A DNA stretch of 64,000 nt, taken from positions 8,011 to 72,010 of the forward strand of contig JAUVKT010000002.1 of NCBI GenBank assembly GCA_030596125.1, in the 5' to 3' direction. Source of the stretch: Bacteroidales bacterium. GTDB lineage: Bacteria > Bacteroidota > Bacteroidia > Bacteroidales > VadinHA17. A program made the position numbers and the translations under genes. The notes beneath the pieces are model-generated. The model did not search any database. It was not told the origin of the DNA and saw nothing but the letters and a program-made list of their open reading frames with translations. Shown in pieces: positions 1 to 64,000 of this stretch (positions within the stretch are counted from its first letter, which is position 1; each line of letters opens with the position of its first letter).

Positions 1-1154
1 CTACAGAAATAAATTTTCAAATGCTTGGGTTCGGTTTTTGTGTGGCCAATGACTGGTATATCGATCTGAGTCTTACCGAGAGAGTATCAGCATCGGTTTA
101 TGTCCCGACGGATTTGTTTACCCTGTTATTAGAGGGTAATGAGGGGTTTGTTGGTTCTTCGATCGATCTTACGGACCTTGGGTTTGATGCTATTCAATAT
201 CTTGAGTCCGGTATTGGTGTTTCAAAGAATATTACCGATAAATTAAGAGTTGGAGGAAGAATGAAAATACTATTCGGGGGGGGAAATATAGAGTTGCAGA
301 ATGATCGCCTGGAGATAGAGGTAAATGATGATTATTCACACACGCTTAACGCTGATATGAGTCTGAATATCAGCGGCCCGTTTAGTTTTTACACTAATGA
401 AGATAATCTGATAGATAGTATAGCAGTGGGCGAAGATATTTCAGATATTGACCTGGCAATGAGTTTTCTTACCGGGAATAAGAACAGGGGAATGGCCTTT
501 GACATAGGAGCAGAGTATAAGTTATTTGATAATCTGAGCCTGTCGGCCAGTATTGTTGACCTGGGTTTTATTAAATGGAAGAATCAGACATTTAACCTCG
601 AAGCTAACAGCAATTTCTCATTTGACGGATTTGATGTATCGAATGTTATTGATGGCGACGAGACATTTGATGAGATGATGGAGAATTTTCTGGATTCGCT
701 TAAAAATTCATTTGACTTTACTGATAATTCAGACTCATACAACACAGCTTTACCGGCAAAATTGTACTTAGGTGCTATGTATAAACCGGTAGATTTTCTT
801 GGTCTCGGTTTGCTTTCAAGGACCACCTTCTATCATGGCCATATAGGTCAGGCTTTAACGCTTTCAACCAATCTGTATGCAGGTGAAGTATTAAGTACCA
901 CATTTAGCTATACAATGGCAAACAGAAGTTACAACAACTTTGGTGCAGGAGTGGCTGCACGTCTTGGTCCGGTTCAGATCTATTCTGTTTTTGACAATAT
1001 CCCGGTATCATGGGTTAAGTTTTCCGGGTCTGATGAAGGTCTTAATGTAATTGTTCCCGACAGGCTTGATTACTTTAATGTAAGGTTTGGGATAAACCTG
1101 GTTTTTGGAAAAGTGAAACAGAAAGCGACAGATAAGCCAATGTTGCTTGAATAA
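1..1154 (+). CDS. Hypothetical outer-membrane beta-barrel-like protein (possibly DUF5723-like); 5' end probably outside the window
   Basis: ORF 21..1154. The frame is open from nt 3 up to the listed ATG, so the gene may begin upstream of the window. It has alternating beta-strand-like segments and a C-terminal ...VRFGINLVFGK. The family guess is from memory only. Confidence 0.6.
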   Translation, partial: TEINFQMLGFGFCVANDWYIDLSLTERVSASVYVPTDLFTLLLEGNEGFVGSSIDLTDLGFDAIQYLESGIGVSKNITDKLRVGGRMKILFGGGNIELQNDRLEIEVNDDYSHTLNADMSLNISGPFSFYTNEDNLIDSIAVGEDISDIDLAMSFLTGNKNRGMAFDIGAEYKLFDNLSLSASIVDLGFIKWKNQTFNLEANSNFSFDGFDVSNVIDGDETFDEMMENFLDSLKNSFDFTDNSDSYNTALPAKLYLGAMYKPVDFLGLGLLSRTTFYHGHIGQALTLSTNLYAGEVLSTTFSYTMANRSYNNFGAGVAARLGPVQIYSVFDNIPVSWVKFSGSDEGLNVIVPDRLDYFNVRFGINLVFGKVKQKATDKPMLLE

Positions 1155-1170
1155 CAGAGGAGGATAGAAG

Positions 1171-1350
1171 GTGTATATCAAATTAATTTTATTCGTAATT
1201 CTGACCTATTTGATAATCAGGTTTATAAGGCGGCTTCTGTCGCCTCCCCGGACTGGCGGTGATGATACCATTAAGAGTAAAGCAGATAAAAATACTCGAA
1301 AGGTTTCAAAAGATGTAGGCGAGTACATTGATTATGAAGATGTGGATTAA
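1171..1350 (+). CDS. Small membrane protein, DUF4834-like (59 aa), absent from the ORF track because it is under 60 aa
   Basis: GTG at 1171 and TAA at 1348-1350 give 60 codons. Translation: VYIKLILFVILTYLIIRFIRRLLSPPRTGGDDTIKSKADKNTRKVSKDVGEYIDYEDVD. It has one N-terminal TM helix, a basic linker and an acidic GEYIDYEDV tail, as I recall for DUF4834 proteins. Confidence 0.5.
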   Translation: MYIKLILFVILTYLIIRFIRRLLSPPRTGGDDTIKSKADKNTRKVSKDVGEYIDYEDVD

Positions 1351-1358
1351 ATATTTGA

Positions 1359-2105
1359 TCAGGGGCGAAGTTTTTTAGTAAGGTTGCTGGCGAAGACAAA
1401 ATCGTTTAACTGTGTACATTCTGATTTGAGAATATCCCTGTTTGTTCCTTCCCATTGCTTTTTACCCTCACTTATAAATATAACTTTTTCACCTATTTCC
1501 ATTACGGAATTCATATCGTGTGTATTAACAATTGTGGTCATGTTAAATTCCGCGGTGATTTCTTTAATAAGATTATCAATCAGGATAGCTGTTTGGGGAT
1601 CGAGCCCCGAATTGGGCTCATCACAAAAAAGGTATTTCGGATTCAGGGCTATAGCTCTGGCAATACCAACCCTCTTTCTCATTCCACCGGAAAGTTCGGC
1701 CGGGTACAGATTGTCAGTATCTTGAATATTAACCCGGTCGAGGCACTTGTTCATCCTGTGTAACTTCTCCTTTTTGCTCAGGGATGTGAACATGTTGAGA
1801 GGAAACATTACATTATCTTTCACAGTCATATAATCAAAGAGTGCACTTCCCTGAAATAGCATTCCTATCTCTTTTCTGATTGCCTTTTTACTTTCGAAGT
1901 TAAGTCCGCTGAACATTATATCGTCATACCATATCTCACCACTATCAATATTAAGAAGGCCAATAATGGCTTTAAGCAGGACGGTTTTTCCCGAACCACT
2001 TCGTCCGATTATAAGATTTGTTATTCCGGGTTCGAAGGAGACAGAGACATCATCAAGACGTAGCTGATCATTAAAGGATTTTGATATATTTTTAACCTTT
2101 ATCAT
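1359..2105 (-). CDS. ABC transporter ATP-binding protein, MlaF-like
   Basis: Walker A GRSGSGKT, ABC signature LSGGMRKR and Walker B LFCDEPNSGLD. It overlaps the upstream permease gene by 4 nt. Confidence 0.92.
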   Translation of the reverse strand: MIKVKNISKSFNDQLRLDDVSVSFEPGITNLIIGRSGSGKTVLLKAIIGLLNIDSGEIWYDDIMFSGLNFESKKAIRKEIGMLFQGSALFDYMTVKDNVMFPLNMFTSLSKKEKLHRMNKCLDRVNIQDTDNLYPAELSGGMRKRVGIARAIALNPKYLFCDEPNSGLDPQTAILIDNLIKEITAEFNMTTIVNTHDMNSVMEIGEKVIFISEGKKQWEGTNRDILKSECTQLNDFVFASNLTKKLRP

Positions 2106-2842
2106 GATAACATCAGCTGTGTGAGAATAACATTAAAAAGCAGGATAAGCACACAGCTGAAAACCACAGCTTTGGTAGAAGCTTTGCCAACCTCCAGTGA
2201 CCCGCCATCGACAAAATATCCCTGGTAAGCGGAAACAGTAGTTATGATGAAAGCAAAAACTACGGTTTTAATTAATGAGTAGAAAACATAGTATGGAATA
2301 AAAGCATACTGTATGCCATATATGAAATTGCTTGAAGTAATTACCCCGGTGGCTGTTCCTGCAATCCATCCTCCCGCTATCCCAAGAATTATACTCAGTA
2401 AGGTAAGCAAAGGGTTAAAGAGAATAGTGGCGATAAGCTTAGGAAGGACAAGGTATGAGGCAGTATTAACACCCATCATTTCGAGAGCATCGATCTGTTC
2501 GGTGACTCTCATTGTTCCAATCTGTGACGCAATACTCGACCCAACCTTACCGGCCAGGATAAGAGCTATCATTGTTGAGGAAAATTCGAGAATTATTGAA
2601 TCGCGGCAACCAAGTCCTATCAGGTAGGCGGGATAGAGAGGATTTTCAGTATTATAGGCTGTTTGAAGTGTTATTACTGCGCCCATAAACAGTGATATTA
2701 TTGCTACTATTCCAATAGAGTTTATACCAAGCAGTATAAATTCATTTATGGTCTGCTTGAAATATACATCCCGTTTTTCGGGCAAGGAGAAGACCTTTCC
2801 AAGCAGAATGAAATATTGACCGATACTTTTGAGCAGGTTCAT
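2102..2842 (-). CDS. ABC transporter permease, MlaE family
   Basis: Polytopic membrane protein of 246 aa with the MlaE-like core ...GTMRVTEQIDALEMMGVN... It is translationally coupled to the ATPase gene. Confidence 0.9.
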   Translation of the reverse strand: MNLLKSIGQYFILLGKVFSLPEKRDVYFKQTINEFILLGINSIGIVAIISLFMGAVITLQTAYNTENPLYPAYLIGLGCRDSIILEFSSTMIALILAGKVGSSIASQIGTMRVTEQIDALEMMGVNTASYLVLPKLIATILFNPLLTLLSIILGIAGGWIAGTATGVITSSNFIYGIQYAFIPYYVFYSLIKTVVFAFIITTVSAYQGYFVDGGSLEVGKASTKAVVFSCVLILLFNVILTQLMLS

Positions 2843-3004
2843 ATAAGATATAGTAGCGATTATAAAAATACAAAATAATATTATTCCACTCCTGACTATG
2901 AGAAGGAAAAATCAGTTTCATAAATGATAAAAAAATCATTATTTAAAGTGAACATATTTGCTATATTTGTAGCCGTCAAACAGATCAAAATAATATCTAA
3001 TATA

Positions 3005-4090
3005 ATGAAAAACAGATATATAGTAATAATGGCCGGAGGAATAGGCACTCGTTTCTGGCCTTTGAGCAGGGACAGGAAACCGAAGCAATTTCTGGATATA
3101 TTAAAAAAGGGCACGTCATTATTACAGGATACTGTTAACAGGTTTGAAGGATTGTGCCCAAAAGAGAATATTTATGTGGTTACTAACGAGAATCACAGGG
3201 ACATGGTTCTGTCGCAGGTTGATATACCGGCAGCTAATATTCTTTCTGAGCCAATGAGAAGAAATACTGCTCCCTGCATAGCTTATGCCTCTTTCAGGAT
3301 ATACAATGAGAATCCCGACGCAGTAATGGTGGTTAGTCCGTCTGACCATCATATTAAAGATGAGGAAAACTTCAGGTCTGTGATAGAGGAGTCATTTGAT
3401 TTTGCAACAGAAAAAAAGGTACTGGTGACACTTGGGATTAAACCTGACAGACCCGAGACCGGGTATGGTTATATTCAGGCTAACATTAAGAAGCCTGTTG
3501 CAGGATACAAAAACCTGATGGAGGTAAAAACTTTCACTGAAAAACCTGACAAAAAAATGGCAAAGATTTTTTTGAAGAGCGGTGATTTTTTCTGGAATTC
3601 GGGAATTTTTATCTGGCCCGCAAAAACTATCATTGAATCATTTGAAAGGCATCTTCCTGATATATATTCTACTTTTGATGAATACCGGACTACTTTTGGA
3701 ACAAATGAGGAGGAAAACATTATAGGAAGGGTTTATTCGGAATGCTCCAGCATATCTATCGATTACGGTATTATGGAAAAGGCGGAAAATGTTTTTGTAA
3801 AGTGTGCTGAATTTGGTTGGTCTGATCTGGGTACATGGAGTTCATTAACCAACCATTTTAAATCTGATGCCAACGGTAATTCAGGTGATGTAAATACGCT
3901 CTTCGGGTATGATACAAATGATAGTATAGTCAGGCTTCCTGAAGGTAAAGTTGCTGTTATACAGGGTTTGAAGGATTATATTATAGTTGATGCAGATGAT
4001 GTTCTGCTTGTTGTAAAGAAGGAAGAGGAGCAGAATATTAAAAAATATATCGAAGATATCAGGAATAAGAACGGGGACAAATACCTCTAG
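3005..4090 (+). CDS. manC: Mannose-1-phosphate guanylyltransferase
   Basis: N-terminal nucleotidyltransferase motif MAGGIGTRFWPLSR, with GYGYI and WSDLGTW motifs. I moved the start to ATG 3005 (MKNRYIVIM...) because the first 27 codons of ORF 2924.. look like AT-rich leader. Confidence 0.88.
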   Translation: MKNRYIVIMAGGIGTRFWPLSRDRKPKQFLDILKKGTSLLQDTVNRFEGLCPKENIYVVTNENHRDMVLSQVDIPAANILSEPMRRNTAPCIAYASFRIYNENPDAVMVVSPSDHHIKDEENFRSVIEESFDFATEKKVLVTLGIKPDRPETGYGYIQANIKKPVAGYKNLMEVKTFTEKPDKKMAKIFLKSGDFFWNSGIFIWPAKTIIESFERHLPDIYSTFDEYRTTFGTNEEENIIGRVYSECSSISIDYGIMEKAENVFVKCAEFGWSDLGTWSSLTNHFKSDANGNSGDVNTLFGYDTNDSIVRLPEGKVAVIQGLKDYIIVDADDVLLVVKKEEEQNIKKYIEDIRNKNGDKYL

Positions 4091-4223
4091 TGTCGAGTCA
4101 GCTTAATATTGACGTATTAGGAATAGTTGGCAGTTGGCATGACACCAGGAATAATGATTTTTGATGTTCTTAAATCGAAAATCGCCTGTCCGGCATCCGC
4201 CGGATTAATCGATATTCAATATT

Positions 4224-4260
4224 CAAAAAAAGGGTATCCCAGTTAAGAGATACCCTTTAT
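4224..4260. terminator. Hairpin terminator between convergent manC and gldN, strongest for the minus strand
   Basis: A 9-bp stem AAGGGTATC (4230-4238) / GATACCCTT (4249-4257). An A-run lies 5' on the plus strand, which is a U-run after the hairpin for the gldN transcript. TTTAT follows on the plus strand. Confidence 0.6.
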
Positions 4261-4280
4261 ATATAGTTCTGTGTGGTTAG

Positions 4281-5108
4281 TTAGTATTCCCAGAGATCGT
4301 GTTCGAATTCCTGAAGTTCAGTCTTAAGTTTTTCGGCTTCAAACAGACCTGCTTTTCCGGTCATATATTCATTAATCTGTCTGTCGTCATACACATTTGA
4401 CTCAGCATATATAATACTTGAAAATCTTCTTTGCATGAAAAGATCATCATAAGAGATTCTCTGGGCATCATTGAACCTGTTATAAGCCTCGTGCATCGCG
4501 AAAGAATCTCTGAAATCGTCATATTTGATCCAGAAAAGCTGTGCTCTTGCCATTTTTTGCATCTCCTCGTTATAGTAAACACGAATAGGGCACAGACCAA
4601 TGATTCTGACATCCATCCTGGAGTGCTTTTTATCGAAATACCACTCTTCGAGGATCATAAGCTGAAACACCTCTTCGGGCCTGGGCTCTGTAATAAGAAC
4701 AGTATCTTTCATTACGCCGCTCATAGTTGGTACCTGGGTAGCGGTCTCTCCGGCTCCCAACAATCCTTCAATATCTGAATATGTAACATTAACAGTCATT
4801 TTATCAATATCAAAAGCATTGAGGTTACCTGCTTTTAGTTCTCCAAGAATAATGCTTATAAGGCTCATACGGCCATCTGCTGTAGGAGTGGTCGGATAAT
4901 AGAGTGGAAGGTTCATCTTCTCTCTCATATCTATTAATCTCCAGAGTCTTTGTGACCATATCACATCTGCTTCTCTCAGGAAAGAGTATGATATTGCAGT
5001 ATTATCTTCAATTGACTTCTCATAGATATCTCCAAAAGACTGGCTAAAGCCGGCAGATGAAATAAACAGTATCAATAAGCCAAAAAGAACAAATCTCTTC
5101 ATGATCAT
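4281..5108 (-). CDS. gldN: Gliding motility / T9SS protein GldN (PorN)
   Basis: 275 aa with a signal peptide. It is the last gene of the porP-gldK-gldL-gldM-gldN series, 14 nt after gldM. Size and position match GldN. Confidence 0.85.
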   Translation of the reverse strand: MIMKRFVLFGLLILFISSAGFSQSFGDIYEKSIEDNTAISYSFLREADVIWSQRLWRLIDMREKMNLPLYYPTTPTADGRMSLISIILGELKAGNLNAFDIDKMTVNVTYSDIEGLLGAGETATQVPTMSGVMKDTVLITEPRPEEVFQLMILEEWYFDKKHSRMDVRIIGLCPIRVYYNEEMQKMARAQLFWIKYDDFRDSFAMHEAYNRFNDAQRISYDDLFMQRRFSSIIYAESNVYDDRQINEYMTGKAGLFEAEKLKTELQEFEHDLWEY

Positions 5109-5121
5109 ATTTTAGTTTAAT

Positions 5122-6759
5122 TTATTTTATTGTTAAAATTATTGCAGGCAGTGACCTGGTTTTTTTATCAGGACCTATAGCTTTAATACCTGTAATATAA
5201 AGTTTGTTTCCCCTGCTCAACATATTTATCAGGTCTCTTTGCTTTTGTGTGACCCTTGCGCTCGATGACGATTGTTCACGCTCGAACCCTTTCACTGTGA
5301 TTGTCATGGTGAAACTTGTAACGGTATATTCAAGATCGAAAAGGAAGTCTTCGAGCACGGCGAAAACGCCCGGTTGTGCTAAAGCAATGTTTTTAGCCAC
5401 AGAGCCTTCTGTCATACCTGCAAACTGAGCAAGAGGAGCAGGAATATTATGTACCCTGAATTTATAGGGAGGAAATCTCATACGTTCGCCGTTAACAACA
5501 GCGCTTACATTGACAGATGCGTCCTTCCCTGCAGTTATTGGTTTTGCAACCCATTCTCCCCTGTATTTCTTAAGTCGTCCCCTTTTGATATTACCGTTTG
5601 TCATGGATGCAGAGATAGCATCGGATCCGACTCCCGGAACTGAAATATCGATAGGGTTATTGAGGCCCACATAGAGAACGTTCATAGCTGTGGGTGATAC
5701 AACAACATTGGGTGCTCCGACTGAATATGTTGCGTCGAACGGATAACTAACAATGGAGCCATCGGGAGCTGACATATTAATCAATCCGCCCCATTTCTTA
5801 TCTCCAACTGAAGAGGCATTCTTCCTATATATCCCCTGGCCCTGATCATTAATCTCAAGGGTTTCATAGTCACCGATCATCTCATAAGATTTAGTCCCGT
5901 CGGCATTTGGAGTTGTACGAAACTGGCCTACATAGATATCGGGCTGTTTGGTAGTATCGGTAGCGGCGATAAATACCGAAGCCTGATATTCGTTACCTCT
6001 CATTACGTAACTGGAATTTGTGATAACGGTAGGAACGAGTTTGTTGAACTTAAATTCTGAGGCATCGATCTGGTCAAACAGGAAGTTAAGAACGTCAGTC
6101 TCGGCGTTTCTAACATCAACCTGGAGTTTAGAAAGAATAGTGATCACTGCAACCAGAGGAAGGGCATGGAACGTATTATTTTCCCATCTCTCGACCGAAC
6201 CGTCGGGAGCTTTTGCTTCATCGGTGTTAAGACTTTCCATTACTGATCCTTCAACAGATATATTTTCTCCATCAATGGTTTCAATCAGAAATTCCCTGTA
6301 ATCGTTAATTAATGCTCTGAGATCGTTAGCCTTACCATTTTCGTCTGACCCGATCAAAATTTCGGAAGGTATGTTATTATCATCAATTATTTTGATATGG
6401 TCGACAAATATCTCTCTTCCCTTAACAGCCTCGGTACCTTCCTTCTCGGCTGTTAAAATAATTTCGATTTTGAGGTCTTGCATAAAATCAAACAGTTCGT
6501 TAGACCTCTCTTTTACCTGTATGGCCTTTGATCTCCAGGGACCTGCCTTGACCGGGTTCTCAGCGTAGGCTCTTTCGAACTCTTCGTAGGTAAGATTATT
6601 CTTTTTTATGTAGTTAACAATCGTTTTGGTTAGACCTTTATCAACGTTTTTAAACGCTTCAACGGCTTCTTTTGATACATTAAGTGCCAACATAGCTGTA
6701 AGCACCAGGTACATCATACCGATCATCTTTTGCCGTGGGGTTTCTTTTCCGTGTCCCAT
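5122..6759 (-). CDS. gldM: Gliding motility / T9SS protein GldM (PorM)
   Basis: 545 aa with the N-terminal GldM-like start MGHGKETPRQKMIGMMYLVLTAMLALNVS, which is a single TM anchor. It lies between gldL and gldN. Confidence 0.9.
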   Translation of the reverse strand: MGHGKETPRQKMIGMMYLVLTAMLALNVSKEAVEAFKNVDKGLTKTIVNYIKKNNLTYEEFERAYAENPVKAGPWRSKAIQVKERSNELFDFMQDLKIEIILTAEKEGTEAVKGREIFVDHIKIIDDNNIPSEILIGSDENGKANDLRALINDYREFLIETIDGENISVEGSVMESLNTDEAKAPDGSVERWENNTFHALPLVAVITILSKLQVDVRNAETDVLNFLFDQIDASEFKFNKLVPTVITNSSYVMRGNEYQASVFIAATDTTKQPDIYVGQFRTTPNADGTKSYEMIGDYETLEINDQGQGIYRKNASSVGDKKWGGLINMSAPDGSIVSYPFDATYSVGAPNVVVSPTAMNVLYVGLNNPIDISVPGVGSDAISASMTNGNIKRGRLKKYRGEWVAKPITAGKDASVNVSAVVNGERMRFPPYKFRVHNIPAPLAQFAGMTEGSVAKNIALAQPGVFAVLEDFLFDLEYTVTSFTMTITVKGFEREQSSSSARVTQKQRDLINMLSRGNKLYITGIKAIGPDKKTRSLPAIILTIK

Positions 6760-6799
6760 ATTCTTGAGAGTGGTTTAGGTTAGAAGAATGGTCTGTTAT

Positions 6800-7735
6800 T
6801 TAAGATTTCATGGCTGATAGCATATTGCCATAAACCGAATTAAGAGCAGTAAGATTTTCATTCAGCTGACCAATCTGTTCGCGGTATTTTTTTGCATCCT
6901 CAGCAGAATCATTAAGGTCGGAGATCATTCCGTTAACGCCCTTCATCATTGTTTCAGTCTCTTTTACCTGATTATTGGCACCTTGCAGTTGCAATTCGTA
7001 TACAGCGTTTAGTGCTGACAGGTTTTTATTAACTGATTCGAGTTGATCCTGATAGGATTTTCCTCCCATCTCAATTTTACTTAATGATTCTGTCATGTGC
7101 TGGTAGCTGACCCCGGTATTTGTAATTATCTGGGCAGTACTTTGATATGATTCATCAAGTTTGCCAAGAGAGGAACCAAGAGCTTCGCTTGATTTAGCAT
7201 AATTTTCGGTATGATTGCCGACTGCTTCTGTTGCTCCTTTTACTTTTTCGGCAAACTCGTTAGTGGCAGCAGTAACATCACCCATTGCATTTACATTTGA
7301 TGTGGTGTCACTTAGCTTTTTGAGACCTTTACCCAGTTTCCCGAATAGTTCTGGTGTAATGTCAGCCTCTATGAGCATTTCATCAAACTTGGCCAGTGCA
7401 GCAGATCCGGCACCGCCGCCGCCGCCAACGTAACCACCACCACCGTGAGATGCTGATCTGGAAGCTTGCAGAGCCATTTCTTCTTCGGTTTCGGGCACAT
7501 CTGCCAATTCGGGGTATACCAACGACCAGTCGGGTTCTTCATGTAAAGGTTCGAAAGCAGAGAAAAAGAATATAACTGCTTCAGTCATCAATCCTAAAAA
7601 AAGGAGGGTGCCTGCCATTGGGTAGTGCTGAATCTTAAACAATGCTCCTACTATTACAACTGCGGCACCAATACCGTAAAGTTTGGACATGAAATTTTTC
7701 CAACCGCTACTTTGTACAATTTCTGCTAAACTCAT
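6800..7735 (-). CDS. gldL: Gliding motility / T9SS protein GldL (PorL), long form
   Basis: Two N-terminal TM helices (...GIGAAVVIVGALFKIQHYP..., ...LLFLGLMTEAVIFFFSAFEP) are followed by a Gly-run and a coiled-coil-like C-terminal part. It sits between gldK and gldM. Confidence 0.88.
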   Translation of the reverse strand: MSLAEIVQSSGWKNFMSKLYGIGAAVVIVGALFKIQHYPMAGTLLFLGLMTEAVIFFFSAFEPLHEEPDWSLVYPELADVPETEEEMALQASRSASHGGGGYVGGGGGAGSAALAKFDEMLIEADITPELFGKLGKGLKKLSDTTSNVNAMGDVTAATNEFAEKVKGATEAVGNHTENYAKSSEALGSSLGKLDESYQSTAQIITNTGVSYQHMTESLSKIEMGGKSYQDQLESVNKNLSALNAVYELQLQGANNQVKETETMMKGVNGMISDLNDSAEDAKKYREQIGQLNENLTALNSVYGNMLSAMKS

Positions 7736-7770
7736 ATACCTGGTTTTAAGGGTTTATTTTAATATTATTT

Positions 7771-9102
7771 TTAGTCTACTCCGATAAAATCTCTAACGTT
7801 ACGGAACCCGATGTAGCATTTTGCCGAATCCTGATATTCATAGTCACGTGTACTTGTTTGCAAGAAATAGGCAATATCTTTCCATGATCCGCCTCTGATA
7901 CTTTTACGTTTCAGGATTGGAGGATCGTCGGGCCTGGCATTATACTGGTAGTCGGGGTTAAGATCGTGAGTAAAAACATAAGCTGAAGGGTGGTATGCAC
8001 ATCTGGTCCACTCAGCAACGTTTCCTGACATTTCATATAGGCCGAATTCATTAGGCTCGAATGAGGTAACTTTTGCAGTATATACCGCACCATCATCAAT
8101 ATAGTTACCTCGCAGAGGTTTAAAATTGGCAAGGAAACAACCTAAATAATTTCTTGTATATGGTCCGCCCCAGGGGTACATTGAAAGATCAAGTCCGCCA
8201 CGTGCAGCATATTCCCATTCTGTTTCGAGTGGAAGTCTGTATGCATGTACATCAACCAGTCCCTGAGCTCTAAGACTTGCATTAAGGAATTCTGTTCTCC
8301 AGATGCTGAAGGCATTGGCCTGTTTCCATGTAACACCTACAACCGGATAGTCGTCATATGAGGGATGCCAGAAATAGAGTGATGCAAAAGGTTCATTGAA
8401 TGAGTATGTAAAGTCTCTGATCCATGTGAGCGTATCGGGGTAAACATTTACCTCATCATGCATAATAAATGATGAACGGTTCACTACATCAGATTCTTCT
8501 CCATCCAGACCGGTTACTTTACCTTCATATTCTCCCGTTTCGCCATTGTATCTGCTTCTGGAGGCCTGTTTGTAATCTACCCAAAAGTAGCTGTAATTCA
8601 GTTTCCTTACATCTGTCTGCTTTCTCCCGGCAAATCTCTCTTCGGGAGGGTAGTACATCTCTTCGAGTATATCAAGGATCTCCTGATTCTTGAAGTCGAT
8701 CTTCTCTTCCCAGTTAATTACCGGGGGGTCATATTCATTACCCTCTTCATCAACCCTGAAGAATTGATAATCTGCTATTGCAGCATCGCCAAGCTTGGTC
8801 CTGAAGATAGAATCGCGAACCCAGTACACAAACTGACGATATTTATTGTTGGTAATTTCTGTCTGGTCCATCCAGAATGCGTTGACTGTTACTGATCTGG
8901 ATACGGTATTCATAGCATTAACAGCGTCCTGATCACTGGGACCAATAATAAAACTTCCGGCCGGAATAAATGACATTTCAAATGGCTCGGGTTCAAAGAA
9001 TTTTTTTCTTCCCTGGACACCAATAAGCTCGCCGTTATTTCCTGGCCCGCATGCTGTTAAAATGACTGTGACTGTGAGAACTAATAGGATTACCTTTTTC
9101 AT
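7771..9102 (-). CDS. gldK: Gliding motility / T9SS lipoprotein GldK (PorK), FGE-sulfatase (SUMF1) fold
   Basis: Lipoprotein signal ...VILTAC. SUMF1-like motifs are TWKQANAF, RLPLETEWEYAARGG, GNVAEWT, RGGSW and GFR. Confidence 0.92.
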   Translation of the reverse strand: MKKVILLVLTVTVILTACGPGNNGELIGVQGRKKFFEPEPFEMSFIPAGSFIIGPSDQDAVNAMNTVSRSVTVNAFWMDQTEITNNKYRQFVYWVRDSIFRTKLGDAAIADYQFFRVDEEGNEYDPPVINWEEKIDFKNQEILDILEEMYYPPEERFAGRKQTDVRKLNYSYFWVDYKQASRSRYNGETGEYEGKVTGLDGEESDVVNRSSFIMHDEVNVYPDTLTWIRDFTYSFNEPFASLYFWHPSYDDYPVVGVTWKQANAFSIWRTEFLNASLRAQGLVDVHAYRLPLETEWEYAARGGLDLSMYPWGGPYTRNYLGCFLANFKPLRGNYIDDGAVYTAKVTSFEPNEFGLYEMSGNVAEWTRCAYHPSAYVFTHDLNPDYQYNARPDDPPILKRKSIRGGSWKDIAYFLQTSTRDYEYQDSAKCYIGFRNVRDFIGVD

Positions 9103-9149
9103 ATTTCAACAGAATTTAATATTGCAAGTAAGTTAAATTTTTTAAATAA

Positions 9150-10094
9150 TCATAAAAATCTTATACTTTTATAACGCATCGAACTCCTTCCTAAACTAAG
9201 GTCAAAACAGTAATTCACAAGAAATTCATGACTGCCTGAAGTACTTTTCCTGATGTCGCTCATAGGAAAGTCATAAGCATATCCAATTCGTATTCCATTA
9301 TATAATTCTATACCAAAAATTCCTGTAAGTGCATCTCCTGCTCTATAGGAAACGCCACCCCAAACCTTTTTATTGTATCGTACCATGGTGTTGAGTGTTA
9401 ACTGCACCATACTGCCATCACTGAACAGCAGCGCGGATGGGATAAGTTCGAACGATGGGTTGGGAAGTCTCAGGGTATAGCCGCCCATAGCATAATATTG
9501 CCTTGCTACATATGGAGTTCCTTTGGAATATTTAATTTCAGGTTCATTAAGGTGTGTAACTGATACTCCTGCAAAATAATCTGGAGTACTGTAATACAAA
9601 CCAAACCCCATATCAAAAGCGATATAACTCTCTTTGCCTCCGGGGATAAGGGGATCGCCCTCTGGTGGGACGAACATATCTCCGGCCGGTATATTCCATG
9701 ACGGATCAATAGCTTTGTTTAAAAGTCCGAAATTGATTCCAACTCCGAGTTTGCCGGGACCAAGGTCTGTTATCCACGCATATGTTAGTGAAAGCGTGTT
9801 ATCGTTGTTAAACCCGGTCTGGTCGTTTATTATTGAAAGGCCTAAACCCGAACGGATCCCAAATGGTCTGACAGCAGCGTTTACATGAAAGATTGTAGAT
9901 GACGGCGCACCTTCAAACCCGACCCATTGCTGGCGGGTCATTGCTGTTGCACAAACAATACCTGAACTTCCGGCAAATCCCGGATTATAGAGCATCTGAT
10001 TAAACATGAACTGACTTGACACAGGATCGCTCTGACCCACTGCCGGTGGTAGCAGGCTCACAAAAAAAATTGCTATCAGAATCCACTTTCTCAT
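9150..10094 (-). CDS. porP: PorP/SprF family T9SS membrane protein
   Basis: 314 aa with a signal peptide. It has the N-terminal motif QFMFNQMLYNPGFAG typical of PorP/SprF and a beta-barrel-like C-terminus ending ...YKSIRFL. It lies directly upstream of gldK. Confidence 0.88.
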   Translation of the reverse strand: MRKWILIAIFFVSLLPPAVGQSDPVSSQFMFNQMLYNPGFAGSSGIVCATAMTRQQWVGFEGAPSSTIFHVNAAVRPFGIRSGLGLSIINDQTGFNNDNTLSLTYAWITDLGPGKLGVGINFGLLNKAIDPSWNIPAGDMFVPPEGDPLIPGGKESYIAFDMGFGLYYSTPDYFAGVSVTHLNEPEIKYSKGTPYVARQYYAMGGYTLRLPNPSFELIPSALLFSDGSMVQLTLNTMVRYNKKVWGGVSYRAGDALTGIFGIELYNGIRIGYAYDFPMSDIRKSTSGSHEFLVNYCFDLSLGRSSMRYKSIRFL

Positions 10095-10270
10095 GTAACT
10101 TCGACTATTAGTCAGGTTTAGACTAAACTATTATAACAAGTAAAGAAAACAAAAATTATAAATTGCGACAAATTAATGCCAAAAATTTAGCCAGATCAAG
10201 TATCTCTATATGACTAATGGTAGAAATATACGTATGAACAGCCCGTTTGTTACGATGAGGATGGGAAAAA

Positions 10271-11437
10271 CTATCTCTGTCTGGAGATAGTTTTTAACCA
10301 GCGAGCCGGAATTTCGTTTTCGCCGGCCTTTATATAATCATTATATGAACAGGATATATAGGATTTTATTCCTTTTTTGTTTTCTATTTCGAGCCACCAT
10401 CTGTTGGTTATATTGCTTTTGATAAAAATTATATCTTCTTCAATATCGTTTACTCTGACATGGTACTTAACGAAGCGACCGGAGTTCTCCTTCCCAATGA
10501 TGGTTGATTCATTTTGTTTTTGAACAAATCCTTCAAGAAAGAACCATAAAATCTGTGCGGCGAGGGCACATGTCAGGTTTCTGTTATCAAGCAGTGGGTT
10601 TACCTCGAACAGTCCGAATACTTTCAGGCTATCACTAAGTCCGGCATATCGGGCGAGCAGACAAATTTCTTCGGTATAGAATCCATTTGGCGAAGGAGCG
10701 AATGTTCCCGGGGCATCAGATTGTCTTACCGAAGAGATATCGAGTGTAATAAGTTCCGAATCCCTGAACCGGGGCTCTGTCTCATGCATATCGGATCTTA
10801 CTTCCCCGACTCTTAAAAGTTCATAATTGAGTTTCCTGAATCGGTTAACAGATTGTGGATCATTTAGGTAGGTCTGATAACCTATGTTAATAAAATGAGT
10901 GAGTGAGGTATGCTTATTATAAATAAGATCACCCAGGTAATTAAATGAATCTTTATACTTTTTTTCATTGACAAAATCGATCCGGGAGTCGATTGATGTG
11001 TAGTTGTAGAGTATTTCGCTATCTGAAAATGCTTTACCGATTGCAGGGATAACCGAACTGCTACCTCCTATTATCAGCGCCATGGTCCCTTTTTCGAACA
11101 GGTACAGCAATACATCATTTAATCCTGCCAGGGTATCTTCGAAACCGGGGCCCTTTTTAAGATTTCCGAGATCAACAATTTTTGATTTACCGGGCAGGCG
11201 CGATAATTGATAAAGGGATTCCCTGATTGCATCCGGAGCGCCTGATGATCCTTTGTTGGGAGATCTTCTATCGTCAGGGACACCTATTATAGCAAGTTTT
11301 TCGTCATTGATCTTTTCAACAGGATTGCTGGCTGTATTAATAATAAAGTTATGGGAGATATACGAAGGTTCTGTAAGATGCCCCCATAGAGGTTTGTCGA
11401 TACTAACCGGGTTGAAATAATCTGTAAGGTTCATCAT
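10271..11437 (-). CDS. Arginase/formimidoylglutamase-family protein with apparently degenerate metal-binding motifs
   Basis: The ureohydrolase-fold landmarks IIGVPDDRRS...GAPDAIR and ...LFEVNP are present. The GGDHS, DAHxD and DxDxxDP motifs read GGSSS, DSRID and LDISS (manual alignment). Confidence 0.75.
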   Translation of the reverse strand: MMNLTDYFNPVSIDKPLWGHLTEPSYISHNFIINTASNPVEKINDEKLAIIGVPDDRRSPNKGSSGAPDAIRESLYQLSRLPGKSKIVDLGNLKKGPGFEDTLAGLNDVLLYLFEKGTMALIIGGSSSVIPAIGKAFSDSEILYNYTSIDSRIDFVNEKKYKDSFNYLGDLIYNKHTSLTHFINIGYQTYLNDPQSVNRFRKLNYELLRVGEVRSDMHETEPRFRDSELITLDISSVRQSDAPGTFAPSPNGFYTEEICLLARYAGLSDSLKVFGLFEVNPLLDNRNLTCALAAQILWFFLEGFVQKQNESTIIGKENSGRFVKYHVRVNDIEEDIIFIKSNITNRWWLEIENKKGIKSYISCSYNDYIKAGENEIPARWLKTISRQR

Positions 11438-11448
11438 ATTGAGGTCGG

Positions 11449-13752
11449 CTATTTTTTCTTTTTTCCTGCACCCTTCTCAATCAATTTAATGCATTCCTCC
11501 TGGGTGAGAGTCGCAGGGTCGGTGCTTTTTGGGATTTTGAAGTTCTTTTTCTGGTAAGAAATATATGGTCCGTATCTGCCATTAAGAACTGAAATTTCAC
11601 CAAATGTGTTGATTATCTTATTTTTATCACCTTCTCTCTTTTCTTCAATCAGTTCTATGGCCCTGTCTTTTGTGATTAAATGAGGATCATCGATTCCCTT
11701 TTTTAGAGAGACGAACTTATTATCATGTTTAATATAGGGTCCGAACCTGCCTAAACCGACTGTTAATATTTTGCCTTCAAATTCTCCAATATCGCGAGGC
11801 AGGGAGAATAGATTCAGGGCTTCCTCCAGGGTTATGGTTTCAATTAACTGGTCTTTAAGCAGGCTTGAGAATTTTGGTTTGGAATCTTCCGATGTTTCAC
11901 CGATTTGAGCCATTGGTCCGAACCGGCCTATGCGTACATATACGGGTTCACCTGTGGCAGGGTCATTACCAAGATGTCTGGCTCCTGTTTTCCTTTCACT
12001 CTGTTTTAATGTTTCTTCAACCTTTTCATGGAAGGGGGAGTAAAACTCTTTCAGCATATCTGTCCAGATAAGTTTACCTTCTGCAATCAGATCAAACCGT
12101 TTCTCAACATTTGCAGTGAAGTGGTAATCTATTATATTACTGAAATTATCGACAAGAAAATCATTTACTATCATTCCAATATCACCGGGAAAAAGTTTTG
12201 CTTTTTCGATTCCGGCTATCTCCTTTTTATCTGATGATATTTTGCAGTCGGATGAGAGAGTAACGATTCTGATTGTACGTTTGACACCAGGGCGATCTTC
12301 ACGGGCAACATATCCCCTGTTCTGGATTGTAGAAATAACAGGTGCATATGTTGATGGTCTGCCAATACCAAGTTCTTCCATCTTTTTAACCAGACTTGCT
12401 TCGGTATATCGTGGAGGTGAAGAGGTGAATTTCTCAGTGGCCGTGATCCTGATATGTTTTAGATTCATTCCTTTGGAGAGAGGAGGGATTACCGCACTTT
12501 TACCATTTGTTCCGTTATCGGATGATTCTCTGTAAACTTTCAGAAAGCCATCGAATTTAATCACTTCACCCTGGGCATAAAAGTCTGTATCGGAATTAGA
12601 CATCCCTATTGTAATGGTTGTTTTTTCAATAGTGGCATTACTCATCTGCGAGGCAATGGTTCTCTTCCAGATAAGTTCGTACAGTCGTTTTTCCTGGCTG
12701 GGTCTGCTTACGGTTTTATTGCTAAGGTATGTTGGTCTGATAGCTTCGTGAGCCTCCTGAGCTCCTTTTGATTTGGTTTTGAATTGTCTTGCCTTTGAGT
12801 ACTTTTCGCCATATTCGGTACCGATAACCGATGAGGCCGTATTAATAGCCAGTTGAGAAAGATTTGTAGAATCAGTTCTCATATAGGTAATCTCCCCGGC
12901 TTCATATAATTTCTGGGCAACTGACATTGTACGGGAAACAGAAAACCCCAGTTTACGATATGCTTCCTGCTGAAGAGTGGATGTTGTAAATGGAGCAGCA
13001 GGCGATTTTGTCCCGGGTTTGACGGTTATGTTGTTGACTGTAAAAGTTGCCTGGCAGCAAAGATTCAGAAATTCTTCAGCATCCTGCTCTTTTTGATATT
13101 TCCGGGAGGTCTCGGCAGTTAGTTTGCCATCAGACTTGTCGATGGAGGTAAAGGCAAACTCTCCCTGAACCCTGAAAGATGAAGAGGCCTTAAACGAAAT
13201 TATTTCACGTTCTCTTTCAACGACCAGACGAAGAGCGACCGATTGTACTCTGCCTGCAGAGAGGGCGGGTTGAACTTTCCTCCAGAGTATGGGGGATATT
13301 TCAAAACCAACCAGCCTGTCAAGCACACGGCGGGCCTGTTGTGCATTAACCAGGTTTATATTTACACTGCGTGGATTATTAACGGCCTTCTCTATCGCCT
13401 CTTTGGTAATTTCATGAAAAACGATCCTCCGGGTACTGTTTTCTGTTAGTTTCAGCACCTCCATCAGGTGCCAGGCAATAGCTTCTCCCTCACGATCTTC
13501 ATCGGAAGCAAGCCAGATCATTGAACTCTCCTTTACATGTTTTTTTAGTTCCGAAACTACTTTCTTCTTATCATCGGAGATAATATATTGCGGGATGAAC
13601 CCGTTCTCAATATCAATACCAATATTCTTTTTTGAAAGATCGCGTATATGGCCAAAGCTGGACACAACTTTAAAATCCTTACCAAGAAATTTCTCAATTG
13701 TTTTTGCTTTTGCCGGCGACTCAACGATAACCAGGTTTCCACTCATATCCAT
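11449..13752 (-). CDS. topA: DNA topoisomerase I
   Basis: Toprim N-terminus LVIVESPAKAKTIEKFLG and the catalytic-Tyr region ITYMRTDS. 767 aa with repeated C-terminal RFGPY domains. Confidence 0.97.
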   Translation of the reverse strand: MDMSGNLVIVESPAKAKTIEKFLGKDFKVVSSFGHIRDLSKKNIGIDIENGFIPQYIISDDKKKVVSELKKHVKESSMIWLASDEDREGEAIAWHLMEVLKLTENSTRRIVFHEITKEAIEKAVNNPRSVNINLVNAQQARRVLDRLVGFEISPILWRKVQPALSAGRVQSVALRLVVEREREIISFKASSSFRVQGEFAFTSIDKSDGKLTAETSRKYQKEQDAEEFLNLCCQATFTVNNITVKPGTKSPAAPFTTSTLQQEAYRKLGFSVSRTMSVAQKLYEAGEITYMRTDSTNLSQLAINTASSVIGTEYGEKYSKARQFKTKSKGAQEAHEAIRPTYLSNKTVSRPSQEKRLYELIWKRTIASQMSNATIEKTTITIGMSNSDTDFYAQGEVIKFDGFLKVYRESSDNGTNGKSAVIPPLSKGMNLKHIRITATEKFTSSPPRYTEASLVKKMEELGIGRPSTYAPVISTIQNRGYVAREDRPGVKRTIRIVTLSSDCKISSDKKEIAGIEKAKLFPGDIGMIVNDFLVDNFSNIIDYHFTANVEKRFDLIAEGKLIWTDMLKEFYSPFHEKVEETLKQSERKTGARHLGNDPATGEPVYVRIGRFGPMAQIGETSEDSKPKFSSLLKDQLIETITLEEALNLFSLPRDIGEFEGKILTVGLGRFGPYIKHDNKFVSLKKGIDDPHLITKDRAIELIEEKREGDKNKIINTFGEISVLNGRYGPYISYQKKNFKIPKSTDPATLTQEECIKLIEKGAGKKKK

Positions 13753-13844
13753 CTAAATTGTATTCCACAAAATGCTCGACAAAGAAAAGCATTTATGTAT
13801 CTAAGTTCAAAATTCTCTCCGATAATTTTTTAATTTATATTTAC

Positions 13845-13852
13845 TATTTTTG
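13845..13852 (+). promoter_or_regulatory. Candidate Bacteroidota -7 promoter box (TAnnTTTG) for the PBP1A gene
   Basis: TATTTTTG lies 21 nt upstream of ATG 13873. I saw no clear -33 TTTG. Confidence 0.3.
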
Positions 13853-13872
13853 AAGCAAAGATCATTTTTACT

Positions 13873-16239
13873 ATGATAAAAAAGAAGAATGTTTATACTA
13901 AATATGTGAGGTGGTTCTGGGTAATATTTACAGCTCCTTTTATCCTGGCAATCACCTTGTTTATACTGATATCAAGTGAGGTTTTTGGCCCGATGCCTTC
14001 CTTCGAAGAGCTTGAAAATCCGGAGAATAATCTTGCCGCCGAGGTTTATTCGTGTGATGGTGTCTTACTGGGGAAATTTTATCTGCAAAACAGGAGCTGG
14101 ACCAATTATGAAGATATTTCACCTTATGTTATAGATGCTCTGATTGCTACCGAAGATATCAGGTTTTACCGTCATTCAGGTATTGATGTACGGGGTCTTG
14201 CCAGGGTTTTGTTTAAGTCGATACTTATGGGTCGCAATACCGGAGGCGGAAGTACGATCTCTCAACAGCTTGCCAAGAATCTTTATAACACCAGGGCCCA
14301 AATGATGGGTAAGACCGGACGCAGAGGCCCTGTTTACCTGGGAATAGCCAAATTTAAGGAGTGGGCAACAGCGGTGAGGCTGGAAAGGAATTATACCAAA
14401 GAGGAGATTATTGCAATGTATCTTAATGTTTATGATTTTCTCTATACTGCAGTTGGTATAAGATCTGCATCGCAGGTATATTTCAATACAACACCCGATT
14501 CTCTGTCGATTGAACAGTCGGCTATGTTTGTAGGGATGCTTAAAAATTCAGCACTTTATAATCCAAAACGTTTCCCTGAAATGATGCTTGATCGCAGAAA
14601 CCTGGTATTGTCGCAGATGACCAAGTATGGTTATCTCGATCAGGAAGTGGCCGATTCAGTGTTACACCTGCCGATAGAGCTTGATTTTAAGGAGCAGAGT
14701 CATGATGTTGGTCTTGCTACCTATTTAAGAGCTTATATCCAGAAAACGATGATTGCTTATGAGCCGGACAGGGACGACTTTATGTTTACCCAGGATTTTG
14801 AAGATGAATTAAGGGAGTGGGAAAACAATCAATTATACGGATGGTGTCGCAGAAACAAGAAACCTGATGGTTCAAACTACAATCTGTATAAGGATGGATT
14901 GAAGATCTATACAACCATTGATTCACGAATGCAACAGTATGCTGAAGAATCTATGGCAGAGCATCTGACTAACGGCCTTCAGCCTGATTTTGACCGCCAT
15001 GCCGAAAGTTTCAGGAGACCTCCTTTCAGTGATGACCTGAAGGCTAAGGATATTAAGAGGATTATGGAGACAGCGATCCGGAGAACCGACAGGTACGGGG
15101 CGCTTGTAAGAGCAGGCAAATCGGAGGATTCCATAAGAATAATCTTCAATAACCCTGTTCCGATGAAATTATATACTCAGGCTGGAGATGTAGATACTCT
15201 TTTGAGTCCGTATGACTCGGTTTATTATTATAAGCATATCATCAGATCAGGCATGATGGCGATGAACCCTCATACCGGACATATAAAAGTATATGTTGGC
15301 GGGCCTGATTTTCGTTATTTTAAGTATGATGCGGTAAGTCAGCAACGTAAACAGGTTGGATCTACCATCAAGCCATTTTTATATACTCTTGCCATGCAGG
15401 ACGGATATTCACCATGTTACGAAGTTGAGAATATTCCAAGGAAATTCATTATTCCGGGCGATACGGTTCCATGGTCACCACGTAGTTCAGGTCCAAGAAA
15501 TTACCACGGTAAAATGGTTACACTGAAGTGGGGGTTAGCTAAATCGGAGAACTATATTTCGGCATGGTTGATGAAACAGTTTGCCCCACAAGCAGTTGTT
15601 GATATGATGGGCCGTATGGGGATCAATATCCAGCCTGAATATGTGGAGCCTGTTCCATCTATTTTTCTTGGTACCGGAATTGTTACACTCAAAGAGATGG
15701 TTGGAGCGTTCTCCACTTTTGCAAATAAAGGTGTATATACCGAACCAATAGTTGTCAGCCACATAGAAGATAGGAATGGTAATGTAATAGACATATTTAC
15801 GCCCCGTATCGAAGAGGTTATGAGTGAGGAGCATGCATACCTGATGGTTAACCTTCTGCAGGGTGTGGTAAACAGAGGGACAGCTGTAAGGCTAAGAAGT
15901 GTTTACCAGCTTCATAGTGAGATTGGAGCAAAGACAGGTACGACACAAAATCATTCTAATGGATGGTTTATGGGAGTTACCCCCAATCTTGTAGGCGGAG
16001 TATGGACGGGATGGGAAGACCAGGGTATTCACTTTGAAAATATTACCCTGGGCCAGGGCTCAAATATGGCATTGCCGGTATTTGGCCTCTTTCTTCAAAA
16101 ACTGTATGCTGATCCGGAGCTGGGAATAATGGAGGCTGATGTTTTTGAGGAACCGGCAGGATTTGATATGGAACTCGATTGCGATAAGGTAAGAAGCGAA
16201 AAATCCGCCAGGAACAGGTATGATATAGAGGGGTTTTAG
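13873..16239 (+). CDS. mrcA: Penicillin-binding protein 1A (bifunctional glycosyltransferase/transpeptidase)
   Basis: GT51 motifs EDIRFYRHSGID and GGSTISQQLAKN. Transpeptidase motifs are SxxK (GSTIKPF) and KTG (AKTGTT). It has an N-terminal TM anchor. Confidence 0.95.
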   Translation: MIKKKNVYTKYVRWFWVIFTAPFILAITLFILISSEVFGPMPSFEELENPENNLAAEVYSCDGVLLGKFYLQNRSWTNYEDISPYVIDALIATEDIRFYRHSGIDVRGLARVLFKSILMGRNTGGGSTISQQLAKNLYNTRAQMMGKTGRRGPVYLGIAKFKEWATAVRLERNYTKEEIIAMYLNVYDFLYTAVGIRSASQVYFNTTPDSLSIEQSAMFVGMLKNSALYNPKRFPEMMLDRRNLVLSQMTKYGYLDQEVADSVLHLPIELDFKEQSHDVGLATYLRAYIQKTMIAYEPDRDDFMFTQDFEDELREWENNQLYGWCRRNKKPDGSNYNLYKDGLKIYTTIDSRMQQYAEESMAEHLTNGLQPDFDRHAESFRRPPFSDDLKAKDIKRIMETAIRRTDRYGALVRAGKSEDSIRIIFNNPVPMKLYTQAGDVDTLLSPYDSVYYYKHIIRSGMMAMNPHTGHIKVYVGGPDFRYFKYDAVSQQRKQVGSTIKPFLYTLAMQDGYSPCYEVENIPRKFIIPGDTVPWSPRSSGPRNYHGKMVTLKWGLAKSENYISAWLMKQFAPQAVVDMMGRMGINIQPEYVEPVPSIFLGTGIVTLKEMVGAFSTFANKGVYTEPIVVSHIEDRNGNVIDIFTPRIEEVMSEEHAYLMVNLLQGVVNRGTAVRLRSVYQLHSEIGAKTGTTQNHSNGWFMGVTPNLVGGVWTGWEDQGIHFENITLGQGSNMALPVFGLFLQKLYADPELGIMEADVFEEPAGFDMELDCDKVRSEKSARNRYDIEGF

Positions 16240-16520
16240 GAGAAGAAGTGCCTAAAGTTAAAAGTGCCTAAAGTGAGCTAAAGTTGAAGAGAAGAAGTGA
16301 CTAAAGTGCCTAAAGTTAAAAGTGCCTAAAGTTGAGGAGAAGAAGTGACTAAAGTTAAAAGTGCCTAAAGTGAGCTAAAGTTGAGGAGAAGAAGTGACTA
16401 AAGTGCCTAAAGTTGAGGAGAAGAAGTGACTAAAGTTAAAAGTGCCTAAAGTGAGCTAAAGTTGAGGAGAAGAAGTGACTAAAGTTAAAAGTGCCTAAAG
16501 TGAGCTAAAGTTGGGGAGAA
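16240..16520 (+). repeat. Modular tandem-repeat array A (281 bp)
   Basis: Modules are C=GTGCCTAAA, D=GTGACTAAA, S=GTGAGCTAAA, K=GTTAAAA and E=GTTGAGGAGAAGAA. The order is (E')CKCS EDCKC EDKCS EDC EDKCS EDKCS E''. The array starts one nt after the PBP1A stop and ends 28 nt before ATG 16549. Confidence 0.95.
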
Positions 16521-16548
16521 GTTATACACTACTTTGAAAGACACACAA

Positions 16549-18000
16549 ATGAAAAAAATACATATCATATTTATAATTAGTATTCTAATATCTTCTTGCA
16601 CAAAGGAAAAGTATTATGACACGGTAGTTGTAGGTGAAATAATTAACGTTGATTCTGGCCAAGTTTTTAGCACTTCACCCTCTAATGGCTTTTCCTACAT
16701 CGGATTTAGGGATACAATTCAACTTGACTCTACTGGCATATTTAAGATTAACTGTAAGATTAAAGAACCCGGCCTTATCCAATTTTATTATAAGAAATTA
16801 TATACTTTCTACGTCAATCCAGGGGACTCAATTAAGGTCAAAATAATGCCTTCCGGGCTTGAAGTCAGTGGAGATAATGGAACTGGTAATAAATTTTTAA
16901 ATACATTAAATCGACCATTTTATGCACAGACTGATGCAATTCAGTTTTTTGGGGACACCCTTATGTCAAGCCTGTTACCTAAAATAGATGGACGGAATAA
17001 TAAGGAAATAATACATCTTGACAGTTTAAATGGAATAGAACAAATCAACAAAGACTTCTATTCATTCATCAATGAAGACATTAATACATATTATTCGAAT
17101 CTACTTTCTGAAATAGCATCTTTATATTACTTTAAATCATTTCGTGAAAAATCTGGAGAAATTCGTATCCCAAGCTCTATAGATTCTCTTTGGAAAAGCC
17201 TGTATGAAACTAAGGATATTAGCTTTACTTCATCAGTATATTCAAACTGGTGGTATGACTATACATTGAACTACTTGCTTAATTTCATTGACTATACAAA
17301 TGACGAAGGTAATAGTGATATTCAACATCTTAAAGTATTAGAAAGAGCAATGAAAAGACTTGACGCAAATGATCTTGAGGTGTTCTTAGCTAGATACATA
17401 CATATATTTGCCAGACAGAATAAACTTGAGAAGGAACTAATTACTATGTATCAAGAATTCAAAACTCGATTCCCGAAAAGCCCTTTCATTAACTTTCTCA
17501 CGCCTGAGATAAATAAGATAACCACATTCTATGAAAATCTTTCAAACAAAGACCCGGAAATAATCATGATTCCAGGTTATGAAGGTATTAACACCCTAAC
17601 TGATATAAAGGATCAATTCACGGATAATATTATTTATATCGATATCTGGGCTACATGGTGTGGATCATGTTTGGAGGAGTTTGGACACTACACCACCATA
17701 TTAGAGAAATATGAAAACTCTAATATCAAGTTTGTATTTCTTTCCATAGATCGGTCAAACATGAAGGAGAAGTGGTTAGATGTAATTGAAGGATATGAAT
17801 TAAAAGGTTATCATATTCTTGCAAATGCACAATTACAATCTCATTTGCATAACCTATTCAATAACTCTGAAGGAGAATATTTTATTCCCAGATATGTATT
17901 AATTGGATCAGATGGTAAAATAATCAGTGACTCTGCTAAAAGGCCAAGTGATGGCAAGGAATTATTTGATCAACTAGATTCCGCATTATCTGATTTATAA
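16549..18000 (+). CDS. Thioredoxin-fold (TlpA/ResA-like) lipoprotein with a long N-terminal domain
   Basis: Lipoprotein signal MKKIHIIFIISILISSC and CxxC motif WATWCGSC in a C-terminal thioredoxin-like domain. ORF 16534 starts at TTG, so I prefer ATG 16549. Confidence 0.85.
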   Translation: MKKIHIIFIISILISSCTKEKYYDTVVVGEIINVDSGQVFSTSPSNGFSYIGFRDTIQLDSTGIFKINCKIKEPGLIQFYYKKLYTFYVNPGDSIKVKIMPSGLEVSGDNGTGNKFLNTLNRPFYAQTDAIQFFGDTLMSSLLPKIDGRNNKEIIHLDSLNGIEQINKDFYSFINEDINTYYSNLLSEIASLYYFKSFREKSGEIRIPSSIDSLWKSLYETKDISFTSSVYSNWWYDYTLNYLLNFIDYTNDEGNSDIQHLKVLERAMKRLDANDLEVFLARYIHIFARQNKLEKELITMYQEFKTRFPKSPFINFLTPEINKITTFYENLSNKDPEIIMIPGYEGINTLTDIKDQFTDNIIYIDIWATWCGSCLEEFGHYTTILEKYENSNIKFVFLSIDRSNMKEKWLDVIEGYELKGYHILANAQLQSHLHNLFNNSEGEYFIPRYVLIGSDGKIISDSAKRPSDGKELFDQLDSALSDL

Positions 18001-18015
18001 TAAAATAGCTGTATC

Positions 18016-18197
18016 GTTAAAAGTGCCTAAAGTGCCTAAAGTTGGGGAGAAGAAGTGCCTAAAGTTGGGGAGAAGAAGTGACTAAAGTTGGGGAGAAGAA
18101 GTGACTAAAGTTGGGGAGAAGAAGTGACTAAAGTTAAAAGTGCCTAAAGCTTAAAGACTGAGGACTGAAGGCTGATGACTGAAGACTGATGACTGAA
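18016..18197 (+). repeat. Modular tandem-repeat array B (182 bp) ending in a GACTGA-type microsatellite
   Basis: The order is K C C, then 4 x (GTTGGGGAGAAGAA + GTGCCTAAA/GTGACTAAA), then K C. It ends with GCTTAAA GACTGAG GACTGAAG GCTGAT GACTGAA GACTGAT GACTGAA. The array ends 1 nt before the radA stop codon (18199-18201). Confidence 0.95.
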
Positions 18198-18198
18198 A

Positions 18199-19554
18199 TT
18201 ATCCAAAAAGCTTCTTCACAAGATCTTCTACCTTGCCGGTTTCCACAATATCGATATTGGGTTTTCCGATATCAACCTTCCGGTTATACTTAGAAATAAA
18301 AATTTTATCAAAACCCAGCTTGCCGGCTTCTTTAATTCGCTGGTTGATATGACTTACCGGCCTTATTTCTCCACTTAATCCGGTTTCTCCGGCGAAGCAA
18401 AGTTTTTTACTTATGGGGATATCGAGGTTGGAGGAGAGAACGGCACTGATTACCGACATATCAATAGCCGGATCGGTTACTTTTAATCCGCCTGCTATGT
18501 TGAGGAAAACATCTTTTATCCCGAGCCTGAATCCGGCCCTCTTTTCAAGAACCGCAAGCAGCATATTAAGCCTTTTGATATCAAAACCGGTAGAGCTTCT
18601 TTGAGGAGTTCCATATACGGCGCTGCTGACAAGAGACTGTGTTTCGATCATAAACGGACGATTGCCATCGATGGTTGCGGCGATTGCGATGCCACTGAGA
18701 TCTTCATTATGCTGATTGATAAACATCTCACTAGGGTTTGACACCTCTCTTAATCCGTTTGACAGCATTTCATATATACCCAGTTCGTTGGTTGAGCCAA
18801 ACCTGTTCTTAACGGCTCTTAGTATTCTGTATATATAATTATTATCACCTTCAAATTGCAGTACTACATCAACAATGTGTTCCAGGATCTTCGGGCCTGC
18901 AAGATTTCCGTCTTTGGTAATATGTCCGATTATAAGCACAGGAATCCCTGTCTGTTTGGCATATTTAAGTAATAGAACCGCACTCTCCCTTACCTGGGAT
19001 ATTGAGCCTGCTGATGATTCTATAGTTGAGGTATTTATTGTTTGAATACTATCAATAATCAGTATAGCAGGTTTAATCTTTTCTGATTGGTTAAGTATAT
19101 TCTCGAGGGATGTTTCGTTGTAAATATAACAGGAGTCATTGCTATCCTTTAGCCGGTCAGATCGTAGCCTGATCTGCTCCCCGCTCTCTTCACCCGAGAC
19201 ATACAGTACTTTGTTGCCATCCATTTTCATGGCAAGCTGGAGGGCAAGTGTTGATTTTCCTATTCCTGGTTCGCCGCCAAAGAGAATAAGTGACCCTGGC
19301 ACCAGGCCTCCTCCAAGTATCCTGTCAATCTCTTTTAGTCCGGTTATTATTCTTCTTTTATTTGAGGAGGTGATCTCACTTATCAGTTCAGGCCGGGAAG
19401 GTGTGTCTGTGAATGAGACTGTCTCTTTTTTTGTTTTGACGAAGATCTCCTCAACATATGTGTTCCACTCACCACACGAAGGACACCGGCCAATCCATTT
19501 TGATGAATCAGCACCACAATTGGCACACATATATACTGTCTTGCTTTTAGCCAT
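18199..19554 (-). CDS. radA: DNA repair protein RadA
   Basis: Zn ribbon CANCGADSSKWIGRCPSCGEWN, Walker A GEPGIGKST, the KNRFG motif and a Lon-protease-like C-terminal domain. Confidence 0.97.
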   Translation of the reverse strand: MAKSKTVYMCANCGADSSKWIGRCPSCGEWNTYVEEIFVKTKKETVSFTDTPSRPELISEITSSNKRRIITGLKEIDRILGGGLVPGSLILFGGEPGIGKSTLALQLAMKMDGNKVLYVSGEESGEQIRLRSDRLKDSNDSCYIYNETSLENILNQSEKIKPAILIIDSIQTINTSTIESSAGSISQVRESAVLLLKYAKQTGIPVLIIGHITKDGNLAGPKILEHIVDVVLQFEGDNNYIYRILRAVKNRFGSTNELGIYEMLSNGLREVSNPSEMFINQHNEDLSGIAIAATIDGNRPFMIETQSLVSSAVYGTPQRSSTGFDIKRLNMLLAVLEKRAGFRLGIKDVFLNIAGGLKVTDPAIDMSVISAVLSSNLDIPISKKLCFAGETGLSGEIRPVSHINQRIKEAGKLGFDKIFISKYNRKVDIGKPNIDIVETGKVEDLVKKLFG

Positions 19555-20584
19555 CGGGTTGATCAGTTAACTGGCCTGTTTTTGTGTTCCCGGTTTTTCT
19601 GAATAAAGAATATATAGAAACAGTACCTAAAATTGCAATCAGTATCAGTTGTGATTCGTGAGCTATGGTTGCATATACAAGTCCGTCTTCAAGGGAGATA
19701 TTATAAACGGTATACATGCCTCTTGATACTATCCAGTGATATGCCCCTATCCCTCCCTGGACAGGAGCCGCCATACCCAGACTTCCCAGAATCAAAATGA
19801 AGATCCCGTCTGCAAAAGCGAGATGCGATGTGGAGGGGATCATAAAGACAATTACCCAGGACATCAGAGCATAATTTATCCAGATAAAAAGCGTATGAAA
19901 AATAAATTCCGGTTTATCCTTCATTTTTAGAAAGGATTTCAGTCCGTTAAAGACCCCGTTCATAAATTCAGCGATCTTTTTAATGATGTTGATCTTAATC
20001 AACTTCTTCCTGTAATAGAAGGTAATGAATACCAGGAATGAAATAACGACTATAACGGTAATAATGAAAAGCGTTGAAAACCCGAAAATGGATATAATCT
20101 TGTTTTTAATGGGAAAAAAGACATCGTTTTTAAGAAAACCACCTATTATTTCACTCTTTAGCAGAATCATTACAAAGAGGATAATAAACAAGCTTAACAG
20201 GTCGAAGGCGCGTTCTGCTATTACAGTACCAAAAAGCTTATCGACAGGGATTTTCTCTTTTTTTCCCAATGCCACGCACCTCGAAAACTCTCCAACCCTG
20301 GGTAGTCCGAAATTAATAAGATAACCTGCCAGCAGGGCGTTATAGGTATTTTTTAAACCGGGGTTATATCCCAGAGGTCTTATCATTAATATCCACCGTC
20401 GCGCACGACTTATAAACGCAAAAATAGAAAAGGAAATTGAGAGTATCAGCCATGAATATTGTGCTGTTTTCAACTCATCAATTATCTTGCTCATCTCCAC
20501 TTTCCTGAAAGCTAAAAATAGCAGCAAACCGCCGAGGATCAGAAAAACAGTGATTTTAAAGATCTGATTAATCTTTTTCTTCAA
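19547..20584 (-). CDS. Polytopic membrane protein, UPF0104 / lysylphosphatidylglycerol-synthase-TM (flippase-like) family
   Basis: About 8 predicted TM segments. The TTG start lies 2 nt after the panD stop, and the gene overlaps the radA start by 8 nt. The family name is from memory. Confidence 0.72.
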   Translation of the reverse strand: MKKKINQIFKITVFLILGGLLLFLAFRKVEMSKIIDELKTAQYSWLILSISFSIFAFISRARRWILMIRPLGYNPGLKNTYNALLAGYLINFGLPRVGEFSRCVALGKKEKIPVDKLFGTVIAERAFDLLSLFIILFVMILLKSEIIGGFLKNDVFFPIKNKIISIFGFSTLFIITVIVVISFLVFITFYYRKKLIKINIIKKIAEFMNGVFNGLKSFLKMKDKPEFIFHTLFIWINYALMSWVIVFMIPSTSHLAFADGIFILILGSLGMAAPVQGGIGAYHWIVSRGMYTVYNISLEDGLVYATIAHESQLILIAILGTVSIYSLFRKTGNTKTGQLTDQPDG

Positions 20585-20586
20585 AA

Positions 20587-20937
20587 TCAGACAAGTTTAT
20601 TTGTAGCAGTATCGGGGAATACCAGGTTCGGTTTAAAAGATCCGGCCTCTTTATTATCCATCATTGCATAGGCAATAATAATTACAACATCTCCTACGGC
20701 CACTTTCCTGGCAGCAGGGCCGTTCAGGCATACTGCCCCTGAGTCTCTTTCGCCCTTAATGACGTAGGTCTCAAGTCTTTCACCATTATTGATGTTTACA
20801 ATCTGGACCTTTTCATTCTCGATAATATTGGCAGCATCCATCAAATCTTCATCTATAGTAATACTTCCAACATACTGAAGATTTGCCTCGGTTACCGAGA
20901 CTTTGTGAATTTTTGATTTTACTACTTCAATCCACAT
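20587..20937 (-). CDS. panD: Aspartate 1-decarboxylase
   Basis: 116 aa with [23 protein letters not shown], which contains the Gly-Ser self-cleavage site. Confidence 0.96.
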
Positions 20938-20974
20938 AATTGTCGTTGTAAATAGTTATACGGTACAAAGGTAA

Positions 20975-21841
20975 TCAACCTTTCGCAAATGAGAAAGAAA
21001 ACTCTACATTATCGATCAACCGGACATTTCCTGCAAATACGGCAATACATCCGTAATATTTTGCCGAAGGATCAATTATACTCTCTTTTGTAATGCTTTC
21101 GAGTGTTTTGTCGTTGACAATTTCAAAGTATTCGGTTCTGAATTCTTCAATGCTGTCGATTGTCTTTATTATTGCTGAGGAGGTCTCACAAATTTTTCCC
21201 GGATCGGTAATTACATTGTGGTTTTTTAATGTTTTATATATGATGGATGCTTTTGACCTTATATTATTGGTCAGGAGTTTGTTACGTGAACTCATGGCCA
21301 GACCTGTTGATTCTCTGAGGGTAGGGCATCCGGTTACCTCAATTTTCATTTCCAGCCTGCGAACCATCTCCTTTATTATTACCAATTGCTGAAAATCTTT
21401 TTGTCCGAAAAATGCTCTGTCGGGATCAATAATCTCAAACAATAACTTAACAACCCTTACAACGCCTGAGAAATGACCCGGCCGGTGCTTCCCCTCCAAT
21501 ACCTTATCAAGATTTCCCAGGTCGGGAATTACAGGATTTTCAAAACTATATAAGTCATCCGCCTGTGGTGTAAAAACTATATCATTATCGGATAAGATAT
21601 TGTCAAGGAGTTTGAGATCACTCTCAATATCGCGGGGGTATTTTTTGAGATCACCGGGATCGTTAAACTGTGTAGGATTTATGAAGATACTTACTACAGT
21701 TGTTGTGGTTTTTGATTTAGATTCTTTTATAAGAGAGAGGTGTCCCTTATGTAAAGCACCCATTGTGGGAACAAACCCTATTTCGCCAACACTCTTCTTA
21801 AGCAACTCTTTTAAAACTGTTACACTTTCAGCCAGGATCAT
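20975..21841 (-). CDS. panC: Pantoate--beta-alanine ligase
   Basis: FVPTMGALHKGHLSL (HxGH) and FGQKDFQQ motifs. 288 aa. Confidence 0.96.
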   Translation of the reverse strand: MILAESVTVLKELLKKSVGEIGFVPTMGALHKGHLSLIKESKSKTTTTVVSIFINPTQFNDPGDLKKYPRDIESDLKLLDNILSDNDIVFTPQADDLYSFENPVIPDLGNLDKVLEGKHRPGHFSGVVRVVKLLFEIIDPDRAFFGQKDFQQLVIIKEMVRRLEMKIEVTGCPTLRESTGLAMSSRNKLLTNNIRSKASIIYKTLKNHNVITDPGKICETSSAIIKTIDSIEEFRTEYFEIVNDKTLESITKESIIDPSAKYYGCIAVFAGNVRLIDNVEFSFSFAKG

Positions 21842-21895
21842 TATTTATCTGAAACTTTATGATGTGATACTATCATCAAAGGTATGATAAAAATG

Positions 21896-22003
21896 GTTGA
21901 GAAGAAGTTAAAAGTGACTAAAGTTTGAAGTGACTAAAGTTGGGAGGTTGAGGAGTTTAGGGGTTTAGAATACGAGAAGGGGGGAGTGGGGGAATGGAGA
22001 ATC
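21896..22003 (+). repeat. Modular repeat array C, continuing into a G-run motif
   Basis: GTTGAGAAGAA GTTAAAA GTGACTAAA GTTTGAA GTGACTAAA GTTGGGAG GTTGAGGAG ..., then GAAGGGGGGAGTGGGGGAATGGAGAAT (21976-22002). It lies in the divergent panC/glgA intergenic region. Confidence 0.85.
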
Positions 22004-22113
22004 TGTTTCGTGGACAGCTTTACTATCCGGGTCCTCAATTCCTGGTACACGAGACCAGTTCTCTGCCCAATATATTCCAAAACTACATATTTATATAAGT
22101 AAATATTTTTTTC

Positions 22114-22121
22114 TATCTTTG
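22114..22121 (+). promoter_or_regulatory. Candidate -7 promoter box (TAnnTTTG) for the short glycogen-synthase gene
   Basis: TATCTTTG lies 36 nt upstream of ATG 22157, downstream of array C. Confidence 0.35.
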
Positions 22122-22156
22122 CATTCTGTTAGAACTAAGGCTTATCGTGATATAGG

Positions 22157-22963
22157 ATGGATAACAAAAAGGTATTATTTGTTTCTCAGGAGATAACCCC
22201 GTACTTAAGCGAATCAGAAATTTCCAGGATCAGTCGCTATTTACCTCAGGGCATTCAGGAACGGGGTAAGGAGATCAGGACATTTATGCCCAGATATGGG
22301 AGTATTAACGAGAGAAGGAACCAATTGCATGAGGTTATTCGCCTTTCAGGAATGAACCTTATTATCGATGATACTGATCATCCTCTGATTATTAAAGTAG
22401 CTTCGATACAGGCTGCAAGAATGCAGGTCTATTTTATTGATAATGAGGATTATTTTTATCGTAAGCAGGTGATGAAGGATTTAAAGGGAGTTGAATTTGC
22501 CGATAATGATGAAAGGGTTATATTCTTCTCGAGGGGGGTTATTGAGACAGTGAAAAAGCTGAGATGGGCCCCGGATATAGTGCATTGTCACGGCTGGATG
22601 TCTGCCTTAGTGCCAATTTACCTTCGTAAAGTATATTATGACGATCCTCTCTTCAGTGAATTAAAAATTGTCTTCTCGATATACAATAATGATTTCAAAA
22701 GCCCGTTTAGAGATACGTTTGCAGGGAAGCTTGTTTCCGATGGTATTGGGGAGAGTGATCTTGAGTTAGCCAGGGATCCCAATTTTATTAATATTTCGAA
22801 ATTAGCAATAGATCACTCAGATGGCATAATTATTGGTAGTAAAGAGATAAATAAGGACATTGAGAAATATATTGAGAGCCTTGATAAACCGATATTGGGA
22901 TACCAGGGAGATGAAGATTATATTGATGAGTATAATGACTTTTATGACAAACTTTCACAATAA
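22157..22963 (+). CDS. Glycogen/starch synthase, short Bacteroidota form
   Basis: 268 aa with the N-terminal VLFVSQEITPY... motif and HCHGWMSALVPIY. It has the usual position divergent from panC and upstream of a DUF4270 gene. Confidence 0.85.
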   Translation: MDNKKVLFVSQEITPYLSESEISRISRYLPQGIQERGKEIRTFMPRYGSINERRNQLHEVIRLSGMNLIIDDTDHPLIIKVASIQAARMQVYFIDNEDYFYRKQVMKDLKGVEFADNDERVIFFSRGVIETVKKLRWAPDIVHCHGWMSALVPIYLRKVYYDDPLFSELKIVFSIYNNDFKSPFRDTFAGKLVSDGIGESDLELARDPNFINISKLAIDHSDGIIIGSKEINKDIEKYIESLDKPILGYQGDEDYIDEYNDFYDKLSQ

Positions 22964-24275
22964 TCTTTCCAGTTCAGGAAAGAGTGAATTTTCAGCTTAC
23001 GTTTTAAGATCTGTATCAAGAAAAATTTTTCTGCCGCTCCTTACGGTAATGGTTCTGTTAGCCGGTTGCGAGGAAGATCCTACTGATATTGGCAGTGGTA
23101 TTCTGCCTGAGGCTGACTTTGTTAATATGGTCTCAACAGATACATTTTCTATAGATACATATACGCTGTATTTTGATACGTTAAGGTCTGTCAATCCCAC
23201 TTATTCATATTTAGGAAGTTTATATAGTCCATATTTCGGGTTAACATTTTCGGATTTTGTTTCTCAACTATGGCTTTACAGTTCATGGCCGGCTGCAGGA
23301 GCTATTGTCGATTCATTAATACTTTCTCTCCATGTTGCTGATGTTGTTGGCGAAATTGTCGGAGATCAGGAAGTAAATATATATGAGGTTGATGAGTTTA
23401 TGCATTTCGATTCTGTATATTATACCAACAGGAGTGTCCCTCCGATAAAGCAGTTTCTTGGTTCATTCACAATTTCACCGGGGACAGAGGGTGATACAGT
23501 TTTGCTGGTTCATCTACCGCTGACAATGGCTGATGAACTTATACGTGATACTACTATGTTGTTTCTCTCCTCTGAAGTTGATGACTTCAGGAATTATTTC
23601 AACGGACTCTATTTTGAATATCCACAGACAGACAATCGTCATCTGTTAAAGTTAAATATGCTGGGAGGAAACTCCGCTATTTCAATGTACTACAAGGATA
23701 CTTTAGAAACTTCACGATCATTTACATTCCTTTTTAATACCAGGGCTGTTCTTTATAACAGGTACCAGCACGATTTTGAAGCAGCAGATCCTGAGAAGAA
23801 AATTAAATATATTAATCAACCTGTGAAGGATACCCTGACTTATGTTCAGGGTATGAATGGGGTATTTACCAAAATTCATATACCGGGGCTGGAGGGACTG
23901 AAGAATGAAATGCCTGTTAGTATTAATAAAGCAAGACTTTTCTTACCAGTTTATGTTAATGATACTGACTTCACCGAAGATCTTATTCCCGAGATAGTAA
24001 TAGCCAGGTATGTTGACAGTGATGGGGTAAGGAAGTATCTTCCTGACTTTATTCTTAGCCCTGAGTTTTTTGACGGGTCATATAATGCTATTACTGACAG
24101 GTTTGTAATTAATATTGCAAATTTTGTTCAGCAATATCTTAACGGAGAAATTCCGGAACCTGTTATTGAGATCGTGTTGTCATCATTTGATGAGAAGAAT
24201 CTTATATTAAGGGCAAATGATGCTGTTATCTCTCCACATATAGAGATAGTTTATACTGATTTGAATAGCTTGTAA
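22944..24275 (+). CDS. DUF4270-like lipoprotein
   Basis: Lipobox ...LTVMVLLAGC. I chose ATG 22944, but 22935 is equally possible. The first roughly 28 codons of ORF 22860 overlap the glgA 3' end. The family is inferred from synteny, from memory. Confidence 0.7.
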   Translation: MTNFHNNLSSSGKSEFSAYVLRSVSRKIFLPLLTVMVLLAGCEEDPTDIGSGILPEADFVNMVSTDTFSIDTYTLYFDTLRSVNPTYSYLGSLYSPYFGLTFSDFVSQLWLYSSWPAAGAIVDSLILSLHVADVVGEIVGDQEVNIYEVDEFMHFDSVYYTNRSVPPIKQFLGSFTISPGTEGDTVLLVHLPLTMADELIRDTTMLFLSSEVDDFRNYFNGLYFEYPQTDNRHLLKLNMLGGNSAISMYYKDTLETSRSFTFLFNTRAVLYNRYQHDFEAADPEKKIKYINQPVKDTLTYVQGMNGVFTKIHIPGLEGLKNEMPVSINKARLFLPVYVNDTDFTEDLIPEIVIARYVDSDGVRKYLPDFILSPEFFDGSYNAITDRFVINIANFVQQYLNGEIPEPVIEIVLSSFDEKNLILRANDAVISPHIEIVYTDLNSL

Positions 24276-24294
24276 CCCGTCAGACAAAAACAGG

Positions 24295-25347
24295 TTATCT
24301 GCGAAGATATTGTTGTTCGTAATATTTCCCGTAATCCCCTGATATAACTTCATTCATCCATTGCTGATTTGAGAGATACCATTCGACGGTTTTTTCAAGG
24401 CCATCATGGAAATTATGGGCGGGAGTCCATTCTAACTGTTTTGATATGCGTGAATTATCAATCGCATAACGCAGATCATGGCCGGCCCTGTCTTTTACAA
24501 AAGTGAGGAGCTTTTCTGATTCACCCTTTTCCCGGTTTAGCCTGTCATCCATAATTCCGCACAACAGCTTCAGGAGATCAATATTTTTCCACTCATTATT
24601 TCCTCCGATATTGTAAGTGCATCCCGGCTTACCTTTATGGAACACTCTGTCGATAGCAGAGGCATGGTCTCCTACATAAAGCCAGTCCCTGATATTCTCA
24701 CCTTTTCCATAAACGGGAACCGGTTTATTATTCTTTATGTTATTTATTGCAAGGGGTATTAATTTTTCGGGAAACTGGTTGGGTCCGTAGTTGTTTGAGC
24801 AATTTGAAATTACAACAGGCAGAGAATAGGTATTATGATATGCTCTTACAAGGTGGTCGGCACTGGCTTTGGAGGCTGAATACGGACTTTTAGGATCGTA
24901 GGGAGTATCCTCGGTAAAGAGTCCGTTTTCACCCAAAGATCCATAAACCTCATCTGTCGAGATCTGATAAAACAGCTTGCTCTCATAACTTTGCCATCCG
25001 TTCCTGCAGGCATTTAACAGATTAACAGTTCCATTGATATTGGTATGGATAAATTCGTCGGGCGAAGTAATGGACCGGTCGACATGTGATTCGGCAGCAA
25101 GGTGGATAACCCCGAAAAAGTCAAACCTGTTAAACAGACCATTTACATCATCCTTATTAACAATATCAATTTTTTCAAACCTGTAATTTTCAGCGTTTTC
25201 TAAATCTGAAAGATTTGCAAGATTACCGGCATAGGTAAGATTATCAGCATTAACTATAAGATAATCGGGATAGCGGGTCACGAATCTTCTGACAACATGT
25301 GACCCGATAAAACCGGCGCCTCCTGTTATTAAAATTGTTTTTTTCAT
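24295..25347 (-). CDS. rfbB: dTDP-glucose 4,6-dehydratase
   Basis: Rossmann motif GGAGFIGSH and catalytic YSASKASAD (YxxxK). 350 aa. Confidence 0.95.
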   Translation of the reverse strand: MKKTILITGGAGFIGSHVVRRFVTRYPDYLIVNADNLTYAGNLANLSDLENAENYRFEKIDIVNKDDVNGLFNRFDFFGVIHLAAESHVDRSITSPDEFIHTNINGTVNLLNACRNGWQSYESKLFYQISTDEVYGSLGENGLFTEDTPYDPKSPYSASKASADHLVRAYHNTYSLPVVISNCSNNYGPNQFPEKLIPLAINNIKNNKPVPVYGKGENIRDWLYVGDHASAIDRVFHKGKPGCTYNIGGNNEWKNIDLLKLLCGIMDDRLNREKGESEKLLTFVKDRAGHDLRYAIDNSRISKQLEWTPAHNFHDGLEKTVEWYLSNQQWMNEVISGDYGKYYEQQYLRR

Positions 25348-25375
25348 TACTGGTGAGTTTGTGGTGGTTGGGGTT

Positions 25376-26404
25376 TTAGTGCTTCGACTTGCATTTCTGT
25401 TCCCAGTCCCACGCCGATTTTATAGCTTCGTCGAGCGTGCTTACTGTTTTCCATTTTAGCTCATTGTTTGCATAGGAGGGATCGGCCCATATCTGTTCAA
25501 TATCCCCGGCTCTTCTGCCTTCCACCTTGTAATTGAGTTTCAGTCCGGATACTCTTTCAAATGATTTGATAGCTTCAAATACCGAGACCCCGGTTCCTGT
25601 TCCCAGGTTAAAAATCTCGTAGTTATTTTTCATATTCCCTTCCAGTATGCGCTTAAGTGCAGCGACATGTGCTTTAGCAAGATCAACAACATGAAGGTAA
25701 TCTCTGATACATGAACCGTCAGGGGTGTTATAATTATCGCCAAAAACTTTTAGTTGTTTTCTGATCCCGATACCTGTTTGTGTTATAAATGGGACAAGGT
25801 TCTCAGGTACTCCTCTCGGGAGCTCTCCGATCAGGGCAGTAGGGTGGGCGCCGACAGGGTTAAAATATCTGAGTGAAACTGCTTTCAGGTTACCTGATGA
25901 TGTTACCGCATCTCTTATAATATCTTCACCTATTTGTTTAGTATTGCCATAAGGTGAGACAGCAGGTTGTAAAGGCTCCTTTTCAGTAACCGGCAGCCTG
26001 ACCGGTTGTCCATATACAGTGCAGGAAGAGGAGAATACCATGCTTCCTGTTTTGAACTGGTTCATTGATTCAAGAAGGTTCATCAGGGAAACCAGGTTGT
26101 TATGATAGTATAAAAGGGGTTTGTTTACCGATTCTCCTACTGCTTTTAATGCTGCAAAATGAATAACGGCATCAATATCTGTATTGTTTCTGAAAAAATC
26201 TACAACTTTATTCCTGTCACACAGGTCAAATTCTTCAAACTCCGGCCTGACACCTGTTATTTTTTCAATACCATCAATTACCTCTTTCTCTGAGTTACAA
26301 AGGTTATCGATAATAATAACATCGAAACCTTCCTGTTGAAGTTCAACAGTAGTATGGGAACCGATATAACCTGTTCCGCCGGTTACAATAATTTTCTTAG
26401 CCAT
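25376..26404 (-). CDS. galE: UDP-glucose 4-epimerase
   Basis: GGTGYIGSH and YGNTKQ (YxxxK). 342 aa. Confidence 0.93.
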   Translation of the reverse strand: MAKKIIVTGGTGYIGSHTTVELQQEGFDVIIIDNLCNSEKEVIDGIEKITGVRPEFEEFDLCDRNKVVDFFRNNTDIDAVIHFAALKAVGESVNKPLLYYHNNLVSLMNLLESMNQFKTGSMVFSSSCTVYGQPVRLPVTEKEPLQPAVSPYGNTKQIGEDIIRDAVTSSGNLKAVSLRYFNPVGAHPTALIGELPRGVPENLVPFITQTGIGIRKQLKVFGDNYNTPDGSCIRDYLHVVDLAKAHVAALKRILEGNMKNNYEIFNLGTGTGVSVFEAIKSFERVSGLKLNYKVEGRRAGDIEQIWADPSYANNELKWKTVSTLDEAIKSAWDWEQKCKSKH

Positions 26405-26406
26405 TT

Positions 26407-27696
26407 TTAAAGACTCCAGTATGAAATTGAACTTATTTTATCCCTTAATATACCTTTAACATCAACCAGAATTCCTTTCTTATCAAGAAGGTTTGCAAAG
26501 TAGGTTTCATCCAGATCCATATACTCCTCGTGGTTAACAGCTACAATTACAGCATCATAAACGCCTGTAGGTTTATCGACCAGATCAATATCGTATTCAT
26601 GTTTTACCTCAGAGGCTACTGCTTTGGGGTCAGCTACCTCCACAATAACGCCAAAATCATTCAGCTCATCTACTACATCAACTACTTTCGAGTTACGTAT
26701 GTCAGAAACATTCTCTTTAAAGGTGATTCCCATAATCAGAACCCTTGCTCCTTTGGGACTCCTGGATGAGGCAATGATCTTTTTAACAGTTTGTTTACCT
26801 ATATACCTTCCCATACTGTCGTTAATAAAACGACCTGAGTCGATCATCTGGGGGTGGTAACCCAGCTCCTTGGCTTTGAAAGAGAGGTAATAAGGATCTA
26901 CACCAATGCAATGCCCACCTACAAGTCCGGGATAAAAATTAAGGAAATTCCATTTTGTGCCGGCAGCTTCAAGAACTTCGAAGGTATTGATGTTCAATTT
27001 ATTAAAGATTATCGACAGCTCGTTCATAAAGGCGATGTTAATATCCCTCTGTGTGTTTTCGATAATCTTTGAAGCCTCTGCCACCATAATAGAGCTTGCC
27101 CGGTGTACGCCTGCTTCGATTATAAGCTCGTAGGTTTTTGCTATATTTTCGGCCGACTCCCCATCACAGCCACTTGTAACCTTTACAATTGATGTTAATG
27201 TATTCTTTTTGTCGCCGGGGTTTATTCTTTCAGGACTGAATCCTACCTTAAAATCATCACCCATTTTCAGGGCAGAAAATTTCTCCAGAACAGGAGCGCA
27301 GTCTTCCTCGGTGCATCCGGGATAAACAGTTGATTCATATACAACATAGTCTCCTTTCTTAAGAATCATACCAACAGTCTCTGAAGCTTTTAAGATAGGA
27401 TTAAGATCGGGGAGATTATGCTTATTAACAGGTGTGGGAACTGCTATTATATGAAATGATGCCTCCCTTATATCTTCGGCATATGATGTAAATTTAATAT
27501 TTCTTTCTTTGAAATCTTCTGCATCCAGTTCATTGCTGGGATCGATACCTTTTTTCATCAGTTCGACACGGTCGGAATTAATATCAAACCCGATAACATC
27601 TACTTTCTTAGCAAATTCAAGCGCAATCGGCAGTCCGACATATCCCAGTCCTATTACTGATATTTTGGTCTTTTTGTTAATTAATTTTTCGTACAT
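26407..27696 (-). CDS. wbpA: UDP-N-acetyl-D-hexosamine 6-dehydrogenase (WbpA/TviB-like nucleotide-sugar dehydrogenase)
   Basis: N-terminal VIGLGYVGLP Rossmann motif and catalytic-Cys region GGHCIGVDPYY. Its context with wbpB/D/E-like genes supports the call. Confidence 0.85.
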   Translation of the reverse strand: MYEKLINKKTKISVIGLGYVGLPIALEFAKKVDVIGFDINSDRVELMKKGIDPSNELDAEDFKERNIKFTSYAEDIREASFHIIAVPTPVNKHNLPDLNPILKASETVGMILKKGDYVVYESTVYPGCTEEDCAPVLEKFSALKMGDDFKVGFSPERINPGDKKNTLTSIVKVTSGCDGESAENIAKTYELIIEAGVHRASSIMVAEASKIIENTQRDINIAFMNELSIIFNKLNINTFEVLEAAGTKWNFLNFYPGLVGGHCIGVDPYYLSFKAKELGYHPQMIDSGRFINDSMGRYIGKQTVKKIIASSRSPKGARVLIMGITFKENVSDIRNSKVVDVVDELNDFGVIVEVADPKAVASEVKHEYDIDLVDKPTGVYDAVIVAVNHEEYMDLDETYFANLLDKKGILVDVKGILRDKISSISYWSL

Positions 27697-27698
27697 AA

Positions 27699-28658
27699 TT
27701 ATTTTATCAAATGTTTAACCATTGGATGTATTTCTCCTGTTGAAACAACAGATTTGCTGTTTCTTATCTGGTGGGCAATCTCAACTGATTTCTTTGCATC
27801 TTCAAGTCCAAAACCATTCCCCTTCAATATATCTCTGTATGTGCTGTTATGGAGGTCTGTAAAACCTTCGCTGAATTCGATCTCTTTGCCCTCAATGGTA
27901 ATTGACCTGTAGGTTCTTTGTCCGGAATTAACTGCTGAATCGGGCAGATCATTTGAATCAAGGCTAAGGAACCACCTGACCCTTGCTTTTTCAAGTTCGA
28001 GATAACCTCCTGCCTTATCCGGTTCAGAGAGATGTACATAACTACCCTTTACATCACCGAATATCCATGTAAGCATATCAAAGAAATGAATACCAATATT
28101 GGTTGCTACTCCCCCCGATTTTTGTATATCCCCTTTCCATGAGAACCTGTACCAGTTACCCCTGCATGTAATATAAGAAAGGTCGATATCGTGGATTATA
28201 TCCACAGGTTCATTGCTTATTTTTTCTTTAAGTGCAATGATCGAAGGATGGAGCCGGAGTTGCAATACCGTATAGACCTTTCTGCCGGTCTCCCTTTCAA
28301 TCTCCTGCAGTGCATCTACATTCCAAGGGTTAAGAACTATTGGTTTTTCGCAGATTGCATCAGCCTGGTGCCGCAGGGCAAACCGGATATGTGAGTCATG
28401 GAGAAAATTAGGAGAGCATATTGACACATAATCTATGTGTGTACCGGTGCGCTTAAGCTTTTCAAAATGGCGGTCGAACCGTTCAAATTCGACAAAGAAG
28501 TCACTCTGAGGAAAATAGCTGTCAATTATACCTACACTGTCAAAGGGATCAAGGCTGGCAAGTAATATGTTACCTGTCTCTTTAATAGCTTTAAGATGTC
28601 TTATAGCAATGTATCCTGCTACGCCTATCAGGCCAAAATTTTTAGGTTTATCTGCCAT
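27699..28658 (-). CDS. wbpB: Gfo/Idh/MocA oxidoreductase, WbpB-like (UDP-GlcNAcA 3-dehydrogenase)
   Basis: N-terminal FGLIGVAGYIAIRHLKAIKETGN...DSVGIIDSYFP resembles WbpB-type enzymes. It is 2 nt from the wbpA-like gene. Confidence 0.85.
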   Translation of the reverse strand: MADKPKNFGLIGVAGYIAIRHLKAIKETGNILLASLDPFDSVGIIDSYFPQSDFFVEFERFDRHFEKLKRTGTHIDYVSICSPNFLHDSHIRFALRHQADAICEKPIVLNPWNVDALQEIERETGRKVYTVLQLRLHPSIIALKEKISNEPVDIIHDIDLSYITCRGNWYRFSWKGDIQKSGGVATNIGIHFFDMLTWIFGDVKGSYVHLSEPDKAGGYLELEKARVRWFLSLDSNDLPDSAVNSGQRTYRSITIEGKEIEFSEGFTDLHNSTYRDILKGNGFGLEDAKKSVEIAHQIRNSKSVVSTGEIHPMVKHLIK

Positions 28659-28685
28659 TGACTCATAGATTAGGGAACAAAACTA

Positions 28686-29264
28686 CTAATTAATTTTTGA
28701 AACTCTGTCGCCGTGTAGTTGGTATTTTTCTCCACTTTCAGGGCAAGTTGCTATACCGTTTTGATCAAATTCCAGGCGATGCCCGAATTCACTCATCCAT
28801 CCGATATGGCAGGCAGGATTTCCTATAACCAGTGAATAGTCTTTTACCTCACGGGTTACTACGGCGCCAGCTCCAATAAATGCATATTTACCAATATCGT
28901 GTCCGCAGATAATTGTTGCATTCGCTCCTATTGATGCCCCTTTTCCAACGAGAGTCCTGACATACTCATCTTTTCTGATAACTGCACTTCTGGGGTTAAC
29001 AATATTTGTGAAGACCATTGACGGACCCAGAAAAACGTCATCTTCACAAATAACCCCTGTATAAATCGAAATGTTGTTCTGTACCTTCACATTTTTCCCC
29101 AGTTTAACGTCGGGAGACACAACAACATTCTGTCCGATATTGCACTTCTCACCGATTTCACACCTGCTCATGATATGAGAAAAATGCCATATTTTTGTTC
29201 CTTTACCGATATTACATCCCTCGTCTATAACGGCTGTTTCGTGTGCAAAAAAGTCTTTATCCAT
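28686..29264 (-). CDS. wbpD: Hexapeptide-repeat N-acetyltransferase, WbpD-like
   Basis: Left-handed beta-helix repeats throughout. 192 aa, lying between the aminotransferase and the oxidoreductase. Confidence 0.85.
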   Translation of the reverse strand: MDKDFFAHETAVIDEGCNIGKGTKIWHFSHIMSRCEIGEKCNIGQNVVVSPDVKLGKNVKVQNNISIYTGVICEDDVFLGPSMVFTNIVNPRSAVIRKDEYVRTLVGKGASIGANATIICGHDIGKYAFIGAGAVVTREVKDYSLVIGNPACHIGWMSEFGHRLEFDQNGIATCPESGEKYQLHGDRVSKIN

Positions 29265-29267
29265 AAT

Positions 29268-30401
29268 TTAGATCTCCTCAAAAAATTCATTTACTTTTTC
29301 GGTGATATAATCTATTTGCTGATCTTCGAATTCGGTATGCATAGGCAATGAAAGAACCCTTTTTGACAGCTCTTCAGTTACAGGAAACTTATCATCGGCA
29401 CAACCCAGATATTGATAAGCTTTTTGTTTGTGCAGAGGTACCGGATAATATATCATCGAAGGAATACTATTTACAGAGAGGTGCTCTTTAAGGGCATCCC
29501 TGTCTTCAGGTTCTGTTTTTAATGTGTACTGGTGAAATATGTGTGTTGAATTATCACACCTGTATGGAGAGCTTATTCCACGGGTGAACATAAAAGCCTT
29601 GTTGTATGCATCTGCAACTGCCCTTCTGGCATCGTTGTAACTGTCGAGATATTTTAGTTTTACCCTGAGTATCGCTGCCTGAATAGTGTCGAGTCTTGAA
29701 TTAACCCCAATATAATCGTGGTAGTATTTTTTTGTCATACCATGGTTAATAATACTGCGGATCTGCTTTGCCAACTCGTCATCATCAGTAAAGAGAGCTC
29801 CCCCGTCTCCATAACATCCAAGATTTTTAGACGGGAAAAAGGATGTTGTTCCTATGTTGCCAATAGTACCGGCCTTTTTTACTGATCCGTCCTTAAAGGT
29901 AAACTCTGATCCTGTAGCCTGTGCAGCATCTTCTATTATATACAAGTGATACTTTTTTGCCAGAGGTGTAAGCTTTTCCATATCAGCACACTGACCAAAC
30001 AGGTGCACAGGCAGGATTACCTTTGTTTTGTCTGTAATAGCTTTTTCAACTTCTTCAGGAGAGATGTTAAATGTATTTGGATCGGGATCGACAAAAACCG
30101 GTTTGAGACCTAATAGGGCTATTACCTCAACAGTGGCAATAAATGTGAAATTTGTAGTTATAACCTCATCACCCGGTTTAAGCCCAAGTCCCATCATAGC
30201 TATCTGTAATGCATCTGTTCCGTTACCACAGCCGATCACATTTCTGACCCCGAGATATTCAGCCAGCTCATCTTCAAAGAGTTTAACATCTTTACCACGA
30301 ATAAAAGCAGTTGAATTGATAACCGACCTGATAGCATCATCTATCTCCAGTTTTATTCTGTCGTACTGCGACTTAAGGTCAACCATTGATATCTCTTTCA
30401 T
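29268..30401 (-). CDS. wbpE: DegT/DnrJ/EryC1/StrS-family PLP aminotransferase, WbpE-like
   Basis: Typical start ...MVDLKSQY and PLP-Lys region FFPSKNLGCYGDGGA. I set the start at ATG 30401 (MKEISMVDL...), though 30386 is also possible. The ORF-track extension to 30464 looks non-coding. Confidence 0.88.
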   Translation of the reverse strand: MKEISMVDLKSQYDRIKLEIDDAIRSVINSTAFIRGKDVKLFEDELAEYLGVRNVIGCGNGTDALQIAMMGLGLKPGDEVITTNFTFIATVEVIALLGLKPVFVDPDPNTFNISPEEVEKAITDKTKVILPVHLFGQCADMEKLTPLAKKYHLYIIEDAAQATGSEFTFKDGSVKKAGTIGNIGTTSFFPSKNLGCYGDGGALFTDDDELAKQIRSIINHGMTKKYYHDYIGVNSRLDTIQAAILRVKLKYLDSYNDARRAVADAYNKAFMFTRGISSPYRCDNSTHIFHQYTLKTEPEDRDALKEHLSVNSIPSMIYYPVPLHKQKAYQYLGCADDKFPVTEELSKRVLSLPMHTEFEDQQIDYITEKVNEFFEEI

Positions 30402-30517
30402 AAAGGTCCGGATTATAGAAGCTAACGGAACAACGAAGATAATATTTTCAATTATTAAAATCATTGATTAAAATCGAAATAGTTTTTTTATTTTTGTATT
30501 TGAAATTTGAAATTGGT

Positions 30518-31444
30518 ATGATCGATATTACTACACATATCAGGGAGTTGTTATTCAGGCACGATTGTGTAATACTGCCTTCTTTCGGTGGCTTTATAGG
30601 TAACTACAGGCCGGCAGGCATTGACAATTCCACTAACACCTTTACACCTCCTGTTAAAGCCATTTCATTTAACCGGAATCTGAAGCACAATGACGGACTT
30701 CTGATCGGAAAAATATCAGAGACACGAAAGATTGGTTATGCCGATTCAAAGCGCCTGGTTGATGATTTTGTTAATTCATTACAGAAGAGGCTTGAAAAGG
30801 GTGAGAGGGTTACACTCAACAGGATCGGTTATTTTCAAAATAACAGTGAAGGAAGTCTGCAATTTGAACCAGACAGGGAGTCAAACTATCTTCTTGATGC
30901 ATACGGCCTTGAATCTTTCAACAGGGAACCGGTTGAAAATTATGATGTTGCACGGAGGGTGATGAAGAGAAATGATATGGAGCCTGTGACCTCTTCTATT
31001 TCGAGGAAGATGGTATGGAGGGCGGTAATTGCCGTACCTTTTATTGCAGCTATGATACTTGTTCCGCTAAAGACCGATCTGTTTAAAAACAGGATAAGCA
31101 TTAACCCACTTGCCGGTATCGAACTTAATGAGGGGAATGAGATCCCTGATCATGCGCCTACGTCCCAGGTATCCGGGACTTCGGACGCACAAGGAGTCAG
31201 GGATGACAATGCTACAGGGGATAACAGAGGATTTTTCCTTATTGCAGGCAGCTTCAAGAGTGCTGACAATGCCCTTCGTTTATTTGATAAAATGAGTTTA
31301 CAGGGGCATGAAGCAGAGTTGATAAAAGCACCAAATGGTTTTTACCGTGTCTCCATAGAGTCATACGAAACATATAGTATGGCTGTTACAGAAAAGAAAA
31401 ACCTGTTATCTGAATATCCTGAGATCTGGATCTGGAAAAAGTAG
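30518..31444 (+). CDS. SPOR-domain protein with an N-terminal HU-like (HU-CCDC81) domain
   Basis: The start is ATG 30518 (MIDITTHIRELLFRHDCVILPSFGGFIG...). It has a central TM segment and a C-terminal SPOR-like FFLIAGSFKSADNALRL...GFYRVSIESY. ORF 30464 begins at TTG in AT-rich leader. Confidence 0.82.
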   Translation: MIDITTHIRELLFRHDCVILPSFGGFIGNYRPAGIDNSTNTFTPPVKAISFNRNLKHNDGLLIGKISETRKIGYADSKRLVDDFVNSLQKRLEKGERVTLNRIGYFQNNSEGSLQFEPDRESNYLLDAYGLESFNREPVENYDVARRVMKRNDMEPVTSSISRKMVWRAVIAVPFIAAMILVPLKTDLFKNRISINPLAGIELNEGNEIPDHAPTSQVSGTSDAQGVRDDNATGDNRGFFLIAGSFKSADNALRLFDKMSLQGHEAELIKAPNGFYRVSIESYETYSMAVTEKKNLLSEYPEIWIWKK

Positions 31445-31446
31445 TT

Positions 31447-33480
31447 CTACTTAATCTCGCTACCGTTACTTACACTCTCAGCCGGTGACATAAACACCAG
31501 TTTTCCATTATTTTCTTCTGCCATAAGGATCATTCCTTGTGATTCAATACCCCTTATTTTCCTTGGTTCCAGATTGACAACAACAGATACCAGTTTACCT
31601 ATTATATCGGCGGGATTAAAATATTCAGCTATGCCTGAAACCACTGTACGCTTATCCAGTCCGGTATCGAGTGTCAGTTTTAGTAACTTTTTGGTTTTAG
31701 GTACTTTTTCGGCATCAAGGATTGTTGCGCTGCGAATATCCAGTTTTGTAAAATCATCAAAATGAATATTATCCTTCGCAGGATTCAGTTGTGATTCTTC
31801 TTCCCTGTTCATTTTTTTTGTCAATAAAAGTTTTTCAATCTGAAAATCAATCTCCTTATCTTCTATCTTCCTGAAAAGCAGTTCCGGACTATTTATCTTA
31901 TGTCCTGCAGATAAAAGCGGATCAACGACTGCATCATCCCATTGCCTGGGCTCGAAATTAAGCCATTCTCTCAGTTTAACTACCGAGAAAGGAAGGAAAG
32001 GATCAAGAATTATGGTAAGACTGGCAGTGAGTTGCAGTGATATATTAAGTATTGTACCAACCCTTGCCCGGTCATCTTTAATTACTTTCCATGGTTCGGT
32101 GTCGGCCAGGTACTTATTTCCCAGCCTGGCAATGTTCATTGCCTCTTTAAGAGCTTCCCTGAACCGATAACTATCAAGGCTTTTTTCCACTTTTTCCTTA
32201 AGCACGGTAATCTCTTTCAGTGTCTCTTTATCGTATTGTGTAAGAGGCCCTCTTTCAGGAACATGACCATTAAAATAGTTATTGGTAAGAACAAGTGTTC
32301 TGTTAACAAAGTTACCAAATATTGCTACAAGCTCATTGTTGTTTCTTGCCTGGAAATCTTTCCATGTAAAGTCATTATCTTTTGCTTCGGGAGCATTTGC
32401 ACAAAGAACGTATCTCAACACATCTTGCTCGCCGGGAAACTCCTCAAGGTACTCATGGAGCCATACGGCCCAGTTGCGGGATGTTGAAATTTTATCATTT
32501 TCGAGGTTCAGGAACTCATTTGCAGGTACATTGTCAGGAAGAATGTAACTGCCTTCAGCTTTAAGCATCGATGGGAACATAATACAATGGAAAACAATAT
32601 TATCTTTTCCGATAAAATGAACCATCCGTGTATCTTTATCTTTCCAGTATTTTTCCCAGTCGTCGGTAAGCTCCCTGGTGGCAGATATATAACCAATCGG
32701 AGCATCAAACCATACATACAGTACTTTGTTGTCGGCACCTTCAACGGGAACAGGCACGCCCCAATTGAGATCACGGCTTACTGCCCTCGGTTGCAAACCC
32801 TGGTCGAGCCATGATTTACACTGACCGTATACGTTGGTTTTCCACTCCCTGTGCTCTTCGAGTATCCATTTCTTTAACCATCCCTGGTACTTGTCGAGGG
32901 GTAAAAACCAGTGTTTTGTCATTTTCAGAACAGGTTTACTGCCACTGATAACTGATTTTGGATTTATCAGGTCGGTTGCATTCAGTGAGGTACCACATTT
33001 TTCACACTGATCTCCGTATGCATTATCATTTCCACAGTGCGGGCAGGTGCCGGTTATATATCTGTCGGCAAGAAATGTATTAGTCTCGGGGTCGAAATAC
33101 TGGTTGGATGATTTCTCAATAAATACACCACGGTCATAAAGTGTCCTGAAAAATTGTGATGCTGTTTCATAATGCATTTTGTTGGAAGTTCTGGAGTAGA
33201 TGTCAAATGTTATTCCAAAATCCTCAAATGCTTTCTTGTTGATGTTGTGAAACTTATCTACAACTTCCTGGGGAGTAATCCCTTCATTACGTGCTTTCAG
33301 CGTAATAGGTACTCCATGTTCGTCTGATCCGCATACGGAAATAACATCTTTCCCTTTTATTCTCAGGTAGCGGGTAAAAATATCACTGGGTACATAAACT
33401 CCGGCAAGATGTCCGATATGAATGGGACCGTTGGCATAAGGCAATGCAGATGTTATTAGAAATCTTTTCGGATCACTCAT
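31447..33480 (-). CDS. metG: Methionine--tRNA ligase
   Basis: HIGH motif (PIHIGHLAG), Zn knuckles CPHCG/CEKCG, KMSKS-like KISTS, and a C-terminal Trbp111-like tRNA-binding domain. Confidence 0.97.
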
Positions 33481-33662
33481 TAAAGATGGCTTTGTAGTTA
33501 TTATACTCCGGATAAAATCCCGACAAAGATAATAAATTTATATCTTAGCTTTTAGATTGATGTTCTTGTTTCTAAGGTGTATCAGTGCGAATAGCCAATA
33601 TTTATTGTGGCTGCCAGGGTTCACGTTAAAGGGTTTGGTACAAGAAGTATAAAAAGAGATAT

Positions 33663-34565
33663 ATGATAATACCAGCGATATTAAAACCGGGAGACAGGGT
33701 GGCAGTAATAGCCCCTTCAGGAGTTGTAAATAAGAAAGTTATTGAAAATGCTATTAGTATATTAAAAGAGTGGGGCCTGATCGTTGGAAAGGGTAAATAT
33801 CTATATAACAGGCATGGGTTTTTTGCAGGCACCGACTATGAAAGGCTGGAGGATTTGCAGAATGCTATCGATGATGGTGAGGTGAGATCAGTATTCTGTG
33901 CCAGGGGAGGTTACGGTCTTTCGCGTATTATCGACAGGGTTAATTTCAAGGCTCTTGCATCTTCCCCTAAATGGATTATAGGATATAGCGACATTACTCT
34001 TCTGGGGCTTTACGTTAATCGTTATGCTGATTTGCCTTTTATTCATGGGGAGATGGTCGTAAACTACCTGAACAGTAACAGGTCACCGGAAACAATGACC
34101 ACTCTGCACAAAATTCTCTTTGAAGGATTACCGGGTCACAAATGGGAATCTGATATTACCAGGGAGGGCCGGGCAGATGCAGTTTTGACAGGGGGTAATC
34201 TTGCAATGATATGCAGTGTAACCGGAACGGAGATAAAGGAATTTCTGATGGGAAAGATACTTTTTATTGAAGAAGTTGGGGAGTCACTTTACAGGCTCGA
34301 TCGTATGATGATGAGTCTCAGACTTTCAGGTATACTTGCCGGGTTAAAGGGACTTATTGTGGGCAGACTTACCGATATAGAGGAGTCGTCAGTGAAATTT
34401 GGTATGAGTGCAGAAGAGATAATTATGAAATCGGTAGAACAATATGATATTCCGGTTGCTTTTAATTTTCCGGCCGGACATTCAGATGATAACAGGGCGT
34501 TTTATCTCGGAAGGAGTGTAAAATTCAATGTTAGAGGCCGTATTGCCAACCTGGAATATATTTAG
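33663..34565 (+). CDS. ldcA: LD-carboxypeptidase (peptidase S66)
   Basis: Nucleophile motif IIGYSDIT, and FPAGH near the C-terminus. 300 aa. Confidence 0.88.
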   Translation: MIIPAILKPGDRVAVIAPSGVVNKKVIENAISILKEWGLIVGKGKYLYNRHGFFAGTDYERLEDLQNAIDDGEVRSVFCARGGYGLSRIIDRVNFKALASSPKWIIGYSDITLLGLYVNRYADLPFIHGEMVVNYLNSNRSPETMTTLHKILFEGLPGHKWESDITREGRADAVLTGGNLAMICSVTGTEIKEFLMGKILFIEEVGESLYRLDRMMMSLRLSGILAGLKGLIVGRLTDIEESSVKFGMSAEEIIMKSVEQYDIPVAFNFPAGHSDDNRAFYLGRSVKFNVRGRIANLEYI

Positions 34566-34572
34566 TTGTCAA

Positions 34573-35793
34573 TCAGAACGCTGTAAGAAGAAGATTAATA
34601 TCTTTGGATAAAAGATCAAACTTTTGACCCAGAGTTTCATTGGTAAGCATTCCTTTATAGATATATACGCCATATCTTAATCCGGGAGAATTCTTAAGCA
34701 TGATATCGAGCCCGCCGGAGTCTGCAATCTCCTGAATCAGGGGTGTGAAAACATTACTGAAGGCGATTGATGCTGTACGGGCCACTCTTGACGGGAGGTT
34801 CCATGCAGAAAAGTGAATCACGCCATGTTTTTCAAATACGGGATCTTCGAGCTCACGGCATTCGGTAGTTTCAATACACCCTCCCCGGTCGATACTGAGA
34901 TCAATAACAACGGAGCCCTTTTTCATAATCCTGATCATATCTTCAGTTATATGATACCAGGGACGCAGATCTTCAATCTGGATTGCCCCGATAAGCACAT
35001 CAGCCGACTTCAAAGCTTTTCTTAATACCTGAGGATGATATACGGATGTTTGGAGACGTTGCCCTGTCGAATTATGGAATTTTCGTAATGAATGAACTGA
35101 ATTATCAAAAATTTTAACTACTGATCCGAGGCCCAGTGCAGCATTGGCAGCATACTCCCCAGCTGTTCCTGCCCCTATTATTAATACTTCGGTAGGTGTA
35201 ACACCGGCAATACCACCAAGCATAACCCCTTTACCTCCATGGAGATTGCTCAGGTATTCAGATGCAATCAGGACAGATGTTATTCCGCTGATTTCGCTCA
35301 TTGATTCTACAACAGGCAGTTCATTATGGCTGTCTTTTATCTTTTCAAAGGCGATAGCAGTAATATTTTTATTTATTAAGGTTCTAAGTACAGACTTTGA
35401 TTGTGTCATCACCTTAAGGTATGACATAATAGTCTGATTTCCTTTCAGTTTTGCAACTTCCGCATCGGTAAATGGAGCAACCTTTATAACCAGATCACAA
35501 TTGAATATTTCATCGGTGGTTTTGGTAATAAAGGCACCATTTTCACTATAATCTTTATCTGTGTAGTTAGCGCCGAGCCCGGCATTTTCCTGCAAAAAAA
35601 CCTGGTTTCCATGCTCAATAAGAATATTTACCGATTCGGGTGTTAATGGGACCCTTTTCTCAGTTTTTTCGTTTTCGAACGGAATACCGATAGAGATCTT
35701 CCGCTTTTTTCTTCCCGTTTCGAGAAGCTCTTCCTGAGGCATAAGGGCTGCATTGGAAAGACGGTACTTATCATTTTTTTCATGCTCCTTCAT
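34573..35793 (-). CDS. Alanine dehydrogenase / PNT-family NAD-binding protein
   Basis: Rossmann motif LIIGAGTAGEYAA within an AlaDH/PNT-like layout. The start is uncertain between TTG 35820 and ATG 35793. Confidence 0.75.
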   Translation of the reverse strand: MKEHEKNDKYRLSNAALMPQEELLETGRKKRKISIGIPFENEKTEKRVPLTPESVNILIEHGNQVFLQENAGLGANYTDKDYSENGAFITKTTDEIFNCDLVIKVAPFTDAEVAKLKGNQTIMSYLKVMTQSKSVLRTLINKNITAIAFEKIKDSHNELPVVESMSEISGITSVLIASEYLSNLHGGKGVMLGGIAGVTPTEVLIIGAGTAGEYAANAALGLGSVVKIFDNSVHSLRKFHNSTGQRLQTSVYHPQVLRKALKSADVLIGAIQIEDLRPWYHITEDMIRIMKKGSVVIDLSIDRGGCIETTECRELEDPVFEKHGVIHFSAWNLPSRVARTASIAFSNVFTPLIQEIADSGGLDIMLKNSPGLRYGVYIYKGMLTNETLGQKFDLLSKDINLLLTAF

Positions 35794-35879
35794 ATCCAGG
35801 AAGCTTTTTGATTTAACCAAAGGTAAAAATTTATACGATGTACAGCAACATGTTTGTTAAGTGATTCGTCTGAAAAGTA

Positions 35880-36299
35880 TTATAATTCTATAATAATTTT
35901 TCTCACGGAGCCAGGATAAACGTCTATTCTAACAACTATAGTATCAGGAGAAAGTGCTTCTTCAGCCTTTTCAGGCCATTCTATAAAGCAATATTTCCCG
36001 GATGATAAATATTCTTCAAATCCGAAGTCGAAAAGTTCTTCTACGGTTTTAATCCTGAAAAAGTCGAAGTGGAACAGAGAATCAAGATTGGATGTAATAT
36101 ATTCATTTACAATTGTAAAGGAAGGACTTGTTACATTGTCGATAGAGCCAAGCTCTTCACATATTGCTTTAATAAAAGTGGTTTTACCAGCACCCATTGC
36201 CCCATAGAAGGCAAAAATCCTATTTCCCCTTACAACTGAAAGGAATCTTTTGGCTGCCTGCCGGATCTCTGAAAGGTTATTTATTTCAATAGATACCAT
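35880..36299 (-). CDS. tsaE: tRNA t6A biosynthesis ATPase TsaE
   Basis: 139 aa with Walker A GAMGAGKTTF and the SPSFTIVNEY motif. Confidence 0.93.
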   Translation of the reverse strand: MVSIEINNLSEIRQAAKRFLSVVRGNRIFAFYGAMGAGKTTFIKAICEELGSIDNVTSPSFTIVNEYITSNLDSLFHFDFFRIKTVEELFDFGFEEYLSSGKYCFIEWPEKAEEALSPDTIVVRIDVYPGSVRKIIIEL

Positions 36300-36344
36300 T
36301 AATAAATGGTTTCAGTGCTTATGGCTCGCAAAATTAAGAAATTT

Positions 36345-37901
36345 TTATCTAACCGGTTCCAGTGTAATAAGTGGTATTATCATCTCTTGCATTGATACTC
36401 CACCATGCTGGAACGTATTCCTGTAATAATTGGCGTAATGATTATAATTTTTAGGATAAACCAGATAGTCGTATCCTTTTGCAAATATATATCTGGAAGA
36501 TATGTTTGATTGAGGAAGATGAATCTGTGATGGTTTAATAACTTCAAAGACCTGTTTTGAAGGATAATCGAGGTTTCTCCCATGTTTATACCTGAGATTG
36601 ACGGATGTGTTCCTGTCTCCTATTATTTTAACCGGATTGGTAACCTTAATTGTTCCGTGATCGGTTGTAATAATAATTTTAATTTTCTCTCCCTCAACCT
36701 TTTTTATCAATTCTATCAGTGGAGAGTGGATAAACCATGATCTGGTAAGTGAACGGTAGGCCGGATCATCATTAGCGATCTCTCTTAATATTTTCACCTC
36801 TGTACGGGCATGGGAGATCATATCAACAAAGTTGTATACAAGTACTGACAAGTCATTATCAAGAATATCCCTGATGTTGTCGTTTACCTTTTTCCCGGCA
36901 ACATTTGTACTTATTTTATTGTAGCTCCAACTGCATGTAATAGAATGTCTTTTTAGCTGTGCATCGAGAAGCTCTTCTTCAAACTTGTTTTTTCTCTCTT
37001 CATCTTCATCGTATACCCAGTACCGGGGCATTTTCTTTTCAATATCAAGGGGCATTAGCCCGGCGAAGATTGCATTTCTTGCATACTGTGTTGCAGTAGG
37101 CAGGATACTGTAGTACAGCTCTTCATTTATTAGTTTTGTGTATGAGGATATCTCTTCAAAAATTATTTTCCATTGATCGAGTCTGAGGTTGTCTATCAGG
37201 ATAAAAAGTACTTTTTCTCCTTTTGCTATCAGGGGGATAACAGAATGAGGAATAACGGATGGACTTAACAGCGGCTTATTGCTATTTCCCGGGTCAAACC
37301 AGGAAATATAGGTGGTGCTAATGAATCTTGAAAATTCATTATTTGCTTCCTGCTCCTGTGTATGGAATATATCCCTTAGCCCGGGATCGTCTGTTTTATC
37401 AAGTTGTGTGTCCCAATAAACAATTTTCTTATAAATTTCCTTCCAGTCATTAAAGTTTGATGCTGAATTTATAAGTAACCTGATTTTACCAAACTCCTCC
37501 CTGTATTCGATTGTTGTTTTTTCTGTAACGAGCCTGTTGCTGTCTATATTTTTCTTCAGAGTCAGGAGTATCTGGCTGGGTTTAACAGGCTTTATAAGGT
37601 AATCGGCTATCTTAGATCCAATTGCTGCCTCCATGATATTCTCCTCTTCACTTTTTGTTATCATAACAACCGGAATAGCCGGCTTAAGTTCTTTTATCTC
37701 TTTAAGAGTATCAAGCCCGCTCATTCCCGGCATGTTTTCATCCAGGAATATTATATCATAATTATTTTCGGCAACAAGATCAATAGTGTCAAGACCATTT
37801 GAGCAGGTATCAACATCATAACCTTTTTTATTAAGAAAAAGTATATGGGATTTCAGTACTTCAATCTCATCGTCAGTCCATAAAATTCTGATTTTGCGCA
37901 T
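36345..37901 (-). CDS. porX: T9SS response regulator PorX (REC + PglZ/alkaline-phosphatase-like domain)
   Basis: N-terminal receiver (ILWTDDE..., FLDENMPGMSG, ...KP) is fused to a roughly 380-aa PglZ-like domain (ITTDHG). 518 aa, with no adjacent histidine kinase. Confidence 0.85.
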   Translation of the reverse strand: MRKIRILWTDDEIEVLKSHILFLNKKGYDVDTCSNGLDTIDLVAENNYDIIFLDENMPGMSGLDTLKEIKELKPAIPVVMITKSEEENIMEAAIGSKIADYLIKPVKPSQILLTLKKNIDSNRLVTEKTTIEYREEFGKIRLLINSASNFNDWKEIYKKIVYWDTQLDKTDDPGLRDIFHTQEQEANNEFSRFISTTYISWFDPGNSNKPLLSPSVIPHSVIPLIAKGEKVLFILIDNLRLDQWKIIFEEISSYTKLINEELYYSILPTATQYARNAIFAGLMPLDIEKKMPRYWVYDEDEERKNKFEEELLDAQLKRHSITCSWSYNKISTNVAGKKVNDNIRDILDNDLSVLVYNFVDMISHARTEVKILREIANDDPAYRSLTRSWFIHSPLIELIKKVEGEKIKIIITTDHGTIKVTNPVKIIGDRNTSVNLRYKHGRNLDYPSKQVFEVIKPSQIHLPQSNISSRYIFAKGYDYLVYPKNYNHYANYYRNTFQHGGVSMQEMIIPLITLEPVR

Positions 37902-37945
37902 CTCCCTTTTTATATTTGATTATCAGATTCTATCATTCTACAACC

Positions 37946-38077
37946 TTTTCACTTTAAACTTCTTTTCAACTTTAGTCACTTTTAACTTTAGTCACTTTAG
38001 TCACTTCTTCTCCCCAACTTTAGCTCACTTTAGCTCACTTTTCACTTTAGTCACTTCTTCATTTAGTCACTTCTTCA
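37946..38077 (-). repeat. Modular repeat array D, in reverse orientation relative to arrays A-C
   Basis: The plus strand reads TTTAGTCAC, TTTTAAC, TTCTTCTCCCCAAC and TTTAGCTCAC, which are reverse complements of modules D, K, E and S. It lies 45 nt upstream of the porX ATG and overlaps the last codons and stop of the sprE-like gene. Confidence 0.92.
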
Positions 38078-40712
38078 TAAGGTAATTTTCAAGAAAGAAC
38101 AGATGATATTTTTCGGAATCCTTTTCAGTAATAAATATTTTGAGGTTATCATCAGATATTATGAAAGCTATTACCTCACTATTGTCTGTATTGCTTAGTA
38201 TGGCTTTTGGGTCGAACATATGATAATACCCGGTTGCTGTTTCACTGTTTTCAAAGGTTCCAACGGTTATCATCAGGTATAAATCATCGACAAGCTCACC
38301 TTTGGTACTGTAATTTTCGTTGGTGAAGTTATCGATATTGAAGTTGATCACATCAAATGTAAGCCTGTTGATATCCAGGTCTCTGTTTTTAATTATCAGC
38401 ACAAAAGAGTGCTGTCCTTCAGAACTGGCAGAATATATCTTTCTTGCAATTTCTTTTTGTTCCTCTATTTTAAGTTCGGGAACTTTCTTGTTTAACCAGG
38501 CAATCAGTTCTTCGGCCCGTCTGCTCTCATCGGTATCAGGGAACAGGCGCACAATCTTATTCAGTTCTGCTTTAAGGCTTCTCTCATCGATATTTTTTGC
38601 CAGTGCATAAGTGCGTAAAAGCATAAACCTGGCAGTCAGTTTGCCCTCGGGAAACTGTTCAAGAGCAGAGTCGCAAATTGATATAGTGAGTTCATAATCT
38701 TCGTTTTCCCAGGCTGTATAGGCGCTGTTATATATAAATTCTTCCCTCTCCGATTTTTTAATCATAGACTGGAAATAGTCAGGGTCTGAAAGAATCATGG
38801 CATACTCTGTTTCCGGGAACCGTGTTATAAGTCTGTTTTTATGGATCTCTGCAAGGGATCTGTTAATATCGATGTTAAGGTTGTGAAGGTTATATAGTGC
38901 CGGAGGAATCAGATCATGATCAGGAAATCGCTCAATGAGGCTGTTATAAGTTTCGTTTGCCTTAACGGGGTCCTTAATACGGTCGGCAAATATCTTGCTT
39001 GCATTAAACAGAGCTCCGGCAATTTTATCATTTGAGATATTGATAAGAGAATCGGTAAGGGGAAGATCATTTCTGTAAAACTCAGGTGATTTGTTATCAA
39101 GGGTTGTTGCCGTTGAATCTGAAGGATCCTGAAGGTTGTCAATTGACTCCGTATCAAAATTCATTGTGGATTTATTGGACCTTCTCCAGTTGTCTTCCAG
39201 CTTTCTTTGCCCCCATCTGTTACGGAACTCAGACCTTCCGAAAGTGAGGGCTGCCTGGTTATAAAAATACCACTTACCGCTGGCGTCTATATTATCCCTG
39301 AATCTTCTCTGGTTTTCATAGAATTCTCCCATATTATACCGGTCATCAGTCTGAGTTTCACGCGCCCTTTCTTCTTCTTCTATTTGTCTGATTATTTCAT
39401 TTATAAGGGATTCTCTCTTTGCTTCAGGAAGTGAAGCAACATATTGCAGGCTGTCTTCCCTGTCTATTACATTAAGATTAACGGACAGTTCATTCAGGTT
39501 AAGTGATCTTTCATAGAATTCATTATAACCGGGGTATTTATTATCCAGGAAAATGACAGCACTGTCATAATAAACCTGAGAGATCCGGTAATCATATTTG
39601 TTAAAAAAATGATCTGCCAGAACGAGGTATGATTTTCCTTTCTGATTTGTGTTGGTAGTACTTGCAGAAGCTGATTTTCGCATATAATCAATTGCTTCTT
39701 CTATATTTCCCTCTCTCATCGAGAGGTTTCCCAGGGCATAATAGATCAGGTCATGATATTCCTTGTTTTTCGCATCTTTTAAAAGCTTGTTCAGTTCCCT
39801 GCTAATTTCATCTGAGTTACCGGTTGATACATCAAACACACCAGCCTGGTTTATTTTCGCATTAAACTCGAGTTCATATGGAGGATTTAATTTTAATACC
39901 TCCTTATAGTAATTACCTGCATCAGCGCTTCTGTCAGTCTCCTCGTATAATCTTGCCAGTATATATGTTTGCCTGTTCTTAGGAGATTTTCCGGTCATAT
40001 TTTCAAGGGCAGAGGAGAGTGGGGGTATGGCCTCATTATATTTTCGCTGTTTCATATATATGTCGGCCCTGGTAAGGTAAAATTCTGAAAGCAGCTTTTT
40101 GGACAGGGGGCCTGTTTCCATTTCGGTTAGCAGTCTCATACTTTCATAATAGTCACCTGCTTCGGCTATTGCACGTGCGAGCCAGATTGTACTTTCAGCT
40201 TTAATAACCGGATCGTGTGACTCTCTGATATTATGAAGAAAAGTAATCCTTGCTCCACTGAAATCATGTTTCATGATCTGAGCTTTTCCCATAAGAAGAT
40301 AACTGTCATCTACCCAGTCGTTATAGTCATTCCTTGAGAACATCTCTTTTTCTTTTTCACTAAGCGGCTGGTTATTTTTTCTCTCAGGTTTAGCAGTAAT
40401 GGAGTGAAGGTGGATTAATTTACCGGCTTTTTGAATAGCTCTGTCCATATCCGATGAGGCGGAAGAAATTGCATCGGGATTACTATACTCAAATAGTGAC
40501 ATAATGGTGGTATAATCATCTCTGTGTGATTTTGTTATACTCTCCATGCCATGTAAATAGCTTTCAATACCGTTAAAGTAGATATTGTAATGTGAGGTAA
40601 GGTTATGATAGAACCGGCTCATGTTGGTGTTTTTCTCAACCGAACATGAATATCCCATTACCAGAATTACCAATAAGAGGAAGCCTTTATATGACTTAAT
40701 ACCTTCTATCAA
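38067..40712 (-). CDS. sprE: TPR-repeat lipoprotein, SprE/PorW-like T9SS component
   Basis: Lipobox LVMGYSC, the N-terminal FYHNLTSHYNIYFNG motif I associate with SprE/PorW, and multiple TPR-like repeats. 881 aa with a TTG start at 40712. Confidence 0.6.
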   Translation of the reverse strand: MIEGIKSYKGFLLLVILVMGYSCSVEKNTNMSRFYHNLTSHYNIYFNGIESYLHGMESITKSHRDDYTTIMSLFEYSNPDAISSASSDMDRAIQKAGKLIHLHSITAKPERKNNQPLSEKEKEMFSRNDYNDWVDDSYLLMGKAQIMKHDFSGARITFLHNIRESHDPVIKAESTIWLARAIAEAGDYYESMRLLTEMETGPLSKKLLSEFYLTRADIYMKQRKYNEAIPPLSSALENMTGKSPKNRQTYILARLYEETDRSADAGNYYKEVLKLNPPYELEFNAKINQAGVFDVSTGNSDEISRELNKLLKDAKNKEYHDLIYYALGNLSMREGNIEEAIDYMRKSASASTTNTNQKGKSYLVLADHFFNKYDYRISQVYYDSAVIFLDNKYPGYNEFYERSLNLNELSVNLNVIDREDSLQYVASLPEAKRESLINEIIRQIEEEERARETQTDDRYNMGEFYENQRRFRDNIDASGKWYFYNQAALTFGRSEFRNRWGQRKLEDNWRRSNKSTMNFDTESIDNLQDPSDSTATTLDNKSPEFYRNDLPLTDSLINISNDKIAGALFNASKIFADRIKDPVKANETYNSLIERFPDHDLIPPALYNLHNLNIDINRSLAEIHKNRLITRFPETEYAMILSDPDYFQSMIKKSEREEFIYNSAYTAWENEDYELTISICDSALEQFPEGKLTARFMLLRTYALAKNIDERSLKAELNKIVRLFPDTDESRRAEELIAWLNKKVPELKIEEQKEIARKIYSASSEGQHSFVLIIKNRDLDINRLTFDVINFNIDNFTNENYSTKGELVDDLYLMITVGTFENSETATGYYHMFDPKAILSNTDNSEVIAFIISDDNLKIFITEKDSEKYHLFFLENYLMKK

Positions 40713-40789
40713 ACCGGTTTGTTTATACTATAAACTGACTCTCTGAGTATATAGTATATTAAGGGATTAAAAGTAACGATTATATTGCT

Positions 40790-41035
40790 CTATACGGCAA
40801 CGACCTCAACAATTTCAGGGATCTCTTTTATCAGAGTTTGCTCTACACCTCCCTTTAATGTCTGGACGCTATATGGACATCCGGCGCATGCGCCTGTAAA
40901 TTTTACTTCCACCTTATAATTATCGGTCAGGTTAATTAGTTCAATATCCCCGCCATCGGCCTGAAGGTAAGGCCTGATCTTGTCAAGTGAAATTTTCACT
41001 TTATTGAGAAGTATCTCTTTTTCAGCAGCGTTCAT
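40790..41035 (-). CDS. NifU/Nfu-type Fe-S cluster scaffold domain protein
   Basis: 81 aa with the CxxC motif GACAGCP. Confidence 0.88.
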   Translation of the reverse strand: MNAAEKEILLNKVKISLDKIRPYLQADGGDIELINLTDNYKVEVKFTGACAGCPYSVQTLKGGVEQTLIKEIPEIVEVVAV

Positions 41036-41039
41036 ATTC

Positions 41040-42146
41040 TTATTTTTGATTTATTATTACCCTTTTTGTCGGGTCCATTATTTTATTTCTCTTATCGGTC
41101 TCTTTTACAAGCTTATCAACCATTTTTTCAAATGAGACAGCCGTTTCATTTTCATTAAGTGCTACAGGGATTCCTGTATCTCCGCTTTCGCAGATACTTT
41201 GTACAAGAGGAATTTGCCCGAGCAGGGGGATATCCATTTTGGAGGCAAGGTCTTTACATCCATCCTTACCGAAAATATAGTACTTGTTATCAGGCAGTTC
41301 GGCAGGCGTGAACCATGCCATATTTTCTACCAGGCCAAGAACCGGAACATTAATCTTATCGGTCCTGAACATTGAAATTCCCTTAATGGCATCAGCAAGT
41401 GCAACATCCTGTGGTGTACTGACTATTACAGCTCCGGTAACACCAACCTCCTGTACGAGGGTAAGATGGATATCACTTGTTCCCGGAGGCAGATCCACTA
41501 ATAGAAAATCCAGTTCACCCCAATCACCCTGTTCGATCATCTGCTTCAGAAAATTTGAGGCCATTGGTCCTCTCCAGATAACAGCATCCCTGGGGTCAAC
41601 AAAAAATCCTACAGAGAGAACCTTAATTCCATGCTTCTCCATTGGAACTATAAGCTCTTTACCTCCCTCATTTTTAATATCGGGTCTGTAGTTTTCGGCA
41701 CTGAACATTTTTGGTATTGAGGGCCCGAAAATATCAGCATCAAGAAGTCCTGTTGCATAACCCTGTTTGGCAAGTGTTATTGCTGTATTAACTGCAACAG
41801 TTGATTTTCCAACACCACCTTTGCCCGAGGCAATAGCAATAATATTTTTCACACCCGGTAACATATTTGATTCAAGTTTTCCGGTGGCGATCTTTGGCGG
41901 GGGAGGAGTTAACAGATCAATCTCCAACACTGTAGTGTCGGCACCAAAACTCTTTTTAATGGCCTGAACACAAGCATGTTTCAGGGATGATATGACAGGA
42001 TCTTTCTGTTTGTTTGATTTAAGAGTGATCTTTATTCCTTTTTTGGTCGATTTCACGGAATCTACCATACCCATCGTAACTATATCTTTTCCCCCGGGGT
42101 AAACAACCCCGGAAAGGGCTTCCAGTATTTCTTTTTCGCTATACAT
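41040..42146 (-). CDS. apbC: Mrp/NBP35-family Fe-S cluster carrier ATPase (ApbC)
   Basis: Deviant Walker A ASGKGGVGKST and an N-terminal DUF59-like domain. 368 aa. Confidence 0.92.
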   Translation of the reverse strand: MYSEKEILEALSGVVYPGGKDIVTMGMVDSVKSTKKGIKITLKSNKQKDPVISSLKHACVQAIKKSFGADTTVLEIDLLTPPPPKIATGKLESNMLPGVKNIIAIASGKGGVGKSTVAVNTAITLAKQGYATGLLDADIFGPSIPKMFSAENYRPDIKNEGGKELIVPMEKHGIKVLSVGFFVDPRDAVIWRGPMASNFLKQMIEQGDWGELDFLLVDLPPGTSDIHLTLVQEVGVTGAVIVSTPQDVALADAIKGISMFRTDKINVPVLGLVENMAWFTPAELPDNKYYIFGKDGCKDLASKMDIPLLGQIPLVQSICESGDTGIPVALNENETAVSFEKMVDKLVKETDKRNKIMDPTKRVIINQK

Positions 42147-42229
42147 CTCTCTCTTATTTGCTTATTTATATTTGATTTAAATAATGAGGTGGCAAGTTTA
42201 GCTATTTTTTTTTTATTAAGGACAAAAAT

Positions 42230-42568
42230 TCAACCTATTTCTATTGAAGGATCCCAAAATACCTGGTTAAAATTGATAATACGGTCGTTTTCGATGACAG
42301 CTCCCTCATTTTCAAGTAGCTGTTGCATTGTAGTTGAATTACCAAAATGTAATTTACCTGTAAGTAGGCCGTTTCTGTTAACAACGCGGTGTGCCGGAAT
42401 AAATTTACCGGGAGTGTGGCACTTATTCATTGCCCAGCCTACCATGCGGGCTGATCTGGCTGTCCCGAGGTATCTGGCTATAGCGCCATATGAGGTAACC
42501 CTGCCATGGGGGATAAGGAGGGCCACTTCATAAACTCTTTCGAAGAAATTCCGGTTATCCATCTTCAA
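42230..42568 (-). CDS. MGMT-family DNA-binding protein lacking the acceptor cysteine (alkyltransferase-like, ATL)
   Basis: It has the helix-turn-helix region GRVTSYGAIARYLG. The PCHR motif reads IPAHRVVN (Cys->Ala). 112 aa. Confidence 0.85.
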   Translation of the reverse strand: MKMDNRNFFERVYEVALLIPHGRVTSYGAIARYLGTARSARMVGWAMNKCHTPGKFIPAHRVVNRNGLLTGKLHFGNSTTMQQLLENEGAVIENDRIINFNQVFWDPSIEIG

Positions 42569-43262
42569 TGCTTATTTCTTCGATTTTGGTATCGGGCTTA
42601 AGTTTAAAACAGGTGTAGGTTATCTTTTTTCCATCATTCAGGAATAATTGCTCATAGAATGTGCGGATAGACAGTAAATCATTCTCGTAATTTCCGGAGT
42701 AGAGATCGCTTGTTGAGGTAATGACCTCGAGTTTGTTATGTTTGAGAAGCTTATTGGTATAGTTGTACAGTTCCCTGCTGTCTGTTTTGAGATGAATCAA
42801 ACCATCTTCTTTCAGAAATGTTCTGTAATGATTCAGGAACCGTGCTCCTGTAAGTCTTTTTTTGTTTCTGCGTTTTCTTATCTGAGGATCGGGAAAAGTT
42901 ATCCAAATCTCGTCAATCTCGTTTATCGAAAAGAAAGACTCAATAAGTTCAATCCTTGTTCTGAGGAAGCCCACATTCTTTAAGTTTTCCTCAAAGGCTG
43001 TTTTAGCCCCTTTCCACATTCTGGCGCCTTTAATATCGATTCCGAGAAAATTTTTCTCAGGAAAAGAGCGTGCAAGCCCGGTTGTATATTCTCCTTTTCC
43101 GCACCCAAGTTCAAGAATAATGGGGTTGCTGTTTTTAAAAAAGTTGCTGTTCCACCGTCCTTTTAACAGGTAATCTTTCCTGAAAACATCCTCAAACAGG
43201 GGCTGTATAACATGTTTGTATCCATCCATCTCAGCCCATCTATGAAGTTTATTCTTGCCCAA
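42555..43262 (-). CDS. trmB: tRNA (guanine46-N7)-methyltransferase
   Basis: SAM motif ILELGCGKGEY and FPDPQ. 235 aa. Confidence 0.93.
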   Translation of the reverse strand: MGKNKLHRWAEMDGYKHVIQPLFEDVFRKDYLLKGRWNSNFFKNSNPIILELGCGKGEYTTGLARSFPEKNFLGIDIKGARMWKGAKTAFEENLKNVGFLRTRIELIESFFSINEIDEIWITFPDPQIRKRRNKKRLTGARFLNHYRTFLKEDGLIHLKTDSRELYNYTNKLLKHNKLEVITSTSDLYSGNYENDLLSIRTFYEQLFLNDGKKITYTCFKLKPDTKIEEISIEDG

Positions 43263-43268
43263 ACCGGT

Positions 43269-43766
43269 TTAGTTTGCTTTTTCCGATATAATAATTTTCA
43301 TCCCTACATTCATAATTCCATCCAGGTCATCCACCCGCATTCCCTGTTCGATTCTGAATCGGTAGGTTCCGCTCACAGGGAACAGTACATTTGATTTATA
43401 GGGCAGGGAAAGGTCATGGATATCACCGAGCCCCTTTCCAATCCATCTTCCTGATTCATCGGTGATATTATATTCAATTGTATCTTTAATATTATTCCCT
43501 TCGGGGGATGTTGTTGTGACAAAAAGAAAGATGTTCCTGAATGGGTAATTATGGGTATTGCGTAATGTAATGTAGATATCACAATGTTGCAGAGTATCAA
43601 TGATTTCGGTCCGGAAAACAGGCTTGTTGTATCTGTTCCAGCTATTACCCGGGATCTCCTCAGTAGCAGTGTAAAGATTATCAGAATTGCAGGAGATGAA
43701 TATAGTAATGGTTATAAGTGCAAGGAGCACTATAGATCTTGCCCCTGACCTATTTCCTTCTGTCAT
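43269..43766 (-). CDS. gldH: Gliding motility lipoprotein GldH
   Basis: Lipobox TIFISC. It has the YPFRNIFLFV... and ...GTYRFRIEQGMR...L.G...VG motifs as remembered for GldH, and the usual position after a PSP1-domain gene. Confidence 0.85.
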   Translation of the reverse strand: MTEGNRSGARSIVLLALITITIFISCNSDNLYTATEEIPGNSWNRYNKPVFRTEIIDTLQHCDIYITLRNTHNYPFRNIFLFVTTTSPEGNNIKDTIEYNITDESGRWIGKGLGDIHDLSLPYKSNVLFPVSGTYRFRIEQGMRVDDLDGIMNVGMKIIISEKAN

Positions 43767-44901
43767 TACGTTTGTTTTTTCTTTTATTACGGTATCTGTT
43801 GTTACGCTTTTTATCGCTTTTGCTCTCGAACCTCGTCAAGCTCTCTTTTCCCGCAGTATTTTCAAAACTATGTTCCGTAACAGCTTTATAAGTATCCACG
43901 GCAAGTTTTTGCGGTTTTTTACTGTTACGGTTCAGCTTTTGAATTTCATCAACCCTTTCAACTGTCACAGAAGTAAAATTAACAATCGAATTTTGATCGA
44001 AAGAGTACCAGTATACCTCTTTATGTACCTCTGATTTAACAAAATATGCAGTTCCCTCCTCCGTTTCGAGAGGGATCTCTTTTGGGGGGAATTTTTTTTG
44101 TTTATCAACGTAACTGTCAAGCTCGTAATTAAGGCAACATTTAAGCTTGCCACATTGTCCGGCGAGCTTTTGAGGGTTGAGTGTTAACTCCTGTAATCTT
44201 GCATGGGCGGTGGTAACAGAAACAAAATTTTTCATATGTGATGAGCAGCATAATTCTCTGCCGCATGAACCAATACCTCCGATTCTGCCTGCCTCCTGTC
44301 TCGCTCCTATTTGTCTCATTTCAATCCTGACACAGAACTTTTCAGCCAGGGTTTTTATAAGTTGCCTGAAATCTACCCTGTCATCGGCTATATAGTAGAA
44401 AATGGCTTTTGTTTTGTCGCCCTGGTATTCAACATCACCGATTTTCATATTAAGACCAAGCTCTTCCGCAATTTTTCTCGACTCAAGCATTGTTGAAACT
44501 TCCATTGATTTTGCCTCTCCCCATTTTTCAATGTCAACGGGTTTTGCCTTCCTGTAGATCTTTTTATAATCTTCATCGGGCAAAGGGCTTTTCTGGCATT
44601 TCATCTGATATTTAACCAGTTTGCCAACCATCGAAACTCTTCCGATATCATGACCGGGAGAAGCTTCAACTGCAACAATGTCTCCGATATCAAGGCGGAG
44701 ATCATTCACATTTCTGTAAAATCCTTTTCGTGTATTTTTAAAACGGACTTCCAGAATTTCATTATTGGTGTTATCAGACGGGAGTCTTGCTAACCAGTTA
44801 ATTGAATTTAATTTGTAATGTCCCGGAATATATTTTGTATCTGACTGATCAGGTCTTCCTGGCCGGTCATTGTTATTCTCTTCACTCTCCTTCATCAGCA
44901 T
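43750..44901 (-). CDS. ricT: PSP1-domain protein (RicT-like) with a Lys/Arg-rich C-terminal tail
   Basis: PSP1 core (...DVEYQGDKTKAIFYY..., Cys-rich GSCGRELCCSSH..., CGKLKCCLNYE). The tail is SKSDKKRNNRYRNKRKNKRNDRRK. It overlaps the gldH start by 17 nt. Confidence 0.88.
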   Translation of the reverse strand: MLMKESEENNNDRPGRPDQSDTKYIPGHYKLNSINWLARLPSDNTNNEILEVRFKNTRKGFYRNVNDLRLDIGDIVAVEASPGHDIGRVSMVGKLVKYQMKCQKSPLPDEDYKKIYRKAKPVDIEKWGEAKSMEVSTMLESRKIAEELGLNMKIGDVEYQGDKTKAIFYYIADDRVDFRQLIKTLAEKFCVRIEMRQIGARQEAGRIGGIGSCGRELCCSSHMKNFVSVTTAHARLQELTLNPQKLAGQCGKLKCCLNYELDSYVDKQKKFPPKEIPLETEEGTAYFVKSEVHKEVYWYSFDQNSIVNFTSVTVERVDEIQKLNRNSKKPQKLAVDTYKAVTEHSFENTAGKESLTRFESKSDKKRNNRYRNKRKNKRNDRRK

Positions 44902-45017
44902 GTTCTTTAAACCCCTTTAAGAGTACAGGGGTGGATTTATATTGGATCTGTTTTATTTTCTGACCAACAAATTTAGTTTATTTTGACTTAAATTCAATTA
45001 TTTATAACAGGCAGACG

Positions 45018-46145
45018 TTACCTGATTAGCTTTATTACATTAATTGCCATATCGAGAAAGATGATTTTGGCATTGCCGTTAGCTGAAATATGGATATGTG
45101 CCTTTGAAAATTGATCGGCCAGGGGGGCTATATTCTTTTTGTTTATGACGGAGTTGAAATTGGTGGCAAACTCTGCCTCTTTATCAGACAGGAAACCCAG
45201 GTTTTTGTCTGCCATGCCAATGTTTAGCATATAATTTTCACGAAGCTGCTCAAGTGAAAAAGTAAGGAATCGTTTTTGAACTTCTCTGCCGGTAGCAGCG
45301 ATCTCTTCCGACCATTCTGAAATAGCCGGGATATTCCTTAACCAGGAGAGTCTCATAAGATCGATGAATCTTTTGAGGTTGGCAGAGCGTGATTCATCTT
45401 CAATAATAAAGCTTACGGCTTTAAGGTAGTTGCCGTTCGCTGAATTTGCAATGTCTTTTGCTTTTGGTCCGGGCATATCAAATTTTACAGAGATGGCAGT
45501 TGTTAGATCTTTAGTGTTGATTAAGGGGATTCTGATAAACTGGCACCTCGACATTATAGTCGGTAAAATTAATTCCGGCTCTTCTGAAACGAGCAGGAAG
45601 AGAGTCTTATCAGGTGGCTCTTCAATCATTTTGAGTAGCTTGTTGGCAGTGGAATGATGCATCTTTTCGGGAAGCCAGATGATCATCGTTTTGTAATCAG
45701 ATTCGTATGTTTTAAGGGCCAGTTTTTTAATTATCTCATTTGCCTCCGCAGCATAAATTAGCCCCTGCTCATTTTCAACATCAATCTTTTTCAGCCATCT
45801 GTTCAGGTTAAAATAGGGCGATTCAGCTACCATCTCCCTCCACTTATCAATAAAATGGCTGCTTATAACTTCGCCTGCTTTTCCCTTTTTAAATACAGGA
45901 AAAACAAAATGGAGATCAGGGTGGATCAGTTTTTCGAATTTTGCACATGACGGACAAACGCCACAGGAGTCATTATCTGATCTGTTCTCACAACTGATAT
46001 ACTGTGCGAAAGCAATTGCGATCGACAGCTTCCCTGTTCCTTCAGGGCCTGCAAAAATCTGGGCATGACTCACTCTCTCCTCCTTAACTGACCTGACAAG
46101 GTTGGAGATGATTGGTTTCTGCCCTATTATATCGTTAAATTTCAT
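45018..46145 (-). CDS. holB: DNA polymerase III subunit delta'
   Basis: AAA+-like GPEGTGK and Zn module CGVCPSCAKF. 375 aa. Confidence 0.9.
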   Translation of the reverse strand: MKFNDIIGQKPIISNLVRSVKEERVSHAQIFAGPEGTGKLSIAIAFAQYISCENRSDNDSCGVCPSCAKFEKLIHPDLHFVFPVFKKGKAGEVISSHFIDKWREMVAESPYFNLNRWLKKIDVENEQGLIYAAEANEIIKKLALKTYESDYKTMIIWLPEKMHHSTANKLLKMIEEPPDKTLFLLVSEEPELILPTIMSRCQFIRIPLINTKDLTTAISVKFDMPGPKAKDIANSANGNYLKAVSFIIEDESRSANLKRFIDLMRLSWLRNIPAISEWSEEIAATGREVQKRFLTFSLEQLRENYMLNIGMADKNLGFLSDKEAEFATNFNSVINKKNIAPLADQFSKAHIHISANGNAKIIFLDMAINVIKLIR

Positions 46146-46146
46146 T

Positions 46147-46159
46147 TTGGGGAGAAGAA
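46147..46159 (+). repeat. Solitary copy of repeat module E (TTGGGGAGAAGAA)
   Basis: It matches 13 of the 14 nt of GTTGGGGAGAAGAA from arrays B and D. It lies 1 nt upstream of the holB ATG on the opposite strand and 177 nt upstream of the pgk ATG. A short match like this could be chance. Confidence 0.4.
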
Positions 46160-46336
46160 TGATACAGATGACAAAAATAGAAAATTACATTCTATTTTAC
46201 CTAAAAAAACGTAGGTTTGTAAATTGATAAATATTTGGAAAATTCATTCTCTGATGAGTAATATGATAACTTATTTTTACACGATGCAGGGAAACAGAAG
46301 CTATTCCATTGTGGTATAAATTTAAATTAAGATTAA

Positions 46337-47533
46337 ATGAAAAGCATTGACAACTATAATTTTGCAGGAAAAAAAGTAATTGTAAGGGTGGATTTTAATG
46401 TCCCTCTCGATTCAGATTTAAAAGTAACTGATAACACAAGAATACGGGGGGCGCTGCCTACAATCATGAAGATTACCAGTGACGGCGGATCGGCTATACT
46501 TATGTCACACCTGGGACGTCCCAAAGAGGGTCCGGAAGATAAATTTTCATTAAAGCATGTTATTCCTGAACTCTCTTCATTAACAGGTAAGGATATCCTG
46601 TTTGCCGATGATTGCCTTGGGGATAAAACCATAGAGATGAAGAAAAACCTCAATCCCGGGGAAATACTTGTCCTTGAAAATCTTCGTTTCTACAAGGAGG
46701 AGGCAAAAGGGGATGAGCAGTTTGCCCGCAGCCTTGCAGAGGGGTGTGATGTTTATGTGAATGATGCTTTCGGAACGGCACACAGGGCTCATGCATCTAC
46801 TACAATTATTGCCCGGTTCTTTCCTGTTGAGAAACTTTTTGGATTCCTTATTAACAGTGAACTGAAGAGCATGGATAGGGTAGTTAACGATTCGGAAAAA
46901 CCATGTACAGCTATTATGGGAGGAGCTAAGGTGTCAGATAAGATACTGATAATAAAAAATCTTCTTGACAGGGTCGATCATCTTATTATTGGAGGCGGGA
47001 TGGCATATACATTTATGAAAGCCATGGGTGGTAAAATAGGTAATTCATTATGTGAAGAAGATAAGCTGGATCTTGCCCTTGAAATAATTGATGAAGCAAA
47101 AAGGAAAAATGTTAAACTGCATCTTCCGGTTGATAGTGTAAACGCAGATAGATTTGATGCAGAAGCTAATGTATCATTATCGGCAGCAGATAATGTTTCA
47201 GATGGATGGATGGGCCTTGATATAGGTGTAGAAACAATAGCTGATTTTTCTAATATTATTCAATCATCAAAGACCATTCTGTGGAATGGCCCGATGGGTG
47301 TTTTTGAGATGGAGAAGTTTTCAAAAGGAACCAGCGAGATTGCAAAAGCAATTGCTGTAGCAACTGAAAAGGGAGCATTCAGCCTGATAGGTGGTGGCGA
47401 TTCAGTAGCTGCCATTAATAAGAATAAACTGGCTGATAGAGTTAGTTATGTGTCAACAGGTGGAGGTGCAATGCTGGAGTACCTGGAAGGTAAAGTGTTG
47501 CCCGGAATTGCTGCAATCAGGAGCAACAGTTAA
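46337..47533 (+). CDS. pgk: Phosphoglycerate kinase
   Basis: [12 protein letters not shown] and STGGGA motifs. 398 aa. Confidence 0.97.
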
Positions 47534-47605
47534 CAACTCCGGTTTTTCAGGATCCGGACCTGATAAAGTTAGATGTTTTATATCTCAATCTTAAAAAATA
47601 CGGAA

Positions 47606-48139
47606 ATGAGAGAGGTAATAACACCGGTTCTGTTTTTTGTTTTAATGTTCTCTTTTACAGGGTGTACAAAAGATAATGAGATACTGGATTATGGTACCGA
47701 TACGATTGACAATATCATATACGGAACAACTCTTTATTATGCAATAGGATTTTCATTTGAACTTGGCGCGCTGGTTCAAACGAATAAAATACCTGAACCT
47801 GATATAACAGTTCATGTCAATGCTTCGCCTCCGTCATTGTCGGCTTACCTCGATACTCCCAACCACATGGAATCGTATGCTCTTTTGTCAGAGAATGACA
47901 GTGAAGCAGATGCGAAAACCTTTTTTGATTCATTTTTGGAGGTAGGGTCTTATAGCTGGGATCTTTTCGCCGTCAACATCAGGGAGAATCAGGTTTGGCT
48001 TTTTAAAACCCGCGAAGGGAATTATGTAAAATTCAGAATAATTGATCTTATAGTGGAGGAGACATCAGGTCTTCCATATACCCAGGTGACTTTTGAATGG
48101 CGGATACAGAGAGACGGATCAACTATATTCACCAAATGA
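47606..48139 (+). CDS. Hypothetical lipoprotein
   Basis: The start is ATG 47606 (MREVITPVLFFVLMFSFTGC lipobox). I recognise no family. The stop overlaps the next gene's start (ATGA). Confidence 0.65.
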   Translation: MREVITPVLFFVLMFSFTGCTKDNEILDYGTDTIDNIIYGTTLYYAIGFSFELGALVQTNKIPEPDITVHVNASPPSLSAYLDTPNHMESYALLSENDSEADAKTFFDSFLEVGSYSWDLFAVNIRENQVWLFKTREGNYVKFRIIDLIVEETSGLPYTQVTFEWRIQRDGSTIFTK

Positions 48140-49125
48140 TAACGACGAAACTGGAAAACAGGATCTTCAATCTGAACAGTGAGGGTGATTTTTCGGAGCT
48201 GGCACTGGAGATTTTCCGTTTGCAATCAGATGGGAACAGGGTATATTCTGATTATCTTGATGCCCTTGGTTTTGACAGGAATTTAGTTAAAACAACAGAG
48301 AATATTCCATTTCTGCCTATATCACTGTTTAAAACGAAAGAGGTAAAGACCGGAGATTTTTCCCCTGAGATTATATTTACAAGCAGCGGCACTACCGGTA
48401 GTAAAACCAGCAGTCATTATGTAAAGAAACTTTCTTTATACGAACGAAGTTTTGTTGAAGGGTTTAACCGTTTCTATGGCGATCCGGCAGAGTATTCAAT
48501 TATTGCACTTCTCCCTTCTTATCTCGAAAGGAAAGGATCGTCACTTATCTATATGGTTAACAAACTGGCCGCCTGTTCTCCTGACCAGAGCGGAGGGTTT
48601 TTTCCTGAGCATCCGGATGAGATTCCGGGCAGGTTGAAGTCGCTGAAAGAGAAAGGCAGGAAAGTGATTTTGATTGGCGTTACTTACGCTTTGCTGGAAC
48701 TGGCCGGGAAGCATCCCGCTGATCTTTCAGGAATAATTATTGTGGAGACAGGGGGTATGAAGGGAAGAGGGAAGGAGATGGTAAGGGAGGAGGTTCACGG
48801 CATACTTACAAGTGCATTTAATTGTGATGCAATACATTCGGAATATGGTATGACCGAGTTATTTAGCCAGGCCTGGTCTGAAGGAGACGGACTGTTTCGC
48901 ACTCCCCCCTGGATGAAGATATTTATTAGAGACCCGCTTGATCATGTGGATTATCTCGAAAACGGACGCACAGGTGGAATAAATATTATAGATCTTGCCA
49001 ATATCTATTCGTGTTCATTTATTGAAACTGCCGACCTGGGACGAAAAAACAGTGACACCACGTTTGAAGTATCAGGGCGATTCGATAACAGCGACATCAG
49101 GGGGTGTAACCTTCTGGTGATTTAA
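48136..49125 (+). CDS. LuxE/PaaK-like adenylate-forming acyl-protein synthetase / acyltransferase
   Basis: FTSSGTTGSKTSSHYV AMP-binding-type motif and ETGGMKGRG. ATG 48136 overlaps the upstream stop by 4 nt. Confidence 0.78.
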   Translation: MITTKLENRIFNLNSEGDFSELALEIFRLQSDGNRVYSDYLDALGFDRNLVKTTENIPFLPISLFKTKEVKTGDFSPEIIFTSSGTTGSKTSSHYVKKLSLYERSFVEGFNRFYGDPAEYSIIALLPSYLERKGSSLIYMVNKLAACSPDQSGGFFPEHPDEIPGRLKSLKEKGRKVILIGVTYALLELAGKHPADLSGIIIVETGGMKGRGKEMVREEVHGILTSAFNCDAIHSEYGMTELFSQAWSEGDGLFRTPPWMKIFIRDPLDHVDYLENGRTGGINIIDLANIYSCSFIETADLGRKNSDTTFEVSGRFDNSDIRGCNLLVI

Positions 49126-49152
49126 GAATATCGATCAACGAACTGAGAATTA

Positions 49153-49226
49153 CGAATCTGACTCACCCCGCTGGCGCGAATCTGACTTACCCCGCCCGCC
49201 AGCATCGCCTTCGCGTAGCCGCTACG
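49153..49226 (+). repeat. GC-rich patch with a 19-nt direct repeat and nested inverted repeats
   Basis: CGAATCTGACTCACCCCGC (49153-49171) is repeated as CGAATCTGACTTACCCCGC (49177-49195). Inverted repeats are GCTGGCG (49170-76) / CGCCAGC (49197-203) and CGTAGC-C-GCTACG (49214-49226). Confidence 0.8.
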
Positions 49227-49261
49227 GCAAGCCCAACGGATTCCCGGAGGTGCTTAAAGGA

Positions 49262-50647
49262 CTAGACTTTTTTACCACCTTCCATTTCTCTACAACTATC
49301 TGAACCTGTTTCAGTAATAAACCATTCCAGATAATTATCAATTTTATGAACCAGATAAAAGGGTAAATTCAAAAGGTAATAATCTTTTCCATTACGGGTT
49401 CTTGATTTATCAATCTTTAGCTTACCGGCATATACTCTTACGCCGAAATTATGATCGGCCCGGTCGATAAATTCATGCAAAGAGCGCAATCTGCCTGTTG
49501 CCCCCGATTTTACTTCAACAGGTATTATTTTATTATCGTATTGATAAGCAAAATCTACTTCTGCATCTGAGTATTTTTCGCGCGTCCAAAAATAAATATC
49601 GCGGCTTATTGAATTTAATAAGGCTCTTAGTTCCTGCCCGACAATGTGCTCGGCAATTTTTCCCTCATAAACATCACTCAATTTTTTCGAACCAAAGACT
49701 TCTTTCTGTAAACCGGTGACAAAGTTTACCAAACCTGTATCGAGCAATTGTAATTTAGGCGACTTTTTTATATTTGGCTGTAAAGGAATTTTTGTTGATG
49801 TAAGCGGAAAGATCAACTTTAGAAGCAGGGCTTTCTCTAAAGTAAAAAAAGCTTCTTTCATTTCTCTCGATTTATAATTAGAATTCCCAAATCCCTGATA
49901 CTTAATTCTGCTGCCTGCCTCATAAAATGCATGCTCAATTATATGTCTCAATGTATTAATATGCACCCGGCTTCTGGCATACTTTTCCACATCGTCTTTA
50001 TAAGAAGTAATCAGAGAATCGTAAATGGGGCTTAAAGCATTAATATCTTTATTTTCAACATAGTTTTTTATTACTTCGGGCATACCTCCAATCAAAGTAT
50101 AAAGCCTGAAAGACTCTAATAATTTTTCGTGACTATAATCAGGAACAGGGATCTTATTTAGTACGCTAAGGCTTTGTTGCTCTCCTAATGCATTAATAAA
50201 TTCGATATAAGAAAATGGACGGACAGGCATATATTCCACTCTGCCCACAGGAAAACTAATATGGTTGCCTATAAGGGTTTCGAGTAAGGAGCCGGCAGCA
50301 ATAACATATAAATGTTTTACATCCTCGTAAAAATATCTCAGCCAACTAACAGCTTTTGGAGAATTTTGTATCTCATCTATAAATAGTAAGGTCTTTCCGG
50401 CTTTCTTTGTTTTATTTTTCAAGAAAAAAATAGCATCTGTTAGTTCCTCAATATCGCTACTTTCTTCAAAAACTTGTTTATCCTTATCTAATTCAAGGTT
50501 AAAATAGATATATTGTTCAAAGTCTTTTGAGAACATTTCAACCAGGGTAGTTTTTCCTACTTGTCGCGCTCCTCTTAAAACCAAAGGTTTTCTATCCTTT
50601 TTTTTTGCCCAGTTTTTTAATTTTTCTATAGCTAACCTGTTAAACAT
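49262..50647 (-). CDS. AAA+ ATPase with a C-terminal DUF4143 / PD-(D/E)xK-like domain
   Basis: Walker A GARQVGKTT and Walker B LLFIDEIQ. The C-terminal ...SDAEVDFAY...IIPVEVKSG resembles a D/E...ExK nuclease-fold motif. 461 aa. Confidence 0.85.
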   Translation of the reverse strand: MFNRLAIEKLKNWAKKKDRKPLVLRGARQVGKTTLVEMFSKDFEQYIYFNLELDKDKQVFEESSDIEELTDAIFFLKNKTKKAGKTLLFIDEIQNSPKAVSWLRYFYEDVKHLYVIAAGSLLETLIGNHISFPVGRVEYMPVRPFSYIEFINALGEQQSLSVLNKIPVPDYSHEKLLESFRLYTLIGGMPEVIKNYVENKDINALSPIYDSLITSYKDDVEKYARSRVHINTLRHIIEHAFYEAGSRIKYQGFGNSNYKSREMKEAFFTLEKALLLKLIFPLTSTKIPLQPNIKKSPKLQLLDTGLVNFVTGLQKEVFGSKKLSDVYEGKIAEHIVGQELRALLNSISRDIYFWTREKYSDAEVDFAYQYDNKIIPVEVKSGATGRLRSLHEFIDRADHNFGVRVYAGKLKIDKSRTRNGKDYYLLNLPFYLVHKIDNYLEWFITETGSDSCREMEGGKKV

Positions 50648-50721
50648 AATTGTTTTATTATAATGTTTATGAGTAAAAAAGTTTTTAAATTGTTTAATTC
50701 ATGGGTAAAGATAATAAATAT

Positions 50722-50806
50722 ATGTATAATAACAAGGGGTAATTATAATTTCAATGTATAATAACAAGGGTTAAAATGACATTAATATGTATAGAAACTA
50801 GGGTAA
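50722..50806 (+). repeat. Three iteron-like direct repeats at 32-33 bp spacing
   Basis: ATGTATAATAACAAGGGGTAA (50722-42), ATGTATAATAACAAGGGTTAA (50754-74) and ATGTATAGAAACTAGGGTAA (50787-806). They lie 75-160 nt upstream of the ATPase gene start. Confidence 0.85.
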
Positions 50807-50856
50807 TATTTTCATATTTTATTCAATAAGCACTGTTTAGATCGTCTTATGCATAC

Positions 50857-50882
50857 AAAAAAAGAGTCCGTCTACGCCGGAC
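50857..50882 (-). terminator. Rho-independent-type terminator on the minus strand
   Basis: The stem is GTCCG (50866-70) / CGGAC (50878-82) with a 7-nt loop. On the minus strand it is followed by a 7-nt U-run (plus-strand A-run 50857-63). Confidence 0.5.
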
Positions 50883-50912
50883 CCCTTTTGATTTCAGTTA
50901 GCTTAGCTGGTG
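50880..50912 (+). repeat. Left copy of a 33-nt imperfect direct repeat bracketing the Y1-transposase element
   Basis: GACCCCTTTTGATTTCAGTTAGCTTAGCTGGTG is identical at 27/33 positions to 51815-51847. Confidence 0.8.
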
Positions 50913-50948
50913 AAAAACAGATACAAGAAATTCAACTTTCACATAAAA

Positions 50949-51633
50949 CTGCCGTAGGCAGGATATGATATAGCCTGAGTCGTCAGACTCAGACTTTGAA
51001 AGAGGATATAGCAATGAGTTCCGTAGGAACGAAATGTTTTGTTCTAAAAGAATTCCAGGAGATATTCTTTTTCAAAGGTAATCCCATAATGATTCAATAG
51101 TTTCAGATATTCTTCTCTAAAACATGATTTTTTATGATGTCCCTTCTGGTTTTCAATGTAGCTTATCAATTCAGGGACATTTCTGTGACTAACTGAAAAT
51201 ATCCCTCCACCGGATTGCCAATTAAATCTTTGATTGAGAAATTTCTTTTCGTTAATCCACCTTGACGAATTTGTTTTTATAGCCTGTATGAATTTTGATG
51301 GGGCCAAAGAAGGTCTTAAACGTACTAATAAATGACAATGATCGGGCATGCCATTTATTCTGATTAATTGTTGGTCAAGATTTTTTATAATTCCGGCAAT
51401 GTATTTATAAAGCTCTTCTTCAAATTCAGCTTTAATAAGTGCTTGTCTGTATTTTGGAGAAAATACATAATGAAGATAGATTTGTGAATAAGTATTGGGC
51501 ATTGTTCAGGGTTTTTGATTTGGTTAAGCTTTAAAGATATAAAATCATAACGTTCCTACGGAACTTTATTTCTCTGGAGTTCATTATCAAGGGACTTACG
51601 TCCCTGGTTATGATATCTTATCCCTATGGGATA
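50949..51633 (-). mobile_element. REPtron-like unit: IS200-like Y1 (RAYT-type) transposase gene flanked by mirrored triplets of short hairpins
   Basis: Left hairpins are CTGCC-GTA-GGCAG (50949-61), CTGAGTC-GTCA-GACTCAG (50975-92) and GTTCC-GTA-GGAAC (51018-30). Right hairpins are GTTCC-TAC-GGAAC (51552-64), GGGAC-TTAC-GTCCC (51591-604) and TATCCC-TAT-GGGATA (51619-33). The inter-hairpin offsets mirror each other (26/14 on the left, 27/15 on the right). Confidence 0.7.
51044..51502 (-). CDS. IS200/IS605-like Y1 transposase, REP-associated tyrosine transposase (RAYT) type
   Basis: 152 aa with the HUH motif MPDHCHLLV and the C-terminal catalytic-Tyr region ELISYIENQKGHH. Confidence 0.88.
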   Translation of the reverse strand: MPNTYSQIYLHYVFSPKYRQALIKAEFEEELYKYIAGIIKNLDQQLIRINGMPDHCHLLVRLRPSLAPSKFIQAIKTNSSRWINEKKFLNQRFNWQSGGGIFSVSHRNVPELISYIENQKGHHKKSCFREEYLKLLNHYGITFEKEYLLEFF

Positions 51634-51814
51634 ATCTTATGAATTATATTTCGGTTTCATAAATTATTGTATTTCGGAATTACGAAGATACTTTTAACTT
51701 ATCCTATTTTCAGAGTTGTAGCACCCAAATTAGAATAAATACTATTGAATATCAAATAGATATAAAGTTTTTATTAGAGGTTGCGGAAAACATAAATAAA
51801 AGGCCTGGTATTCA

Positions 51815-51847
51815 GACCCTTAATGTTTTCAGTTAGCTTGGCTGGCG
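51815..51847 (+). repeat. Right copy of the 33-nt direct repeat, immediately 3' of the pepC-like stop codon
   Basis: GACCCTTAATGTTTTCAGTTAGCTTGGCTGGCG. It is preceded by a weak minus-strand terminator-like hairpin, GGTCTG-aatac-CAGGCC plus a U-rich tract, in the same relative position as the hairpin next to the left copy. Confidence 0.8.
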
Positions 51848-51849
51848 GA

Positions 51850-53052
51850 TTATAATCCGAGCTTTGATTTAATAGCTTCGGGTATTGCGTCCTTATGGAC
51901 CATTATAAAGATCATCTTGGCCTTTACATAACTTTCCGACATATTAAGGTAGCCTCCAAATTTATTCCGGGCAATACCCCATGAATTTTTGGTTATATAA
52001 TACTTTGTGCCATTCTGGTCTTTCACAATACCTGTGATATGCATAAGATGGTCATCTGTTGTCACAAAAGATTCATATCCTTGCTGGCGTATATCCTGGG
52101 TTACCTCTATCTCAGGAAATGGCTGCTCAAATTTGTAGGCCTCTTCAAGTCTCTCTTTGGGAGACATATCTTCAAAGCGAGCCCTGTCAGTTTCTGAGAA
52201 ATCCTCAGTTTTTGTGACATCAGGATTAATAGCAACTCCATTGGTATGAGAAAATCCTTTCTCACTAACATCACCATCCCAGTTAACGGTATAGCCATTA
52301 TTTAACGCATAATCCATGATTTCGGTCAGCTCCCCGACAGGTACATTATAAAAGTCGGCATGAGCCCAGTTATCAGGTACTTCAATTTTCCCGGGAGTAT
52401 AGAATGAGAAATGATTGAATGAAGTGATCTCCACGTAATCATCGGGGTTAATACCCAGCTCTTCAGCAAAGCTTTCAGGTGTAAACGTTCTTTCTTTATA
52501 TGTAAAGGTTTCCGGTACTTCCCCCATATATGTGTCGAGAATGGCGTTTACAATTTTATGATACTCTTCGCTCTGATTTTTTCTTTTTACGGGTACCTCC
52601 GAGACAGCCTTGATAATAGCAGCCATTTCGCTATGATTATGCACTTCAAAATCAGAATGAAGTCCGGAATAAACTTCATCAGGTACAATACCTTTGTTGG
52701 CAAAGACTCTTATCCAGTCATGACTAAGTGATCCTTGTGACACATTACCCTTACCTCGTCTGAGGTAGTTGTCGTTCAGGCGGTCGATATAATTCTGACG
52801 AACAATAAACATTTCGGAAAGATCGTATTCTCCCTTGCCCATTCGGATCAGTTCTGACTCAATAAATGATGTTGTAGCAAAACACCAGCAAGTACCGGAG
52901 CGTGACTGGTTTTTTACTGATGTGGCAGGCAGGCTTACAACTGTTGTAAATTTATATCCTTCAACCGGTTCTGCTTTTGACTTTTTCTTCTGTGCATTTA
53001 CATTAATAATGCTTATACAGAGGAGAAGCGTTAGTATTAGTTTGAATTTCAT
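51850..53052 (-). CDS. pepC: Aminopeptidase C / bleomycin-hydrolase-like C1 cysteine peptidase, secreted
   Basis: Active-site Cys motif QSRSGTCWCFATTS. The start is ATG 53052 (MKFKLILTLLLCISIINVNA signal peptide). Confidence 0.88.
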   Translation of the reverse strand: MKFKLILTLLLCISIINVNAQKKKSKAEPVEGYKFTTVVSLPATSVKNQSRSGTCWCFATTSFIESELIRMGKGEYDLSEMFIVRQNYIDRLNDNYLRRGKGNVSQGSLSHDWIRVFANKGIVPDEVYSGLHSDFEVHNHSEMAAIIKAVSEVPVKRKNQSEEYHKIVNAILDTYMGEVPETFTYKERTFTPESFAEELGINPDDYVEITSFNHFSFYTPGKIEVPDNWAHADFYNVPVGELTEIMDYALNNGYTVNWDGDVSEKGFSHTNGVAINPDVTKTEDFSETDRARFEDMSPKERLEEAYKFEQPFPEIEVTQDIRQQGYESFVTTDDHLMHITGIVKDQNGTKYYITKNSWGIARNKFGGYLNMSESYVKAKMIFIMVHKDAIPEAIKSKLGL

Positions 53053-53105
53053 AACTATAGAATTTGAATCAAGGTTAAACAAATCATCTATACAAATTTA
53101 ATTAT

Positions 53106-53468
53106 TTATAAGGTAGGATAAAAAGCATCTGTAATATGCTCAAGTTCAAAATGTTTTCCGTCAACAACAATTGAAATAATATCGAATCGCGCCTCTTTTG
53201 ATGACAGATTTCGTTCTATATAAGTTTGAGCCGCAAAAATTATATTTCTCTGTTTTGGTACCGATACTGCATCGCGGGGGTGAATCTGAAAGTCTGCAGT
53301 ACGTGTTTTAACTTCAACAAAAACAATATAATCTTCATTCTCTGCAATAATATCAATTTCCCGCCTCCCGGTGCTCCAGTTTTGCTCCAGGATTGAATAG
53401 CCATTGGCTTTAAGGTGGTCGACAGCAATTTTTTCACCTCTTTTTCCTAATGAGTGTGATTCAGCCAT
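53106..53468 (-). CDS. yraN: YraN-family (UPF0102) endonuclease-like protein
   Basis: 120 aa with GEKIAVDHLKANGYSILEQNW...EIDIIA...VFVEVKTR, a PD-(D/E)xK-type core. Confidence 0.88.
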   Translation of the reverse strand: MAESHSLGKRGEKIAVDHLKANGYSILEQNWSTGRREIDIIAENEDYIVFVEVKTRTADFQIHPRDAVSVPKQRNIIFAAQTYIERNLSSKEARFDIISIVVDGKHFELEHITDAFYPTL

Positions 53469-53487
53469 TTGATGTTTTTAATGCAGC

Positions 53488-54132
53488 TTATATTTCGATA
53501 ATCTTATTTTTAATCGCATAGAGGATAAGGCTGGCCGTGTTTTTAGAGTTTGTTTTACTCAGCAGGTTGGCCCTGTGCTTATCGACGGTTCTCTTACTAA
53601 TGAAGAGAGTATCGGCAATCTCCTGATTCGACAGACCTTCACAAATTTTATTCAGGATCTCCATTTCTCTTTTTGAGAGATTAGCCATCTTTGTCTCGTT
53701 CTCCCTCGTTTTAATTTTCCGGATTACATTATACAGAAGTTCCTGGGAGAAGTAATTTCCCCCGTTAAAAACGTTAATAATTGCCTCTTTCACTTCATTT
53801 ATGTCAGAGTCTTTCAAGAGAAAACCTTTAGCTCCGGCGTCAACCATTTTATCATAATAATCTTCTTCACCATACATCGAAACGGCAATAATATGAATTC
53901 CGGGTTCGATCTCAAGCACTCTACGGGTTGCTTCTATACCGTCCATTACCGGCATATCAATATCCATCAGGATAATATCGCACGGAGTTTCCTTTATTAT
54001 GTTAATTAGGTCCTGTCCGTTTCCGGCTTCACCCACAACTGAGAATTCCTCAAATGCATCGAGCAGTATCTTAAGGCCATTCCTGAATAGCTGATGGTCA
54101 TCTGCTATAATTATCCGGATATTATTCATCAT
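53488..54132 (-). CDS. NarL/LuxR-family response regulator
   Basis: The receiver domain (IIIADDH..., ILMDIDMP) is joined to a C-terminal LuxR HTH (LSKREMEILNKICEGLSNQEIADTLFISKRTVDKH). I prefer ATG 54132, which overlaps the kinase stop. Confidence 0.9.
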   Translation of the reverse strand: MMNNIRIIIADDHQLFRNGLKILLDAFEEFSVVGEAGNGQDLINIIKETPCDIILMDIDMPVMDGIEATRRVLEIEPGIHIIAVSMYGEEDYYDKMVDAGAKGFLLKDSDINEVKEAIINVFNGGNYFSQELLYNVIRKIKTRENETKMANLSKREMEILNKICEGLSNQEIADTLFISKRTVDKHRANLLSKTNSKNTASLILYAIKNKIIEI

Positions 54133-55102
54133 CTGATATATATGTTTCATTTTTGGCAATATTGATCCTGATAAGGACTTGCAGACCTCTCCCCGGTGCG
54201 CTATCCTGGAAGAACATCCCGTTAACCGATCGAACCCGGGTTTCTATGTTAGAGATCCCCATACCCCTGTTCTCGCTATTTTCAACCTTCTCCATATCAA
54301 ACCCCCTGCCGTTATCATTAAACTGCAAAATAATAAATTTTCCGTGTTTATTAAGACCTATCTCCACAGTTGAGGCTCCTGAATGTTTTACCGAGTTGTG
54401 TATCAACTCACATATTGCACGGTATAGAACCACTTCAACATCATTGTTTAGCCTCTCCTTACCTATATTTGAGCTAAAATTAATGTTAAGGGTTTTTGTT
54501 TTGTTGACTTTCGAAATAAAAGAGTTTGTTGCGCTGACAAGGCCGAAATTCGACAGTACATGCGGACTCAATATATTTGAAATATCCTTTATGGTATTAA
54601 TGGCTTCATTTACAATATGGTTTGCATTGTTTATTATCTCTTTATCGACAGGATCGGTTATCCGGTTCGATAGTGCCGAAATCGACATTTTAACTGTAGA
54701 GAGAAGGGGTCCCAGATCGTCATGAAGATCCTTGGCAAATCTTTTTCGCTCATTTTCCTCGGTATTGATTATGGCATGAAGTACCAGTCTTTCACTTTTC
54801 ACCCTGTCTGTTTCTGCTTTTTTAAGAGAAAAGAAGATTTCCCTGATAAGTATTACTCCTCCGATAATCATTACAGATATCAATGTGCCCATCCAGGCAT
54901 CAACCATCTGTAGCTGAACCGATGTCTCTCCCCTGGTAATTTCAATAAGTTGTATTATTTTTCGTGCTGCCATAAATGTGAATGCAGTCGAAAGAAGGAT
55001 CCATGAAAGCCTGTATTTGGTAAGTTTCATAAATCTTATTGCTATTGATGCGGCCACTATCTGTAAGCCGGCTGATATAATCAGTGCTAATAAGAGTACC
55101 AT
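54122..55102 (-). CDS. Sensor histidine kinase, HisKA_3 (NarX-like) type, membrane-embedded sensor
   Basis: Three N-terminal TM segments with no large periplasmic loop. It has the H-box AKDLHDDLGPLLS and an HATPase_c domain (N-box ELIHNSVKH, G-box DNGRGF, GMGISN). Confidence 0.9.
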   Translation of the reverse strand: MVLLLALIISAGLQIVAASIAIRFMKLTKYRLSWILLSTAFTFMAARKIIQLIEITRGETSVQLQMVDAWMGTLISVMIIGGVILIREIFFSLKKAETDRVKSERLVLHAIINTEENERKRFAKDLHDDLGPLLSTVKMSISALSNRITDPVDKEIINNANHIVNEAINTIKDISNILSPHVLSNFGLVSATNSFISKVNKTKTLNINFSSNIGKERLNNDVEVVLYRAICELIHNSVKHSGASTVEIGLNKHGKFIILQFNDNGRGFDMEKVENSENRGMGISNIETRVRSVNGMFFQDSAPGRGLQVLIRINIAKNETYISDDE

Positions 55103-55150
55103 ATCTTTTCAGTTAAGTTTTGAAAATTATACAAAAATAGAAGATAATAA

Positions 55151-55245
55151 TGGAAATGGAATGGTGGAGTACCGGAAAAGTGGAATATTGGAAGAAAAGA
55201 GTGGGGGAGTGGGGGAATGGGAGAAGCGTGGAGAAGGAGGAGGAT
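55151..55245 (+). repeat. Purine-rich GGAA/GTGG tract (array E) containing the GGGGGAGTGGGGGAATGG motif
   Basis: TGGAAATGGAATGGTGGAG...GTGGAATATTGGAAGAAAAGAGTGGGGGAGTGGGGGAATGGGAGAAGCGTGGAGAAGGAGGAGG. It is almost C-free on the plus strand. 55199-55226 matches 21976-22002 in array C. Confidence 0.8.
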
Positions 55246-55258
55246 TCCAATCTTTTAT

Positions 55259-55266
55259 TACCTTTG
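55259..55266 (+). promoter_or_regulatory. Candidate -7 promoter box (TAnnTTTG) for waaA
   Basis: TACCTTTG lies 25 nt upstream of ATG 55291, just downstream of array E. Confidence 0.35.
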
Positions 55267-55290
55267 GAGCCAATACTATTGGCAGATAAT

Positions 55291-56520
55291 ATGAAGCTTC
55301 TATATACTCTCGGAATCATTATTTATACCCTGGCAATCCGACTGGTTTCACCTTTTAACAGAAAGGCCGCATTATGGGTAAGAGGCAGGAAGGGGTGGAA
55401 AAAGCAGATTACAGGAAAGTTCAGTCTAACCGATACCGTTTACTGGTTTCATTGTGCTTCATTGGGTGAATTTGAGCAGGGCAGACCGGTAATTGAACTT
55501 ATTAAAAAGAAAATGCCGGAAGTTAAAATTTTGCTTACATTCTTCTCTCCTTCAGGGTATGAGATAAGGAAGAATTTTGAGAGTGCCGACCTGGTAATGT
55601 ATCTCCCCGCCGATAGACCACGGAATGTCAGATATTTTATTAAACAAGCCAATCCCGCAAAGGCTGTATTCATAAAATATGAGTTCTGGTATAATTATCT
55701 GTCTGAACTTCACCGTCAGTCTGTTCCTGTGTATCTTATCTCAGGAGTTTTCAGATCATCTCAACATTTTTTCAAATTTACAGGCAAATATTTTCTTAAT
55801 CATCTGAAGCAATTCAACCATTTTTTTGTGCAGGACAGAGAGTCTGAAAATATATTGTTGAAAGCGGGAATCAGGCAGGTAACTGTTTCAGGAGATACCC
55901 GGTTCGACAGGGTTTATTCAATATCACAATTGGCTGCCGGCAATCCTTTGCTTGCAAATTTCAAAGCCGAAAACAGGCTGGTTGTAGCAGGAAGCTCCTG
56001 GCCCCGGGATGAGGAGATAATAACTCGCTACATAAACACCAAACAGACAGATGCAAAATGGATATTTGCTCCCCATGAAGTTGATGATGCACATATTATT
56101 CAACTTGAGAAGTTGCTGAAAGTGCCGGTAATAAGGTATTCAGAAGCCGGGGATGCGGATCTCTCCGCTTACATGGTGCTGATCATTGATAGTATCGGCC
56201 TCCTGTCGTCAGTATATAAGTATGCCGATATCTCAGTAATTGGAGGAGGCTTTGGGAAAGGAATCCATAATATTCTTGAGCCTGCAACATGGGGTATACC
56301 GGTTATCTTTGGACCGAATCATAATAAATTCAATGAGGCAAACGAATTGGTTAAAACCGGAGGGGCAATGACATTTGATGATTATAGCCGGTTTGAATCG
56401 ATAATAAATGATTTCCTGACGAATCAAAAAATGCTTATAAGATCATCGGAGATATCGTTGCAATATGTGAAGGAAAATCTTGGAGCTTCACAATTTGTGG
56501 CCGACAGGCTAACCAGATAA
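55291..56520 (+). CDS. waaA: 3-deoxy-D-manno-octulosonic acid (Kdo) transferase
   Basis: The start is ATG 55291 (MKLLYTLGIIIYTLAIRLVSPF...). Motifs are WFHCASLGEFEQGRP and GGSF-like GGGFGKGIHNILEPA. The 47-codon N-terminal extension of ORF 55150 is repeat-derived. Confidence 0.9.
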   Translation: MKLLYTLGIIIYTLAIRLVSPFNRKAALWVRGRKGWKKQITGKFSLTDTVYWFHCASLGEFEQGRPVIELIKKKMPEVKILLTFFSPSGYEIRKNFESADLVMYLPADRPRNVRYFIKQANPAKAVFIKYEFWYNYLSELHRQSVPVYLISGVFRSSQHFFKFTGKYFLNHLKQFNHFFVQDRESENILLKAGIRQVTVSGDTRFDRVYSISQLAAGNPLLANFKAENRLVVAGSSWPRDEEIITRYINTKQTDAKWIFAPHEVDDAHIIQLEKLLKVPVIRYSEAGDADLSAYMVLIIDSIGLLSSVYKYADISVIGGGFGKGIHNILEPATWGIPVIFGPNHNKFNEANELVKTGGAMTFDDYSRFESIINDFLTNQKMLIRSSEISLQYVKENLGASQFVADRLTR

Positions 56521-56712
56521 TTGTTGTCAACAATTTGTTAATACCATTGTTTATAAATTGTAATAAAAATGTAACAGGAATGTTAAGTTTGGGGTTGGGT
56601 AAATTGTTATATTAGTATCCCGTTCTAACCTATTGTTATACTAATCCAGATAATCTATAAGAGATTGTTAATCAGCAATTTGGAATTTTATATTAACTTA
56701 AATATTTATTAC

Positions 56713-59700
56713 ATGAAAAAGCGAATGTTATTAATGTCGCTATTTGCGATGTTCGTAGCTGCCTCCACCATTCTTGGGCAGGGTCTCACAAACGCTGGGA
56801 TTAACGGAAAGGTTTCCGATGAGAATGACAAAGCTATGCCTGGGGCTACGGTTCTGGTTGTGCATCAGCCAACAGGTACTCAGCATGGAATTGTATCTGA
56901 CAATTCCGGGTATTTCCGCTTGCCAAACCTTATTGTTGGCGGACCTTACACAATAACTATAAGTTTTGTGGGTTATGATGATTTTGTTCGAAGCAACGTC
57001 TACCTTAACCTTGGTCAGATTTTCAAGATCTCTGCCGTTCTTGGCGAGGTACAGACTGATGTTGGCGAGGTTACAGTAGTAGGCTACAGGGTAGGTCAGT
57101 TTGAAGTATTTGATGGTAACCGGACAGGTGCCGAAACAGTTATCGGAAAAGAAAGTATTGCGAAACTTCCTACTATTTCCGGTGACCTGAACGATTTTAC
57201 CAGATATACCCCACAGGCCAGAGTTGTTGGTGCTGGAATCTCAATTGCCGGGATGAATAACCGTTATAATTCGGTTATGATTGATGGTACTGTAAATAAT
57301 GATGTGTTTGGTCTTGCTCCAAACGGAATGAATGGCGGTCAGACCGGAATATCTGCAATAAGTATTGAAACCATTGAACAGTTCCAGATTACACTTGCTC
57401 CCTACGATGTTAGATATGGTGGATTTGGTGGTGCGGGTATTAATGTTGTAACAAAGAGTGGGACCAACCAGCTTTCCGGGATGGGTTATTTCAAATACCG
57501 TAGCCAGTCCCTTGCAGGAAAAACTCCTACAGATGATGAAACAGAAGAGAGGGAGAAACTGGCTGATTTTTCAGCCAAGACTTACGGACTGAATGTAGGT
57601 GGTCCTATTATTAAGAATAAATTATTCTTCTTTGCAAATATTGAGATCCAGGCTGATGCAACTCCACAGCCATTCTCCGGAGCAGATTATGAGGGAAATA
57701 CAAGCGTTGCAGAATTGGAGGCTCTTCGTACTTTTATGACTGATAATTATAATCATGATCCGGGTGGGTTTGAGAATAACACACGTGAGTTGATAGGACG
57801 TAAAGCATTTGTGAGACTGGATTGGAACATTAACTCAAATCATCAGTTGATGTTGCGTAATCAGTATACATACGGTGAGTCAATAGGCCCGTCAAGATCC
57901 AATTCAAGAAATATTAAATTCTACAATTCGGGAGTATTGTTCCCTTCAACTACTAATACCAGCGCTCTTGAATTGAAGAGTCGTTTCTCTGATAATATAA
58001 CTAATAACCTGAAGATAGGTTATTCTTATATTCATGATGACAGGAACACCATGGGTGGAAGATTCCCGGGCGTTACTATTCTCGATGGAACAGGTAAAAT
58101 ATATGCAGGTGGCGAGATTTATTCAACCGGTAACGAACTTAAACAATCCATTTTTACTATTACTGATAATTTTCAGATTAGTAAGGGAAAACATTTTTTA
58201 ACTATTGGTACACACAATGAGTTTTATGGAATATATAACCTCTTTATGAGAAGAGCTTATGGAGATTATACATTCGATTCAGTAACAGATTTCATGAATG
58301 GAGATCCTTCATTTTACCGTATTGGGTATTCTCAGGTTGATGATATTCGTGGTGACGGTTCAGCGGCAGCTGCAGAATTTAACTTTATGCAGTTTGGAAT
58401 ATATGCCCAGGATGAATTCCAGGTTAATGAAAACCTTAAAGTTACAGCCGGTGTACGTCTTGATATTCCTGTATTCAATGATGCTCCGGCAGAAATTGCT
58501 CAATTCAACGATACAACAATGGCCAAACTTGAGGCTGTTCATGATATGGAGGGCGCTAAATCAGGTCAAATGCCTTTCACTCAGTTTATGATCTCTCCAA
58601 GGGTTGGGTTTAACTGGGATGTAAATGGCACCCAGACAACCCAGATACGTGGTGGTGTTGGTGTTTTTACATCCAGATTACCTCTTGTATGGCCTGCCGG
58701 TTCATACACAAACAACGGCTTAATGATGGGAGACTATAGAGATTATGGTCCTGCTCCAGGTTCATTTGAGCCTGATCCTGATCTGCAATATGTTCCGCCA
58801 AAAACCTCAGTTGCCGCTTCAGGTAGCCAGATCGATCTTTATGCTAAGGACTTTAAACTGCCTCAGATGTTCAGAGCTAACCTGGCGGTTGATCAAAAAC
58901 TACCGGGAGATATTGTTCTGACACTGGAAGGAATCTTCACGAAAACAATCAATAATGTACTCTGGAAAGATGTTAATGTAAAACCGGCCTGGGGTAATGC
59001 CACAGGCACGGGTGATGACAGGCCTCTGTTCAGAACTTATCATAACGGGGTAGAGGATTATTATGGGCAGATTATGCTGGGGACCAATACAAACCTTGGT
59101 TATACCTATAACTTTACTGCTCAGCTTCGCAAAGATTTTGCAACCGGTTTGAGCACCAGCCTGGCTTATACATATGGTCATTCAGAATCAGTATTTGACG
59201 GTACAAGTTCACAGAATTCATCACAGTGGAACTACCTTGTATCAAGCCCTGTCCCAAATAATCAAGCCGAACTTGGAATATCCAGCTTTGATATGGGGCA
59301 CCGTATTGTAGGCGCTTTTAGCTACGAGGTAGAGTATTTGGATATGTTTAGAACAATGATTGCCCTCTTCTATACAGGTCAGTCGGGCCGTCCAGTTTCA
59401 TATATTTATAACGACTATTATGGGAATTTCGTTTCTCAGGCATATAAAGGGCCACAACTTATTTATATTCCTGTTAATGAGAGTGATATTCATCTTGTTG
59501 ATATTTCAGGCGGACAAACGGCTGCTCAGCAGTGGACTGATCTGGATGCTTATATCAGCCAGGACGATTATTTGAATTCCAGAAGAGGTAAATATGCAGA
59601 ACGTAACGCTTCACGTGTTCCATGGGAGAATATTCTTGACCTTAAGATCGTTCAGGATGTTTTTGTAAATGTTAAGGATAGAAGACAGACACTCCAGATT

Positions 59701-59952
59701 ACTTTCGATGTGTTTAACCTTGGTAACATGGTAAATAAGAACTGGGGACGTCAGTATTATGCATCAAATGGAAACATTTCTCTTATTAAGTATGTTGACA
59801 GGATAAATGATCCGGCTACTCCTGGAAGTGAAGAGACACTACCTACATTCCAGTTTTATAAGCCTACAGATAATAAGGCTTATTATCTTGATGATAGCGG
59901 TCTCAATAGTTCAAGGTGGCAAGCACAACTTGGGATAAGATATATTTTCTAG
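56713..59952 (+). CDS. TonB-dependent outer-membrane receptor with an N-terminal carboxypeptidase-regulatory-like domain (Oar-like)
   Basis: The start is ATG 56713, with a signal peptide. It has a CarbopepD_reg-like domain (GKVSDENDKAMPGATVLV), a plug region and a long beta-barrel ending ...AQLGIRYIF. There is no adjacent susD-like gene. Confidence 0.88.
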   Translation: MKKRMLLMSLFAMFVAASTILGQGLTNAGINGKVSDENDKAMPGATVLVVHQPTGTQHGIVSDNSGYFRLPNLIVGGPYTITISFVGYDDFVRSNVYLNLGQIFKISAVLGEVQTDVGEVTVVGYRVGQFEVFDGNRTGAETVIGKESIAKLPTISGDLNDFTRYTPQARVVGAGISIAGMNNRYNSVMIDGTVNNDVFGLAPNGMNGGQTGISAISIETIEQFQITLAPYDVRYGGFGGAGINVVTKSGTNQLSGMGYFKYRSQSLAGKTPTDDETEEREKLADFSAKTYGLNVGGPIIKNKLFFFANIEIQADATPQPFSGADYEGNTSVAELEALRTFMTDNYNHDPGGFENNTRELIGRKAFVRLDWNINSNHQLMLRNQYTYGESIGPSRSNSRNIKFYNSGVLFPSTTNTSALELKSRFSDNITNNLKIGYSYIHDDRNTMGGRFPGVTILDGTGKIYAGGEIYSTGNELKQSIFTITDNFQISKGKHFLTIGTHNEFYGIYNLFMRRAYGDYTFDSVTDFMNGDPSFYRIGYSQVDDIRGDGSAAAAEFNFMQFGIYAQDEFQVNENLKVTAGVRLDIPVFNDAPAEIAQFNDTTMAKLEAVHDMEGAKSGQMPFTQFMISPRVGFNWDVNGTQTTQIRGGVGVFTSRLPLVWPAGSYTNNGLMMGDYRDYGPAPGSFEPDPDLQYVPPKTSVAASGSQIDLYAKDFKLPQMFRANLAVDQKLPGDIVLTLEGIFTKTINNVLWKDVNVKPAWGNATGTGDDRPLFRTYHNGVEDYYGQIMLGTNTNLGYTYNFTAQLRKDFATGLSTSLAYTYGHSESVFDGTSSQNSSQWNYLVSSPVPNNQAELGISSFDMGHRIVGAFSYEVEYLDMFRTMIALFYTGQSGRPVSYIYNDYYGNFVSQAYKGPQLIYIPVNESDIHLVDISGGQTAAQQWTDLDAYISQDDYLNSRRGKYAERNASRVPWENILDLKIVQDVFVNVKDRRQTLQITFDVFNLGNMVNKNWGRQYYASNGNISLIKYVDRINDPATPGSEETLPTFQFYKPTDNKAYYLDDSGLNSSRWQAQLGIRYIF

Positions 59953-59977
59953 GCTATAATCAATTATCAAAATTTAA

Positions 59978-60007
59978 GGCCGTCATTTTTTGACGGTCTT
60001 TTTTTTA
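59978..60007 (+). terminator. Rho-independent terminator after the TonB-dependent receptor gene
   Basis: The stem is CCGTCA (59980-85) / TGACGG (59991-96) with a TTTTT loop, followed by a T-run at 59999-60006. Confidence 0.75.
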
Positions 60008-60326
60008 TGAGATGGTTGATTATAAGAAATATTTTCGGACCTGGGTTACTTTATTCACGTTGTAGAGGTTGGATTTAAGCGGGAAATCTGGCTGTGAAAA
60101 CAGATAATAAATCACATAAGATCATGTTAATGTGATTCAGGGCTTCCCGGAGATAAAGTGCATGTAAACAATAAGATACAGAGAAGGTTAATAACTCATA
60201 GTGATTGTTAATAAGTATAGCTTGTCTCATCAACAAGCCTTTCTTATTTTAGCAGGACCTGGTAGAGTTACTTATCAAAAATCGAACTTACTAATAATCA
60301 AGTCAAATCGAAATATTTGGGCGTTA

Positions 60327-62987
60327 ATGGGAGACTTATTTCTTGAAAAATCTGCAGTTGCCTCCGGAAAAGGAGATGTGAAAGAGGAACTTTCTCTTGA
60401 GCTGAAAGAAAAAAATAATAGTATAGAAACGGAAGAATTCGTTTCTGAGGAAACGGTGGAGGAGAAGAAAAAAACTGCAGATAGTTTAATTTATTCTCAT
60501 GAAGAAGTAATTAAAGCCAGCATTGATTATTTTAAAGGTGACAGTCTTGCTGCAAGAGTATGGGCAAATAAATACGCTCTGAAAGATTCCTACGGTAATA
60601 TTTATGAAAGAGACCCGGATGATATGCATCGCCGCCTGGCAGGAGAAATTCACCGTATTGAGAAGAACTACCCAAATCCTGTTTCTGAAGACCTGATTTT
60701 TAGTCTGCTGAAGAATTTTAAATATATAGTGCCCCAGGGTGGGCCAATGACCGGTATCGGAAACCCATATCAGATTGCATCACTATCTAACTGTTTTGTG
60801 ATTGGCAATGAAGGAGATTCAGACTCTTACGGTGGAATACTCAAGATCGACCAGGAGCAGGTGCAATTGATGAAACGGAGGGGTGGTGTTGGTCACGACC
60901 TTTCTCATATTCGCCCTCAGGGCTCACCCGTACTTAATAGTGCCCTTACTTCTACAGGAGTTGTTCCGTTTATGGAGCGCTACTCTAACTCAACACGCGA
61001 GGTGGCACAGGATGGCAGAAGAGGAGCTCTGATGTTATCTATATCAGTAAAACATCCCGATTCAGAGAAATTTATAGATGCTAAACTTGAAGCAGGGAAG
61101 GTAACAGGAGCCAATGTCTCGGTGAAAATAACAGATGAATTTATGGAGGCTGTGAAGAGCAACAGTATATTCAGACAGCAATATCCTATCAATTCAGACA
61201 ATCCTATTTATATCAATGATATTGATGCCCGGGAGTTATGGAATAAAATTGTTCAAAATGCATGGCGATCGGCTGAACCGGGTATGTTGTTCTGGGATAC
61301 AATAAAAAGAGAGAGTGTAGCTGATTGTTATGCAGACCTTGGATATAAAACGGTATCGACCAATCCGTGTGGTGAGATTCCTCTTTGCCCGTACGATAGC
61401 TGTCGCCTGCTGGCAATAAACCTCTATGGTTATATAGATAATCCATTTACAGAAGAGGCAAAATTTGATTTCGATCTGTTTAAGGAGCATGTTCATCTTG
61501 CCCAGAGAATAATGGACGATATAATAGACCTTGAGCTTGAAAAAATAGATGCCATACTTACCAAGATCAACAATGATCCGGAAGGAGACGACATCAAGGG
61601 AACAGAGAGAACCCTTTGGATGAATATACGGAAAAAGTCCGAAGAAGGCAGACGTACAGGTATTGGTATTACAGCCGAAGGGGACATGCTTGCTGCATTA
61701 GGCCTGATCTATGGCAGTGAGGTAGCTACAGATTTTTCTGTTGAAGTACATAAAACACTTGCTATAGAAGCTTACAGAGCATCAGCAATGCTTGCAGGGG
61801 AGCGGGGAGCATTTGCCGTTTATAATACCGACCGTGAAAAGGATAATCCGTTTATAAAGAGGTTAAAAAAGGCTGATAAGGAATTATTTGATCTGATGGT
61901 TAAAAATGGCAGGAGGAACATTGCCTTGCTCACGATAGCGCCAACAGGGACCACAAGTATTATGACCCAGACTTCCTCAGGAATCGAACCTGTATTTATG
62001 CCTGTTTATAAGCGACGCAGAAAGGTTAACCCAAATGATAAGGATGTTAACATAACCTATACTGATGAGGTGGGAGATTCATGGGAAGAGTATATTGTAT
62101 TTCATAAAAAGTTTGCCGACTGGCTGATAATTAAGGGATATGATGTTGATGAGGTTATGGCAATGGATGATTATAAAATAGATGAGGTAATTGCTAAATC
62201 ACCTTATTTTAAGGCCACAGCCAATGATGTAAACTGGCTTGAAAAAGTGAGGATGCAGGGTGCGATACAGAAGTGGATAGATCATTCCATTAGCGTAACA
62301 ATAAATATCCCGAAAGAGGCGAAGAAAGAATTGGTAAGCGATCTTTATCTTACTGCCTGGGAGTCGGGTTGCAAGGGAGCGACAGTTTACCGTGAGGGAT
62401 CGAGAACCGGTGTTCTTATCTCCAAAAAGGAGGGGAAACAGAACGAAATACAGAGACGACCAAAGGTTCTTGAGGCAGACATTATTCGTTTTAACAACAA
62501 TGATGAAAAATGGATGGCCTTTGTTGGCCTGCTTGATGGCAGACCCTATGAAATTTTTACCGGTCTTGGCGACGAGGAGATGTTTCCCATACCAAAATCA
62601 ATTGTAAAAGGTTCTATCATCAAAACCAAAGATGATGAAGGGAATAACAGGTACGACTTTCAGTATACTGATAAATATGGGTATAAAAATACTATGGGTG
62701 GATTGTCACATATGTTCAAGCCCGAGTTCTGGAATTATGCCAAGCTGATATCAAGTGTGTTGAGACACGAAATGCCAATAGCAAATGTTGTTAGCCTTGT
62801 AAGATCACTACGACTCGATAACGAAACGATCAATACCTGGAAAAACGGTGTCGAAAGGGCTCTGAAGAAATATATCCCGTCAGGGACAAAAGCTAAAGGT
62901 AAATGCGAAGAGTGTGGCTCTGAAAACCTTGTGTATCAGGAGGGATGTCTTATATGTACAAATTGTGGCTCTTCTAAATGTGGTTAA
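60327..62987 (+). CDS. nrdJ: Adenosylcobalamin-dependent (class II) ribonucleotide reductase
   Basis: Class II RNR core (NPCGEIPL active-site Cys, TIAPTGT, ISVTINIP) and a C-terminal Zn-ribbon CEECGSENLVYQEGCLICTNCGSSKCG. I prefer ATG 60327 over GTG 60201. Confidence 0.92.
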   Translation: MGDLFLEKSAVASGKGDVKEELSLELKEKNNSIETEEFVSEETVEEKKKTADSLIYSHEEVIKASIDYFKGDSLAARVWANKYALKDSYGNIYERDPDDMHRRLAGEIHRIEKNYPNPVSEDLIFSLLKNFKYIVPQGGPMTGIGNPYQIASLSNCFVIGNEGDSDSYGGILKIDQEQVQLMKRRGGVGHDLSHIRPQGSPVLNSALTSTGVVPFMERYSNSTREVAQDGRRGALMLSISVKHPDSEKFIDAKLEAGKVTGANVSVKITDEFMEAVKSNSIFRQQYPINSDNPIYINDIDARELWNKIVQNAWRSAEPGMLFWDTIKRESVADCYADLGYKTVSTNPCGEIPLCPYDSCRLLAINLYGYIDNPFTEEAKFDFDLFKEHVHLAQRIMDDIIDLELEKIDAILTKINNDPEGDDIKGTERTLWMNIRKKSEEGRRTGIGITAEGDMLAALGLIYGSEVATDFSVEVHKTLAIEAYRASAMLAGERGAFAVYNTDREKDNPFIKRLKKADKELFDLMVKNGRRNIALLTIAPTGTTSIMTQTSSGIEPVFMPVYKRRRKVNPNDKDVNITYTDEVGDSWEEYIVFHKKFADWLIIKGYDVDEVMAMDDYKIDEVIAKSPYFKATANDVNWLEKVRMQGAIQKWIDHSISVTINIPKEAKKELVSDLYLTAWESGCKGATVYREGSRTGVLISKKEGKQNEIQRRPKVLEADIIRFNNNDEKWMAFVGLLDGRPYEIFTGLGDEEMFPIPKSIVKGSIIKTKDDEGNNRYDFQYTDKYGYKNTMGGLSHMFKPEFWNYAKLISSVLRHEMPIANVVSLVRSLRLDNETINTWKNGVERALKKYIPSGTKAKGKCEECGSENLVYQEGCLICTNCGSSKCG

Positions 62988-63006
62988 TATATTTTTATGG
63001 AAAGCA

Positions 63007-63039
63007 AAGCCCCGTGACATCTGTTTCGGGGTTTTTTTT
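63007..63039 (+). terminator. Rho-independent terminator after nrdJ
   Basis: The stem is CCCCG (63010-14) / CGGGG (63027-31), extendable with a G-U pair, followed by a T-run at 63032-39. Confidence 0.75.
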
Positions 63040-63047
63040 ATTTTGTT

Positions 63048-63069
63048 GAGACGCAATGCATTGCGTCTC
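63048..63069. repeat. Perfect 22-nt palindrome
   Basis: GAGACGCAATGCATTGCGTCTC is its own reverse complement. It lies between the convergent nrdJ and kbl genes, 9 nt after the nrdJ terminator T-run. Confidence 0.9.
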
Positions 63070-63101
63070 CACTACTTACCTTACCTGGCTTGACCATGGA
63101 T

Positions 63102-64000
63102 CTAGATAATTCCTAATTTTTTTCCTATCTTTTGGAATGCTGCAATGGCTCTGTCGAGATGTTCCCTGTTGTGTGCAGCAGATAATTGAACTCTTATCCT
63201 GGCCTGGTCCTTTTGAACAACCGGGTAATAAAAACCAATTACATAAATGCCCTCATCAAGAAGGCGGGCAGCAAACTCTTGTGACAGCTTAGCATCATAG
63301 AGCATTACTGCGCAAATTGCAGATTGTGTGGGTTTAATATCAAACCCGAGATTTATCATCCCGGTTATGAAATACTCAGTATTTTTATGTAGTTTATCCT
63401 GCAGGATATTTGATTCTGACATAATATCCAGCATTTTGATTCCGGCAGCGGCCACCATGGGAGGTATTGAGTTAGAGAAAAGATAGGGCCTTGATCTCTG
63501 TCGTAACATATCGATTATTTCCCTCTTTCCTGTAGTGAATCCACCAATTGCACCACCAAACGCTTTTCCAAGGGTGCCGGTTATTATCTCAACTTTGCCT
63601 TTAACACCAAAGAGCTCGGTTACACCCCTTCCTGTTTTGCCAACAACACCGGCTGAGTGCGACTCGTCAACCATAACCATGGCGCTATATTTTTCAGCCA
63701 GTTCAAGGATCCTGTCAAGAGGTGCCACGTTACCATCCATTGAAAAAACACCATCGGTCACAATAATTCGGAATCTTTGTTCCTGTGCGGCAGCAAGCCT
63801 TGACTCAAGATCTTCCATGTCTGCATTTTCATACCTGTAACGTTTTGCCTTGCATAACCTGACACCATCAATTATTGAGGCATGATTAAGAGAATCAGAT
63901 ATTATTGCATCCTCACTGGTAAGTAAAGGCTCAAAAACGCCCCCGTTGGCATCAAATGCTGCAGCGTAGAGAATAGTATCTTCTGTTCCGAAGAAACCGG
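63102..64000 (-). CDS. kbl: Glycine C-acetyltransferase (2-amino-3-ketobutyrate CoA ligase); 5' end outside the window
   Basis: The frame stays open upstream of the listed Met to the window edge (...NHASIIDGVRLCKAKRYRYENADMEDLE...). It closely resembles E. coli Kbl from memory, with the PLP-Lys motif TGTLGKAFGG. Confidence 0.93.
   Translation of the reverse strand, partial: GFFGTEDTILYAAAFDANGGVFEPLLTSEDAIISDSLNHASIIDGVRLCKAKRYRYENADMEDLESRLAAAQEQRFRIIVTDGVFSMDGNVAPLDRILELAEKYSAMVMVDESHSAGVVGKTGRGVTELFGVKGKVEIITGTLGKAFGGAIGGFTTGKREIIDMLRQRSRPYLFSNSIPPMVAAAGIKMLDIMSESNILQDKLHKNTEYFITGMINLGFDIKPTQSAICAVMLYDAKLSQEFAARLLDEGIYVIGFYYPVVQKDQARIRVQLSAAHNREHLDRAIAAFQKIGKKLGII

Follow-up and report, generated by a model that had tools for sequence, protein, structure and literature searches.

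Arrays of 9-10-nt words at gene ends in a Bacteroidales genome and a possible parent element in other bacterial phyla and phages

The window analysed here is the whole 64,000-nt stretch of Bacteroidales DNA, and it carries four arrays of short purine-rich words (arrays A to D, Table 1). Array A begins at the base that directly follows the TAG stop codon (16237-16239) of the PBP1A gene, and its end is followed by a gene for a thioredoxin-like lipoprotein (trx-like gene), whose stop codon precedes array B by 15 nt. Array C sits in the divergent spacer between panC and glgA. Array D is located on the minus strand between a TPR gene and porX, and the TGA stop codon of the TPR gene (38067-38069) falls inside its first word. 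The preliminary description gave the distances from arrays to the start codons of the trx-like gene, glgA, porX and waaA, and these proved correct (28, 154, 45 and ~46 nt, respectively).

Table 1. Arrays, neighbouring tracts and adjoining genes in the window
Feature	Position	Strand	Description
PBP1A gene	13873..16239	+	stop codon adjoins array A
Array A	16240..16521	+	17 CTAAAGT-core words, 5 E modules, one-armed, 49/81/97-nt blocks
Thioredoxin-like lipoprotein gene	16549..18000	+	between arrays A and B
Array B	18016..18153	+	7 words, 23-nt (E+A) unit x 4.6
Heptamer array	18154..18198	-	(CAGTCWT)x6 on the radA sense strand, straight after the radA stop codon
radA	18199..19554	-	convergent with the trx-like gene; array B faces its 3' end
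Array C	21896..21945	+	partial E module, one GTTAAAA, 2 words
G-rich octamer-like tract	21946..22003	+	GGTTTAGG, GAATGGGG; adjoins array C
Array D	37946..38080	-	7 words, one-armed
Lone E module GGGGAGAAGAA	46147..46159	+	1 nt from the opposite-strand DNA pol III delta' start codon
Purine tract	55151..55245	+	GAGTGGGG octamers; upstream of the waaA -7 box

The modules of the four arrays are GTGACTAAA, GTGCCTAAA, GTGAGCTAAA, GTTAAAA and GTTGRGGAGAAGAA, and the word unit is 9-10 nt long with a 'CTAAAGTG' core. In array A, the first four of these modules and GTTG(A/G)GGAGAAGAA follow one another head to tail. Exact CTAAAGT cores were counted 17 times in array A, six times in array B (together with one CTAAAGC), twice in array C and six times on the reverse strand in array D (together with one CTAAATG), and only 3 of the 34 such cores in the whole window were located outside the arrays. 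When up to 2 mismatches were allowed, AAGTGNCTAAAGT had 31 matches in the window versus 6.3 +/- 2.5 in dinucleotide-preserving shuffles, and none of the 100 shuffles reached 31. Thus, the modular repeat family reported in the preliminary description is genuine. CRISPR arrays contain repeats of 23-50 nt, between which lie unique spacers of similar length; here the units (7-14 nt) abut each other with no unique spacers, and the earlier statement that this is not a CRISPR array holds.

The word-bearing arrays are 71-73% purine and 4-9% C (71% and 9%, respectively, in array A). Tandem Repeats Finder detected a higher-order organization: array A has periods of 49, 81, 97 and 130 nt, of which the 81-nt period is present in 2.1 copies with 100% identity, and the 23-nt unit of array B is repeated with 98% identity. 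Arrays B and C are shorter than first thought. The region initially assigned to array B (18016-18197) contains words as far as 18153, whereas the remainder belongs to a separate heptamer array; similarly, the region 21896-22003 had been taken as one array, and its first 50 positions do contain words, but the rest is a G-rich octamer tract. The purine tract upstream of waaA, which lies in a divergent spacer, is 82% purine and 3% C. It had been regarded as related to the arrays, and this is correct with respect to composition only, because CTAAAGT words are absent there. The lone E module is probably a remnant.

The edges of arrays A, B and C were reproduced by independent short-read assemblies of the same strain (three sequencing runs), and contigs of these assemblies end within the same arrays. 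The arrays are therefore real, but their copy numbers in the window are insecure. Comparison with relatives revealed that array turnover is fast and that the arrays are hypervariable between close relatives. Behind the PBP1A stop codon, 0, 1 or 2-4 words were found in relatives versus 17 in the window genome, so that word number differs between relatives. In relatives with 93-95% RadA identity, radA and the PBP1A gene are directly convergent and separated by a spacer of 55-236 nt, which contains 1-4 words behind the PBP1A stop codon; in a relative with 81% RadA identity, this spacer is 4 nt long and has no words. The heptamers change as well: CAGTC-type heptamers follow the radA stop codon in the window genome and in a 93% relative, (GGGTGTC)3 is found there in a 98% relative, and neither heptamer occurs in others. 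Thus, the heptamer array of the window is swapped for other word families among relatives with 93-98% RadA identity. The trx-like gene was absent from the PBP1A-radA site in every relative examined, which makes it an accessory gene inserted in the array zone. The possibility that it is a gene cassette was rejected, since its only homologs (52% and 45% identity) have no flanking words.

To analyze the distribution of the words, genomes (one per species) were scanned with the pattern GAGAAGAAGTGMCTAAAGT. This yielded 35 loci, whereas ~9 would be expected by chance, as calculated from the size of the genome collection. Isolated intragenic matches (in Vibrio, Staphylococcus and others) were about as many as the chance number, and the remaining loci hold extra words that the pattern does not demand (GTGAGCTAAA, GTGAACTAAA and GTGCCTAAA). 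The words GTGCCTAAA, GTGACTAAA and GTGA[AG]CTAAA are common to the window and the genome-scan loci. According to record titles, the carriers are four Candidatus Scalindua MAGs and one other MAG in Planctomycetota; several Desulfobacterales and Desulfohalobiaceae MAGs in Desulfobacterota; a MAG titled 'delta proteobacterium', whose contigs are 0.5-1 Mb long; Prolixibacteraceae, Tangfeifania and Bacteroidales in Bacteroidota; and, in Chloroflexota, one short contig. For the uppP gene that neighbours one Scalindua element, the best matches bearing a name come from Scalindua/Brocadiales.

A second pattern detected 17 loci in IMG/VR and at least 120 metagenomic contigs (GC 0.30-0.60). Several of the IMG/VR loci represent related lambda-like phages with a GC of ~0.55 that encode TerL, portal and TerS. 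The word inventory did not differ between the genome, viral and metagenome sets, and the core-to-core period was mostly 9 or 10. Host GC over all carriers spans 0.30-0.60, and identical words are present in hosts of GC 0.36-0.58 that belong to at least three phyla, as well as in tailed phages. Turnover was also evident here: in the related phages, arrays occupy differing intergenic sites and the homologous sites are short array-free spacers, and other Scalindua species that have an identical gene order lack both elements of one Scalindua MAG locus from the genome scan. Rfam searches of the window and 20 loci, at gathering and at permissive thresholds, gave no family over the arrays, a BLAST search of array A against plasmid and phage databases returned no match, and the word strings retrieved unrelated primers only from the papers searched, in which no published description was found.

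In other genomes, the element is usually a polar two-armed palindrome that opens with an A/G-rich outer tract, followed by the purine arm, the core and finally the pyrimidine arm. Among inverted pairs whose arms are at most 250 nt apart, the purine arm comes first, whichever strand is read, in 59 of 62 (p = 2e-14), and the 3 reverse-order pairs all belong to one locus, in which they lie between tandem elements. Inverted pairs fold as hairpins (-34 to -62 kcal/mol, z = -4.6 to -8.2). In the canonical element, the purine arm contains 3-5 words and the family-specific core measures 12-205 nt; the words then return in inverted orientation, and a U/C-rich outer tract closes the element. The flank of 8-10 nt that adjoins the first word on its outer side is A/G-rich and C-poor, and its complement forms the U/C-rich tail behind the second arm; the outer flank consists of the A/G-rich tract and then AAGTG. 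The E module behaves as this A/G-rich outer tract, and no test favoured its interpretation as a Shine-Dalgarno sequence. Core families recur across unrelated contigs, and the arms hold the same words throughout. One family (14 members) has the core structure AAGGAATTCTGCC - A/T-rich stretch - ATGGAGCGAAGCGACACC, a second is specific to Scalindua, and a third has four copies on a single 56-kb contig. In the window, only one-armed copies with no inverted partner are present. Other small hairpin repeats were seen nested within arrays in other genomes.

We also analyzed the position of arrays relative to genes. Over all fetched loci, 2 of 253 arrays lie inside ORFs, and the intergenic placement observed in the window thus applies to the family. 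A set of 80 one-armed arrays from many genomes, each with a neighbour on both sides, was used for position analysis. In 60 of the 80 arrays, the end closer to an ORF was the 5' (outer) end of the purine strand (p = 9e-6); the median gaps were 26 nt at this end and 123 nt at the 3' end. On the 5' side, 49 arrays adjoined the stop codon of a gene on the same strand (median gap 14 nt) and the other 31 adjoined the start codon of a gene on the opposite strand (median gap 76 nt); the 3' end was at a median of 100 nt from a same-strand start codon. This 49 to 31 split (p = 0.06), which becomes 33 to 23 between co-directional genes, makes the orientation bias relative to transcription just modest. 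The robust positional feature is that the outer end abuts an ORF. As this is mostly an upstream same-strand stop codon, the tie to the downstream gene that the window loci had suggested is not supported. In addition, array B is located between convergent genes and therefore has no same-strand gene downstream, and many arrays elsewhere are likewise located between convergent genes.

An outer end placed against an ORF is what would be expected for half-elements that filled a very short spacer. Similarly, conserved inverted arms with variable cores in many copies are the pattern of MITE families and REPIN doublets. We estimate at about even odds (a probability of roughly 0.5) that arrays A-D descend from a mobile, non-coding palindromic element of which they retain one arm, and that slippage or unequal recombination amplified them in this lineage. 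The parent element would be a widespread intergenic palindrome of the MITE/REPIN type, with arms of 9-10-nt words and an invariant CTAAAGTG core. At gene ends, its copies would fill spacers that are short and free of genes and would adjoin the ORF with their outer end, and the element may have passed between bacterial phyla and into phages. The Bacteroidales lineage would retain half-elements only, whose words might have multiplied as multi-word blocks underwent slippage during replication or recombined unequally, with a minisatellite that varies among relatives as the outcome. The 23-, 49- and 81-nt blocks are the amplified units of the one-armed copies in the window, and the identities of the 81-nt and 23-nt periods (100% and 98%) indicate that block duplication was recent. 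The family with its polarity, distribution and hypervariability was observed directly, as was the lack of coding, promoter or terminator signals in the window arrays, whereas we infer that whole elements move by copy and paste, that slippage is the amplification mechanism and that one-armed arrays are nearly neutral.

What argues against a mobile parent is that we found neither a mobilising enzyme nor a target-site duplication. All-against-all clustering of ~1,000 neighbouring ORFs revealed no recurrent neighbour; apart from kinases and phage packaging genes, it grouped only spurious ORFs that read through arrays. No arm pairs enclosing an ORF, as in an autonomous element, were detected in ~1.2 Mb of array-bearing loci, the element ends had no consistent target-site duplication, and no transposase or other partner was found in the array-bearing loci fetched. 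The window does contain an IS200-like Y1_Tnp gene (51044-51502). However, it is flanked by CCGTAGG-type hairpins and not by words, and no Y1 transposase homologs were present in the other fetched array loci; an association of the arrays with this transposase was therefore rejected.

The occurrence of identical words over GC 0.36-0.58 implies either very recent transfer or selection on word sequence, and the latter would favour a function or a dedicated binding factor over neutrality. One such function is that of RNA signals at gene ends, in which two-armed copies might be bidirectional terminators or 3'-end protectors, as REP/BIME, and one-armed copies might serve between cistrons or in 3' UTRs as unstructured, C-poor spacers that hinder the loading of Rho, or as platforms for an RNA-binding protein. 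We regard this explanation as the main alternative, though as less likely than a mobile parent element, and several observations are consistent with it. The succession of A/G tract, hairpin and U/C tract is the layout of a bidirectional terminator, the hairpins are strong, and elements lie flush behind stop codons, mostly of a same-strand upstream gene. Intrinsic termination works with all bacterial RNA polymerases, so a terminator element would be useful across phyla and in phages. With regard to Rho, the arrays are 3-9% C, so that an antisense transcript would be C-rich, G-poor and rut-like, and RNA of the arrays themselves would be unstructured and C-poor.

However, the arrays in the window lack a second arm, and neither extra structure nor terminator-like sites were detected in them. 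The predicted RNA of array A was less structured than 198 of 200 shuffles (z = +2.1), arrays B and D (z = -0.3 and -0.8, respectively) had no more structure than shuffles, and a search of 16150-18300 found no terminator-like sites. Intrinsic terminators have a short G+C-rich stem-loop followed by a U tract, whereas the two-armed copies elsewhere have long AU-rich stems and large loops, and their outer tract is just 40-50% A. The weak orientation bias also argues against gene-end signals, and since the bias between co-directional genes is weak, selection against Rho polarity is no more than an idea. Finally, arrays come and go among relatives with 93-98% RadA identity, and hence no gene depends on them.

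It is less probable that the arrays are double-stranded DNA sites for a specific protein (nucleoid-associated, centromere- or iteron-like, or of the response-regulator type), for which they might serve as multivalent landing pads. The invariant 8-nt core, a period of 9-10 bp that corresponds to approximately one helical turn, and a vocabulary conserved whatever the host GC fit such a role; ribbon-helix-helix and partition proteins typically have arrays of short direct and inverted repeats as their operators. On the other hand, copy number is hypervariable, there is no recurrent neighbour gene, the neighbours of the window arrays are housekeeping genes with no regulon logic, and no candidate protein common to phages, Planctomycetota, Desulfobacterota and Bacteroidota was found. 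A further, tentative and rather unlikely proposal is that the CTAAAGTG words are recognised by a dedicated, horizontally transferred trans-acting factor common to at least three bacterial phyla and their phages. This factor might be a novel transposase or HUH-type enzyme mobilising hairpins with word arms, or a DNA- or RNA-binding protein for which the words would be polar gene-end signals (terminators or insulators). If so, the arrays would belong to a new mobile or regulatory system rather than being decaying repeat DNA.

The preliminary description also considered leader or promoter elements that tune the downstream gene, based on a -7-box-like CTAAAGTTG and Shine-Dalgarno-like E modules. 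The purine strand is indeed co-oriented with the next gene at four window loci, and an E module followed by GTG resembles a ribosome-binding site with a start codon. However, no window array contains an exact TAnnTTTG, and the exact -7 boxes of glgA (22114) and waaA (55259) are situated between the array and the start codon; that of glgA lies in a stretch conserved with the 81% RadA relative, which is array-free. A sigma-70 scan (TTGACA-N17-TATAAT) of 16150-18300 gave no hits inside arrays A or B, and the count in this region was the same as in shuffles. The promoter reading of the -7-box-like sequence thus finds no support. Given also the arrays between convergent genes and a same-strand start codon much farther away than the upstream stop codon (medians of 100 and 14 nt), a role in tuning the downstream gene is very unlikely. 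Nor is there a coding signal: the reported absence of ORFs of at least 60 aa across arrays A and B extends to ORFs of at least 40 aa, and 11-13 stop codons interrupt each frame of the array A sense strand. That the arrays are an assembly artefact or a chimeric join via a contaminant repeat, as contig breaks in arrays A, B and C and the uncertain array lengths might suggest, is hardly credible in view of the edges reproduced in three independent runs, the words between syntenic genes in several relatives and the words on contigs of 0.5-1 Mb.

Several other candidates were inspected by eye and dropped. These included complementarity to the 3' end of 16S rRNA or to the T7 epsilon sequence, sites for sigma-54, IHF, MatP and CtrA, and lambda Int arm-type sites. 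Back-up stop codons were also dismissed, the next in-frame stop after the PBP1A gene being 13 codons off. In integron attC sites, RYYYAAC ... GTTRRRY core sites end an imperfect palindrome behind a cassette ORF; the outer ends of our element are GAGAAGAAGTG ... CACTTCTTCTC and its flanks are syntenic housekeeping genes, and attC was likewise discarded.

REP, MITE, STRR, MIRU and other small intergenic repeats are, as a rule, confined to one lineage. Judged from the sequences compared here, the unusual property of the present family appears to be a single word vocabulary common to at least three phyla and phages. Such constancy points either to transfer between phyla that is still going on or to a conserved factor by which the words are recognised. 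The arrays may offer a tractable entry to the long-open question of what purpose short tandem repeats serve at bacterial gene ends. They are also of practical relevance, as they fragment short-read assemblies and yield spurious ORF calls. In addition, they mark sites of rapid change, with an accessory gene inserted between two of them, and could be used as VNTR markers for uncultured sediment bacteria.

The word element has features of several known repeat systems. BOX elements of Streptococcus pneumoniae are intergenic and modular, with boxA, a variable number of boxB and boxC. The arrays described here are also modular and intergenic, but BOX modules are 45-60 nt long and species-specific, whereas our words are 9-10 nt long and occur in multiple phyla. 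In the two-armed form found in other genomes, the element resembles MITEs in its inverted arms, total length of 110-250 nt, family-specific cores, multiple copies and the presence of filled and empty sites. It differs from them in that no target-site duplication or parent transposon was found in the fetched loci, and in that the word arms are internally repetitive and expand to long one-armed arrays.

The MIRU-VNTR of mycobacteria are intergenic or intercistronic units of variable number that are apparently mobile and overlap, with their ends, the start or stop codons of the genes on either side; the units are 40-100 bp long, are coupled in translation to these genes through ORFs of their own and are found in one genus (PMC3184786, PMC12548453). 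The word arrays are similar in being intergenic tandem units with ends that overlap codons of flanking genes. Coupling ORFs of the MIRU type were absent from the array junctions read by eye, and the frames of array A are rich in stop codons.

REP/REPIN/BIME sequences are extragenic, located mainly downstream of ORFs and between co-directional or convergent gene pairs; their units form inverted pairs that make larger hairpins, neighbouring units form mosaic clusters, and they occur in several phyla and are considered non-autonomous mobile DNA (Di Nocera 2013, PMC3733652; Bertels and Rainey 2011, PMC3116915). The word element is similar in location, in the inverted doublets seen in other genomes and in mosaic clusters. 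However, a REP unit is an imperfect palindrome of 20-40 nt, whereas the word arms are tandem direct repeats of 9-10 nt and not palindromes. The GTAG/CGTC tag of REP is absent, and its place at the outer flank is taken by the A/G-rich tract and AAGTG. REP has a RAYT flanked by repeats, and a word-flanked RAYT was not found in the fetched loci. A further difference from REP is that the word sequence itself, beyond the architecture, is common to phyla and phages.

A positional parallel exists with heptamer repeats (SSR/STRR), such as GGGAATC in Xanthomonas and GGGGA(C/T)T in Nostoc, which are over-represented in non-coding DNA as short tandem units (Rehm 2015, PMC4692102). They are closer to the 5' neighbouring ORF regardless of orientation, overlap a stop codon or are no more than 50 bp away from it, seldom occur between divergent genes, vary in copy number and also occur as inverted copies; no function has been assigned to them, nor a link to mobile elements (PMC4692102). 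Heptamers of the STRR type are also present in our window, behind radA. Since the Xanthomonas and Nostoc heptamers lie flush with stop codons with no mobile link, a general gene-end process that does not involve transposons could act in our case, too. The word arrays match both the positional rule and the copy-number variability of these heptamers. They differ from them in that the units form a mixed vocabulary of 9-10 nt, have no quadruplex G-tracts and belong to a two-armed element.

The CTAAAGT words (9-10-nt modules with this core) were absent from the relative whose RadA is 81% identical to that of the window (L044), yet this organism has word arrays of its own. Therefore, the word-array phenomenon is general and its vocabulary is lineage-dependent. 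Immediately 3' of the radA stop codon, short-unit repeats differed among close relatives: (CAGTCWT)6 was found in the window, CTTAGCC/CTCAGTC units in the relative with 93% RadA identity and (GGGTGTC)3 in that with 98% RadA identity. Thus, at this single site one word family supplants another. A lineage-specific insertion, the gene for the thioredoxin-like lipoprotein, separates PBP1A from radA; in a search of 5.8 billion proteins, the closest homologs of its product were just 52% and 45% identical. G-rich octamers occurred in two divergent promoter regions of the window, and an exact -7 box (TAnnTTTG) was located downstream of each tract (2/2).

Further small repeats were nested within word arrays at three loci from other genomes or contigs, and word arrays act as landing sites for additional mini-elements. 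The nested types included a hairpin of GGAGTA words, flanked by a duplication of ~24 nt, as well as REP-like hairpins (e.g., CCCTGCGAACGCAGGG) and a GC hairpin interrupting a word. When read on the reverse strand, arrays in metagenome loci (L070, L079, L124, L130, L136 and L148) gave spurious ORFs ('TLAHFRHFSSL'), which continued into a conserved adjoining element translated as '...LLFMQNKPNF...'. This element, seen in 9 loci, is another repeat accompanying the words.

Coordinates of repeats, genes and matches (local to each locus where a locus is named)
Feature	Location	Strand	Details
Word arrays of the 81%-RadA relative	L044 5216-5350		GGTTGAAACTG x 3-4; CTTAGCYCTCTGCCC x 2; between convergent genes
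Post-radA repeats	window 18154-18198; L038 1384-1426; L186 2458-2495
Thioredoxin-like lipoprotein gene	window 16549-18000
G-rich octamer repeats	window 21946-22003 and 55199-55245		units GAGTGGGG, GAATGGGG, GGTTTAGG
Nested small repeats	L017 ~1500-1680; L042 2130-2370; L081 879-932
IS200-like Y1 transposase gene	window 51044-51502	minus	152 aa; within 50880-51845
31-nt direct repeats	window 50880-50910 and 51815-51845
Acido-Lenti-1	window 50948-50993		sole Rfam match in window

The window also carries an IS200-like Y1 transposase gene, with small hairpins on its flanks (centres CCGTAGG or ACGTAAGT), in a ~935-nt unit bracketed by direct repeats. The Acido-Lenti-1 match is the 3' flank of this gene and nothing more. 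Acido-Lenti-1, which is an 'sRNA' in Rfam, may therefore be a transposon-end structure.
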